From Candidatus Aenigmatarchaeota archaeon (GTDB lineage: Archaea > Aenigmatarchaeota > Aenigmatarchaeia > QMZP01 > QMZT01), in contig JAGGYQ010000074.1 of NCBI GenBank assembly GCA_021162425.1, positions 1-35,447 on the forward strand: 35,447 bases of DNA. Direction: 5' to 3'. Each line of letters begins with the position of its first letter. Positions within the stretch are counted from its first letter, which is position 1. Position numbers and translations under genes: made by a program. A model generated the notes under the pieces. That model was not told the DNA's origin. It saw only the letters and a list, made by a program, of their open reading frames with translations, and searched no databases. This document shows positions 1-35,447 of the stretch, piece after piece.

Positions 1-24
1 AACCCCCAAAAACCTCATATCCAT
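1..24 (-). CDS. Possible 5' end of a divergent gene running off the window (MDMRFLGV...)
   Basis: Minus-strand ATG at 24, open to the window edge, with TTTATA about 23-28 nt upstream; only 8 codons visible. Confidence 0.3.
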
Positions 25-127
25 AATTAAAAATTACCCGCGGAAATATAAAAAATTATCATGATAAACATTTCTCATAAAACCAATTAAAATTCATTAT
101 AAATATAAGTTTAAACAAAATATTTAT

Positions 128-856
128 ATGCCTGCCAGACCCAAATCTTCTGTTCAGAGGGTGAGTTCAGGTATCCCTGGATTAGACGAACTCATTGAGG
201 GCGGATTTGTGAAAGGCTCAACCATTCTTGTGACAGGTGGGACAGGGACAGGAAAGACGACATTCTGCTGCCAATTCCTCTGGCACGGTTTAAAGAACGG
301 AGAACCAGGTGTTTACATAACGCTGGAAGAAGACCCAGATGACATAAAAGAGGACATGAAAAGGTACGGCATGAACTTTGACGAATACGAGAAAAAAGGA
401 ATATTTAAAATGGTATATCAAAACCCGTTCGAGGTCTCTGAGATAACCTCGAATGTTGTTGATATCATAAACTCTATAAATGCTGTGCGTGTTGTTCTTG
501 ACCCAATCTCGCTTATTGGAATGTACATAAAAGACCCTGTGGTGTTGAGGAAAAAATTATTTGAACTCATACGTGTCCTGAAAAGAACGGGCGCGACGAT
601 TCTGATAACTTCGGAGATATTGGAAAGCGATATGGGTGAAAATGTTGGCAGTCTCTCGAGGTTTGGCGTTGCTGAGTTTGTGGCAGATGGTGTGATAGTT
701 TTGCACTTTTTTGGAATAGGTGAAATTTCATCACATTCACTACTAGTAAGAAAAATGAGGCGAACAAAACACAGTGTTGATATTTATCCTTTTGAGATGA
801 AACGTAACGGAATAGTGGTTAAGAAAAATGAAGCAACAAAAACCATTATGAGATGA
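128..856 (+). CDS. Single-domain KaiC/RAD55-like RecA-superfamily ATPase
   Basis: SSGIPGLDELIEGG start, Walker A GGTGTGKT, YITLEE, EFVADGVI, KMR motif. Confidence 0.9.
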   Translation: MPARPKSSVQRVSSGIPGLDELIEGGFVKGSTILVTGGTGTGKTTFCCQFLWHGLKNGEPGVYITLEEDPDDIKEDMKRYGMNFDEYEKKGIFKMVYQNPFEVSEITSNVVDIINSINAVRVVLDPISLIGMYIKDPVVLRKKLFELIRVLKRTGATILITSEILESDMGENVGSLSRFGVAEFVADGVIVLHFFGIGEISSHSLLVRKMRRTKHSVDIYPFEMKRNGIVVKKNEATKTIMR

Positions 857-876
857 GCAGATGGTTTCACCCAAAA

Positions 877-1062
877 CTACAAATCGTTTACTAACTTGTC
901 GATTTTCTCAATGATCATAAGTTTAAACATTTCTGGTTCCTCTTCTACGGCCCTCAATATGCTCAGAAAAAATTTGATTCTGACTCTTGCGTCGTATTCT
1001 TTTTTCAAAACAAGGTTCATCGAATTTATCACATTTTCAGGGGTTGGTCTTTCATACTCCAT
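877..1062 (-). CDS. Small hypothetical protein (61 aa)
   Basis: ATG-started ORF filling the gap; helical, charged composition; divergent from the wHTH gene. Confidence 0.55.
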   Translation of the reverse strand: MEYERPTPENVINSMNLVLKKEYDARVRIKFFLSILRAVEEEPEMFKLMIIEKIDKLVNDL

Positions 1063-1157
1063 ATGTATATATTTTCGAGTATATTTTTAAACTTTTCGGT
1101 ATTAAAAGTACGTTTTTAGTACGATATGGCTATAAATCATGTCCCTTAATTAAAATC

Positions 1158-1499
1158 ATGGCTCTGGAAAACCTAATTTTCAACCTCGAGAAAAAATACA
1201 GTTTACCTATTCTAATTCTTTTGTATTTCAAAAACGGCTTGACGTTTGATCAAATATATGACCTCTCAATAAGCTACAAATCAGAGTCCATGGGAACGGG
1301 CAAAATGAAGGCGTTCATGGAGAAAAAAGAGAAATACGGTGCTATTTCGAGAGAAAGCATAAGCAGGGCAGTAAGCGAATTGCTAAAGGCAAGGTATATC
1401 AAAAAAGAGGCAAGGCTGATGAGAGGGAAAGCGTATATAACCTATACACTAACCAACAAAACAAGAAAACTCATGGATAAATACTTCAGAAAGGATTAA
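1158..1499 (+). CDS. Winged-helix (HxlR/MarR-like) DNA-binding protein, 113 aa; start reassigned to ATG 1158
   Basis: KYSLPILILLY..GLTFDQI...ISRESISRAVSELLKARYIKK...YTLTNK wHTH pattern; the longer ORF-track start would overlap the divergent ORF. Confidence 0.7.
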   Translation: MALENLIFNLEKKYSLPILILLYFKNGLTFDQIYDLSISYKSESMGTGKMKAFMEKKEKYGAISRESISRAVSELLKARYIKKEARLMRGKAYITYTLTNKTRKLMDKYFRKD

Positions 1500-2167
1500 A
1501 TGAATCCTGCTTCTTTCAGGCTTGTGTATTTTCCATTACCAATTATTATATGGTCTATTATTTCGATACCCATAAGTTTCCCTGCTTTCGCCATGCGCTT
1601 TGTCATTTTTATATCATCCTCGCTAGGTTCATGGCCGCCTGACGGGTGATTGTGAATGAGTATAACTCCAGACGCAAATTCAGAGATGGCTGGATAAAAA
1701 ACCTCTCTTGGATGAACAGCGTTCGTGTTAAGTGTCCCTATCGAGATTACATCCTTCTTTATTACAGCATTTCTCGTATCAAGATATAAGGCGATGAGGT
1801 ACTCTTTTTTACACTTCTCGATTTCTTTTGCATACTCATAGGCATCTTCAGGTGATTTTATAATCCTTTCTTTTTTGCACGAAAACAGCCTTCTGCCCAG
1901 TTCTATTGATGCGAGAAGTTTGCATGCTTTCGCGTTGCCAATACCCTTTATTTCTCTCAGCGCTCTGAAATCAAGCGATAGCAGGTCTTTGCTTCTGAGT
2001 AGTTTATCTGCAAGCTTAATGGCATTTTCACCTTTTGTTCCAGAGCCAAGAATGATCGCTATAAGCTCGGCATCGGTAAGCAATTTCTCATTCGTGCTCA
2101 TTAGTTTTTCTCTTGGTCGTTCAAATTTTGGGAGGTCCCTTATTCTTACTTTGTATTTAACTTTCAT
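1496..2167 (-). CDS. radC: RadC-family JAB/MPN domain protein
   Basis: ERPREKL, LTDAELIAIILGSG, HhH IKGIGNAKA, VHPREVF, HNHPSG..PS.DD, DHIIIG. Confidence 0.95.
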   Translation of the reverse strand: MKVKYKVRIRDLPKFERPREKLMSTNEKLLTDAELIAIILGSGTKGENAIKLADKLLRSKDLLSLDFRALREIKGIGNAKACKLLASIELGRRLFSCKKERIIKSPEDAYEYAKEIEKCKKEYLIALYLDTRNAVIKKDVISIGTLNTNAVHPREVFYPAISEFASGVILIHNHPSGGHEPSEDDIKMTKRMAKAGKLMGIEIIDHIIIGNGKYTSLKEAGFI

Positions 2168-2244
2168 TAAATAAAATTTATAGCTCTTGATTATAAATCT
2201 GTCGCAGTTCCAATTTTTATAGGCAGAAAAATAAATTAATTAAT

Positions 2245-2859
2245 ATGAAAGCCCAGACTCAAGCGGTGACAATGATTATGATAACAGGCGTTATTATTGC
2301 GCTTGTTGGCGCAGCGTACATGTGGGGGAAGCCGATGATAGATAAACGAACAACATTAACGCAATTTCTCTCGGCAACAAGATTTATGCAGACCCTTGAC
2401 AAAAAAATAGTTGAGATGGCTGGGACATGCACAACTCCGGGGGCATGCAGAGAAACATTAAACCTGCCCATCGGAGGCATTATAAGACTGGATGAAGAGA
2501 ATAATTCAATAATATACGAGTTTCGTGTCCCCCAGCCTATGATAACGAGGGACAAGGTTCTGTTGAACACAATCGACAATGGAACAGTCGCCCGCTACGG
2601 TGAAACACCTGCTGTTTTGAGTGTGTTGGGATACAAACCACCAGGAAGCAATGCATACACATTGAGGTTTGCTTTGAGGTACAGGGAACTTGATAACGAC
2701 CAGATAAACAAGGGATACAAAATTATTTTGCAGAAAGACGGGAAAGCATCTGGGAATAGCAAGGTGCTGATAACATACATGGGTTCGGCGGTGGAAAATA
2801 AAGGCGCAGCGAACAAGGGTGACCTTGTTATAACAAAAATAGGCGTTCAAGCCATGTGA
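2245..2859 (+). CDS. Archaeal type IV pilin-like protein (class III signal peptide)
   Basis: MKA|Q followed by a hydrophobic helix, then a beta-rich domain; next to ATPase and Tad genes. Confidence 0.75.
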   Translation: MKAQTQAVTMIMITGVIIALVGAAYMWGKPMIDKRTTLTQFLSATRFMQTLDKKIVEMAGTCTTPGACRETLNLPIGGIIRLDEENNSIIYEFRVPQPMITRDKVLLNTIDNGTVARYGETPAVLSVLGYKPPGSNAYTLRFALRYRELDNDQINKGYKIILQKDGKASGNSKVLITYMGSAVENKGAANKGDLVITKIGVQAM

Positions 2860-2894
2860 AGTTTCATTTATTTTAGTGCTGACAATATTAAATC

Positions 2895-3314
2895 ATGAAA
2901 AAATCTAAAGGACAGACGCTTGTTTTTGAGCAGGTTCTTATTTTTACAATGGGAGTCGTAATATTAATAGCGATGTATGCCTTGTTTGTCATGTATCAGA
3001 ATTTTTACACATCTGTGACCATGTCGGACCATGCAAGGCAGGTTAAGGAATACATAGCCTCGGCTGTTCTTGAGCTTTCTAAATATGATTTTAATTCATC
3101 ATCTGTTATTGAAATACCTGAGAGAATAGGAGGATATATATACAAGGTCAAATTATCGAATGCTGGAATTAACATCACGTTTGTCGGTAAAGAATTCAGC
3201 GACTTCTCGCACATTTTTAATTTGGGGGACATATACGAACTTTCTGGAACTGCTGTCAGCGAGAGCGGAAAAATAGTCATAGAGAAAAAGGGCAACAAAA
3301 TAAGACTGAGGTAG
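2895..3314 (+). CDS. Archaeal type IV pilin-like protein (class III signal peptide)
   Basis: MKKSKG|QTLVFEQVLIFTMGVVILIAMYALF cleavage motif and hydrophobic helix. Confidence 0.8.
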   Translation: MKKSKGQTLVFEQVLIFTMGVVILIAMYALFVMYQNFYTSVTMSDHARQVKEYIASAVLELSKYDFNSSSVIEIPERIGGYIYKVKLSNAGINITFVGKEFSDFSHIFNLGDIYELSGTAVSESGKIVIEKKGNKIRLR

Positions 3315-3425
3315 ATATGTTTTGAAGAATTTAATGTTGTCTGTTCACGTTGGTGAAAAGAACCATGGGCATGATTTTGTTGATTTATAAGAAGGTAAAA
3401 TCAATTATAAAATACGGTGGGGTGA

Positions 3426-5225
3426 ATGAGAATAAGGCGTATCAGGATAACCAAGAAACCAAAAATTTCTGAACGGCCCGGTCCGATGGCAGCAAAAATA
3501 ATAAAAAAATTGAAAAAGGGTCTTGTTGCGAAGAGAAAGATGCACGAAAAGCAGAGCAAGAACATTTTCTTCTTTTCGGACAGAGAGGTTGTGAAGCAGC
3601 CTGTTACACCACAGCCAACGCAGGTCATTGCTCCGAGCATTGTGATAAAGGAATCTCACGGCGTTGATATTGAAATACCAAAAATGCCCATGCCCTTGAT
3701 AGCGCCTATGTCTACGGAAGAAAAAGAGATGTTGAGAAACGTAAATATATCGTATCCGCTAATACCAAAACACCCAAAAAGAAACCAAAAAGTCTATGCA
3801 TATGCCAGAATAGTGTGGGATAAGGACCTCAGTCAGCTGGTTTATTTGGTGGTTGAACCACATATATCATCCAACGAAAAAAAGATTATAGACGATATAA
3901 AAAGAGAGTTGGAAGAACGGCTTGACATAGATTTCATGAAACTCGGAGAGATACGAGCCAAAGAATTGCTCAAAGAGGAAATAAAAAATATAATATCCAC
4001 TATGGAAGGCGTTGACCAGAGGAGATTAGATGTTCTTCAGTATTACATAGAAAGGGATATAATAGGTTTAGGCGAGATAGAACCGCTTATGAGAGATGAC
4101 GAAATAGAAGATATTTCATGCGATGGTGTCGGCATACCTATTTACATCTATCACCGAAACCCGCTATTCGGTTCCATGATGAGCAACGTCGTATTCAACA
4201 ATGCAGATGAGCTTGACACATTTGTCATGAAACTCTCCCAGAAATGCGGCAAATCCATTTCTGTCGCCGAGCCTATGGTGGAAGGAAGCCTTCCTGACGG
4301 CTCGAGGGTTCATGCTGTCCTCGGGACTGACATCGCTCGAAGAGGCTCAAACTTCACGATAAGAAAATTCACAAGAATACCGCTGACACCGATTCACATG
4401 CTTGAATATGGGACGCTCAATTCCACGCAACTTGCCTATTTATGGCTTGCCATAGAAAACAGAAAATCCATTTTGATTTCGGGTGGGACAGCAACAGGAA
4501 AGACATCACTGCTTAATGCTTTGTCGTTGTTCATACGCCCGAGCATGAAAATAGTTTCTATAGAAGACACGCCAGAACTTCGCTTACCACATCCGCATTG
4601 GGTTCCAGAGGTTGCAAGGACACCAATATCCGAAGGAAAGCGCACGGGTGAGGTAAGTCTGTTTGACCTGCTAAAAGGTTCGCTGAGGCAGAGACCCGAC
4701 TATATAATAGTGGGTGAAGTTAGAGGGAAAGAAGCGTATGTGCTTTTCCAGCAAATGGCTACTGGTCATGCTGGGCTGGCAACGGTTCATGCTGCGAGTT
4801 TGCCTCAGCTCATAGATAGGCTGACAACACCTCCCATAAACCTTCCACCAACGCTTATACAGAACCTTGATGTGATAGTCTTCCTTTTGAACGTAAGGGT
4901 GAAAGACCGCTATGTTAGGCGTGTCCACCAAATCGTGGAGATAACAGGTGTGAAAGGAGATGTGCCATCCACAGTTGAAATCTTCAGATGGAACCCCATG
5001 GGGGACAAATTCGAGACAGTTGGAAAATCCATGGTGCTTGAACATATTGCAAAATCGCTCGGTCTCACAGAGGCGAGCCTGAAAGAGGAGATAAGAACCA
5101 GAAAAAGAATACTTGAATGGATGAAAGAAAAGAAAATGTTCGACTACAGAGAGGTTGCAAAAATTGTAAATGCTTATTATTCCAATCCTGAGAAAATAAT
5201 AGCAATGGTCGAGGAAGAATTGTGA
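3426..5225 (+). CDS. Type IV pilus/secretion ATPase (VirB11/TadA/ArlI family)
   Basis: IEDISCDG, SNFTIRKF, Walker A GGTATGKT, SIEDTPEL, LRQRPDYIIVGEVRG, MATGH; GGGGTGA SD-like sequence before ATG. Confidence 0.95.
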   Translation: MRIRRIRITKKPKISERPGPMAAKIIKKLKKGLVAKRKMHEKQSKNIFFFSDREVVKQPVTPQPTQVIAPSIVIKESHGVDIEIPKMPMPLIAPMSTEEKEMLRNVNISYPLIPKHPKRNQKVYAYARIVWDKDLSQLVYLVVEPHISSNEKKIIDDIKRELEERLDIDFMKLGEIRAKELLKEEIKNIISTMEGVDQRRLDVLQYYIERDIIGLGEIEPLMRDDEIEDISCDGVGIPIYIYHRNPLFGSMMSNVVFNNADELDTFVMKLSQKCGKSISVAEPMVEGSLPDGSRVHAVLGTDIARRGSNFTIRKFTRIPLTPIHMLEYGTLNSTQLAYLWLAIENRKSILISGGTATGKTSLLNALSLFIRPSMKIVSIEDTPELRLPHPHWVPEVARTPISEGKRTGEVSLFDLLKGSLRQRPDYIIVGEVRGKEAYVLFQQMATGHAGLATVHAASLPQLIDRLTTPPINLPPTLIQNLDVIVFLLNVRVKDRYVRRVHQIVEITGVKGDVPSTVEIFRWNPMGDKFETVGKSMVLEHIAKSLGLTEASLKEEIRTRKRILEWMKEKKMFDYREVAKIVNAYYSNPEKIIAMVEEEL

Positions 5226-5232
5226 TGAATAT

Positions 5233-6081
5233 ATGATAGAAAATATTGCATATAAATTGTTCGGAAAACTTGTGAAACCTTACATAGACTATTTCGAAGG
5301 TTTGGGGCTTCAGCTCAGACAAGCCAAAATGAAATACAGCGTAGAGGAGTATGTCTCAGTTTTGTTTTTTTCGAGTCTTATAGCATTTATCGTGGTCATG
5401 CTTGCTGGGTCTTTCTACGTAACCATCATGACCATTCATCCATCGTATGCCTATACATTCTCAATAATAATTTCTCTGGTTTCTGCTGCTGGCACGTTCA
5501 TACTGGGGTATTACTATCCAGGCATAAAGGGCAGGAGCATAAAAAGCAGAATAGAAAAATCTTTACCTTTTGCAACAATTTACATGTCTACTGCTGCGTC
5601 GTCCGACGTGCAACCTGCAGAACTTTTTAAAATAGTCTCGATGCATGGTGGTGAGATAGGCAAAGAATGCGAAAGGATTTACAGGGACATACACATGCTT
5701 GGTATGGATTTGAATACTGCCCTAACAAAAGCCGCTAACAGAACACCTTCCAACAAATTCGCAGAGCTTTTGTGGGGCATGATATCTGTGATAAACAGGG
5801 GAGGTGACCTTGGTGAGTATTTGGCAGGCAAGTCCAGAGAGTTTATGGGAGATTTCAGACGCTCACTCAACGATTATTCAAAACAAATAAGTTTTTACAC
5901 AGAGATTTATATAACGCTGATAATTGTAGGAACGCTCTTTTTCATAGTTCTCTCATCCATAATGTCCCCGCTTGTCGGAGGTGACATACTTTTCATACAG
6001 ACGCTCATAGTTTTTGTTTTTGTTCCTGTAATTTCAGCCATTTTTCTATTCCTGCTGAAAAACATCTCGCCTATGAGTTGA
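5233..6081 (+). CDS. Type II/IV secretion F-domain membrane platform protein (TadC-like)
   Basis: IEKSLPFATIYM, ALTKAANRTPSNKFAELLWG, multiple TM helices; follows the ATPase. Confidence 0.88.
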   Translation: MIENIAYKLFGKLVKPYIDYFEGLGLQLRQAKMKYSVEEYVSVLFFSSLIAFIVVMLAGSFYVTIMTIHPSYAYTFSIIISLVSAAGTFILGYYYPGIKGRSIKSRIEKSLPFATIYMSTAASSDVQPAELFKIVSMHGGEIGKECERIYRDIHMLGMDLNTALTKAANRTPSNKFAELLWGMISVINRGGDLGEYLAGKSREFMGDFRRSLNDYSKQISFYTEIYITLIIVGTLFFIVLSSIMSPLVGGDILFIQTLIVFVFVPVISAIFLFLLKNISPMS

Positions 6082-6085
6082 TAAC

Positions 6086-7024
6086 ATGGTTAAAATAAGC
6101 AAACAAAGGAAAATTTTGCTGATTTCGTTAATTGTTGCTGTAGGTATGATAACAGGTTTTTCTGTTTTCACCCAAGATGTCGGAATAATAGTAAATGTCG
6201 GTGTGATATGTATGTTCATCGTCGTGACTCCATTGTTTCTTTACAGGTATCTTGAGTTCCTCTGGATAAAGTCAGTCGAAAAAGAATTCCCAAATTTCAT
6301 GAGAGACCTTGCAGGATTTAAAAAATCTGGTATAACCCTATCAGAGGCTGTGAAGATGGCAACACGAAATAAATACGGGAAGTTAACACCAGAGATTCAG
6401 AAGTTTGCCAACCGCCTTTCTTGGGGTGTGCCTTTCCTTCGTTCACTCGAAATATTCGCCAAGAGGTTCAGGAGCTCCATGATAATAAGCGAGGCTTTGG
6501 ATATACTCAAAGAATCATATTTATCAGGCGGGAAAATAGACAGAACACTTGACTCCATATCCAAAGATATGATGCTGTTGAGGGAAATTGAGGAAGAGCG
6601 AAAGTCAGTTGTTCGTCAGCATGTGATGATAATGTATGGGATATTCTTTATGTTCACAGGTGTTTCGTTGGCGATAATCTACGTTCTTTTACCAATGATG
6701 GCTCAGCCACAAGCCCAAACAATGGGTATGCAGTCTCCTATGTCCTTGACGTTCGAAGACCCATGCAGCGGACTACAGGCAACTTTTCCATGCTCTTATT
6801 TTGATGTGGTGTGCAAGGCATTCACAGTCCCCAAGGGCATGGGATGTTATTATGTGTCGTTATTCTTTACAGTTTTGCTGATTCAAGCCATATTCATGGG
6901 TCTTATTGCAGGGCAGTTGGGTGAAAATTCTGTTATTGCGGGCGTAAAACATTCGCTGATAATGTTAGCATTTATATTCGTTATATTTATGTTTATAGTG
7001 AGGGCTGGTTTGCTACCGTTTTGA
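6086..7024 (+). CDS. Type II/IV secretion F-domain membrane platform protein (TadB/C-like)
   Basis: EKEFPNFMRDLA..KSGITL, YGKLTPEI, C-terminal GLIAGQLGE..GVKHS. Confidence 0.88.
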   Translation: MVKISKQRKILLISLIVAVGMITGFSVFTQDVGIIVNVGVICMFIVVTPLFLYRYLEFLWIKSVEKEFPNFMRDLAGFKKSGITLSEAVKMATRNKYGKLTPEIQKFANRLSWGVPFLRSLEIFAKRFRSSMIISEALDILKESYLSGGKIDRTLDSISKDMMLLREIEEERKSVVRQHVMIMYGIFFMFTGVSLAIIYVLLPMMAQPQAQTMGMQSPMSLTFEDPCSGLQATFPCSYFDVVCKAFTVPKGMGCYYVSLFFTVLLIQAIFMGLIAGQLGENSVIAGVKHSLIMLAFIFVIFMFIVRAGLLPF

Positions 7025-7058
7025 GTCAAACTTATAAAACAATCCTACAATAACCATT

Positions 7059-7910
7059 ATGGAGTCGCTATCGAACTTCACATACGAATATTTTGTGAAG
7101 CCTATACTCTCGAATGGCTGGTTTAATCCTGTAAACTCGATAACCTATGGCGTAATTCTTGTTGTCTGCGTTTACTTTGTTTTCAGACTGCTCAAAAAGA
7201 TGAGCATAAAGATAGACAGGTATTTCACATATGCAATACTTCCCTTCATATTCTGGGCAAGCACAACGAGAGTTTTGCATGATGCCGCTTACTATGGAGC
7301 GCTGACAGGTAAGATTGGTGAGTTTTATTCACTCCCAATATTTCCCACACCTGGAAGTTATTTTATCACATTTATGCTAGCTCTCATAACGCTTCTGGTT
7401 TCATTGCTCTTTCAGAAGTATTTGAACATATCTTACTGGAAGGTTATGGTTGCCATAGGCGTTGTTCTGGATGTTGTGAACGTTGTACTTCTTCCTATAG
7501 TTGATTTGTTTCCAATGGCGGTTATTCTGGGTTTGACTGCTTGCTGGTCTGTTGTGTTCTTTGGTTTGTGGAAGTTGTTTGAAAAAACGAGGTTCGAGAC
7601 ACCCAAGCGCATATTTACAATGGGGAATTCAAGTTTGCTCAGCGTACATATGCTTGACGCCAGCGCCACTTACGTCGCACTCACATTCTTCGGTTATCTT
7701 GAGCAGCATCCCCTTCCAAGGTTTCTGATAGGATTGACGAATCCCGCTGCAATGTTTTTCCTGAAGCTTGCTGTTCTCATACCTGTTCTTTATGTTGTGG
7801 ATACACATACAGAGGCAGGGGATTTCAGAAATTTTTTGAAGATTGTGATACTTATCCTCGGTCTGGCACCCGGGTTGCGAGACATGATAAGGTTGATGGT
7901 GGGAGTCTGA
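7059..7910 (+). CDS. DUF63-family archaeal membrane protein
   Basis: FNPVNSITYG, RVLHDA, TPGSYF, HMLDASAT, YLEQHPLP, LGLAPGLRD motifs. Confidence 0.85.
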   Translation: MESLSNFTYEYFVKPILSNGWFNPVNSITYGVILVVCVYFVFRLLKKMSIKIDRYFTYAILPFIFWASTTRVLHDAAYYGALTGKIGEFYSLPIFPTPGSYFITFMLALITLLVSLLFQKYLNISYWKVMVAIGVVLDVVNVVLLPIVDLFPMAVILGLTACWSVVFFGLWKLFEKTRFETPKRIFTMGNSSLLSVHMLDASATYVALTFFGYLEQHPLPRFLIGLTNPAAMFFLKLAVLIPVLYVVDTHTEAGDFRNFLKIVILILGLAPGLRDMIRLMVGV

Positions 7911-7918
7911 TGTTTAAG

Positions 7919-10900
7919 TTACTGGCATTGCAAGCCCAAATCGCTTTTTAATTTCTCAAATTGTTCAGGTGTGTAGTCAGCGTATTTGTCTATTTCTCCT
8001 TTATCTCTCATATCCTTCCATATATCATAGGCTTTTTCACAATCCTTCGAACTCATGTGCCCGAAACAACAAACAGATGTTGCACCTATGTCTCTGCATT
8101 CCAATGAAACAGGTAACGGCGGAGTCGTTGCTTTGTCATTGCATAGCCTGTCCTTTCTGCAATCGTCGTCAGACCTGCAACCACCCATTCCCAAATCACA
8201 ATGTGTATAACCTCTTGCTATTCTGTCAGCGCAATATTCTTCAGAGCCCGGTTCCTCTGCTGTCAGCGATTTTATGCATGTATCTCTGAAATTGAATAGT
8301 GTATCCTTTCTTTCCCATCTGACAAATGTGTATTCGGCGCTTGCATTAATAATATATGTTTTCTTTGGCACGCCTTTTAACACATCTGGCATGCCCTGGA
8401 ATCGGCAGAATCCTTGACTACCAAGAAATATTTCAGTTCTTCCTGTACTGAATGGTTGCCTTGTACCCTTTAGATTTGTGCATTGGATGTTCTTTGCACG
8501 GGTTAGGTCATGAGGTATTTCGATGCGGACATTTGGATTCCTTATTCTGCTTCTCGGACCTTCTGCTGATGTTAGGTTAAATCCTATGAAGAACGGGAAA
8601 TCTTCGCGGAGTGGCTGGTCCATTGTTCCAAGATTGAGATTTGCTGGCGATGTGCTCAAAACGGATTGCACCTGTTTTCTTGTGAGTTTGTTTTCTTTTG
8701 ATAGCCTGTCCCATTCATCCTTGCTTATGAAATCTATGCTTAGTGAAGACTCGGACTTGTAGTTGTATTCAATCAAAAACAGCATGGGTATATATTTTTC
8801 TTTTACTGTGTGCTTATGTCCGCCGAAAAAATCCCTCCATTCGCTTTTTTTGATATCCTCGCATGAGACAATTCCGAATATGAAAAGCGGAACGATATCC
8901 TGACGCTTTATTATGGTTTTCTTTTCAATGGGCAGCGAGTAAATATAAACAGGGGATTCGGCGCTCGCCACGTGAAATAATTCTTTTTTGAGGATGGGGT
9001 CGTCGCTTTCGGTTAGTGACAGTTCCTTGTCTTGGAATTTGAAGTTTATAAGCGGAAAGGTTGTCACAAGTTTTACAGACTGTAGCTCGGCATCATACAT
9101 GCCTTTGTTTTCAAGCTCGATTTCTATCATGAAATCTTCATCCACGTAAACTGATGGGATTGAAATCTTTCTTATCTCCAGACCATACGCACCTGCAGGG
9201 CTTATCTCATCGCCTATGTGTTTGCCCTCAGTTATTTGTTGTGCGAATCCCATAGGATTTGTGAACAATAACCAGGTCTGTCCGAATGTCTTCTGGAATT
9301 GGAAGAAAAGGTCGCCAATGGGTTTAATGACCTCGGCTACTGAGTTATGGATAGTAGGCCACCACTGACCAAATATGGCGACTCCAACCGACTGCTGGCC
9401 AACACCCATTCCGAATATAACAAAACCAATTGTAAGTATTAGCACACCCATCCATGGTCTGGTCTCGGCTGGTGTTGTAAGACCGGCGACAAGCCCGAGA
9501 ATCCATACCGCACCGAACACGATGCCCGCTGTCCCTTTAAAGAATCCGCCAACAAATGAAAAGCCATAAACAATCGCGAACAACAGCATTATGGCTATGA
9601 ATATTAGTTTATCTATCATTTCGTAACTTTCTGCAGTCGGAGATGCTATTTTACCGAGCGCTCTTATAACGTTGTTCTTCTCAGTTGCTACAGGGAAAAC
9701 AAAGAAAAACGCGAGTGTCAGCCAGCCGAGCTGAGGCGCCTGAAATATACCTGTTCCTTGCTTTAGCCCAAAAATGAAGACTGCAATGAACACGGCCAAA
9801 AGCACCCTTACAGCTGATTCTATGAATTCATCAGGCTTTGTTGGGTCAAAGGATATGGGAAGCGTAAAATACATACCGAATGCTAACAGAAGCAATAACA
9901 GGTTTGACAACGGAAAGCTTGCAGAATACAATCCGAATATGAAACTTATCAATGCCGCTAACTTCAAGACAGACCTCAGAAATGCCAAACCTGTGTTTGT
10001 TCTGTTTTCATGCGTGGCGAAAAGACTTCCGAAAAAGAATATGGTGGGATTTTCCACAATTTCTATTTTCTCAGGTTCGGGCAGTATTTCTCGAAAAGCC
10101 CAAAAGAGGAAACCAAGCAAAAAGCCCGTGTTTCCCAACAGTGCAGAGATTGTGATACCCAAAATTATTAACACAAGAAAGAAGAAAATGCCTTTTACCT
10201 TGTCCCCAGATTTTTCTGACAACCTTCTGATGGGGTCAAGTAATCTATGCTTTACCCGCCACTCCTCTATGGGTTCTTTGTCTATACTCTCTTCTCTTCT
10301 CATCCTTCTTTCTTTCACTTTTTTAGATATTTCTCCTTGAGATTTCTGATAAGCCTCTTGCTCTTCTATGGGGAATCTTTGACTGTCTCTATCGGAAAAT
10401 CCATGGTCTTTTATTAAACTTTGATCAACTAATCTTTCACCATAACTATCTTTTGGTATCTCATTTGCACTTATATCCGCAAAACCAAAATTATCTATAT
10501 TCGCGCTCGCTTTACCTATTAACTGATTTATCCCCTCTAACTGGTTTCTGAAATCTATTTTACTGCCTTTGATTTTTCCTTTGAATTTTCCAGTGTTAGT
10601 ATCGTATGTCAATCCGTATTTTCCAGCTAATTCTCCTTTAAGTTTGTTTTCAAGATCCTTCAATTGTTTTTTCATGATAACTTTTCTATTCTCTTTCCAT
10701 TCCCTGTAATATTGTTCAGATAGCTGAATTTGTATGCCCGCTATAATGGTGAAAACAATTCCTTCGTCGGTACGGCTGTAAGCGGGTGCACCATGATAAG
10801 GACAATAAAAACTGTAAACTCTTTTTGTGTGCGCGCCTGCAACATCGGTCGCAAACACGCGAAGGGGTCCCCCACACCTCGGACATCTATCGCTTATAAT

Positions 10901-11449
10901 TGGTATTAGTTTATGACCAGACTTTTTATAAATTACTCTGCACGAATTACAGTAATATTCGTCAGGTTCGTCAGTTCGTACTAACGGATAATAGGTTCCG
11001 TGGATATTGTAGCAGTTGGGGCAATATAAAGAATTCTTTGGATGTTGTGTAGAAGATTGCTCGCGTTTCCTTATGAACTCTACGTATTTCGGCTCTTTTA
11101 CCTCGGCCGGTCCCTTTAAGAGATGTGACTTTCTCATAAGGTAGTCTAAAGTTGCCAAAGCTTCCTGCGTCATTTCAGGACGACCATTATCTAAAATCCT
11201 CTCCTGTATATAAGTCGCTAAATCATCGTTTTCCCTTATAAGGTTGGGAAGATTCTTTAGGACACTTTTCAATTTTTTTGCATGCTTCACCCTTTCGTCG
11301 CGGGGCAATGATTTCCAATCAATCCCATAATATTTGCAGTAAATGTCTCTCACAAATCTGTAAGATTCCAAATTTTTCCTGAAAATCCCCTTGTCAATTT
11401 CATTTCTTTTTGCGCCTTTTCCAAGACCCCAGAAGGGAAATTTTACCAT
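7919..11449 (-). CDS. Large multi-domain membrane protein (~1176 aa): Zn-ribbon N-terminus, multi-TM core, Cys-rich outer domain; start reassigned to ATG 11449
   Basis: Uninterrupted ORF; CPNC/CNSC and CPRC/CPYH pairs; about 10 hydrophobic segments; Cys-rich tail; the extra upstream 41 codons are AT-rich and intergenic-like. Confidence 0.8.
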   Translation of the reverse strand: MVKFPFWGLGKGAKRNEIDKGIFRKNLESYRFVRDIYCKYYGIDWKSLPRDERVKHAKKLKSVLKNLPNLIRENDDLATYIQERILDNGRPEMTQEALATLDYLMRKSHLLKGPAEVKEPKYVEFIRKREQSSTQHPKNSLYCPNCYNIHGTYYPLVRTDEPDEYYCNSCRVIYKKSGHKLIPIISDRCPRCGGPLRVFATDVAGAHTKRVYSFYCPYHGAPAYSRTDEGIVFTIIAGIQIQLSEQYYREWKENRKVIMKKQLKDLENKLKGELAGKYGLTYDTNTGKFKGKIKGSKIDFRNQLEGINQLIGKASANIDNFGFADISANEIPKDSYGERLVDQSLIKDHGFSDRDSQRFPIEEQEAYQKSQGEISKKVKERRMRREESIDKEPIEEWRVKHRLLDPIRRLSEKSGDKVKGIFFFLVLIILGITISALLGNTGFLLGFLFWAFREILPEPEKIEIVENPTIFFFGSLFATHENRTNTGLAFLRSVLKLAALISFIFGLYSASFPLSNLLLLLLAFGMYFTLPISFDPTKPDEFIESAVRVLLAVFIAVFIFGLKQGTGIFQAPQLGWLTLAFFFVFPVATEKNNVIRALGKIASPTAESYEMIDKLIFIAIMLLFAIVYGFSFVGGFFKGTAGIVFGAVWILGLVAGLTTPAETRPWMGVLILTIGFVIFGMGVGQQSVGVAIFGQWWPTIHNSVAEVIKPIGDLFFQFQKTFGQTWLLFTNPMGFAQQITEGKHIGDEISPAGAYGLEIRKISIPSVYVDEDFMIEIELENKGMYDAELQSVKLVTTFPLINFKFQDKELSLTESDDPILKKELFHVASAESPVYIYSLPIEKKTIIKRQDIVPLFIFGIVSCEDIKKSEWRDFFGGHKHTVKEKYIPMLFLIEYNYKSESSLSIDFISKDEWDRLSKENKLTRKQVQSVLSTSPANLNLGTMDQPLREDFPFFIGFNLTSAEGPRSRIRNPNVRIEIPHDLTRAKNIQCTNLKGTRQPFSTGRTEIFLGSQGFCRFQGMPDVLKGVPKKTYIINASAEYTFVRWERKDTLFNFRDTCIKSLTAEEPGSEEYCADRIARGYTHCDLGMGGCRSDDDCRKDRLCNDKATTPPLPVSLECRDIGATSVCCFGHMSSKDCEKAYDIWKDMRDKGEIDKYADYTPEQFEKLKSDLGLQCQ

Positions 11450-11601
11450 ATTTATTTCATTGCTTTGAAAAACTATATATTTACATTTTATTTCTTTATG
11501 GTGCAGAAAAGTGATATTCAGTAATCTCAGAACCACAACTTGGTTCTTAAAATGTGCATTACTAATAAACATTTTTAAATAAAAACGTGTATTATTAAAG
11601 T

Positions 11602-12882
11602 ATGAACGAACTCAAATCGGTCTTGGTGGACCAGAGAAGGGAAATGGATGAAAGGTTCAGAAGGGAGAGGATAATTAAGAGGGAAATGGAAGAAAAATTA
11701 ACCTCAGAAATAAAAAGCGAGGTGGCCAAGGTCGTGATGGGTGTGAGGAGGGCAGGAAAATCCATCATGTGCTACCATCTTCTCAACGACAAAGAATTCC
11801 TGTACGTGAATTTTGATGATGAAAGACTTGACGGAATTCAGGCGAAGGATCTGAATGAACTGATAAAGATATACGTATCGATTCACGGGAAGGATTTTTA
11901 TTTGGCGCTTCTCGACGAGCCACAAAGAGTGAAAGGCTGGGAACTTTTTGTAAACCGATTATTGAGGGCGGGGAAGAGCGTGTTCGTCACAGGCTCCAGC
12001 TCAGAACTTCTTAGCAAGGAGCTCGCCACCCATCTCACAGGCAGGCATCTGGATTATCTTCTCTTCCCCTTCAGCTTCAGGGAATTCCTGAAATTCAAGG
12101 ACGTGGAGATTAACGAAGAATTGATGCTCTCGACCAAAGGGAAGGGAATCCTCCTCAAACACCTTTCAGAATTCATAAAAAAGGGTGGGATGCCACAAGC
12201 TCTGAAAATCCATAACTGGCAGGGATTCCTGAGGGGATTGTACGAAGACATAATCATGAAGGATGTCGTACTGAGGTATCGCATAAGGTATGTTCAGATG
12301 TTTAAAACCATTTCGAGATTTCTGATGAAAAGTCATTCGAAATACGTAAGTTTCAATTCCATAAGAAAGGCATTCGGGGTGAAAACCATTCACACGGTAA
12401 GGGATTATGCAGACTATCTCGAAAGTGCGTTCCTCCTCTTTTTCGTGAAGAAGTATGCACCCTCGTTGAAGGAGGTTGAGAATGTCCCCAAAAAGGTTTA
12501 CTGTATAGATACGGGAATCCTGACCTCGCTTTTCTCATCCCCAGAAATCGGAAGATTGATGGAGAACGTGGTTGGAGTCGAACTCCTCAGGTGGAAAGCT
12601 TATTTGGGCGGAAACCCAGAGGTTTACTACTTCAAGGATTATCAGGGAAGAGAGGTCGATTTCGTCCTTAAAGAGGATTCGCGTATTTCGCAGCTAATCC
12701 AGGTAACCTACGCCGCCGGTCCGGACGAAATCGAAAAACGCGAACTCCGCTCGTTACTGAAGGCGTCGAAAGAACTTTGCTGCAAAAACCTCCTCGTCAT
12801 AACCTGGGACTACGAGGGTGAGGAAGTTCGAAGTAACAGAAAGGTAAAATTCGTTCCGTTATGGAAATGGCTCCTGCGCTAA
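11602..12882 (+). CDS. AAA_14 ATPase with C-terminal DUF4143 (PD-(D/E)XK-like) domain
   Basis: GVRRAGKS, YVNFDDERL, LLDEPQ, VTGSS, TGR, GGMP, KKVYCIDTG, REVDFV, LIQV. Confidence 0.9.
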   Translation: MNELKSVLVDQRREMDERFRRERIIKREMEEKLTSEIKSEVAKVVMGVRRAGKSIMCYHLLNDKEFLYVNFDDERLDGIQAKDLNELIKIYVSIHGKDFYLALLDEPQRVKGWELFVNRLLRAGKSVFVTGSSSELLSKELATHLTGRHLDYLLFPFSFREFLKFKDVEINEELMLSTKGKGILLKHLSEFIKKGGMPQALKIHNWQGFLRGLYEDIIMKDVVLRYRIRYVQMFKTISRFLMKSHSKYVSFNSIRKAFGVKTIHTVRDYADYLESAFLLFFVKKYAPSLKEVENVPKKVYCIDTGILTSLFSSPEIGRLMENVVGVELLRWKAYLGGNPEVYYFKDYQGREVDFVLKEDSRISQLIQVTYAAGPDEIEKRELRSLLKASKELCCKNLLVITWDYEGEEVRSNRKVKFVPLWKWLLR

Positions 12883-12884
12883 AC

Positions 12885-13331
12885 TCACTCCAAAATTTCG
12901 CTCTCCTCAAACCACAACTTTATCTCTTCTTCCGCCTCTTCTCTCGTTCCTGAAGCGTGAACAAGATTGTATATCGACCTTCTTTCTGCATCTGCCTTTT
13001 CCTTTGAGTCGTTCCCCAAATCACCGCGTATCGTCCCTTTTTCAGCTTTCGATGGATCTGTTGCTCCCACAATCTTTCTCACACGTGATACAGCATCTTC
13101 ACCCTCGAGAACTATTGCAACCACCCGTTTTTCCGCAAGATAATCTACAAGAACATTGAAAAACGGCTTATCCTTATGAACAGCGTAATGTGCTTGTACA
13201 AATTCCCTTGAAGGTATGACCATCCTAAGATTTGCAACTTTTAACCCGTTCTCCTCAAATCTCTTTATTATCTCACCTATCAAATTCCTCTCGACACCAT
13301 CAGGTTTTATTAATACGAGAGTTCTTTCCAT
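12885..13331 (-). CDS. ndk: Nucleoside diphosphate kinase
   Basis: MERTLVLIKPDGV, GATDP, GTIRGD, NLVHAS; GGTGA SD supports ATG 13331. Confidence 0.97.
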   Translation of the reverse strand: MERTLVLIKPDGVERNLIGEIIKRFEENGLKVANLRMVIPSREFVQAHYAVHKDKPFFNVLVDYLAEKRVVAIVLEGEDAVSRVRKIVGATDPSKAEKGTIRGDLGNDSKEKADAERRSIYNLVHASGTREEAEEEIKLWFEESEILE

Positions 13332-13965
13332 GAACATCACCTTTTATTTTTCTCACTATTTCATTTATTACATGCTCAATATCTTGGTCTGCATAGACAT
13401 CTGATAGTATTCCGTTCCTCCTGTAGAAATCGATCAACGGCTTTGTTTCCCGTTCGTATATTTCGAGACGCTTTCTGACAACATTCTCTTTGTCATCTTC
13501 CCGTTGCAGGAGCTTACTTTTGCATATGTCACATTTCCTGTTGTTTTTAGGTGGACGGAAGTAGATGTTGTATACAGCCTTACATTTCGGGCATATCAAA
13601 CGACCTGAAAGTCTTTTTATTATGAGGTCTTCTGGTGCGAAAAAGTTTATAACAATATCAATGTCAACAAAGCGCTTGAGTTCTTCTGCCTGCCTCACAG
13701 TCCTCGGAAAACCATCGAGTATGAAGCCTTTTTTGCAGTCATTCTTATCAAGTCTTTTTTTAAGTATTTCAATAATCACCTCGTCTGGGACAAGATGACC
13801 TTTGTTCATGTATTGTCTGACTTTATTCCCGAGCTCTGTGCCTTTGTTTATTTCGTCTCTCAGAATATCGCCGGATGAGATATGTGGTATATTTAGCTTC
13901 ACGGAAAGCATAGCTGCGTATGTCCCTTTTCCCACACCAGGCGGACCTAAAAATACGATATTCAT
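13300..13965 (-). CDS. adk: Adenylate kinase, bacterial-type with Zn-binding LID
   Basis: GPPGVGKGT, HISSGDILR, GFILDGFPRT, CPKC...CDIC lid, QREDD. Confidence 0.97.
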   Translation of the reverse strand: MNIVFLGPPGVGKGTYAAMLSVKLNIPHISSGDILRDEINKGTELGNKVRQYMNKGHLVPDEVIIEILKKRLDKNDCKKGFILDGFPRTVRQAEELKRFVDIDIVINFFAPEDLIIKRLSGRLICPKCKAVYNIYFRPPKNNRKCDICKSKLLQREDDKENVVRKRLEIYERETKPLIDFYRRNGILSDVYADQDIEHVINEIVRKIKGDVHGKNSRINKT

Positions 13966-14016
13966 ATGAATCCCTTTTTCAGATTAATTATTTAGATATT
14001 CTTGATTTAAAGATTT

Positions 14017-15162
14017 CTATTGGAAAAATATTTTTGATTCTTTTGTATCGGATCTCAGAACATAGTTTGCAAATTGGATGTATTCATTTATGGATATTGG
14101 TCTTCCTCCAAGTGCACATATAAAATTGCTTATTGAAATACCTTTACCGTATAAGGCTGAACGGATTTCATGAAAAAGGATTCCGCCTGAACCAGGTGCT
14201 ATATTCTGGTCTATCACACCAACCGCTTTCACATTTTCCACAAGTTTTCTTAATAAATCCTTCGGGAATGGCCTGAAAACACGTATACGAAGTAAACCAA
14301 TCTTCTTGCCTTCATCCCTCATCTTTTTGACAGCAGCTTTTGCTATGGTTGTGTTTGCTCCTATGGATATCAAGCACGCATCGGCATCATCCATCATATA
14401 TGATTCAACTAAATCGTATTTTCTGCCGAACATTTTTCCCCAATCCTTGCTCACTTCCTCTATGACTTTCAATGCATTTTTATGCGCAAGATGTACCTGT
14501 TCTCTGAAATAAGGATACTCTTCCATCACACCCACGCCCTGAGCCATCGGTTTTTCAGGATCAAGGACAACCTTCGCCTTTCTTGGAGGTAAAAATTTAT
14601 CCACCTTTTTCTGATCAGGTATGACAACAGGTTCTCTCGTATACGATTGATAGAAACCATCCATATTTATGAAAGCGGGAAGCAAAACGTTACGACTTTC
14701 GCATATTTTGTAAAGCATGATTACACTATCCAAAACCTCCTGATTATTTTCGCTGAAAAGCATGAGCCATCCAGAATCTCTCTGGTCGAGTATGTCATTG
14801 TGATCCGGCCATAACGTGATAGGAGCGGATAAGCCTCTCGATACGTTAACCATAACTATGGGTAAACGCATACCGGATGCTATGTATAAAACTTCATGCA
14901 TCAACAGCAAACCTTGGGATGAACTTGCCGTAAAAACACGGGCACCTGTAGCGGAAGCAGCCACAGCAGCTGACATTACTGAATGCTCGCTTTCCGCGCG
15001 CAAAAATTCGGTTTTGAACACACCATCGGAAACCCATTTTGCTATCGTTTCGATTATCTCTGTCTGTGGTGTTATCGGGAAATTTGGAACTACCTGTACC
15101 CTTGAAAGCCTTGCGCCCCAGGCAGCTGATGCATTTCCATCGAGAAGGGTTTTCTTTGTCAT
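14017..15162 (-). CDS. porA: Pyruvate/2-oxoacid:ferredoxin oxidoreductase alpha subunit
   Basis: DGNASAAWG, FPITPQTEI, ESEHSVMSA, TASSSQGL, RVFRPFP. Confidence 0.92.
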   Translation of the reverse strand: MTKKTLLDGNASAAWGARLSRVQVVPNFPITPQTEIIETIAKWVSDGVFKTEFLRAESEHSVMSAAVAASATGARVFTASSSQGLLLMHEVLYIASGMRLPIVMVNVSRGLSAPITLWPDHNDILDQRDSGWLMLFSENNQEVLDSVIMLYKICESRNVLLPAFINMDGFYQSYTREPVVIPDQKKVDKFLPPRKAKVVLDPEKPMAQGVGVMEEYPYFREQVHLAHKNALKVIEEVSKDWGKMFGRKYDLVESYMMDDADACLISIGANTTIAKAAVKKMRDEGKKIGLLRIRVFRPFPKDLLRKLVENVKAVGVIDQNIAPGSGGILFHEIRSALYGKGISISNFICALGGRPISINEYIQFANYVLRSDTKESKIFFQ

Positions 15163-15216
15163 TAATTAAGGATTGTTAATTCTTCAATAAATTTGTTCAT
15201 AAAAATAAAGAAAAAA

Positions 15217-17112
15217 TCAGCCTATGAACACAGGACGTTTTGTTATGAGTTTTGGTAATGACAGTGGTATGAATGGTTTATCCTTTGTCAAATCTTTCAC
15301 ATATTTTATCACATCTTCTGCGTTCATCTTTTTGACTTCACCTGTCTCCCTGAACCTCACAGCCAAAACGCCTTCATTAATCTCCCTTTCGCCCACAACC
15401 ACTATTAAAGGAACCCATTCAGTCTCTGCATCCCTTATCTTTTTCTGTACAGTTTCGTTTCTGTCGTCCACATCAACCCTTATGTTATGTTTTTCAATCT
15501 CCTCTGAAATCTTCGCAGCATCTTCGACGAATTTCTCTGAAACAGGTATTATTCTTATCTGTGTCGGGCTCAACCACATTGGGAACACAGGGTTTTTTCC
15601 TTGCTGCGACTCCATGTATGCCTTTTCAAGCAACGCATACATAACCCTTTCTATGCTTCCTGAAGGTGAGAGGTGAAGGATTATTGGATGCTTTCTCTTG
15701 TTGTCTTTGTCTGTGAAGTATATGCCATATCTCTCGCTGTTTTCCACGTCTATCTGATCAGTAGCCAAACAAGCAGCTTTGTCAAGCGCGTCTACAAAAT
15801 TCCACTCCATTTTGAACACGAAATAGAAAAATCTTTCCGACCACATTTCTACCAGAATGGGTTTATCCATGAGTTTTACCATTTCATGAACAAATTTTTT
15901 GTTCTTCTCGTAGAAATCCTTGACTATCCTCACCGAGAATTCTATATCCTTTTTAATGTCAAAACCAATACCTTCCTCGACTTCTTTTGCCAGCTGGAAT
16001 CTTCGTTTGATCTCCTCTTTTGCCTGTTCAATGTTCGCGCATAATGCGTGACAATCAGGCATGGTGAACGCTCTGAGCCTTCTTAATCCTGCAAGCTCAC
16101 CTCTCTGCTCAACTCTGAATGAATATCTTGTTAATTCATATATTCTCAGAGGAAGGTTTCTATACGATATGCTCGCATCTTTTGCTATTAAGAATTGCCC
16201 AAAACATGCCGCAAACCTCAGGAATACATGTTTATTCGGTGTTTCTATTACGTACTGCCTTGCTGGGAATCTGTTCAGATACTTTTTGAGTGTTGGGTGA
16301 TCTAAATCGTACATTATAGGTGTTTCCACCTCCATAGCTCCATATTCTATTGTCTTCTTCGTGACAAACCGTTCGAGCAAACTTTTGATAAGTCTACCTT
16401 TTGGTAAAAATCTGAAATGACCTGGATCGCTTGCAGGTTCGTAATCGACAAGTTCAAGCCTTTTCATGAGTTTTATATGTGGAGGCTCTTTGGTTACGAG
16501 TCTGTTTTTTGTTATTTCATATTTGACAAGTTTTTCAAGTCTTTCATTCCCTTTAAAATCAAACCCGTGAATCTTCCCATCTTTCATCTCAATTTTATGT
16601 GCGTTACCATCTGGTGTGAGTATATACCATTCAGATTTCAATGTTTTCTCTTTCTTCAACGCCTCTGAAACATTCTCTTTTTTTGCTTCACCTTCGGGTG
16701 TTATCTCCCTTGAAAGTTCAGATAAAGGATGACCTTTGACTTTTATGTTGAACGCCTTATACCAACCAAACGGCGCTCTATATACCTCATATCCCTTTTC
16801 CTTTAAAATTCTTTCAACGTTTTTCAGGACTTTCAGGGCAACATCAGGTTTTGAAGGTTTTTGTGATAGATGAACATATGGATATATCACTATTGTTTTT
16901 GCCTTGACCTCATCATATACATCAAGAATTTCTTTAACAGTTTTATCAACAAGATTTTTTGTATTCTTCTCATCCCCCTTTTCAACAGAAGAGAAAACAA
17001 CCAAGGCCTCTTCAGCTTTGTAAATTTTCTTTTCTATTTCTTCTGCCTGCTTTATGGCTTTTTTCTTCGGTTCCCATTCTATGAAGTCCGAATGTAACAG
17101 CAGGATTTTCAT
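15217..17112 (-). CDS. thrS: Threonyl-tRNA synthetase, archaeal type with N-terminal editing domain
   Basis: MKILLLHSDF, YPYVHLS, APFGWYKAF..KGHPLSELSR editing domain; FAACFGQF, RAFTMPDCH, SGSIER; anticodon-binding domain. Confidence 0.97.
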   Translation of the reverse strand: MKILLLHSDFIEWEPKKKAIKQAEEIEKKIYKAEEALVVFSSVEKGDEKNTKNLVDKTVKEILDVYDEVKAKTIVIYPYVHLSQKPSKPDVALKVLKNVERILKEKGYEVYRAPFGWYKAFNIKVKGHPLSELSREITPEGEAKKENVSEALKKEKTLKSEWYILTPDGNAHKIEMKDGKIHGFDFKGNERLEKLVKYEITKNRLVTKEPPHIKLMKRLELVDYEPASDPGHFRFLPKGRLIKSLLERFVTKKTIEYGAMEVETPIMYDLDHPTLKKYLNRFPARQYVIETPNKHVFLRFAACFGQFLIAKDASISYRNLPLRIYELTRYSFRVEQRGELAGLRRLRAFTMPDCHALCANIEQAKEEIKRRFQLAKEVEEGIGFDIKKDIEFSVRIVKDFYEKNKKFVHEMVKLMDKPILVEMWSERFFYFVFKMEWNFVDALDKAACLATDQIDVENSERYGIYFTDKDNKRKHPIILHLSPSGSIERVMYALLEKAYMESQQGKNPVFPMWLSPTQIRIIPVSEKFVEDAAKISEEIEKHNIRVDVDDRNETVQKKIRDAETEWVPLIVVVGEREINEGVLAVRFRETGEVKKMNAEDVIKYVKDLTKDKPFIPLSLPKLITKRPVFIG

Positions 17113-17117
17113 ATTAT

Positions 17118-17123
17118 CCCTCC
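17118..17123 (-). promoter_or_regulatory. Shine-Dalgarno of thrS (GGAGGG)
   Basis: AAAGGAGGGATAATATG on the minus strand. Confidence 0.75.
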
Positions 17124-17149
17124 TTTATTTCATCTTTGACATCGTGCTT

Positions 17150-17237
17150 AAATAAACTCACGGCTGGCCGGTTGTCATCCAGAAGAAGTCAGACCCGGCC
17201 ATAGACCACTGACTAAGCGAGCTTCGTCGTCGTGGTC
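17150..17237 (-). promoter_or_regulatory. Attenuator-like RNA leader with mutually exclusive helices
   Basis: GACCACGAC (17237-17229) pairs with GUCAGUGGUC (17213-17204); AGUCAG (17214-17209) pairs with CUGACU (17192-17187); UGGCCGG (17201-17195) pairs with CCGGCCA (17171-17165); UUUAUUU at 17156-17150. Confidence 0.7.
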
Positions 17238-17257
17238 GTCGTGAAGCCGGAGTTCAT
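17213..17257 (-). CDS. Thr-rich leader peptide MNSGFTTTTTTKLA upstream of thrS
   Basis: ATG AAC TCC GGC TTC ACG ACG ACC ACG ACG ACG AAG CTC GCT TAG; six consecutive Thr codons; stop is 100 nt upstream of thrS. Confidence 0.85.
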   Translation of the reverse strand: MNSGFTTTTTTKLA

Positions 17258-17278
17258 AAAAGTAAATTTGATTTATAA

Positions 17279-17293
17279 TTTAAATTTATTTCG
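17279..17293 (-). promoter_or_regulatory. Putative BRE-TATA promoter for the leader-thrS transcript
   Basis: CGAAATAAA-TTTAAA with the TATA element at -27..-22 from the leader ATG, matching leaderless spacing. Confidence 0.55.
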
Positions 17294-17302
17294 TGTACAA
17301 TT

Positions 17303-18169
17303 TCATGAATTATTAAATCCCTTCAAAAATTCATACACACATAAAGGAATCTTTTCTATGCTATAACCTCCTTCGAGAACCGCGAACCTTGGTTTGTCAA
17401 GCTCTGCTATAATCTTCCCTATCTTCTCATATGTTTTTACTTTTAGATTAAGTGAAGTAAGCGGATCACCTTCATATGTATCGAAACCCGCGGACACAGC
17501 GATTAAATCAGGGTCAAATTCCCTTATTTTATCGATACCGACCAATAGTTTCTCTATGTACTCTTTTTCATCTGTTCCTGCCGGCAAAGGGAAATTATAT
17601 GCGTTCTTTTCTGAATGCCTACCTGTGCCAGGATATATGAATCCATATTGATGTAAGGATACGTAAATCACATGAGGATCACCCATAAATATTTCCTGTG
17701 TACCCTGTCCGTGATGGGCATCTATATCGAGGATAGCAATCTTTTTAACAGTTGTCAAAGCCTTTGTAACTGCAATTGCAATGTTATTGAAATAGCAGAA
17801 GCCCTCGAACTTGTTTTGCGAGGCATGATGTCCGGGAGGTCTCATCAGCGAGAATGCTCTACCTTCATTTAAAGCGGTCTTCATGGCAAGAACCGCTCCC
17901 CCCGCAGAAAGCCTTGCATAGTAGTATATATTTGGGATGTTTGGTGTCTCCGAATCTTCGAAATCCCCATGTTTTATTGTGTCTACAAGCGTGTTGGAGT
18001 GAACCATCAATAAATCCTGCCTTGAGCAGGGCTTTGGCTCCAGAAATTTAAAATATTTGAACATCTTCAGAAATTCGTAGACTTTTCGGACTCTTTCACT
18101 CGATTCTGGATGGCCGGGTGAATCATATTCGAGACATTGCCTTGAAAAAATAATTTTTAATGGTTTCAT
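17303..18169 (-). CDS. Histone deacetylase / acetoin utilization family Zn hydrolase
   Basis: HPESSER, RPPGHHA, GFCYFNNIAIA, DIDAHHGQGT, SAGFD, LEGGY. Confidence 0.95.
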   Translation of the reverse strand: MKPLKIIFSRQCLEYDSPGHPESSERVRKVYEFLKMFKYFKFLEPKPCSRQDLLMVHSNTLVDTIKHGDFEDSETPNIPNIYYYARLSAGGAVLAMKTALNEGRAFSLMRPPGHHASQNKFEGFCYFNNIAIAVTKALTTVKKIAILDIDAHHGQGTQEIFMGDPHVIYVSLHQYGFIYPGTGRHSEKNAYNFPLPAGTDEKEYIEKLLVGIDKIREFDPDLIAVSAGFDTYEGDPLTSLNLKVKTYEKIGKIIAELDKPRFAVLEGGYSIEKIPLCVYEFLKGFNNS

Positions 18170-18235
18170 ATTTTAGATTAGCATGAGGATTCAAAAGTTT
18201 TTTATCGAAACGCACGTATTTATTAATGTGAATAA

Positions 18236-19759
18236 ATGAATCCATTCTTGATTTTATCTGGGATAGGAATGATGCTTGTCGGTATTCTGCCTCCTATTTA
18301 TTGGCAGAAGAAAAAATCAATCGAACCGAAATATTTTTTGTTTGGTGGAGCGGTCTGGTTCATCGCTATACTAGTAAAACTTGTGATGGATTTAACGATC
18401 ACAGAATTGCTTAATAATTTTTTGCTTTCGACGTTTTCGATAAGCGGGGCAATAGTTTTGATTGGGGCATACGTCGGGTTGAGAACAGGTATTTTGGAAA
18501 ACGGTTTTACTTATGTGGCCGCTGTTAAAACAAGACTTAAAAACATGGAATTTGACCACCTGTTTGCATTTGCGCTTGGATTTGGCTGCACCGAAGCTTT
18601 TCTCATAGGACTTTCTTCGTTCCTGAATGTTCTCGTATTTTTAATCTATCCCAGCGCACTTAACTTAATTCACGAGCCCCAGCGGACGTTTGTTTTGAAT
18701 CAGCTGAGTCAACCGACAATCATAATATTCGCACCCATAATTGAGAGGGTATTCACGTTATTTGTTCATATATTTACAATATTTCTCGTATTCCTTGCTG
18801 TGAGGTCAGGCAAAACAAGATATTTTACATTGTCCGTACTTTACAAAACTCTGCCCGACGGTATGCTACCGTGGCTTACGCGAACTTTTGATACCAACAC
18901 GATTTCAGGCATTTATTCAATAGAAATATTTGTTATGCTTTTCGGTGTAGTTGCTCTGAGGGGTGCTTGGTGGGCGAAGCATGTTTTTTCCGAGATGCGC
19001 GAACAACCTGTAAGGAAATTTCATCCCAAAAGGGATGTGTTCTTCCTGATGATAGTCATTATTCTTGTGATAGAAATTTCACTTCTTATTTCGGCAATTA
19101 ATGCAAAAGTGAGCATGGATAGGAGGATAATCAACCTGAATGATTTTCGCGGTCGTTACACATTCTTAATGAGAAACAAAACAATAGGCTACAACGAGTT
19201 CAGAGTCATAAACAAAACAACAATTATGAACATCCCTGTGTATCAGATACAGGAGAAAACAAACTTGACATTCGGGAATACGTCTTTGCTGATAAACGGA
19301 AATTTGTTCATAACCAAGGATGTGAGACCAACATATCACGAATATGAGATAAGAACAGGTGACGTAAGTAAAAGGTATGTGTCAGAGTTTTCAGGTGATA
19401 AAGTTCATGAAATAATCTACATAAACGGCAAAGAACATGAAAAAACAATCCCTATATCCAATGATACATTTATACTGACCAATAACATTATAGGTCAATG
19501 GGCTCTGATGTTTCAGGTTTTGCCATTGAGATTGAACGAAGAATACGATGTTGATATATTTGACCCAAGCGAGGGAAGAACAGATAAATTTGTAATAAAG
19601 GTTGATGGCATGGAAAATATTTTAATTGGCAAGAAATTATATAAAGTGTACAGGCTTGACGGTAATTTTTCAGACATTCAGCACACATTTTATGTCACCC
19701 TCGATGGTGTGCTCGTAAAGATGAAAAATCCTGAAATCGAAATAATATTGGGGGCATGA
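18236..19759 (+). CDS. YhfC/PrsW-like intramembrane protease domain fused to a C-terminal beta-rich soluble domain
   Basis: About 8 TM helices with GILENG, GFGCTEA, IERVFTLFVH motifs, then about 210 aa of hydrophilic beta-strand sequence. Confidence 0.7.
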   Translation: MNPFLILSGIGMMLVGILPPIYWQKKKSIEPKYFLFGGAVWFIAILVKLVMDLTITELLNNFLLSTFSISGAIVLIGAYVGLRTGILENGFTYVAAVKTRLKNMEFDHLFAFALGFGCTEAFLIGLSSFLNVLVFLIYPSALNLIHEPQRTFVLNQLSQPTIIIFAPIIERVFTLFVHIFTIFLVFLAVRSGKTRYFTLSVLYKTLPDGMLPWLTRTFDTNTISGIYSIEIFVMLFGVVALRGAWWAKHVFSEMREQPVRKFHPKRDVFFLMIVIILVIEISLLISAINAKVSMDRRIINLNDFRGRYTFLMRNKTIGYNEFRVINKTTIMNIPVYQIQEKTNLTFGNTSLLINGNLFITKDVRPTYHEYEIRTGDVSKRYVSEFSGDKVHEIIYINGKEHEKTIPISNDTFILTNNIIGQWALMFQVLPLRLNEEYDVDIFDPSEGRTDKFVIKVDGMENILIGKKLYKVYRLDGNFSDIQHTFYVTLDGVLVKMKNPEIEIILGA

Positions 19760-19781
19760 TAAAAGTTAAAAGAGGTGAAGG

Positions 19782-20090
19782 ATGTTGGAGTTATGGGATT
19801 TTCTGGCAATAGCTGTCATAGCATGGGCAATAGTTGAAATAAACAAAAATTACATGGTATACAAGAAAGGCGGGAAAATCGAAAAAAGTAAAAGTGTTGA
19901 GTATCCAGAGACGTTGCTAATTGCTGGACTGGTGCTGGCGGCTATAGGTTTGGCATTATATGCAAGCGCGTATGTCACGGTTGGCTCTGGTCTTGTGCTG
20001 ACAATGAGCCTTGTCCCACTTTTCGTTGGTGCAGCGTTGCTCATAGGATATGTGTTTGTGAAACCTAAACGCTCGTTGTTCCACAGGTAA
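19782..20090 (+). CDS. Small 3-TM membrane protein
   Basis: GAGGTGA SD upstream; three hydrophobic helices. Confidence 0.75.
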   Translation: MLELWDFLAIAVIAWAIVEINKNYMVYKKGGKIEKSKSVEYPETLLIAGLVLAAIGLALYASAYVTVGSGLVLTMSLVPLFVGAALLIGYVFVKPKRSLFHR

Positions 20091-20120
20091 AAATTTATCA
20101 TATATGGACAATTTATAAGC

Positions 20121-21374
20121 ATGAACATAAGGCAGATATATGAGTATTATTCGAGAGAAGATGTGCAGGAATTTTTAATAAATTTTGGTAGAAACAGAGA
20201 AGTCGTTGGTGTATTCAAAACAGGCAGCTATTCCCAAAGACCAAATATACTTGTCTACCCAAACGATATAGTGGCAATGGTCAAGACAGGTGTTATCGAA
20301 TTCCATTCTTCGCTTGAAAGATGGTCGCAGCCGATGAATATTAAATTGGAAAATTATGAAAAGTTTCGAGTAGGCTGGGATCTAATACTTGATGTTGATT
20401 GCGAGAATATCGAACATGGAAAAATAGCATCTAACATTTTTGTATGGGCATTGAGGGAGCATGGAATAAAGAATATATCTGTGAAATTTACAGGTGGAAC
20501 AGGATTTCATATAGGCATACCATGGGAGAGTATGCCGGCAGAGGTTGATTACAAACCAACTGTAACCCAATACCCTGACATAGCAAGAAAGATAGTCATG
20601 TATCTCAAGTATTTTTCAAAGGGAAAACTTGAAAAAGCGCTACTGAGCAAATTCGATGTTGAAGAACTCGCCGAGCAGTCAGGCAAGGCAATGGGTGAAA
20701 TACTTACTGATGAGGGAATAGATCCATACAAGGTTGTTGACATAGACCCTGTATTGATCTCTCCAAGGCATTTGTTCAGAATGCCTTATTCTCTCAATAG
20801 GAAGACATTTCTTGTCTCGCTTCCCATAAAAACGAGGGACATACCTGAATTTAATGCAAGGCTTGCCAGTCCGGAAAAAGTAAAGATCACTACAGGATTT
20901 CTGGATAAATATGAGCCTGATGAGGCGAGTGTTTTGATAACCCAAGCTGTTGATTGGTTCATGCGGATTAACAAAAAAATAAAGAAAAAGAAGACTGTAT
21001 CTGCAATAACTAAGGTTGTTCCAATCGAGAACTTCCCGCCTTGTATAAAAAACATACTCAAAGGACTGTCAGATGGACGAAAACGGTCCGTGTTCATACT
21101 CATAAATTTTCTCAGGTCGTGTAAATGGAAATGGGAAAATATTGAGAAATTAATAGGTGAGTGGAACGAACGGAACAAACCGCCTTTAAGAGAGAGTTAT
21201 ATTCGTGGTCAAATAAGATGGCACAAATCGAGAGGCAAGGATATACTTCCCCCTAACTGTCATCATTCTGGTTGGTATGATGATTTCGGCGTGTGCAAAC
21301 CTGACGAGAAATGTAAAAAAATTAAGAACCCTGTAAATTACGTGTTCAAAAAATATCGGAAAAGGTCGAAGTAG
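20121..21374 (+). CDS. Single-chain DNA primase (PriS catalytic domain fused to PriL Fe-S domain)
   Basis: WDLILDVD, KFTGGTGFHI, RHLFRMPYSLN (PriS); FPPCIKNIL...PPNC..C..C..NPV (four-Cys PriL C-terminal domain). Confidence 0.9.
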   Translation: MNIRQIYEYYSREDVQEFLINFGRNREVVGVFKTGSYSQRPNILVYPNDIVAMVKTGVIEFHSSLERWSQPMNIKLENYEKFRVGWDLILDVDCENIEHGKIASNIFVWALREHGIKNISVKFTGGTGFHIGIPWESMPAEVDYKPTVTQYPDIARKIVMYLKYFSKGKLEKALLSKFDVEELAEQSGKAMGEILTDEGIDPYKVVDIDPVLISPRHLFRMPYSLNRKTFLVSLPIKTRDIPEFNARLASPEKVKITTGFLDKYEPDEASVLITQAVDWFMRINKKIKKKKTVSAITKVVPIENFPPCIKNILKGLSDGRKRSVFILINFLRSCKWKWENIEKLIGEWNERNKPPLRESYIRGQIRWHKSRGKDILPPNCHHSGWYDDFGVCKPDEKCKKIKNPVNYVFKKYRKRSK

Positions 21375-21381
21375 TAACACG

Positions 21382-22293
21382 CTATTTAAACCCTTCCCAA
21401 TACCTCCCCAATGTGAGCGAGAGCCATTGTTCATTTACCCATTTCTGTATTTTGCTGATGTCCTTTTTCTTAAGATGTCTAAATCTCTCTTGCATTTCCA
21501 TATATTTTTCAATAGGTTTCAGTTTTGTGGGTTTGTATGTGAGCATAAATTTGCCGTGATATATCTCATAAAGGGGCCAAGCACCTGTATCAACCGCAAG
21601 TTTTGCAAGCTCGATTGTTTTGCTATGGTTGAATCCCCATCCAGGCGGGCATGGACAAAGTAAATCAATAAATGCGGGTTGATTCTTCTTTTCTTTTGCC
21701 TTTAAAAGCTTGTTCATGTAGTCCAGAGGATAACCTATAGATGCGGTCGCTACATATGCTGCTCCTTGGTCTGCCATCATCTTTGCTATAGGTTTTGGGT
21801 GATAAATGTTCCCTAGTGGATTTTTTCTTCCCGGCGGCGTTGTTGTTGTTCTTGCTCCGAAAGGCGTGGCGCTGCTCATCTGGACGCCGGTGTTCGAGAA
21901 GCATTGGTTGTTATATGATATATAAATGAACTTTTCACCTCTTGTTATGGCACCTGACAGTGATTGCAAACCTATATCATATGTTGCTCCATCCCCTGCG
22001 TAAATCATGATGGTTGTATCCTTTTCTTTTTTCAGAATTTTCAAAGCTCTGTAGATGCCAGATGCAGTAGCACCTGCATTTTCAATTGCATTATGTATCC
22101 ATGGCGCTTTCACAGGCATCCAAGGATATGTAACGAACAGCGTAAAACAACCTGAAGCATTGATGATGATGGTCTTCTTCCCCAATGCCTTCAGGGCAAG
22201 TTTAAAACCTATGACAGCGGGACAACCTGCGCAGAGAGGTCCGCCGCCAACAACTATGTCTTCTTCTGGGACGTCCTTTATGGTTTGCATCAT
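21382..22293 (-). CDS. porB: Pyruvate/2-oxoacid:ferredoxin oxidoreductase beta subunit
   Basis: CAGC, ASGC, TPP motif GDGATYDIG...NN, NTGVQMSSATP, CPCPPGW. Confidence 0.92.
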   Translation of the reverse strand: MMQTIKDVPEEDIVVGGGPLCAGCPAVIGFKLALKALGKKTIIINASGCFTLFVTYPWMPVKAPWIHNAIENAGATASGIYRALKILKKEKDTTIMIYAGDGATYDIGLQSLSGAITRGEKFIYISYNNQCFSNTGVQMSSATPFGARTTTTPPGRKNPLGNIYHPKPIAKMMADQGAAYVATASIGYPLDYMNKLLKAKEKKNQPAFIDLLCPCPPGWGFNHSKTIELAKLAVDTGAWPLYEIYHGKFMLTYKPTKLKPIEKYMEMQERFRHLKKKDISKIQKWVNEQWLSLTLGRYWEGFK

Positions 22294-22357
22294 GTTAATA
22301 TTTGGTCACACTTTCTTAAAATTGTTATATTTGCAAGGTGGACAATACATGGTTGGA

Positions 22358-22513
22358 CTACTTCTTCACTTTTTCAAGTCTGACAGAACCGCAATCCCTT
22401 CGAATGACATTCGCTAGCGAGTGTCAAACGATTTTGGGGCAGACCTTTGTGGCAGGTTCCATCAAAATCGGTTTTCCTTCCCATCCACATCGAACGCAAC
22501 GATATTTTGCCAT
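22358..22513 (-). CDS. Intron-split small CPxCG zinc-finger protein; exons 22513-22433 and 22393-22358; spliced product MAKYRCVRCGWEGKPILMEPATKVCPKCGSVRLEKVKK (38 aa)
   Basis: Manual translation: CVRC in exon 1; CPK and CGS separated by 13 in-frame codons that include TGA; TTTAAA at -27..-22 from ATG. Confidence 0.78.
22394..22432 (-). other. Putative 39-nt bulge-helix-bulge (EndA-type) mRNA intron
   Basis: Outer helix CUGC/GCGG, central helix CCCA/AGGG (3 bp plus A.A), 3-nt bulges AA^A and AU^U, inner UCG/CGA plus hairpin UGACA-C-UCG-CUAG-CGA-A-UGUCA. Confidence 0.75.
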
Positions 22514-22556
22514 AAATTTTGTTTGTAATAGAGATTTAAAAATTGAAATATAACCA

Positions 22557-23204
22557 ATGTATATGGGTTCAAACATCACCAATTATAGTAGAATAATTTT
22601 AGTAATATTTTTATTAATTTTCATTAGTGGATGTTTGACAAAGTTGGAATTTCAAAAACCAATAATAATTAAAGATGTTTCTATAACTTTTGACAGTATA
22701 ATGCTGACAAAAGTATTGGATAATGGGCTTGTGTCTGATAAAGGTTATAAATTCGTAGTTATAAACATAACAGCCAAAAATATTGGCACAGAAGAAAGGT
22801 TTTTTCCTTTCTGTTGCCTATTCTACCCTTATGCTAATATGAGACTAGAAGTAGATCGTGGATATAGATATAGACCTCATTATTCTAATACTTTATGCTA
22901 CATAAGTATGTTACGACCAGAAGAAGTTAAAAAAGGCTGTATTATATTTGAAGTATTAGAAGATACTTATCCAACACGTTTAATAATTAATGAAGATTAT
23001 GGAAGATTTATTTTAGACATACCTAAGTGGAAAATTGATGTGAAAGGTTGTAAATATTCTGATGGCTCCTTATGTAAAAAGACGTGTTGTATTACCGCAG
23101 ATAAATGTAATGATAATACATTTTCGTACAAAAAATGCAATGTCTTAACGGGTAAATGGGAAAGTGAAAAATATTCTGATTCTGGCTGTACAATTTATTG
23201 TTGA
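22557..23204 (+). CDS. Lipoprotein with DUF4352-like Ig domain and Cys-rich tail
   Basis: Lipobox FISGC; GYKFVVINITAKNIG and LRPEEVKKGCIIFEV motifs; visibly AT-rich. Confidence 0.75.
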   Translation: MYMGSNITNYSRIILVIFLLIFISGCLTKLEFQKPIIIKDVSITFDSIMLTKVLDNGLVSDKGYKFVVINITAKNIGTEERFFPFCCLFYPYANMRLEVDRGYRYRPHYSNTLCYISMLRPEEVKKGCIIFEVLEDTYPTRLIINEDYGRFILDIPKWKIDVKGCKYSDGSLCKKTCCITADKCNDNTFSYKKCNVLTGKWESEKYSDSGCTIYC

Positions 23205-23313
23205 TTGATTATTTTAAATACAAAAGAAAGACCCATTTCTTTGGTGTATGTATTCAAAAAGTTAAAATTTTGTTAGAAAAATTAGTAAGTTAAAAATATA
23301 ACTTAAAAGTCTG

Positions 23314-24390
23314 TTATCTTACATGAAGTTCCACAATATCTTTATCTTTCAGTTCGTAATTCATCCCAACTTTTTGTCCAGGGAATTTCGAAGACCCCCA
23401 GATGCGCGCATACTTGAAATTTTTTGCGAATTCCTTGTGTATTCTCTTGGCGACATCTGTAATTTTAGAACCTTTTTTCATTATTAATGGTTCGCTCAGG
23501 TCAGGGTCTTCTCTAATCTTCTTCATATAAATTCTAATGAGATTCAGCTTCTTCCATAACACTTTTTTAAGCGTCTCAAGATTCTCTCCGTTTTTGGCTG
23601 ATATAAAAATACAGTCTATTCGCCTTCCTACTTCTTCCATTCTTTTTTTATCCAGCATATCTATCTTGTTGAACACTACGATGGATGGGACGTAAACCCT
23701 GTTTGTGCACAGCGAATCTATGAACCTGTCGAGAGAAATATCCTCCCTTATAACAACATCGGCGTTGTGAATTCTGTATTCATTTAACACAGTTTTTATC
23801 ATTTTTTCATCTATTTTTGTGAGTTTAACAGTTGATTCAATTCTTATCCCACCTGAATGTTTTTTTGATACAAAAACCTTTGGTTTTTCTTGGTTAAGCC
23901 TGAATCCTGCGTTATACAATTCTTTTTCAACTACGGGAAGCTGTTTCTCTTCATCTATCAATATGATTATAAGGTCAGCATTCCTGACAACAGATAGTAT
24001 TTCTTTGCCCCTCCCTTTCCCTGCAGACGCGCCGTGAATTATGCCAGGTATATCGAGAATCTGTATTTTGGCTGAATTGTACTTCATCACACCTGGAATG
24101 ATATCAAGCGTTGTGAAATCATAGTCACCAATTTTGGATTCTGCATTGGTTAGTTTCGTCAAAAGCGTGGATTTTCCGACAGAGGGGAATCCAACAAGAA
24201 GGATAGTGGCGTCACCACTCTTTTTAACGGAAAAACCCTTACCTTTCTTGCCTGTTTTGAGTTTTTCAGTTTGTTCTGTCAGCCTTGCCAATTTCGCTTT
24301 TAACATTCCTATGTGATATTGCGTCGCCTTGTTATACTTTGTCCTTTTCAATTCATCTTCTATCTTTTTTATCTCATCTTCAAGTCCCAT
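23314..24390 (-). CDS. drg: DRG/Rbg (OBG-family) GTPase with TGS domain
   Basis: NKATQYHIG.LKAKLA, GFPSVGKST, YDFTT, DIPG, NKID, C-terminal TGS. Confidence 0.95.
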   Translation of the reverse strand: MGLEDEIKKIEDELKRTKYNKATQYHIGMLKAKLARLTEQTEKLKTGKKGKGFSVKKSGDATILLVGFPSVGKSTLLTKLTNAESKIGDYDFTTLDIIPGVMKYNSAKIQILDIPGIIHGASAGKGRGKEILSVVRNADLIIILIDEEKQLPVVEKELYNAGFRLNQEKPKVFVSKKHSGGIRIESTVKLTKIDEKMIKTVLNEYRIHNADVVIREDISLDRFIDSLCTNRVYVPSIVVFNKIDMLDKKRMEEVGRRIDCIFISAKNGENLETLKKVLWKKLNLIRIYMKKIREDPDLSEPLIMKKGSKITDVAKRIHKEFAKNFKYARIWGSSKFPGQKVGMNYELKDKDIVELHVR

Positions 24391-24423
24391 AACCTTATTT
24401 TATAGAAGAGATAAATAATTATT

Positions 24424-26073
24424 ATGGCGCTGGCGCTGCTCTTCGACATAGGGATATTGATTATAGTTTCTGCTGCCCTCGCTTATATCGCAAGAGCACT
24501 CAAGCAGCCAATAATAATAGCATATGTTGTGGCAGGATTGATCATAGGACCGATGGGTTTGGGTATTATCACCAACCCCGAAGAAATATCTCTCATGTCG
24601 GAGCTTGGGATAATTTTCCTTCTTTTTTCTGTTGGTCTTGAAATAGATTTCAGAAAATTTAAGAGTGTCGGTTTTATATCGTTTGTCGGGGGTGCATTAC
24701 AAGTTACTCTGATGTTTATTCTTGGTTTTCTGACCGCATTGTTTTTCGGTTTGGGCATGCTTATGGGAATATATCTCGGTCTTTTACTTGCCCTATCGAG
24801 CACGATGATAGCGACAAAATTGCTTGTAGACAAAGATGAAATAAATACTTTACATGGTAGAATAATGCTTGGTATTCTGCTTTTTCAAGATATAATAGCG
24901 GTTGTGGCTATACCTGTGCTCAAAAACATGTATTCTGTTTTTTCGTTTGAGTTTTTCGGGTCGATAATATTCAGAGGACTTGGGCTGTTTGCTATAGCAA
25001 TACTGCTCAACAAATTTTTCTTTCCCAAAATACTTGATTACGCAGCTGAAAGGCATGAGATGTTGTTTATAACAGCAATAGCGAACTGTTTCTTTTTCAT
25101 AGGTGCTTCGTATGTTCTTGGGTTTTCCGTTACTATTGGAGGTTTTATAGCAGGTCTCTCTATGGCAAACTTTCCATACAATGTGGAGATTGCAGGCGAA
25201 ATTCATTCTCTGAGGGATTTTTTCTTGATTATATTTTTCTCAACTCTTGGTATGCAACTTAATTTCTTTGTAATAGAAGCCATGTTCCCCATGTTTGTGA
25301 CACTTTTACTTTTGACAGTTTTCTTAAAACCGATAATTTTGGGTGTTATGTATCTTTTGTCTGGTTATGGTGGCAGAACATCGACATACATAGGGCTGGG
25401 ACTTGGTCAGGCGAGTGAGTTTATGTTTATAATCGCAGCTGAAGAGTTTATGCTTGGTCATATCTCACATGATTTTTATTCACTCCTTATAAGCATAGTT
25501 GTTGTTTCCATGATAACCACACCGTATCTAGCGACGATCAGAAACAGCGTGTATAATTTATTTGCAAAAATAAAGTTGCCTAAAAGGCATATATTCCACC
25601 CAAGAAGTATCCATGAAATAGAGAATCCCCCTGTTGAAGAGGTAAGCGAGCATATAGTAATTTTTGGCGCACACAGGATGGGGGAGAAAATAGTCCAGCA
25701 CCTCAAAGATATGGACGAGAGCTTTATTGTGGTTGAGAGAGACCCAGAGATTGTCAAAGAGCTTGGCAAAAGGGGTATTTACTGCGTATATGGCGATGCT
25801 GAAAACGAAGATATACTCAAAAAGGTTTCTGTTTCAAAGGCAAAACTCATAATCATTACAATTCCATATGCCGACATATCATCTTTTGTAATAAGAAAAG
25901 CGAAAAGAACAAATCCAAAAATCAAAATACTTGCAAGAGCACACTCGGAGATAGACGCTGAACGGCTTTACAGAGCAGGGGCGGATATAGTCATAATCCC
26001 TGAATTTGTTTCAGCTGAAAGAATGATAAAGAAGTTGAACTATTTTCTTAAGGGGAACAAATTATGCGCCTGA
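24424..26073 (+). CDS. CPA2 cation:proton antiporter with TrkA-N/RCK domain (Kef-type)
   Basis: SELGIIFLLFSVGLE, LALSST, LLFQD, GQASEF; C-terminal IFGAHRMG, YGDA. Confidence 0.92.
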   Translation: MALALLFDIGILIIVSAALAYIARALKQPIIIAYVVAGLIIGPMGLGIITNPEEISLMSELGIIFLLFSVGLEIDFRKFKSVGFISFVGGALQVTLMFILGFLTALFFGLGMLMGIYLGLLLALSSTMIATKLLVDKDEINTLHGRIMLGILLFQDIIAVVAIPVLKNMYSVFSFEFFGSIIFRGLGLFAIAILLNKFFFPKILDYAAERHEMLFITAIANCFFFIGASYVLGFSVTIGGFIAGLSMANFPYNVEIAGEIHSLRDFFLIIFFSTLGMQLNFFVIEAMFPMFVTLLLLTVFLKPIILGVMYLLSGYGGRTSTYIGLGLGQASEFMFIIAAEEFMLGHISHDFYSLLISIVVVSMITTPYLATIRNSVYNLFAKIKLPKRHIFHPRSIHEIENPPVEEVSEHIVIFGAHRMGEKIVQHLKDMDESFIVVERDPEIVKELGKRGIYCVYGDAENEDILKKVSVSKAKLIIITIPYADISSFVIRKAKRTNPKIKILARAHSEIDAERLYRAGADIVIIPEFVSAERMIKKLNYFLKGNKLCA

Positions 26074-26912
26074 CAGCGATTGTAAAGAAATACGGAATAA
26101 TCCTCGACAAAGAAAAAGACCAGCATTTTATGATTTCAGATGAAATGATGGAAAAGATGATCAAACTTGCTGATTTAGCAGGAAGTGACGTGGTTCTTGA
26201 AATAGGTTCAGGCATCGGAACGCTAACGAGAAAACTTCTCGCAACAAATGCAAAGATTATCGCAGTTGAGAAAGACGACGTCTTCGTAAAGATACTACGC
26301 AAAGAGTTCCAAAATTATAAAAATTTGAAAATAATAAATGGGAATATCCTTAAGCTGATAGGAGATATAAAGTTTAATAAAAGCATTTCCAACATACCAT
26401 ACTCTATTGCGGAGGCTTTGATAACAAGACTTACACGATTAAACTTCGATGTTTGTGTTTTCAGCGTTCCGCTGAATTTCTTTCAGATAATAACATCCAA
26501 GTTTGGGAGCAAGAAGTTCTCAACGCTTTCTCTCAGGGTTAAGAGTTTTTTCTCCGTGGAATTTGGTTTTTACGTATCTAAGGAGATGTTTTATCCGCAA
26601 CCTGCAACAGATTCTGTTGTGATTTCACTAAGGCCGTTGAAAATAGACGAATATAAGGAAAATCCTGAAAAATACATATTGCGCGAGGTGTTTCTTCAGC
26701 CCAAGAAAAAATTAAAAAACGCATTGCGCGAGGCTGTTATAAACCTTAACAAGAAAATTTACAATAAAGATTTCACAAAGAGGATGGCAAAGTCGTTCAT
26801 AAAAGATTTGGGCATAGACAAAGAAATTCTGGAAAAGCGAAATCCGGGAATTTCTGACTGGGAAACGGTTTTAGAGCGTATTAGACTTCATAAAAGCCTC
26901 TTCGTGCGGTAG
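26064..26912 (+). CDS. ksgA: 16S rRNA adenine dimethyltransferase KsgA/Dim1
   Basis: DQHFM, VLEIGSGIGTLT, AVEKD, SNIPYSI, FYPQPATDS. Confidence 0.9.
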   Translation: MRLTAIVKKYGIILDKEKDQHFMISDEMMEKMIKLADLAGSDVVLEIGSGIGTLTRKLLATNAKIIAVEKDDVFVKILRKEFQNYKNLKIINGNILKLIGDIKFNKSISNIPYSIAEALITRLTRLNFDVCVFSVPLNFFQIITSKFGSKKFSTLSLRVKSFFSVEFGFYVSKEMFYPQPATDSVVISLRPLKIDEYKENPEKYILREVFLQPKKKLKNALREAVINLNKKIYNKDFTKRMAKSFIKDLGIDKEILEKRNPGISDWETVLERIRLHKSLFVR

Positions 26913-27569
26913 AACAACAATCCCTTTGTTCGTTATTTTATACGGGTGCAGCTTTTGAGAATGGTCAGAACCGCTGACCTTCCATATTTGTATCGCTCTT
27001 ACGAACGACACCTCGTTTCTCTCATAGTAAAGGACTATTACGCTATCTGTCACGAATTCTTCGACACCATATCTTGATATACCTGTTGTCCCCGGGACAA
27101 TTTCAGAGACAAGTATTGCCGTGCATCCGAGTCTTCTTAATATATTTGAAAGATTGAATATCATTCTTCTCAATTCGGCCTTGTCTCTCACATACAGACC
27201 AAGTGCTGAGATAGAATCTATTGCAATTCTCTGTGCGTTTATTTCTCTTACAGTTGATTCAAGAATATCAAAAACTTCCTCAACATGATACGGGTCATAT
27301 TTTATAAACTTAAACCTACCTTCTTTTTCAAATCTTTCAAAATCCCAGCCGAATTGCTTTACATTGTTCTTTATACTTTCAGGTGATTCCTCGAATGACA
27401 GGTATATTCCGTTCTCATTGAATTTGCTGAGTCCGTTATATATATATTGGGCACATAGTGTGGTTTTACCTGTTCCGCATGTGCCCGAAAGAAGGACAAG
27501 CTGACCTTTGGGTATCCCACCATTCATTATTTCATCAAGCCCAATAATGCCTGTTTTTATTCTCTCCAT
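26871..27569 (-). CDS. Single-domain KaiC/RAD55-like ATPase
   Basis: IKTGIIGLDEIMNGGIP, GTCGTGKT, YLSFEE, IDSIS, EEFVTDSVI. Confidence 0.9.
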   Translation of the reverse strand: MERIKTGIIGLDEIMNGGIPKGQLVLLSGTCGTGKTTLCAQYIYNGLSKFNENGIYLSFEESPESIKNNVKQFGWDFERFEKEGRFKFIKYDPYHVEEVFDILESTVREINAQRIAIDSISALGLYVRDKAELRRMIFNLSNILRRLGCTAILVSEIVPGTTGISRYGVEEFVTDSVIVLYYERNEVSFVRAIQIWKVSGSDHSQKLHPYKITNKGIVVLPHEEAFMKSNTL

Positions 27570-27628
27570 GCGAAACCACGTAATTTATTAATAAATATTA
27601 CTTAATAAATTTCTGCCCCCTGATATAT

Positions 27629-27913
27629 TCACCTTATCATGCTGAAAGCCAATACCAGACCTAAAACAACGGATGCGATAACAAATATTATCACCTCTTT
27701 CCCTGCTTTTAGGATGTATTTCATCAAAAAATAAACAACACATGAAATCAGAATAACAGATATTGCTGCCGCAGGGAGTCCTCCTATAGATACAACGCGC
27801 AAAATTGAGACAATTAATTCACCGAAAAGACTAAGCACGGATTTTAGCGTATTCATGGTGTTCCCTAATAAAAGCAGAATCATTTTCATTATTATAGCCA
27901 TAGGTGAATCCAT
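27629..27913 (-). CDS. Small membrane protein (~94 aa); start reassigned to just after the fen stop
   Basis: Hydrophobic helices; ATG a few nt downstream of the fen stop codon. Confidence 0.6.
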   Translation of the reverse strand: MDSPMAIIMKMILLLLGNTMNTLKSVLSLFGELIVSILRVVSIGGLPAAAISVILISCVVYFLMKYILKAGKEVIIFVIASVVLGLVLAFSMIR

Positions 27914-27917
27914 AGCA

Positions 27918-28940
27918 TCAACCAAACCATTTATGCAGGCCTGTCTGCCTAGTCTTCCTGCTTTTTTCAAGTCTATCTATACTGTTATTCACCCTTTCTT
28001 CAGAGAAGTCAAAATCCAGCATAAGTTGCTTTAATTTTTCAAAATCTGGACACGCTTTTGGTATCTCGCATTCATCTACGGGCGGATTTTTGAAAAAATC
28101 AAAAATTTCTTTAGGCGAAATGTCAAATTCCCATTCTATGCTTGCAAATACATTGTCGAAATCTGCCCTTTCTTTTACTATCTTGAGCGCATTTTTGGGA
28201 CCTATTCCCTTCACACCACCGGGATTATAATCTGTCCCAACAAGTATTCCTATAATTATGAGCTGGTCATGGTTAATGCCGAGTTGTTCAAGGACGGATT
28301 TCAACTCTATAATCTCTGGGTTTATCTCCACGTAACTCTCTTTTTTTGGGACTTTTCTTTTGCCTGTAATTGTGAGGTTTTTTATCATTCTCGGTGCGCC
28401 GAACAGGAGTGAATCCCAGTCTTGGGATGCGGATGCCCATGCAAGACCTTTTTTTGTTAAATATGCTGCCTGGGCTTCACCCTCAGAGGGCGCCTGTATG
28501 AAGGGAATGCCCATGTATTCGAGAAGTTTTTTTGATTGATTTATCATATCGTCTGTCAGTCTGGCTGTGGCCTGCGCGTACAACCTAATTTTTTCAACAT
28601 CACCTTCTGCTTTTGCCTTCTCGAGCTTCTTCTCGGCTTCCCTCTTTGTTTCAGTCCTTTTTTCGAGAGTTTTTGCCTTGAATTCGGGTGATTTGCCATC
28701 GAAAACATAGACAGGATTTATTCCATTCTCCACAAGCTTGATGGTTCTGTAAAACAAACCTGACAGATGAGATGTTACCCGACCTTTAGAGTCTTTTAAA
28801 GGTTCGCCTGTGAAACGGTCTCTTATTATGGACAAGAACTGATAGAGAATGTTGTAGGCATCTATTGCTATGGTTTTACCTGCAAGGTTGTTCAATTCAA
28901 TTTCATTCCCTGCGATGATATCTGACAGGTTCACGCCCAT
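27918..28940 (-). CDS. fen: Flap endonuclease 1
   Basis: MGV start, IDAYNILYQFL, TSHLSGLFYR, APSEGEAQAA, GTDYNPGG, C-terminal PIP box QTGLHKWF. Confidence 0.98.
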   Translation of the reverse strand: MGVNLSDIIAGNEIELNNLAGKTIAIDAYNILYQFLSIIRDRFTGEPLKDSKGRVTSHLSGLFYRTIKLVENGINPVYVFDGKSPEFKAKTLEKRTETKREAEKKLEKAKAEGDVEKIRLYAQATARLTDDMINQSKKLLEYMGIPFIQAPSEGEAQAAYLTKKGLAWASASQDWDSLLFGAPRMIKNLTITGKRKVPKKESYVEINPEIIELKSVLEQLGINHDQLIIIGILVGTDYNPGGVKGIGPKNALKIVKERADFDNVFASIEWEFDISPKEIFDFFKNPPVDECEIPKACPDFEKLKQLMLDFDFSEERVNNSIDRLEKSRKTRQTGLHKWFG

Positions 28941-28976
28941 GTATATTTTTTGGTTTTTTGATTTAAATCCATCTTG

Positions 28977-29315
28977 TTATGTCGTATGTATTATAGCAAC
29001 TGCCCTTTTCCCATCAGAAATAAACGCATTGAACATATCAACCGCCTTGTGCGAAACCTCTTTGAATATTTTAACTCCTCTGTCTTCTGCTGATATAGTT
29101 GTTTCTTCGGGGACGCCTAACGCGCCATCTATTCCCGTGCCGACCACAATAATTTCTGGCTTTCTCTCAAATATTTTCAAAAATTCGTTTATGTCAAACT
29201 TGTGAGATTTTTTCCTGTATTCTACTCTGCCATCCCAGTACACTATCACGTCGGAATAATAAATTTTTCCGTCAACAGAGATTTCACCAAACTTTACATA
29301 ATCAATTCTAACCAT
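28977..29315 (-). CDS. Mth938/DUF498-like protein (112 aa); start reassigned to ATG 29315
   Basis: IDYVKFGEISVDGKIYYSDVIV, PEIIVVGTG, AIIHTT; the longer ORF-track start overlaps the tRNA. Confidence 0.88.
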   Translation of the reverse strand: MVRIDYVKFGEISVDGKIYYSDVIVYWDGRVEYRKKSHKFDINEFLKIFERKPEIIVVGTGIDGALGVPEETTISAEDRGVKIFKEVSHKAVDMFNAFISDGKRAVAIIHTT

Positions 29316-29337
29316 ATCTATAATTGTTTCGTTGGAT

Positions 29338-29347
29338 AAAAAAAGAA
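29338..29347 (-). terminator. Oligo-T tract after tRNA-Gln
   Basis: TTCTTTTTTT directly follows the discriminator base. Confidence 0.5.
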
Positions 29348-29420
29348 TAGCCCGGCGCGGATTCGAACCGCGGTCTCCAGGTCCAGAGCCTGGCATCCTT
29401 GGCCGCTAGACTACCGGGCT
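29348..29420 (-). tRNA. tRNA-Gln(CUG), intronless, CCA not encoded
   Basis: Acceptor AGCCCGG/CCGGGCT plus A73; anticodon arm CCAGG-CT-CTG-GA-CCTGG; T arm CGCGG-TTCGAAT-CCGCG. Confidence 0.97.
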
Positions 29421-29542
29421 GTGATACAAATTTATATGTGATAAAATCTTTTAAATATCTCTACAAAAGATAAACGTATTGGTGTGGAGAATGCTGTTGA
29501 ATTCTTTGTGTCGTGCAAACTTTAAAAAACTCTGACATTTTT

Positions 29543-29564
29543 AATAATCGGTGAATAATCGGTG
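29543..29564 (+). repeat. Tandem 11-nt duplication AATAATCGGTG x2 carrying the aRF1 SD
   Basis: Exact repeat; each copy with the following A gives GGTGA. Confidence 0.8.
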
Positions 29565-29569
29565 ATTTT

Positions 29570-32323
29570 ATGACGTCAAAGAAAGAGCTTGCGAAAAGAA
29601 GGCTGAAGGATTTAGTTGAAGAACTCGAAAATATCAAGGGAAGGCATACAGAATTGGTTTCGGTCTACATTCCTGCTGGTTACAACATCAACAAGGTTGC
29701 TGAGCAAATCAACATGGAGAAATCGACTGCTCAGAACATAAAGTCGAAGACTGTGAGAAAGAATGTTCTGGCTGCATTGGAGAAAATAACGCAACACTTG
29801 AAATTATACAAACAAACACCAGAAAATGGTCTTGTTATATTTTGTGGAAACGTCTCCGAACGCGAAGGCGTCGCAGACATCGAGCTTTTCGCCCTCGAGC
29901 CTCCTGAACCTCTGAACCAGAAGCTCTATTGGTGTGACCAAAAGTTTGTTCTGGACCCGCTTAAAGACATGATAAGGGAAAAAGAGGTTTATGGTATAAT
30001 AGTTCTTGATAAATCGGAGGCCGATATAGGTATATTGAAAGGGAAGAAAATAATACCAGTAAAACACATGGAATCGCTCGTCCCTGGAAAAACGGATAAG
30101 GGGGGCTGGTGTGTCCATGAAAATACATTATTATTATTGTCTGATGGTCGAATAGAGAAAATAAAAAATATAGGTGAAAGGAAATTCGTTTGTTACGATT
30201 TCAGAAGTATTAGCATTAAACATGCACGACATAACCATTTCTTTGAGAGAAAAGCAGAAAAAGCGTATCTCATAGAAACAAAATCACCGACATTTTCAAT
30301 AGTTGTGACACCTGAACATAAATTTTTTGTACCAGATGCAAACGGATTTGGTGAAAAATCAGCGGAAGAACTTCAAATTGGAGATAATATACTTCTGCTT
30401 AAAAGAGTTGATGTGGAAGGTAAAACAATCCACCTGAATGTGGATATACCCTATGATATAGCAATAAAGAAAAAAGGAAGGATGTTTTTGGTTAAAAGAA
30501 GAAAAGAAATGGGTTTATCACAAAAAGATGTTGCCAGAAGATTATCTCTATCCCAGACTTTAATATCTAAATTTGAAAATGGAGAACGCAATTTATCACA
30601 AGAGAATTTGAAAAAGATATTGGGTCTTTACAACATAAGATTCGATGAATTCGAAAAGAAATACATAATGAAGAAAAAAATAATATCATTCCCGAAAAAA
30701 CTGAATTATGATTTCTTAATGTTTTTAGGTTATGTGATTGGTGACGGTAACAGAGATAAAAACAGAATAGTTATTTCTGAAAAAAATGTGAGGATAGCAA
30801 AATATTATAAGAAAATAATCGAAAAACTGTTCTCTGTGAATGCGGGATTGAGGAAAAGGGAAGACAAAAATTACTGGGAGATAAAAATTTACAGTAAACA
30901 CGTTCTTGATATAATCAGCAAATTGTATCCGGAGATATTGATACCAAACAAAAAAGATATACCTGATGATATCCTTATGGTAAAAAACAAAGAACTTTCA
31001 GGGTTCATACGTGGATTTTACGATGCAGAAGGTTGGGTAGACGAAAAATCAGGTTTTATAGGTGTCACGGTCAACAGGAAATGTATACTTGAAAAACTTC
31101 AATTGACATTTCTTAGATTTGGTATTGTTTCGTCTCTTTCAGAAGTCAAAAATAGAAACACATATGCGAAACGATATTCGCTGAAGATAACGGATATAAA
31201 TTCCATTAAAAATTTCTATAAATACATAGGATTCACATCAAACGAAAAGATGAGAAAAATTGATAAAATAATAAAAAGAAAGAGTTTATCCTATATCGAT
31301 CAGGTTCCTGTTTCAGGTGTTTATATTAGATTGCTTGCAAATAAACTTGGTTTGACAGCAGGGGATTTCCCGAAAGTTCAGGATTTCTTCTACGATAAAA
31401 AGAATATGGGTTATGATGTATTCAAAAAGAATATATTGCCCGTTTTTGAAAAAACAGTTAGACGAAAACCCACAAAAGAAGCGAAAAGGATATTGCAATT
31501 CTTGAAATCAATTTTACATTCGAATGCCATATCAGCTAGGATATCATCTAAAAAAATCGTTAGATCGAAAGATTGCTTTTACGATATGGAAGTTTTGAAA
31601 TACAATAGTTTTGTTGCCAACGGCATAATCCTGCATAATTCCCAAGCACGCTATGCCAGAATACGAGAGGGCTTGCTCAACGATTTTCTCAAGCAGGTGG
31701 GTGAAACTGCTTCCAAGCAATTTTCAGAGCTTCGTGACCTTAAAGGCATAATAATAGGTGGACCCGGCCCTGTGAAAGATCAATTTGCTGAAGGCGAATA
31801 TTTACGGTATGACTTCAAACAGAAAGTTTTGGGTATCGTTAACACATCGTACACAGGTGAATACGGTCTTCATGAAACCATAGAAAGGGCAGAAGATGTC
31901 CTTAAAGAAGCGTCATACATGCATGAGAAAAAACTTCTGGATAGATTTTTTGCAGAGCTCGGAAAAGACAACGGACTTGTTGTTTACGGCCTGAAAGAGG
32001 TTGTGCAAATGCTTAAGTCAGGGAATATTGAAACACTTTTAATATCAGAAGGGTTTGATTGGGTCAAGGCAAGGGTTCGCTGCCCCAAATGCGGGGAAGA
32101 AAAAGAACTTTTGATGGAAAGAAAACACTTGGAAGGCAAGAAATGCCCAAAATGCGATGAATTGTATGAAATAATTGAAGAAAAGAGCCTGACAGATGAA
32201 ATAATAAAAATTGCAGAGGAAATGGGAACAAACGTTGAAATAATATCATCGGATACAAAAGAAGGTTCGCAGTTTAAGGAACTGGGGGGCATAGGCGGGA
32301 TACTCAGATACAAGATTCAATAA
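29570..32323 (+). CDS. prf1: Peptide chain release factor aRF1 precursor with intein (mature 407 aa)
   Basis: HTELVSVYIP, TAQNIKS, YWCDQKF, GGPGP, TSYTGEYG, CPKC..CPKC, LGGIGGILRY. Confidence 0.95.
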   Translation: MTSKKELAKRRLKDLVEELENIKGRHTELVSVYIPAGYNINKVAEQINMEKSTAQNIKSKTVRKNVLAALEKITQHLKLYKQTPENGLVIFCGNVSEREGVADIELFALEPPEPLNQKLYWCDQKFVLDPLKDMIREKEVYGIIVLDKSEADIGILKGKKIIPVKHMESLVPGKTDKGGWCVHENTLLLLSDGRIEKIKNIGERKFVCYDFRSISIKHARHNHFFERKAEKAYLIETKSPTFSIVVTPEHKFFVPDANGFGEKSAEELQIGDNILLLKRVDVEGKTIHLNVDIPYDIAIKKKGRMFLVKRRKEMGLSQKDVARRLSLSQTLISKFENGERNLSQENLKKILGLYNIRFDEFEKKYIMKKKIISFPKKLNYDFLMFLGYVIGDGNRDKNRIVISEKNVRIAKYYKKIIEKLFSVNAGLRKREDKNYWEIKIYSKHVLDIISKLYPEILIPNKKDIPDDILMVKNKELSGFIRGFYDAEGWVDEKSGFIGVTVNRKCILEKLQLTFLRFGIVSSLSEVKNRNTYAKRYSLKITDINSIKNFYKYIGFTSNEKMRKIDKIIKRKSLSYIDQVPVSGVYIRLLANKLGLTAGDFPKVQDFFYDKKNMGYDVFKKNILPVFEKTVRRKPTKEAKRILQFLKSILHSNAISARISSKKIVRSKDCFYDMEVLKYNSFVANGIILHNSQARYARIREGLLNDFLKQVGETASKQFSELRDLKGIIIGGPGPVKDQFAEGEYLRYDFKQKVLGIVNTSYTGEYGLHETIERAEDVLKEASYMHEKKLLDRFFAELGKDNGLVVYGLKEVVQMLKSGNIETLLISEGFDWVKARVRCPKCGEEKELLMERKHLEGKKCPKCDELYEIIEEKSLTDEIIKIAEEMGTNVEIISSDTKEGSQFKELGGIGGILRYKIQ
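30110..31639 (+). mobile_element. Intein (510 aa) with LAGLIDADG homing endonuclease and inserted XRE-type HTH
   Basis: N-terminal CVHENT, block B TPEHKF, LGYVIGDG and FIRGFYDAEG, HTH MGLSQKDVARRLSLSQTLISKFENG, C-terminal FVANGIILHN followed by Ser. Confidence 0.95.
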
Positions 32324-32820
32324 CCAAACTTTTTTTCATAGACTCCAAACACGACAAGGGACACCGCTATCCCAAGAATACCACCTGCAAATATATCCAC
32401 AAGATAGTGAAGACCCAGAAAATATCTTGAAAGCGCAATCAACGAAGGAATCAGAAAAATCAACAGAGACATCTTTTTATCCCTAAAACCTAAATATAAC
32501 GACGTGAAAACAGCAAATGCTATGGATGCATGACCTGACGGGAATGAGGAGTTACCCTGACATAGAGGATTGCAAACAGGCGAAATAGAACATGGTGTGC
32601 ATGGTCTTTTTGTGTACCATGCGGTCTTTATAAATAATACCATACCAGATGCTATCCAAACGCTAAACACAAGGACTGTTATGGTCTTTTTGATTTGTCT
32701 GCGTTTCTCCTTTGGGATTTTTTTTCTTATTAAAGAAATATAGCATAGTGGCAGCAGACCTGTTATAAGCAACCACAACATCGGTTCTCCTGCCAATGTG
32801 AGCAAATACCAAATGTTCAT
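32317..32820 (-). CDS. PAP2-family membrane phosphatase
   Basis: K......RP, SFPSGHAS, SRYFLGLHYLVD. Confidence 0.92.
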   Translation of the reverse strand: MNIWYLLTLAGEPMLWLLITGLLPLCYISLIRKKIPKEKRRQIKKTITVLVFSVWIASGMVLFIKTAWYTKRPCTPCSISPVCNPLCQGNSSFPSGHASIAFAVFTSLYLGFRDKKMSLLIFLIPSLIALSRYFLGLHYLVDIFAGGILGIAVSLVVFGVYEKKFGY

Positions 32821-32853
32821 ACAAAAAATAAGTTCTTATTCTTATTTATGTTT

Positions 32854-33852
32854 TTATTGCTGGGATGTGAGCATGATATCTTTTATCTCGGCATACTCTT
32901 TTTCATCAGTCTTTCTGAAAGATTTTCTGAACATGATGAGCCTTTTCTTCGGTCCTGGTAGCGAACCTTCTAATAATACGTAGTTCTTTGGGACCACACC
33001 GTAATTTACGAACCCACCTTTTGGCTGTATACCATCATTGCCTATTTTGACTATTTTTTTGTTATACTCTGTTCTTGTCTGGAAGCCGAGTTGACCCGCC
33101 ATTGGTATCTTACCAGGTAAAACTCTTCCGGGTGTAACAGGTCCGAGAGTGCCAATATGCCTTCTTTTAAGTTTGTTTTTTCTGCTTCTTATCTTGACCC
33201 CAAATCTTTTTACGACACCCTGTGTGCCTTTACCTTTCGTTACCGCCTTTGCATCGATGTATTCACCTTCGGAAAAGACTTCGGATACATCCAATTCTTT
33301 GCCAAGTTTGTCTTTTGCGTAGTTCCATTTTTCTTCAACAGAGCCTGTGAGGTCTATCTCAAAAATTTCAGGTTTTTTCTTTTTTAGACCAGAATCTTTT
33401 GGTTGTGTGTGGACAAGTAAACGTATGTCCTCTATCTCTTTTATTTTATCATCAAAATCGCTTGGTTTTTTGTCTATTTTCTTGGGTATGTCCATCTTTC
33501 TTGACAGTTCTTTCTTCAGGTTGTTTATGTATATCACGGCATGTTCTTTTAATCCATGCTCAGTTTTTTTGTACAGTTTAACTCCAAAAACGAACAACGG
33601 TGGACAATCGATGACGGTTACAGGTTTTGCGATTTCCTGTCCCTGTGTCGGTGAACCTTTCCTCGTATCAACTATGAACACCTGTGTCATGCCTGCTTTG
33701 TATCCGGCGAATTCGAGTGGTTTGACCTCTTTCGCATTTCTCGCAATTCTTTCCAATTCTTTGGAGTGTTTAAATCTAGGGTAAATTCTCTTCGCCCGCT
33801 TCCTTGGCCAGAATGCACGCGAACCTGCAATAGGTTTGTGATCTTTAACCAT
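32854..33852 (-). CDS. rpl3: 50S ribosomal protein uL3
   Basis: GSRAFWPRKRA, FAGYKAGMT, TKGKGTQGVVKRFG, AGQLGFQTRTEYNK. Confidence 0.97.
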   Translation of the reverse strand: MVKDHKPIAGSRAFWPRKRAKRIYPRFKHSKELERIARNAKEVKPLEFAGYKAGMTQVFIVDTRKGSPTQGQEIAKPVTVIDCPPLFVFGVKLYKKTEHGLKEHAVIYINNLKKELSRKMDIPKKIDKKPSDFDDKIKEIEDIRLLVHTQPKDSGLKKKKPEIFEIDLTGSVEEKWNYAKDKLGKELDVSEVFSEGEYIDAKAVTKGKGTQGVVKRFGVKIRSRKNKLKRRHIGTLGPVTPGRVLPGKIPMAGQLGFQTRTEYNKKIVKIGNDGIQPKGGFVNYGVVPKNYVLLEGSLPGPKKRLIMFRKSFRKTDEKEYAEIKDIMLTSQQ

Positions 33853-33861
33853 AATTACACC

Positions 33862-34254
33862 CTATACTCTTCTTCCAGAACGACCGCCTGGTTTTCTTGT
33901 TGTGTCGTGGGGAATTGGTGTCACATCTTCTATCCTGCCTATTTTCAGACCTGTTCTGACAAGCGCACGAATAGCAGGTTGTGCACCAGGACCGGGTATT
34001 TTTCTTTTGTGACCGCCCTGTGCGCGTATTTTCAAGTGAACGCCAACTACACCTTTGCTCAACGCTTCTTCCGCTGCTTTCTTTGCAGCTTTCATGGCAG
34101 GGAACGGTGAACCTTTGTCTTTGTCCCTGTTTGTTATCATACCGCCTGAATAACGGGCGATTGTCTCAGCTCCCGTGAGGTCTGTAATGTGGACAATTGT
34201 GTTGTTAACCGACGAATAGATATGCGCTATGCCCCATTTATCTTCTTTTGTCAT
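33862..34254 (-). CDS. rps11: 30S ribosomal protein uS11
   Basis: [44 protein letters not shown]. Confidence 0.98.
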
Positions 34255-34258
34255 GTCA

Positions 34259-34711
34259 TCACTCCTTTACCTCTACCTTATTTTCTTTATCGATGGGAAC
34301 AAGATAAGAAGGGAATATATTTTTCCTTCCATTGACGTAAATATGACCATGAACTATTTTTTGTCTTGCCTCTTTTACTGTCTTTGCAAGTCCTTTTTTA
34401 TGCACTATCGTTTGAAGTCTTCTGTTTAGTATGTCGCTGACAGTTAAAGATAAAATATCTTCCAGACCGCACCCTTTTTGTAGCAGCCCGAGCTGAATTA
34501 ATTTGTCGGTGAGTATTTTTATTTCGTTTTCGTCTTTTTTGGCGATGAGGCTTCTTGCCCTTCTTCTGAAGTTACGGAGTATTTCTTCAGCTCTCCATAT
34601 TTCCTTTTTTCTTCTTAAACCGAATTTACTCATAAGTTGTTTCTCTTCTTCTATTCTTTTTGTGTCCCACGGCCTCTTCGGTCTTTTGTATTTTCTCTTT
34701 AATCTTCTCAT
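34259..34711 (-). CDS. rps4: 30S ribosomal protein uS4
   Basis: [40 protein letters not shown]; ATG overlaps the rps13 stop (TGATG). Confidence 0.97.
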
Positions 34712-35205
34712 CACCTACCACCTTTCTTTCTGCTGACACCAACTGTCCTACCTTTTCTGAATGAACCTCTTGTTCGCTGTCCCCTCACCGGTAGCCCAAG
34801 TGAGTGTCTTACGCCTCTGTATGATCTCAATTTCTTTTCTCTGTCTATATCAAGTTTCTTGGTTATTTCTAACTGAGAGCCGGTGAGATGTTTATTTTCG
34901 CCTGTTTCGAAATCCTTTCGCCTGTTATACAACCATGAAGGTATACCGTGCTTCGAAGGATTATTTATTATGTCCTCGATTTTTGCTATTTCTTCGTCTG
35001 AAAGTTCGCCAAGTCTTTTGTTACCAAGACCAGAAACATACGCTACTGCGTTTGCAAATGAGAATGATACGCCCTTTATTCCACGCAAAGCTACCGAAAC
35101 CCGTTTGTTGCCATCGAGATTACTCTCGCCAAGTCTGATAATGCTTTTCTTCTCCTTGCCATGCTTGATGTCTGGCGAGGGTTTTTCTTTGTCTGTTTTT
35201 GGCAT
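34711..35205 (-). CDS. rps13: 30S ribosomal protein uS13
   Basis: ALRGIKGVS, IPSWLYNRRKD, YRGVRHSLGLPVRGQRTR. Confidence 0.97.
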   Translation of the reverse strand: MPKTDKEKPSPDIKHGKEKKSIIRLGESNLDGNKRVSVALRGIKGVSFSFANAVAYVSGLGNKRLGELSDEEIAKIEDIINNPSKHGIPSWLYNRRKDFETGENKHLTGSQLEITKKLDIDREKKLRSYRGVRHSLGLPVRGQRTRGSFRKGRTVGVSRKKGGR

Positions 35206-35447
35206 ATTGGCACCTTTCAGTAGTATTGTAATGACAAATTATATAAATGAATATTTAAATATTACTTTGGGCTACCAAATTTTGAAGCGAATACGGTTTT
35301 GATTCCAATCTATTTAACCCCTCTTTTATGGGGCGTGTCTAAAAAATAACCCCGTTCTCCATCGCTCCCCTATTAGCAGAATCGTTAGGCTGAGAAGATG
35401 GATTTGTGTTTGAAACCGTTCCTTTACGAAAAATATTTTTTCGGACT

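What the first reader, a model, noticed from the sequence alone, without database searches (positions are those of the whole stretch)
17113..17293. Hexa-threonine leader peptide and attenuator-like structure upstream of an archaeal thrS
Seen: a GC-rich patch in AT-rich intergenic DNA encodes MNSGFTTTTTTKLA* (five ACG and one ACC) 100 nt before thrS. The Thr codons (GACCACGAC) pair with GUCAGUGGUC at the stop (1:2). AGUCAG/CUGACU with inner UGGUC/GGCCG forms a 2:3 helix that excludes the 7-bp UGGCCGG/CCGGCCA 3:4 stem, which is followed 8 nt later by UUUAUUU. Established: this is the logic of bacterial ribosome-mediated attenuators (E. coli thrL; pheM for pheST), where stalling on cognate codons frees segment 2. 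Transcription and translation are coupled in archaea, but to my knowledge such attenuators are barely documented there. Inference: Thr-tRNA-sensing control of ThrRS from a leaderless uORF. The output is unclear (termination, aCPSF1/FttA cleavage or translation), because the U tract is weak and TTTATTTAAG could instead be an internal thrS promoter.
Basis: partly seen in the sequence, partly recalled or inferred. Interest (0 to 1): 0.88.

Follow-up and report, generated by a model that had tools for sequence, protein, structure and literature searches.

The report
Threonine-sensing leader peptide before archaeal thrS
A tiny threonine-rich reading frame folded into a conserved RNA junction sits in front of the threonyl-tRNA synthetase gene of a DPANN archaeon, and looks like the ribosome-sensed attenuators so far known only from bacteria.

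Summary
On the minus strand a 14-codon ORF (17257..17213, MNSGFTTTTTTKLA*) lies 100 nt before thrS, inside a GC-rich 106-nt element whose fold beats 200 of 200 shuffles (z -3.8).

It is conserved. A covariance model finds it in 13 of 23 genomes of the family and about 24 of 91 of the order (Aenigmatarchaeota). It lies before thrS in 18 genomes.

In 18 distinct thrS leaders, 120 of 261 codons are Thr. All four synonymous codons are used, the frame is always kept, and run length varies. That is selection on codons, not only on RNA.

The same scaffold precedes aspartokinase and asd genes, where the peptide carries Thr, Lys and Met codons (MTKKTK).

The conserved fold is a three-way junction. P1 pairs the ORF's 5' end with the strand just before an A/U-rich tract. 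P2 pairs the Thr codons with the stop region. P3 is a GC hairpin.

Best reading: a leaderless, ribosome-sensed attenuator. The output step (termination, cleavage or translation) is unresolved, and no RNA data exist.

Six full-text searches found no archaeal precedent.

The parts
17289..17293 (-). BRE-like CGAAA of the leader promoter
   Evidence: Read. A GAAA motif precedes the TATA box in the relatives printed. The BRE consensus itself is recalled, not tested.
17279..17284 (-). TATA box TTTAAA, 21 nt before the uORF ATG; this geometry implies a leaderless or near-leaderless transcript
   Evidence: The spacing from the TATA hexamer to the ATG is 21-23 nt in 10 of 10 loci read. The archaeal rule of about 26 nt from TATA centre to transcription start is recalled.
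17213..17257 (-). Leader ORF MNSGFTTTTTTKLA* (14 codons plus TAG)
   Evidence: It is conserved in frame in 18 distinct thrS leaders.
17225..17242 (-). Run of six Thr codons (ACG ACG ACC ACG ACG ACG), the proposed sensing codons
   Evidence: Genome-wide Thr codon use is ACA 0.51, ACG 0.19, ACC 0.17, ACT 0.13. Relatives use all four codons.
17245..17257 (-). P1 5' strand (leader nt 1-13, AUGAACUCCGGCU), which includes the start codon
   Evidence: Minimum-energy fold. Covariation. Its own partner beats non-self partners, 0 of 13 better.
17229..17237 (-). P2 5' strand (nt 21-29, GACCACGAC) inside the Thr run
17204..17213 (-). P2 3' strand (nt 45-54, G of the stop codon plus UCAGUGGUC); the motif UUAGUC..UGGUC is conserved
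17165..17201 (-). P3 hairpin (nt 57-93, UGGCCGG ... CCGGCCA) with a pyrimidine-rich loop
   Evidence: P3 begins 12 nt after the stop codon.
17152..17165 (-). P1 3' strand (nt 93-106, AGCCGUGAGUUUAU)
17148..17156 (-). A/U-rich tract UUUAUUUAA (TTTAATTAA in relatives); candidate 3'-end signal, or possibly an internal TATA box
   Evidence: It is not conserved in all subfamilies.
17118..17123 (-). Shine-Dalgarno GGAGGG of thrS; unpaired in every predicted state
15217..17112 (-). thrS, archaeal-type threonyl-tRNA synthetase (631 aa)

Best explanation
The 145 nt before thrS are a cis-acting leader that senses Thr-tRNA through the ribosome.

Proposed steps (all inferred unless marked shown):
1. Transcription starts at or next to the AUG of a 14-codon ORF. 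This is inferred from the BRE/TATA geometry.
2. A ribosome loads on the 5' end while RNA polymerase is still on the leader.
3. If charged tRNA-Thr is plentiful, the ribosome runs through the six Thr codons to UAG and leaves.
4. The RNA then closes into a three-way junction. P1 pairs the ORF's first 13 nt with the strand just before an A/U-rich tract. P2 pairs the Thr codons with the stop-codon region. P3 is a GC hairpin. I take this as the OFF state. The fold and its conservation are shown.
5. If Thr-tRNA is scarce, the ribosome stalls with a Thr codon in its A site. Its footprint covers the 5' strands of P1 and P2. The junction cannot close, and thrS is expressed.

The OFF output is most likely premature 3'-end formation at the A/U tract after P1, either intrinsic or assisted by aCPSF1/FttA. 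A translational or RNA-stability output is almost as likely.

Shown: the ORF, the fold, their conservation, and the match between codon content and the downstream gene. Inferred: the transcription start, stalling, the direction of regulation and the output.
For: Conservation
- Model R1 hits 13 of 23 genomes of the family and 18 of 91 of the order.
- Model R2 hits 24 of 91 at E <= 0.1. There is one copy per genome (G015 has two) and a single hit in the own genome.
- I checked all 24: 18 lie before thrS, 3 before aspartokinase, 2 before asd, and 1 is a remnant without a start codon.
- It also precedes thrS in genomes whose ThrRS catalytic part is only 28-31% identical to this one.

Codon-level selection
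- In 18 distinct thrS leaders, 120 of 261 codons are Thr: ACG 43, ACA 39, ACC 23, ACT 15.
- Run length varies, the ORFs span 9-21 codons, and all stay in frame. The other two frames hold 0-3 Thr.

Match to the regulated gene
- 8 distinct leaders before aspartokinase or asd hold 22 Thr, 23 Lys (all AAG) and 16 internal Met in 121 codons. Examples are MSMPTVMMTKKTKLML and MMSQGMTTKKTKTFY.
- 5 of 5 close aspartokinase orthologs with assembled upstream DNA have such an ORF. 0 of 5 distant paralogs do.

Structure
- Core fold z = -3.77.
- On 19 sequences, 89% of cells are paired against 76% when shuffled. 14 of 21 pairs have changes on both sides. 0 of 500 shuffles reach this, and slid partners give 25-43%.
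- P1 strands pair better with their own partner than with any non-self partner in own, L006, L014, L020, L028, L051, L135 and L136.

Geometry
- With a footprint masked on the first Thr codon, P1 and P2 are lost.
- In the loci where P1 is clear, its 5' strand lies just upstream of the first regulatory codon. I read this from the strand positions and the peptides.

Promoter
- TATA-to-ATG spacing is 21-23 nt in 10 of 10 loci.
- Three relatives (L010, L012, L016) keep the promoter and the downstream leader but have lost the stretch from the ORF to P3. So this promoter serves thrS.

Other
- An aCPSF1/FttA ortholog is present (893 bits, cut-off 580).
Against: - No RNA run holds the sequence, so the start, the 3' end and translation are all unobserved.
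- The A/U tract is weak. The own genome shows no T-run enrichment after genes.
- In several subfamilies P1 is not followed by U's (L006, L133, L134, L135).
- P1 is weak or unspecific in 6 of 23 leaders: L044, L045, L048, L024, L134, L138.
- In thermodynamic folds with a stalled ribosome, P3 persists and the P1 3' strand finds other partners. The ON and OFF states therefore differ less clearly than in textbook attenuators.
- TTTAATTAAT could be a second promoter.
- The element is degenerate (L019, 2 Thr) or deleted in some close relatives, so it is dispensable.
- The alignment used for pair counts was fitted to the model, and relatives are not independent.
- R2 was built partly from the hits that it then re-finds.
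Confidence: 0.7

Rival explanations
1. The sensor is the same, but the wiring is the classical four-segment one the first reader proposed. Thr codons (1) pair with the stop region (2). On stalling, 2 pairs with the 5' half of P3 (3). Otherwise P3 (3:4) acts as the terminator before UUUAUUU.
For: - The 2:3 helix exists in the own sequence and is the best fold of nt 44-85 (-10.1 kcal/mol).
- A comparable hairpin, pairing at least 8 nt of the segment after the stop, forms in 6 of 12 family-type leaders: own, L020, L023, L028, L040, L041.
- P3 begins 7-17 nt after the stop codon, about where the front of a terminating ribosome lies (sequences).
Against: - The 2:3 fold is no better than shuffles (z -0.4 in own, -1.8 to +1.7 overall).
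- It is weaker than P3 (-15.1) and P2 (-13.5).
- The CUGACU hexamer is absent from most relatives' P3 loops.
- P3 is 8 nt away from the U tract.
- The model leaves the best-conserved helix, P1, without a role.
Confidence: 0.2
2. The sensor is the same, but the output is translational or acts on RNA stability. The ribosome-free fold hides the ribosome-binding site or marks the RNA for cleavage, as in the mycobacterial leaderless poly-Cys ORFs.
For: - In the asd leader L136 the P1 3' strand contains the gene's GAGGAG.
- In 5 aspartokinase leaders RNAalifold pairs an invariant UCCUCCCC with the Shine-Dalgarno region.
- U tracts are missing after P1 in several subfamilies.
- The mycobacterial precedent is in the abstract of 10.1101/834739.
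Against: - In the own leader the Shine-Dalgarno site lies 29 nt beyond P1 and is unpaired in every predicted state.
- A search for a partner of the Shine-Dalgarno region gave z between -1.0 and +1.3 in 21 leaders, with no consistent place.
- The covariation term of the aspartokinase consensus is unfavourable (+1.04).
Confidence: 0.3
3. It is an independent small gene, either a structured RNA or a Thr-rich peptide, that merely neighbours thrS and does not regulate it.
For: - It has its own promoter and a possible 3' signal.
- TTTAATTAAT could be a separate thrS promoter.
- The own P3 loop carries CUGA and GAUGA motifs like those of K-turn RNAs.
Against: - It is linked to thrS in 18 genomes, across two ThrRS architectures.
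- Codon content switches with the downstream gene.
- Peptide length and the non-Thr residues vary freely.
- The CUGA and GAUGA motifs are absent in relatives.
- No Rfam family matches.
- Where the TATA-like tract is absent, as in L051 and L135, the gene can only be read from the leader promoter.
Confidence: 0.06
4. It is a ThrRS-binding operator, a tRNA-Thr mimic that the enzyme binds to repress its own mRNA, as in E. coli thrS. The ORF would be incidental.
For: - A sister family does have an anticodon-arm-like hairpin (loop NNUGUAA) 10-17 nt before thrS in 10 of 14 genomes.
- So autoregulation of thrS by mimicry is plausible in this order.
Against: - Loop sequences of P2 and P3 are not conserved, and no 7-nt NGU loop is kept.
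- The same scaffold serves aspartokinase and asd.
- Synonymous variation within an intact frame is not explained by protein binding.
Confidence: 0.04

Closest known systems
Bacterial leader-peptide transcription attenuators: E. coli thrL before thrABC, and pheM before pheST (recalled; Rfam Thr_leader)
   Same: A short ORF lies in the 5' leader with a run of codons cognate to the regulated gene. The regulatory codons lie in one strand of a hairpin. There is a GC-rich structure before an A/U-rich tract. Aspartokinase leaders carry codons for several end products, as thrL carries Thr and Ile codons.
   Different: The domain is Archaea, with a BRE/TATA promoter. The ORF appears leaderless, with no Shine-Dalgarno site. 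The fold is a three-way junction whose closing helix includes the start codon, not a 1:2 / 2:3 / 3:4 set. No clear antiterminator and no proper U run are present. No Rfam match was found at E <= 10.
Mycobacterial leaderless polycysteine short ORFs (Canestrari et al., bioRxiv 10.1101/834739; abstract read)
   Same: Leaderless sensory ORFs with consecutive cognate codons lie at the head of the transcript. Several loci of one pathway share the design. A stalled ribosome blocks an RNA structure.
   Different: [quoted passage not shown] Here the thrS Shine-Dalgarno site is unpaired in all predicted states. The organisms are bacteria, and the amino acid sensed is Cys.
E. coli thrS translational operator (tRNA-Thr anticodon-arm mimic bound by ThrRS; recalled; ThrRS self-regulation is mentioned in PMC2965389, passage read)
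   Same: The same gene is under feedback linked to tRNA-Thr, through its 5' leader.
   Different: That system uses protein binding to a mimic next to the Shine-Dalgarno site. The own element has no conserved anticodon-like loop. Such a hairpin does occur in the sister family.
T-box leaders of thrS in Firmicutes (recalled)
   Same: They sense tRNA-Thr charging and control thrS by attenuation.
   Different: They bind uncharged tRNA directly and need no ORF. No T-box match was found in Rfam.

Membership tests
Ribosome-mediated leader-peptide attenuators (functional class) | A short ORF in the leader with clustered codons for one amino acid | tested here: met
   Six Thr among 14 codons in the own leader. 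120 Thr among 261 codons in 18 distinct leaders.
Ribosome-mediated leader-peptide attenuators (functional class) | Codon identity matches the product or substrate of the regulated gene | tested here: met
   Thr runs precede thrS. Thr, Lys and Met codons precede aspartokinase and asd.
Ribosome-mediated leader-peptide attenuators (functional class) | Mutually exclusive RNA folds selected by ribosome position | tested here: inconclusive
   Masking a stalled footprint removes P1 and P2. No alternative helix is conserved or beats shuffles.
Ribosome-mediated leader-peptide attenuators (functional class) | A terminator: a hairpin directly followed by a U run | tested here: inconclusive
   P1 abuts UUUAUUUAA in the own leader and UUUAAUUAAU in the family. 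This is not so in L006, L133, L134 and L135.
Ribosome-mediated leader-peptide attenuators (functional class) | Expression rises when the cognate tRNA is uncharged | not testable with these tools
   No RNA run holds the sequence. The organism is uncultured.
Rfam Thr_leader and other curated leader families | A match to the covariance model | tested here: not met
   At gathering thresholds the whole window matches only a tRNA. At E <= 10, the stretch 17000-17420 gives two chance-level hits, to snoRNA ceN59 and to U4.
Mycobacterial leaderless sensory ORFs | The ORF begins at the transcript's 5' end | tested here: inconclusive
   The TATA hexamer lies 21-23 nt before the ATG in 10 of 10 loci, and no Shine-Dalgarno site is present. 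No 5'-end data exist.
Mycobacterial leaderless sensory ORFs | [quoted passage not shown] | tested here: not met
   The own Shine-Dalgarno site is unpaired in all states. No consistent partner was found in 21 leaders. L136 is a possible exception.
E. coli-type thrS operator (tRNA mimic) | A conserved anticodon-like loop next to the Shine-Dalgarno site | tested here: not met
   P2 and P3 loops vary in sequence and length. The feature is met instead by the hairpin of the sister family.
C/D-box or H/ACA guide RNAs (considered because of CUGA and GAUGA in the own P3) | Conserved box motifs and a K-turn | tested here: not met
   The motifs are absent from relatives' P3 loops. There is no Rfam match.

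The most novel reading that the evidence does not exclude
Aenigmatarchaeota (DPANN) have their own family of ribosome-sensed leader-peptide attenuators. Each is a leaderless ORF whose codon content is tuned to the gene it controls: Thr for thrS, and Thr, Lys and Met for aspartokinase and asd. Each is embedded in a three-way junction that closes over the start codon. This would be the first case of translation-coupled, amino-acid-specific attenuation in Archaea. It evolved independently of the bacterial ones and may act through aCPSF1/FttA-assisted 3'-end formation rather than an intrinsic terminator.
Probability: 0.6. Interest if true: 0.9.

Novelty: new variant of a known kind. Interest (0 to 1): 0.85.

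Why it matters
Leader-peptide attenuation is a textbook bacterial mechanism, and it depends on a ribosome following RNA polymerase closely. Six full-text searches found no archaeal example. A 2026 cross-domain review of termination does not use the word 'attenuat' at all.

A natural archaeal attenuator would be direct evidence that transcription-translation coupling is used for regulation in Archaea. It would give a defined substrate for studying how archaeal termination factors read ribosome state. It would also provide a compact sensor of tRNA charging.

It further shows that genome-reduced DPANN cells, which depend on others for amino acids, still tune tRNA charging and the aspartate pathway through cis-RNA devices. 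One order solved thrS feedback in two ways: a codon-run ORF in some families and an anticodon-like hairpin in another.

Tried and rejected
- Guide-RNA or K-turn reading of the GC patch: the CUGA and GAUGA motifs are not conserved and Rfam has no match.
- Repeat or mobile element: BLAST and the covariance model find a single copy in the own genome.
- Other cognate-codon ORFs in the own genome: I called 927 crude genes and found 463 short upstream ORFs. 16 passed a composition filter, and only the thrS leader is Thr-rich. The rest are I, F, L, K, S, G or Y biases typical of AT-rich DNA.
- The second Thr-run ORF (contig C70) lies out of frame inside a 591-aa ORF.
- Wider distribution, thrS loci: 80 thrS loci from many archaeal lineages were scanned. 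5 carry a leader ORF, and their peptides are identical to ones already found. 4 loci gave unrelated hits, and 71 gave none.
- Wider distribution, scaffold pattern: it matched 4 of 371 genomes of the phylum, all already known, with 0 control matches.
- Metagenome scan: the same pattern gave 12 loci. 4 are real and are copies of known variants. 8 are chance.
- Expression: no RNA holder is listed among the public runs.
- Duplex test of P1 against mononucleotide shuffles with an 80-nt target window: too little power. I replaced it with the self against non-self test.
- Hiding of the Shine-Dalgarno site: no consistent partner.
- tRNA-Thr genes of the own genome: ARAGORN found 14 tRNAs in the genome and none for Thr, so I could not compare anticodon arms.
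- References prepared for a MAFFT alignment of all 23 leaders were not used, because the sequences are too diverse for it.
- They are corrected in entry 4 and in this report.
- Supplementary files of papers were not opened.
Full report
**What is there**

thrS runs on the minus strand, 17112..15217. It encodes a 631-aa ThrRS with the archaea-specific editing domain, a class II core and an anticodon-binding domain. The gene before it, 18169..17303, is a histone-deacetylase-family gene. The spacer between them is 190 nt long.

Read on the minus strand, the spacer holds these features in order:
- CGAAA (17293-17289) and TTTAAA (17284-17279).
- 21 nt further, ATG AAC TCC GGC TTC ACG ACG ACC ACG ACG ACG AAG CTC GCT TAG (17257-17213).
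- A GC-rich stretch reaching to 17152.
- TTTATTTAA (17156-17148).
- GGAGGG (17123-17118).
- The thrS ATG (17112).

GC rises to 0.53-0.55 across the element, against 0.15-0.30 just upstream.

**Is it more than chance?**

- The 106-nt core (17257-17152) folds at -42.9 kcal/mol. 200 dinucleotide shuffles average -30.1 +/- 3.4, giving z = -3.77, and none folds as well. With unstructured flanks included, z is only -1.7.
- The genome (0.95 Mb, 75 contigs, 40% GC) has 15026 ATG ORFs of 6-30 codons. Seven contain a run of five or more identical residues, and two of those runs are Thr.
- The second Thr-run ORF lies out of frame inside a 591-aa ORF.
- I scanned the intergenic DNA before 927 crudely called genes and found 463 short ORFs. 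The thrS leader is the only Thr-biased one.

**The fold**

The minimum-energy structure is a three-way junction.
- P1 pairs leader nt 1-13, which includes the AUG, with nt 93-106. It has one bulged U.
- P2 pairs nt 21-29 (GACCACGAC, within the Thr run) with nt 45-54. That strand is the last base of the stop codon plus UCAGUGGUC.
- P3 is the hairpin UGGCCGG...CCGGCCA (nt 57-93).

**Who carries it**

Record titles of close thrS relatives name Candidatus Aenigmatarchaeota, a DPANN lineage. The DNA occurs in hydrothermal-vent metagenomes.

I took thrS loci from 40 relatives and read 400 nt upstream in 28 of them. The 28 split as follows:
- Ten, including the window's own locus, have the ORF with conserved flanks.
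- Three (L010, L012, L016) keep the promoter and the downstream leader but have lost everything from the ATG to P3.
- Five, all of one sister family, have a different hairpin, described below.
- Ten have neither.

Covariance-model searches:

| Model | How built | Searched | Genomes hit |
|---|---|---|---|
| R1 | ten leaders | family | 13 of 23 |
| R1 | same | order, E <= 0.01 | 18 of 91 |
| R2 | 19 of R1's matches | order, E <= 0.1 | 24 of 91 |

R2 re-finds its own training rows, so only six of its genomes are new.

Outside the order I found nothing:
- A scaffold pattern matched 4 of 371 genomes of the phylum, all already known. The reversed control matched none.
- Among 80 thrS loci from many archaeal lineages, 5 carried a leader ORF, each with a peptide identical to one already found.

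**Selection acts on codons**

The 18 distinct thrS leaders are 9-21 codons long. Examples are MNSGFTTGTTTTFR, MNSGRTTTTTTFC, MNSGKTTTKTTTTTTTTC, MYPGAMTTTTTGSC, MFTSTTTTGTTGSC and MMHPTTTTTTTRLC.

- Together they hold 120 Thr in 261 codons: ACG 43, ACA 39, ACC 23, ACT 15.
- The other two reading frames hold 0-3 Thr each.
- Insertions and deletions always keep the frame.
- Only about three of the Thr codons lie in P2, so pairing cannot explain runs of 8-11 codons.
- The own leader uses ACG five times and ACC once, and never ACA, although ACA is 51% of Thr codons genome-wide.
- 17 of the 18 leaders end in TAG, the rarest stop in this genome at 143 of 900. The stop sits inside a conserved UUAGUC motif.

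**The codons follow the gene**

The covariance models also hit leaders before other genes.

| Downstream gene | Leader peptides | Loci |
|---|---|---|
| Aspartokinase (AA_kinase plus ACT domains; NCBIfam aspartate kinase) | MSMPTVMMTKKTKLML, MTVPCSIMTKKTKLFML, MHSATMTTKKTGKSY | L051, L135, L050 |
| Aspartate-semialdehyde dehydrogenase (asd) | MMSQGMTTKKTKTFY, MSSCAMTATKKK | L024, L136 |

- Searching the order with the aspartokinase protein gave three more close orthologs that the RNA model had missed. Their leaders are MMCPSVARMKKTKRF, MRTSSMHKTKKTMGY and MEFPAMMTEKAKRTYC.
- So 5 of 5 close orthologs with assembled upstream DNA have such an ORF. None of 5 distant paralogs does.
- The eight leaders hold 22 Thr, 23 Lys (all AAG) and 16 internal Met in 121 codons.
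- Thr, Lys and Met are the end products of the aspartate pathway.

This switch of codon content on a shared scaffold is the strongest argument that the ORF is read as a sensor. It also excludes a ThrRS-specific protein operator.

**Helix conservation**

- On the MAFFT alignment of ten leaders, RNAalifold recovers P1 and P3. 8 of 21 pairs show compensatory changes.
- On the model-fitted alignment of 19 leaders, 89% of cells pair against 76% after shuffling. 14 of 21 pairs have changes on both sides. 0 of 500 shuffles reach the observed values, and sliding the partners by 1-3 columns gives 25-43%. That alignment leans towards the structure, and the sequences are related, so these numbers overstate the case.
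- As an independent check, I paired each leader's 5' region with the 32 nt after P3 of every leader. The self partner was the best of all in own, L006, L014, L020, L028, L051, L135 and L136.
- P1 sequences differ between these leaders: AACUCCGGCU/AGCCGUGAGUU, UACCCC/GGGGUA, GCAUCCC/GGGAUGC and CAGUGAUG/CAUCACUG.
- P1 is weak or unspecific in L044, L045, L048, L024, L134 and L138.

**Promoter and transcript**

- A GAAA motif and a TATA hexamer lie 21-23 nt before the ATG in 10 of 10 loci, and no Shine-Dalgarno site precedes the ORF.
- Archaeal promoters, as I recall, place the TATA centre about 26 nt before the start site. By that rule the transcript starts at or next to the AUG.
- The three deletion variants keep this promoter. 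The aspartokinase leaders L051 and L135 have no second TATA-like tract. So the leader promoter serves the downstream gene.
- In the thrS family, TTTAATTAAT could still be a second, basal promoter.

**How it probably works**

I masked a 30-nt footprint on a ribosome whose A site holds the first Thr codon. This removes P1 and P2. In the loci where P1 is clear, its 5' strand lies just upstream of the first regulatory codon. I read this from the strand positions and the peptides. That region is the trailing half of a stalled ribosome, under the footprint of about -12 to +15 nt that I assume from recall. A ribosome that reaches the stop covers the P2 3' strand and ends about where P3 begins, 12 nt after the stop in the own leader.

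My model:
- Unhindered translation lets the junction close. This is the OFF state.
- Stalling on Thr codons keeps P1 and P2 open. This is the ON state.

P1 abuts UUUAUUUAA, so the closed junction resembles a branched terminator. The genome encodes aCPSF1/FttA. According to passages I read in a 2026 review, that factor recognises U-rich RNA and strengthens weak signals (PMC13675443).

Several results count against a termination output:
- The tract is weak.
- T runs are not enriched after genes in this genome.
- Several subfamilies lack U's after P1.
- In equilibrium folds of the stalled state, P3 persists and the P1 3' strand finds other partners.

A translational output is possible:
- In L136, P1 contains the Shine-Dalgarno site.
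- In five aspartokinase leaders, an invariant UCCUCCCC can pair with it.
- In the own leader, however, the Shine-Dalgarno site is free in every state.
- No consistent partner was found across 21 leaders.

It is not better than shuffles, and it appears in only 6 of 12 close relatives. The output step therefore stays open.

**Comparison with what is known**

The logic matches bacterial leader-peptide attenuators such as thrL and pheM, which I cite from recall. It especially matches the leaderless poly-Cys sensory ORFs of mycobacteria (10.1101/834739, abstract read).

It is not a member of any curated RNA family. It differs in domain, promoter type, leaderless start and junction architecture.

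Six full-text searches found no archaeal leader-peptide attenuator. For those I saw only the listings and abstracts. The library lacks most subscription journals, so this is not proof of absence.

**Limits**

- No RNA run holds the sequence, and the organism is uncultured.
- All support is comparative, from related genomes of one order.

Noticed in passing
L169-L178 (family f6 thrS loci); for example L169, 14 nt before the thrS ATG: In the sister family, thrS has no leader ORF. Instead it has a 6-bp hairpin with a 7-nt loop, NNUGUAA (GCAGCC-GCUGUAA-GGCUGC and variants, with one compensatory change). The loop looks like a tRNA-Thr(UGU) anticodon arm. It lies 10-17 nt before the ATG, and its 3' flank runs into the Shine-Dalgarno site. 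A second GGUAA or UGUAA motif lies just 5' of the stem. The hairpin is present in 10 of 14 genomes of that family, and all 10 copies are at thrS. The 4 matches elsewhere in the order are not at thrS. It resembles the E. coli thrS operator, which would also be unreported for Archaea.
   Followed up: partly
L051, L135, L157, L158, L159, L050 (aspartokinase); L024, L136 (asd): Leader ORFs rich in Thr, Lys and Met codons, on the same scaffold, precede aspartate-pathway genes. In L136 the leader heads an asd gene that is directly followed by an aspartokinase-like gene. An invariant UUCCUCCCCAG in the aspartokinase leaders can pair with the Shine-Dalgarno region.
   Followed up: partly
L010, L012, L016 (thrS upstream regions): Three close relatives kept the promoter and the distal leader but lost the stretch from the ATG to P3. 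L019 keeps the scaffold with only two Thr codons. These look like natural loss-of-attenuator variants.
   Followed up: partly
G006, G009, G011, G012, G014, G016 and others (rows): In several relatives the N-terminal editing domain is 61-67% identical to the window's ThrRS, but the catalytic part that follows in the same open frame is only 28-31% identical. This suggests a replaced catalytic core. The leader is kept before these genes in G006, G009, G012 and G014.
   Followed up: no
L133:1642-2799: A 386-aa ORF with a LAGLIDADG domain starts where thrS should start, directly after the leader. ThrRS-like sequence resumes after it. This may be an intein or a homing-endonuclease insertion.
   Followed up: no
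L014:3390-3593: A 68-aa Cys-rich ORF with no Pfam match sits between the leader and thrS. Its stop overlaps the thrS ATG (ATGA), so the leader there heads a two-gene unit. L044 also has about 400 nt between leader and thrS.
   Followed up: no
own genome (G000): ARAGORN finds only 14 tRNA genes, many of them with introns, and none for Thr. T runs are not enriched downstream of genes, so terminator signals in this lineage are unclear.
   Followed up: no
window 17166-17201 (P3 loop): P3 loops of nearly all leaders are pyrimidine-rich (CUUCUUCU in the own leader; UUCUUU, UUUUC or CCUCCU elsewhere), although the loop sequence is otherwise free. This could be an anti-Shine-Dalgarno-like motif or a protein-binding U/C-rich motif. 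It is unexplained.
   Followed up: no

What the first reader, a model, noticed from the sequence alone, without database searches (positions are those of the whole stretch)
22358..22513. Hidden zinc-finger gene with a probable bulge-helix-bulge mRNA intron
Seen: the minus strand reads MAKYRCVRCGWEGKPILMEPATKVCPK, then a 39-nt in-frame insertion ATC GTT TGA CAC TCG CTA GCG AAT GTC ATT CGA AGG GAT (22432-22394) containing a stop, then CGSVRLEKVKK-TAG. The junctions fold as h-H-bulge-h': CUGC/GCGG, central CCCA/AGGG (3 bp plus an A.A mismatch), bulges AAA and AUU, inner UCG/CGA continuing into a hairpin. Established: archaeal EndA cuts after the second nucleotide of each 3-nt bulge, and the (alpha-beta)2 and epsilon2 forms accept relaxed motifs; the best-known archaeal mRNA intron of this type is in crenarchaeal cbf5. 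Applying the cleavage rule gives TGC CCC AAA|TGC GGT TCT = CPKCGS, which completes a CxxC...CPxCG zinc ribbon, so RNA geometry and protein motif agree independently. A TATA element sits at leaderless spacing. Inference: a spliced mRNA in a DPANN-like archaeon that ORF callers would miss, possibly one of a larger class.
Basis: partly seen in the sequence, partly recalled or inferred. Interest (0 to 1): 0.95.

Follow-up and report, generated by a model that had tools for sequence, protein, structure and literature searches.

The report
tRNA-type intron in archaeal zinc-ribbon gene
A 39-base tRNA-style intron interrupts a conserved 38-residue zinc-ribbon gene of a tiny archaeon, which would be one of very few protein-coding introns of this kind in archaea, and the intron is a sequence relative of introns in the tRNA genes of sister genomes.

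Summary
Window 22513-22358 (-) reads 27 codons, then a 39-nt in-frame insert with a TGA (22432-22394), then 11 codons and TAG. Homologues in 76 other genomes of the same order are uninterrupted genes of about 38-40 codons that read straight through CPK|CGS. Removing exactly these 39 nt therefore restores the family sequence. At those coordinates the RNA forms a bulge-helix-bulge with 10 of 11 pairs; 5 in 10,000 random genome positions do as well. One other genus (G008) carries the same insert at the same site, and two further metagenome assemblies hold a copy identical to G008's. The genome has an ARMAN-2-like epsilon2 splicing endonuclease, RtcB, and heavily interrupted tRNA genes. TGA is an ordinary stop here. 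New here: the insert belongs to a family of about 36-nt hairpin mini-introns also found in tRNA T-loops, rRNAs, RNase P RNA and 5' leaders of related genomes. Cutting three of the tRNA copies out by the same rule yields normal tRNAs. Best reading (0.85): an EndA/RtcB-spliced mRNA intron that came from a tRNA intron. No RNA data could be obtained. No second coding-sequence host was found.

The parts
22535..22542 (-). TTTTTAAA box, putative archaeal TATA element at -29..-22 from the ATG (leaderless spacing)
   Evidence: Read. An A/T-rich TTTAAA-type box stands at the same distance in most family f1 homologues. Its function is inferred, not tested.
22433..22513 (-). Exon 1: 27 codons, M..CxxC..(15)..CPK, the first three zinc ligands
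   Evidence: It is 66-89% identical in protein to exon-1 regions of family homologues.
22394..22432 (-). 39-nt BHB intron with an in-frame TGA; a member of the hairpin mini-intron family
   Evidence: It is absent from 76 of the 78 homologue-bearing genomes of the order.
22358..22393 (-). Exon 2: 11 codons (CGSVRLEKVKK) plus TAG; carries the fourth zinc ligand
   Evidence: Against G008, 4 of the 5 codons that differ are synonymous changes.
22439..22442 (-). Outer helix h, 5' strand (CUGC, in exon 1); pairs with 22392-22389
22435..22438 (-). Central helix H, 5' strand (CCCA, in exon 1); pairs with 22399-22396 (3 bp plus A.A)
22432..22434 (-). 5' bulge AAA; predicted cleavage between 22433 and 22432
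   Evidence: Geometry; rule checked on tRNAs.
22405..22426 (-). Inner hairpin of the intron (family core GAC..TCG-N4-CGA..GTC), flanked by h' UCG (22431-22429) and CGA (22402-22400)
22396..22399 (-). Central helix H, 3' strand (AGGG, at the intron 3' end)
22393..22395 (-). 3' bulge AUU; predicted cleavage between 22394 and 22393
22389..22392 (-). Outer helix h, 3' strand (GCGG, in exon 2)

Best explanation
The locus is a conserved, probably leaderless gene for a 38-residue four-cysteine zinc-ribbon protein of unknown function. A 39-nt archaeal bulge-helix-bulge intron splits it between the third and fourth zinc ligands (CPK|CG). Inferred mechanism: the pre-mRNA folds so that exon nucleotides CUGC and CCC(A) pair with GCGG (exon 2) and GGG(A) (intron 3' end), which presents two 3-nt bulges. 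The genome's epsilon2 splicing endonuclease cuts after the second nucleotide of each bulge. RtcB then joins the exons and probably circularises the intron. Only the spliced mRNA encodes the complete zinc ribbon, because the unspliced frame stops at TGA after 29 codons. The intron is one copy of a lineage-specific family of hairpin mini-introns whose other copies sit in tRNA, rRNA and other RNA genes. It therefore most likely entered this gene by transposition of a tRNA-type intron. Shown: sequence, fold, homology, enzymes present, family membership. Inferred: that cleavage and ligation happen on this mRNA.
For: (1) Homology fixes the excision. 78 of 91 genomes of the order have the gene, including 23 of the 23 that are at least 90% complete. 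All but G000 and G008 read uninterrupted through CPK|CGS. G000 has no second copy (one match only).
(2) At exactly that excision the BHB geometry scores 10/11, against a genome-wide frequency of 5.0e-4. The MFE fold shows the same structure.
(3) G008, a different genus, has a homologous 39-nt insert at the same site. Its copy recurs identically in two metagenome contigs, one with a different upstream flank, so it is not an assembly artefact.
(4) The sequence is under constraint. Between G000 and G008, exon 1 is 80% identical, the intron 82% and exon 2 83%. In the neighbouring DRG gene, 68 of 92 fourfold sites differ. Of the 5 codons that differ in exon 2 (stop codon included), 4 are synonymous. 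The start codon, stop codon and promoter box are kept. A genuinely decayed copy looks different: G364 has an ATA start, an internal TAG and a frameshift.
(5) The 7 intron differences include one A-U to G-C double change, one U-A to U-G and one C.A to U-A. The rest lie in loops or bulges.
(6) The machinery is present. There is a 400-aa EndA with a full-length match to PDB 4fz2, E 7.8e-104. 4fz2 is the ARMAN-2 epsilon2 enzyme, which cleaves strict and relaxed BHB motifs in vitro (PMC6379350 and PMC3239211, passages read). RtcB is present. ARAGORN predicts introns in 10 of the 14 tRNA genes it detects.
(7) Family membership. Model R1, built from the two mRNA introns, finds related elements in 10 of 23 family genomes. 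Core identity to the G008 intron reaches 30/32, with local scores of 12-28 against a null of 6.0 +/- 1.3 and a maximum of 15 in 3000 windows.
(8) Three of these elements sit in tRNA T-loops. Excising them by the same rule (BHB 10/11, 11/11, 11/11; lengths 37-38 nt) gives ARAGORN tRNA-Asn, tRNA-Phe and tRNA-Glu, none of which is recognised unspliced. Those genomes carry the same EndA type at 73-74% identity.
(9) TGA is a normal stop: 275 of 670 long frames end in it.
Against: There is no RNA-level evidence of any kind; no RNA run was listed. Only two distinct intron sequences exist, so covariation is not statistically meaningful: 241 of 500 shuffles reach the observed score. Across the 22-member family it is also weak, at 33 of 500. 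The central helix has an A.A mismatch in both copies. In G008 a synonymous C-to-G change breaks the outermost pair of helix h, lowering its score to 9/11. The fold energy is unremarkable, z -1.79. The Zn gene's own synonymous sites are less diverged than those of DRG (12 of 32 identical-residue codons differ), so the DRG-based neutral rate may overstate constraint on the intron. No other coding-sequence host of the family was found among about 45 loci examined. None appeared either among 314 relatives' ORFs compared with G000. Whether G000 and G008 are sister lineages is unresolved: an RtcB quick tree pairs them (SH-aLRT 86), while a DRG fragment tree does not.
Confidence: 0.85

Rival explanations
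1. The gene is dead in these two lineages. A small palindromic mobile element inserted into it and is not removed from the RNA; what remains is a pseudogene.
For: The insert carries an in-frame stop. It belongs to a dispersed, near-palindromic repeat family that also lies in intergenic DNA. Only 2 of the 78 homologue-bearing genomes of the order have it. No RNA evidence exists.
Against: Exon 2, the start codon, the stop codon and the promoter box are intact in both lineages. Exon 2 has 4 synonymous against 1 conservative replacement. The neighbouring gene's fourfold sites are saturated at 68/92. The gene is present in 23 of 23 near-complete genomes of the order, and G000 has no spare copy. A real pseudogene in the family, G364, shows multiple lesions. 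The insert lies exactly where a BHB forms. Its relatives are necessarily spliced out of tRNAs.
Confidence: 0.07
2. Only the 29-residue exon-1 peptide is made. The insert and 'exon 2' are conserved as a 3' RNA element, for example for stability or termination, rather than as intron plus coding exon.
For: The unspliced frame ends at TGA. The insert and its flanks form a stable stem-loop. Family members occur in non-coding 5' leaders.
Against: A half zinc ribbon with three of four ligands is unlikely to fold. The substitutions in exon 2 follow the codon pattern of its reading frame. Exon 2 matches the C-terminus of all intronless homologues in frame.
Confidence: 0.05
3. The insert is translated or skipped by the ribosome, either by read-through or recoding of TGA to give a 51-residue protein, or by translational bypass of the 39 nt.
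For: The insert is in frame, 13 codons long.
Against: TGA ends 275 of 670 long frames in this genome, and long genes have no internal TGA. A 13-residue insertion would separate the third and fourth zinc ligands of the CPxCG knuckle. Of the 6 codons that differ within the insert, 3 are synonymous and 3 are not, so they show no coding pattern. No take-off and landing codon pair flanks the insert (read). Homologous inserts in tRNAs cannot be explained by translation.
Confidence: 0.02

Closest known systems
cbf5 pre-mRNA intron of Crenarchaeota (Watanabe 2002; Yoshinari 2006; Yokobori 2009, PMC2738675, abstract and passages read)
   Same: Both are BHB-like introns inside an archaeal protein-coding sequence, removed by the tRNA splicing endonuclease. 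Both occur in lineages whose EndA has broad specificity, show patchy gain and loss among relatives, and are missed by gene callers.
   Different: The host gene differs (a 38-residue zinc ribbon, not a pseudouridine synthase), as do the lineage (a DPANN-type genome) and the enzyme type (epsilon2, not (alpha-beta)2). cbf5 splicing was shown experimentally; here it is inferred. Here the intron also has clear sequence relatives in tRNA genes. In the cbf5 passages I read I saw no such link.
BHB intron in the 5' UTR of Haloferax volcanii HVO_1309 (PMC7714728, passages read)
   Same: An mRNA substrate of the archaeal splicing endonuclease. Family members found here upstream of rpo7-like and proS-like ORFs in relatives may be analogous.
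   Different: That intron lies in an untranslated leader and does not interrupt the reading frame. It was verified in vivo and in vitro.
ARMAN-2 (Ca. Micrarchaeum acidiphilum) epsilon2 EndA and its non-canonical tRNA introns at 59/60 (PMC3239211, PMC6379350, PMC12397907; passages read)
   Same: The window genome's EndA matches 4fz2 over its full length. Relatives carry T-loop introns between TTCAAA and the next base, which corresponds to 59/60. A high share of tRNA genes is interrupted.
   Different: In the ARMAN-2 passages I read, mRNA substrates are not mentioned ('mRNA' occurs 0 times in PMC3239211).
tRNA intron transposition in Thermoproteales (Fujishima 2010; seen only as cited in PMC4090602 and PMC3239211)
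   Same: Near-identical introns at different positions in different RNA genes imply that BHB introns move.
   Different: As described in those passages, the transposition was among tRNA genes. Here one copy sits in a coding sequence and others in rRNA, RNase P RNA and 5' leaders.
HAC1/XBP1 unconventional mRNA splicing in eukaryotes (mentioned in PMC4090602; the rest is recalled)
   Same: A protein-coding mRNA is cut by a protein endonuclease at stem-loops and rejoined by the tRNA ligase. Removing the short intron changes the C-terminal reading.
   Different: The endonuclease is IRE1, not the tRNA splicing endonuclease. That system is regulated by stress, and no regulation is known here.

Membership tests
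Archaeal BHB (EndA/RtcB-spliced) intron | hBHBh' fold: two 3-nt bulges on opposite strands separated by a 4-bp helix, flanked by helices | tested here: met
   10 of 11 pairs in the required geometry, with one A.A mismatch in the central helix (relaxed motif). G008 scores 9 of 11.
Archaeal BHB (EndA/RtcB-spliced) intron | Cleavage after the second nucleotide of each bulge gives the functional mature RNA | tested here: met
   The predicted junction equals the uninterrupted homologue sequence CPK|CGS. The rule was verified on tRNAs.
Archaeal BHB (EndA/RtcB-spliced) intron | The genome encodes a splicing endonuclease able to accept relaxed, non-tRNA-context motifs, and an RtcB ligase | tested here: met
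   An epsilon2-type EndA, E 7.8e-104 to 4fz2 over the full length, with Pfam PF01974 and PF02778. RtcB scores 532 bits. Broad specificity is taken from the literature on ARMAN-2, not tested for this enzyme.
Archaeal BHB (EndA/RtcB-spliced) intron | Spliced RNA and excised (circular) intron observed | not testable with these tools
   No RNA run was listed for the locus, so read laying could not be used.
Hairpin mini-intron family of family f1 genomes (defined here; alignment A2, models R1 and R2) | About 36-nt core: CG-NN-T-GACGTTCG-N4-CGAACGTC-NN-TCGAA, with the hairpin paired | tested here: met
   The G000 intron scores 48.3 bits and the G008 intron 50.0 bits with R2, though both are in the training set. 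Independently, model R1, built only from the two mRNA introns, retrieves the tRNA, rRNA and leader copies. Identity reaches 30/32.
RNA polymerase subunit P / Rpo12 (PF03604) | Match to the family profile; the usual place next to the L37Ae gene | tested here: not met
   The genome's PF03604 match is at C19:5600-5701, next to an L37Ae-like ORF. Intronless homologues of the window gene do not list PF03604 at E up to 10.
Zn_ribbon_8 (PF09723) | Score above Pfam's gathering cut-off (34.4 bits) | tested here: not met
   Intronless homologues score 24.7-27.5 bits, and the read-through of the window gene scores 12.7. The protein collection's precomputed column does list PF09723 for 5 of 6 homologues. 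It is a four-cysteine zinc ribbon by motif, but family membership is not established.

The most novel reading that the evidence does not exclude
A lineage-specific, mobile family of about 36-40-nt hairpin mini-introns spreads between RNA genes of these ultrasmall archaea. Its hosts are tRNA T-loops and anticodon loops, 16S and 23S rRNA, RNase P RNA and 5' leaders of protein genes, and it has crossed at least once into a coding sequence. That would be direct sequence evidence that tRNA-type intron transposition creates archaeal mRNA introns. It would also make expression of this protein, whose gene neighbours the DRG GTPase gene, depend on the tRNA-splicing machinery. The same family may mark further unannotated mRNA introns in 5' leaders.
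Probability: 0.5. Interest if true: 0.85.

Novelty: new member of a known kind. Interest (0 to 1): 0.75.

Why it matters
Endonuclease-spliced introns in archaeal protein-coding sequences are extremely rare. A 2020 paper (PMC7714728, passages read) names only the crenarchaeal cbf5 intron, to which that study added a Haloferax 5'-UTR case. My five completed library searches on mRNA BHB introns listed no paper reporting one in DPANN archaea, judging from titles and abstracts. This locus would add a second coding host, in a different lineage with a different endonuclease architecture. It is also a very clean test substrate, since the whole gene is 156 nt. Because the intron has close sequence relatives in tRNA genes, it offers a concrete case of how an mRNA intron can arise from a tRNA intron. 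In practice, ORF callers would report at best a truncated peptide for a gene that is present in all near-complete genomes of the order.

Tried and rejected
rpoP hypothesis: the motif resembles Rpo12, but the true PF03604 gene lies elsewhere and the profile does not match. Rejected.

Pfam and NCBIfam scans of the read-through protein and of intronless homologues gave no family above cut-off. The search for homologous proteins with a 40-aa intronless homologue returned 6 unnamed proteins, all uninterrupted.

RNA evidence: the look-up of sequencing runs (kind rna) listed no RNA holder, so read laying was not usable.

Rfam on 22250-22650 gave nothing meaningful: two hits at E 3.7 and 9.7. The sigma-70 and terminator scan does not apply to archaeal promoters.

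blastn-short of the intron against the genome found only itself. The related copies were found later, by the covariance model and by a motif search.

'Stops inside' rows for G062, G064, G078 and G024 are natural stop codons. G081 is cut by a contig end.

An apparent split of the DRG gene in G008 is a run of N with duplicated flanks, not an intron.

As a small, redundant sample looking for other interrupted genes, 314 relatives' ORFs with hits in G000 were compared by tblastn (488 ORFs were extracted from fetched loci). The one split hit is a spurious antisense frame. A de novo genome-wide BHB scan was considered and dropped: at 5e-4 per position and length it would give about 1e5 chance hits.

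Metagenome and genome pattern scans for any 20-50-nt insert at the CPK|CG site found only G008-type copies.

The careful RtcB tree did not finish within the time limit. The quick tree is reported instead.

Structure prediction, complex prediction, the protein-atlas search and the search of protein representatives were not used. I make no binding or fold claim.

Supplementary files of papers were not consulted (closed). tRNA intron tables of ARMAN-2 in such files might bear on whether this intron family has been seen before.

Full report
WHAT IS THERE. On the minus strand of the window, an ATG at 22513 opens a frame that reads MAKYRCVRCGWEGKPILMEPATKVCPK. Thirteen further codons follow, of which the third is TGA (22432-22394), then CGSVRLEKVKK and TAG (22360-22358). 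The window is contig C49 of a 954,499-base assembly in 75 contigs, estimated 92.6% complete, with 40% G+C.

THE GENE IS REAL AND CONSERVED, AND ITS RELATIVES LACK THE INSERT. I read the frame through with TGA as X (P0001) and searched related genomes.
- All 23 genomes of the family have a homologue.
- 78 of the 91 genomes of the order have one, including 23 of the 23 that are at least 90% complete.
- In 76 of those 78 the gene is an uninterrupted ORF of about 38-40 codons that reads ...VCPKCGSVRLEK....
- Three further rows flagged 'stops inside' are natural stop codons.
- With an intronless homologue as query, 100 of 371 genomes of the phylum match. The strong matches lie in this order and in 12 genomes of one other family. 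None is interrupted except G364, a visibly decayed copy with an ATA start, an internal TAG and a frameshift; G081 is a copy cut by a contig end.
- G000 has only this one copy.
- The protein has no family name. Its best Pfam match, Zn_ribbon_8, stays below cut-off. It is not RpoP, which is encoded on C19 next to an L37Ae-like gene.
- In 11 of the 25 fetched homologue loci the gene follows a DRG-type GTPase gene (MMR_HSR1 + TGS); in 9 of these the GTPase ORF ends within about 45 nt of its ATG. In G000 a DUF4352 gene on the other strand has been wedged between them.

THE INSERT SITS WHERE A BHB FORMS. Only one 39-nt excision restores the homologues' sequence. Shifting it by one base either way gives a different junction; this I read directly from the sequence. 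At that excision, the geometry of a canonical hBHBh' motif is met in 10 of 11 positions. The outer helix is CUGC/GCGG. The central helix is CCC/GGG plus an A.A mismatch. The bulges are AAA and AUU, and the inner helix is UCG/CGA. Across both strands of the genome, only 941 of 1,900,898 positions reach 10 of 11 at this length, and no nearby register does as well. ViennaRNA's minimum-energy fold gives the same structure, although the energy itself is not unusual: z -1.79, with 11 of 200 shuffles as good. The rule 'cut after the second bulge nucleotide' reproduces ARAGORN's boundaries for a tRNA-Gly intron of this genome, which also scores 10/11.

A SECOND LINEAGE KEEPS IT.
- G008, a different genus, has a 39-nt insert at the same place with its own TGA.
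- The same sequence occurs in two metagenome contigs, one with a different upstream flank, and in the genome collection record. The insert is therefore not an assembly artefact.
- Between G000 and G008, exon 1 is 80% identical, the intron 82%, and exon 2 with its stop 83%.
- In the neighbouring DRG gene, 68 of 92 fourfold-degenerate sites at identical residues differ. At that rate, seven or fewer differences in 39 nt has a binomial probability of about 4e-13.
- This overstates the case, because the Zn gene's own synonymous codons are less diverged: 12 of 32 differ.
- Of the 5 codons that differ in exon 2 (stop codon included), 4 are synonymous changes.
- Of the seven intron differences, one is a compensatory A-U to G-C change, one is U-A to U-G, one turns a C.A mismatch into U-A, and the others lie in loops or a bulge.
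- One synonymous exon change in G008 breaks the outermost pair of helix h.
- With two sequences the covariation statistics mean nothing: 241 of 500 shuffles reach the observed score.

THE MACHINERY IS PRESENT.
- A single 400-residue ORF on C72 matches PDB 4fz2 from end to end, E 7.8e-104. It carries the N-terminal domain and two C-terminal endonuclease domains.
- 4fz2 is the epsilon2 enzyme of ARMAN-2, which has broad specificity. It cleaves strict and relaxed motifs in vitro, including an intron at tRNA position 59/60 (PMC6379350, PMC3239211, PMC12397907; passages read).
- G008 and two intronless relatives have the same enzyme at 73-74% identity.
- RtcB is present.
- ARAGORN finds only 14 tRNA genes in this near-complete genome and predicts introns in 10 of them. 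This fits heavy interruption of the tRNA set.
- TGA terminates 275 of 670 long frames, so the codon is not reassigned.

NEW: THE INSERT IS A MEMBER OF A tRNA-INTRON FAMILY.
- A covariance model built only from the two mRNA introns (R1) finds matches in 10 of the 23 family genomes.
- Inspection of the matches shows a common core of about 36 nt, CG-NN-T-GACGTTCG-N4-CGAACGTC-NN-TCGAA (alignment A2).
- Up to 30 of 32 positions are identical to the G008 intron. Local alignment scores are 12-28, against 6.0 +/- 1.3 and a maximum of 15 for 3000 random windows. The set was picked by the model, so this comparison is partly circular.
- Three copies lie in tRNA T-loops of G010. Excising them by the same rule gives sequences that ARAGORN calls tRNA-Asn(GTT), tRNA-Phe(GAA) and tRNA-Glu(CTC); unspliced, none is recognised. 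Their BHB scores are 10/11, 11/11 and 11/11, and their lengths are 37, 38 and 38 nt.
- Other copies lie after the anticodon of a tRNA (L078, L084) and in 16S and 23S rRNA genes (L073, L076, L091, L110, L111). One lies in an RNase P RNA-like region (L082, below Rfam's cut-off).
- In G000 itself, copies lie in multi-intron tRNA-like genes at C24, C31 and C50.
- Further copies lie directly upstream of protein ORFs, such as an rpo7-like gene in G007 and G010 and a proS-like gene in G016.
- A second model from 22 members (R2) finds the family in 14 of 91 genomes of the order, 11 of them in family f1 including G000.
- Pair 12-25 of the hairpin is G-C in 19 members and A-U in 3, and is never broken. 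Overall covariation is weak, at 33 of 500 shuffles.

INTERPRETATION. Several independent lines converge on an EndA/RtcB-spliced mRNA intron: protein homology, RNA geometry, retention in a second lineage, the presence of a broad-specificity endonuclease, and sequence kinship with introns that must be spliced from tRNAs. The kinship also suggests an origin by transposition of a tRNA-type intron, as proposed for tRNA genes of Thermoproteales (known to me only as cited in PMC4090602 and PMC3239211).

It is not settled whether the intron was gained once. An RtcB quick tree pairs G000 with G008 (SH-aLRT 86). A 232-residue DRG tree places them apart.

Splicing itself has not been observed. No second coding-sequence host was found among about 45 family loci, nor in a small tblastn sample.

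KNOWN RELATIVES AND NOVELTY. The closest precedent is the cbf5 intron of Crenarchaeota, which also shows lineage-specific gain and loss (PMC2738675). A 2020 study of Haloferax states that cbf5 was the only additional BHB intron reported, and adds a 5'-UTR case (PMC7714728). My library searches listed no report of such an intron in DPANN archaea; supplements were closed. I rate this a new member of a known kind, with a noteworthy link to tRNA introns.

Noticed in passing
Relatives: L072 (G007:C20:3071-3106), L108 (G010:C6, about 6878-6922), L105 (G016:C53:1439-1474), and L101-L103, L107, L109: Copies of the same hairpin element, sometimes two in tandem, lie 5-25 nt upstream of the start codons of protein ORFs: rpo7-like in two genera, proS-like, and others. 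They could be 5'-UTR BHB introns like that of Haloferax HVO_1309, or another kind of leader element.
   Followed up: partly
Relatives: L076 (G013:C30:314-349), L110 (G064:C20), L073 (G015:C18:174-219), L091 (G004:C49), L111 (G040:C18), L082 (G007:C1:44274-44309): Family members sit inside 16S and 23S rRNA genes. The 16S copy in L076 has an 11/11 BHB at a length of 37 nt. Another copy sits inside an RNase P RNA-like region (41.8 bits, below Rfam's cut-off of 84). This suggests mini-introns in several stable RNAs.
   Followed up: partly
G000 contigs outside the window: C24:11229-11264, C31:7133-7168, C50:1317-1353: tRNA-like genes of the window's own genome are broken by several short hairpin inserts each, for example a tRNA-Ser(CGA)-like gene on C24 with four or five. 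ARAGORN finds only 14 tRNA genes in the whole 92.6%-complete assembly.
   Followed up: partly
window 22306-22350 (-): A 14-codon mini-ORF (MYCPPCKYNNFKKV, then TGA) lies between the zinc-ribbon gene and the next gene. It contains a CPPC motif. It may be chance or a remnant.
   Followed up: no
window 21382-22293 (-) and 22557-23204 (+): In relatives the zinc-ribbon gene is flanked by the DRG GTPase gene and a primase gene. In G000 two genes are wedged in on either side of it: a TPP-binding gene (2-oxoacid:ferredoxin oxidoreductase beta-like) and a cysteine-rich DUF4352 gene. The locus has been rearranged.
   Followed up: partly
window 20121-21374 (+): A single 417-residue ORF carries both the primase small-subunit and the primase large-subunit Pfam domains, so it is a fused primase.
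   Followed up: no
window 23314-24390 (-) and relatives' loci L005-L009, L014, L018, L025, L026: The zinc-ribbon gene directly follows a DRG-type GTPase gene (MMR_HSR1 + TGS) in several genera. In family f6 the two genes are convergent neighbours. A functional link is possible but was not tested.
   Followed up: partly
L045 (G364:C21:2632-2724): A copy of the zinc-ribbon gene in another family of the class looks like a true pseudogene: an ATA in place of ATG, an internal TAG and a frameshift.
   Followed up: partly
L004/L042 (G008:C8, DRG gene, about 6820-6920 of L042): A run of N with a 55-nt duplicated flank interrupts the DRG gene in the G008 assembly. The metagenome contig L040 has the gene intact, so this is a scaffolding artefact.
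   Followed up: yes
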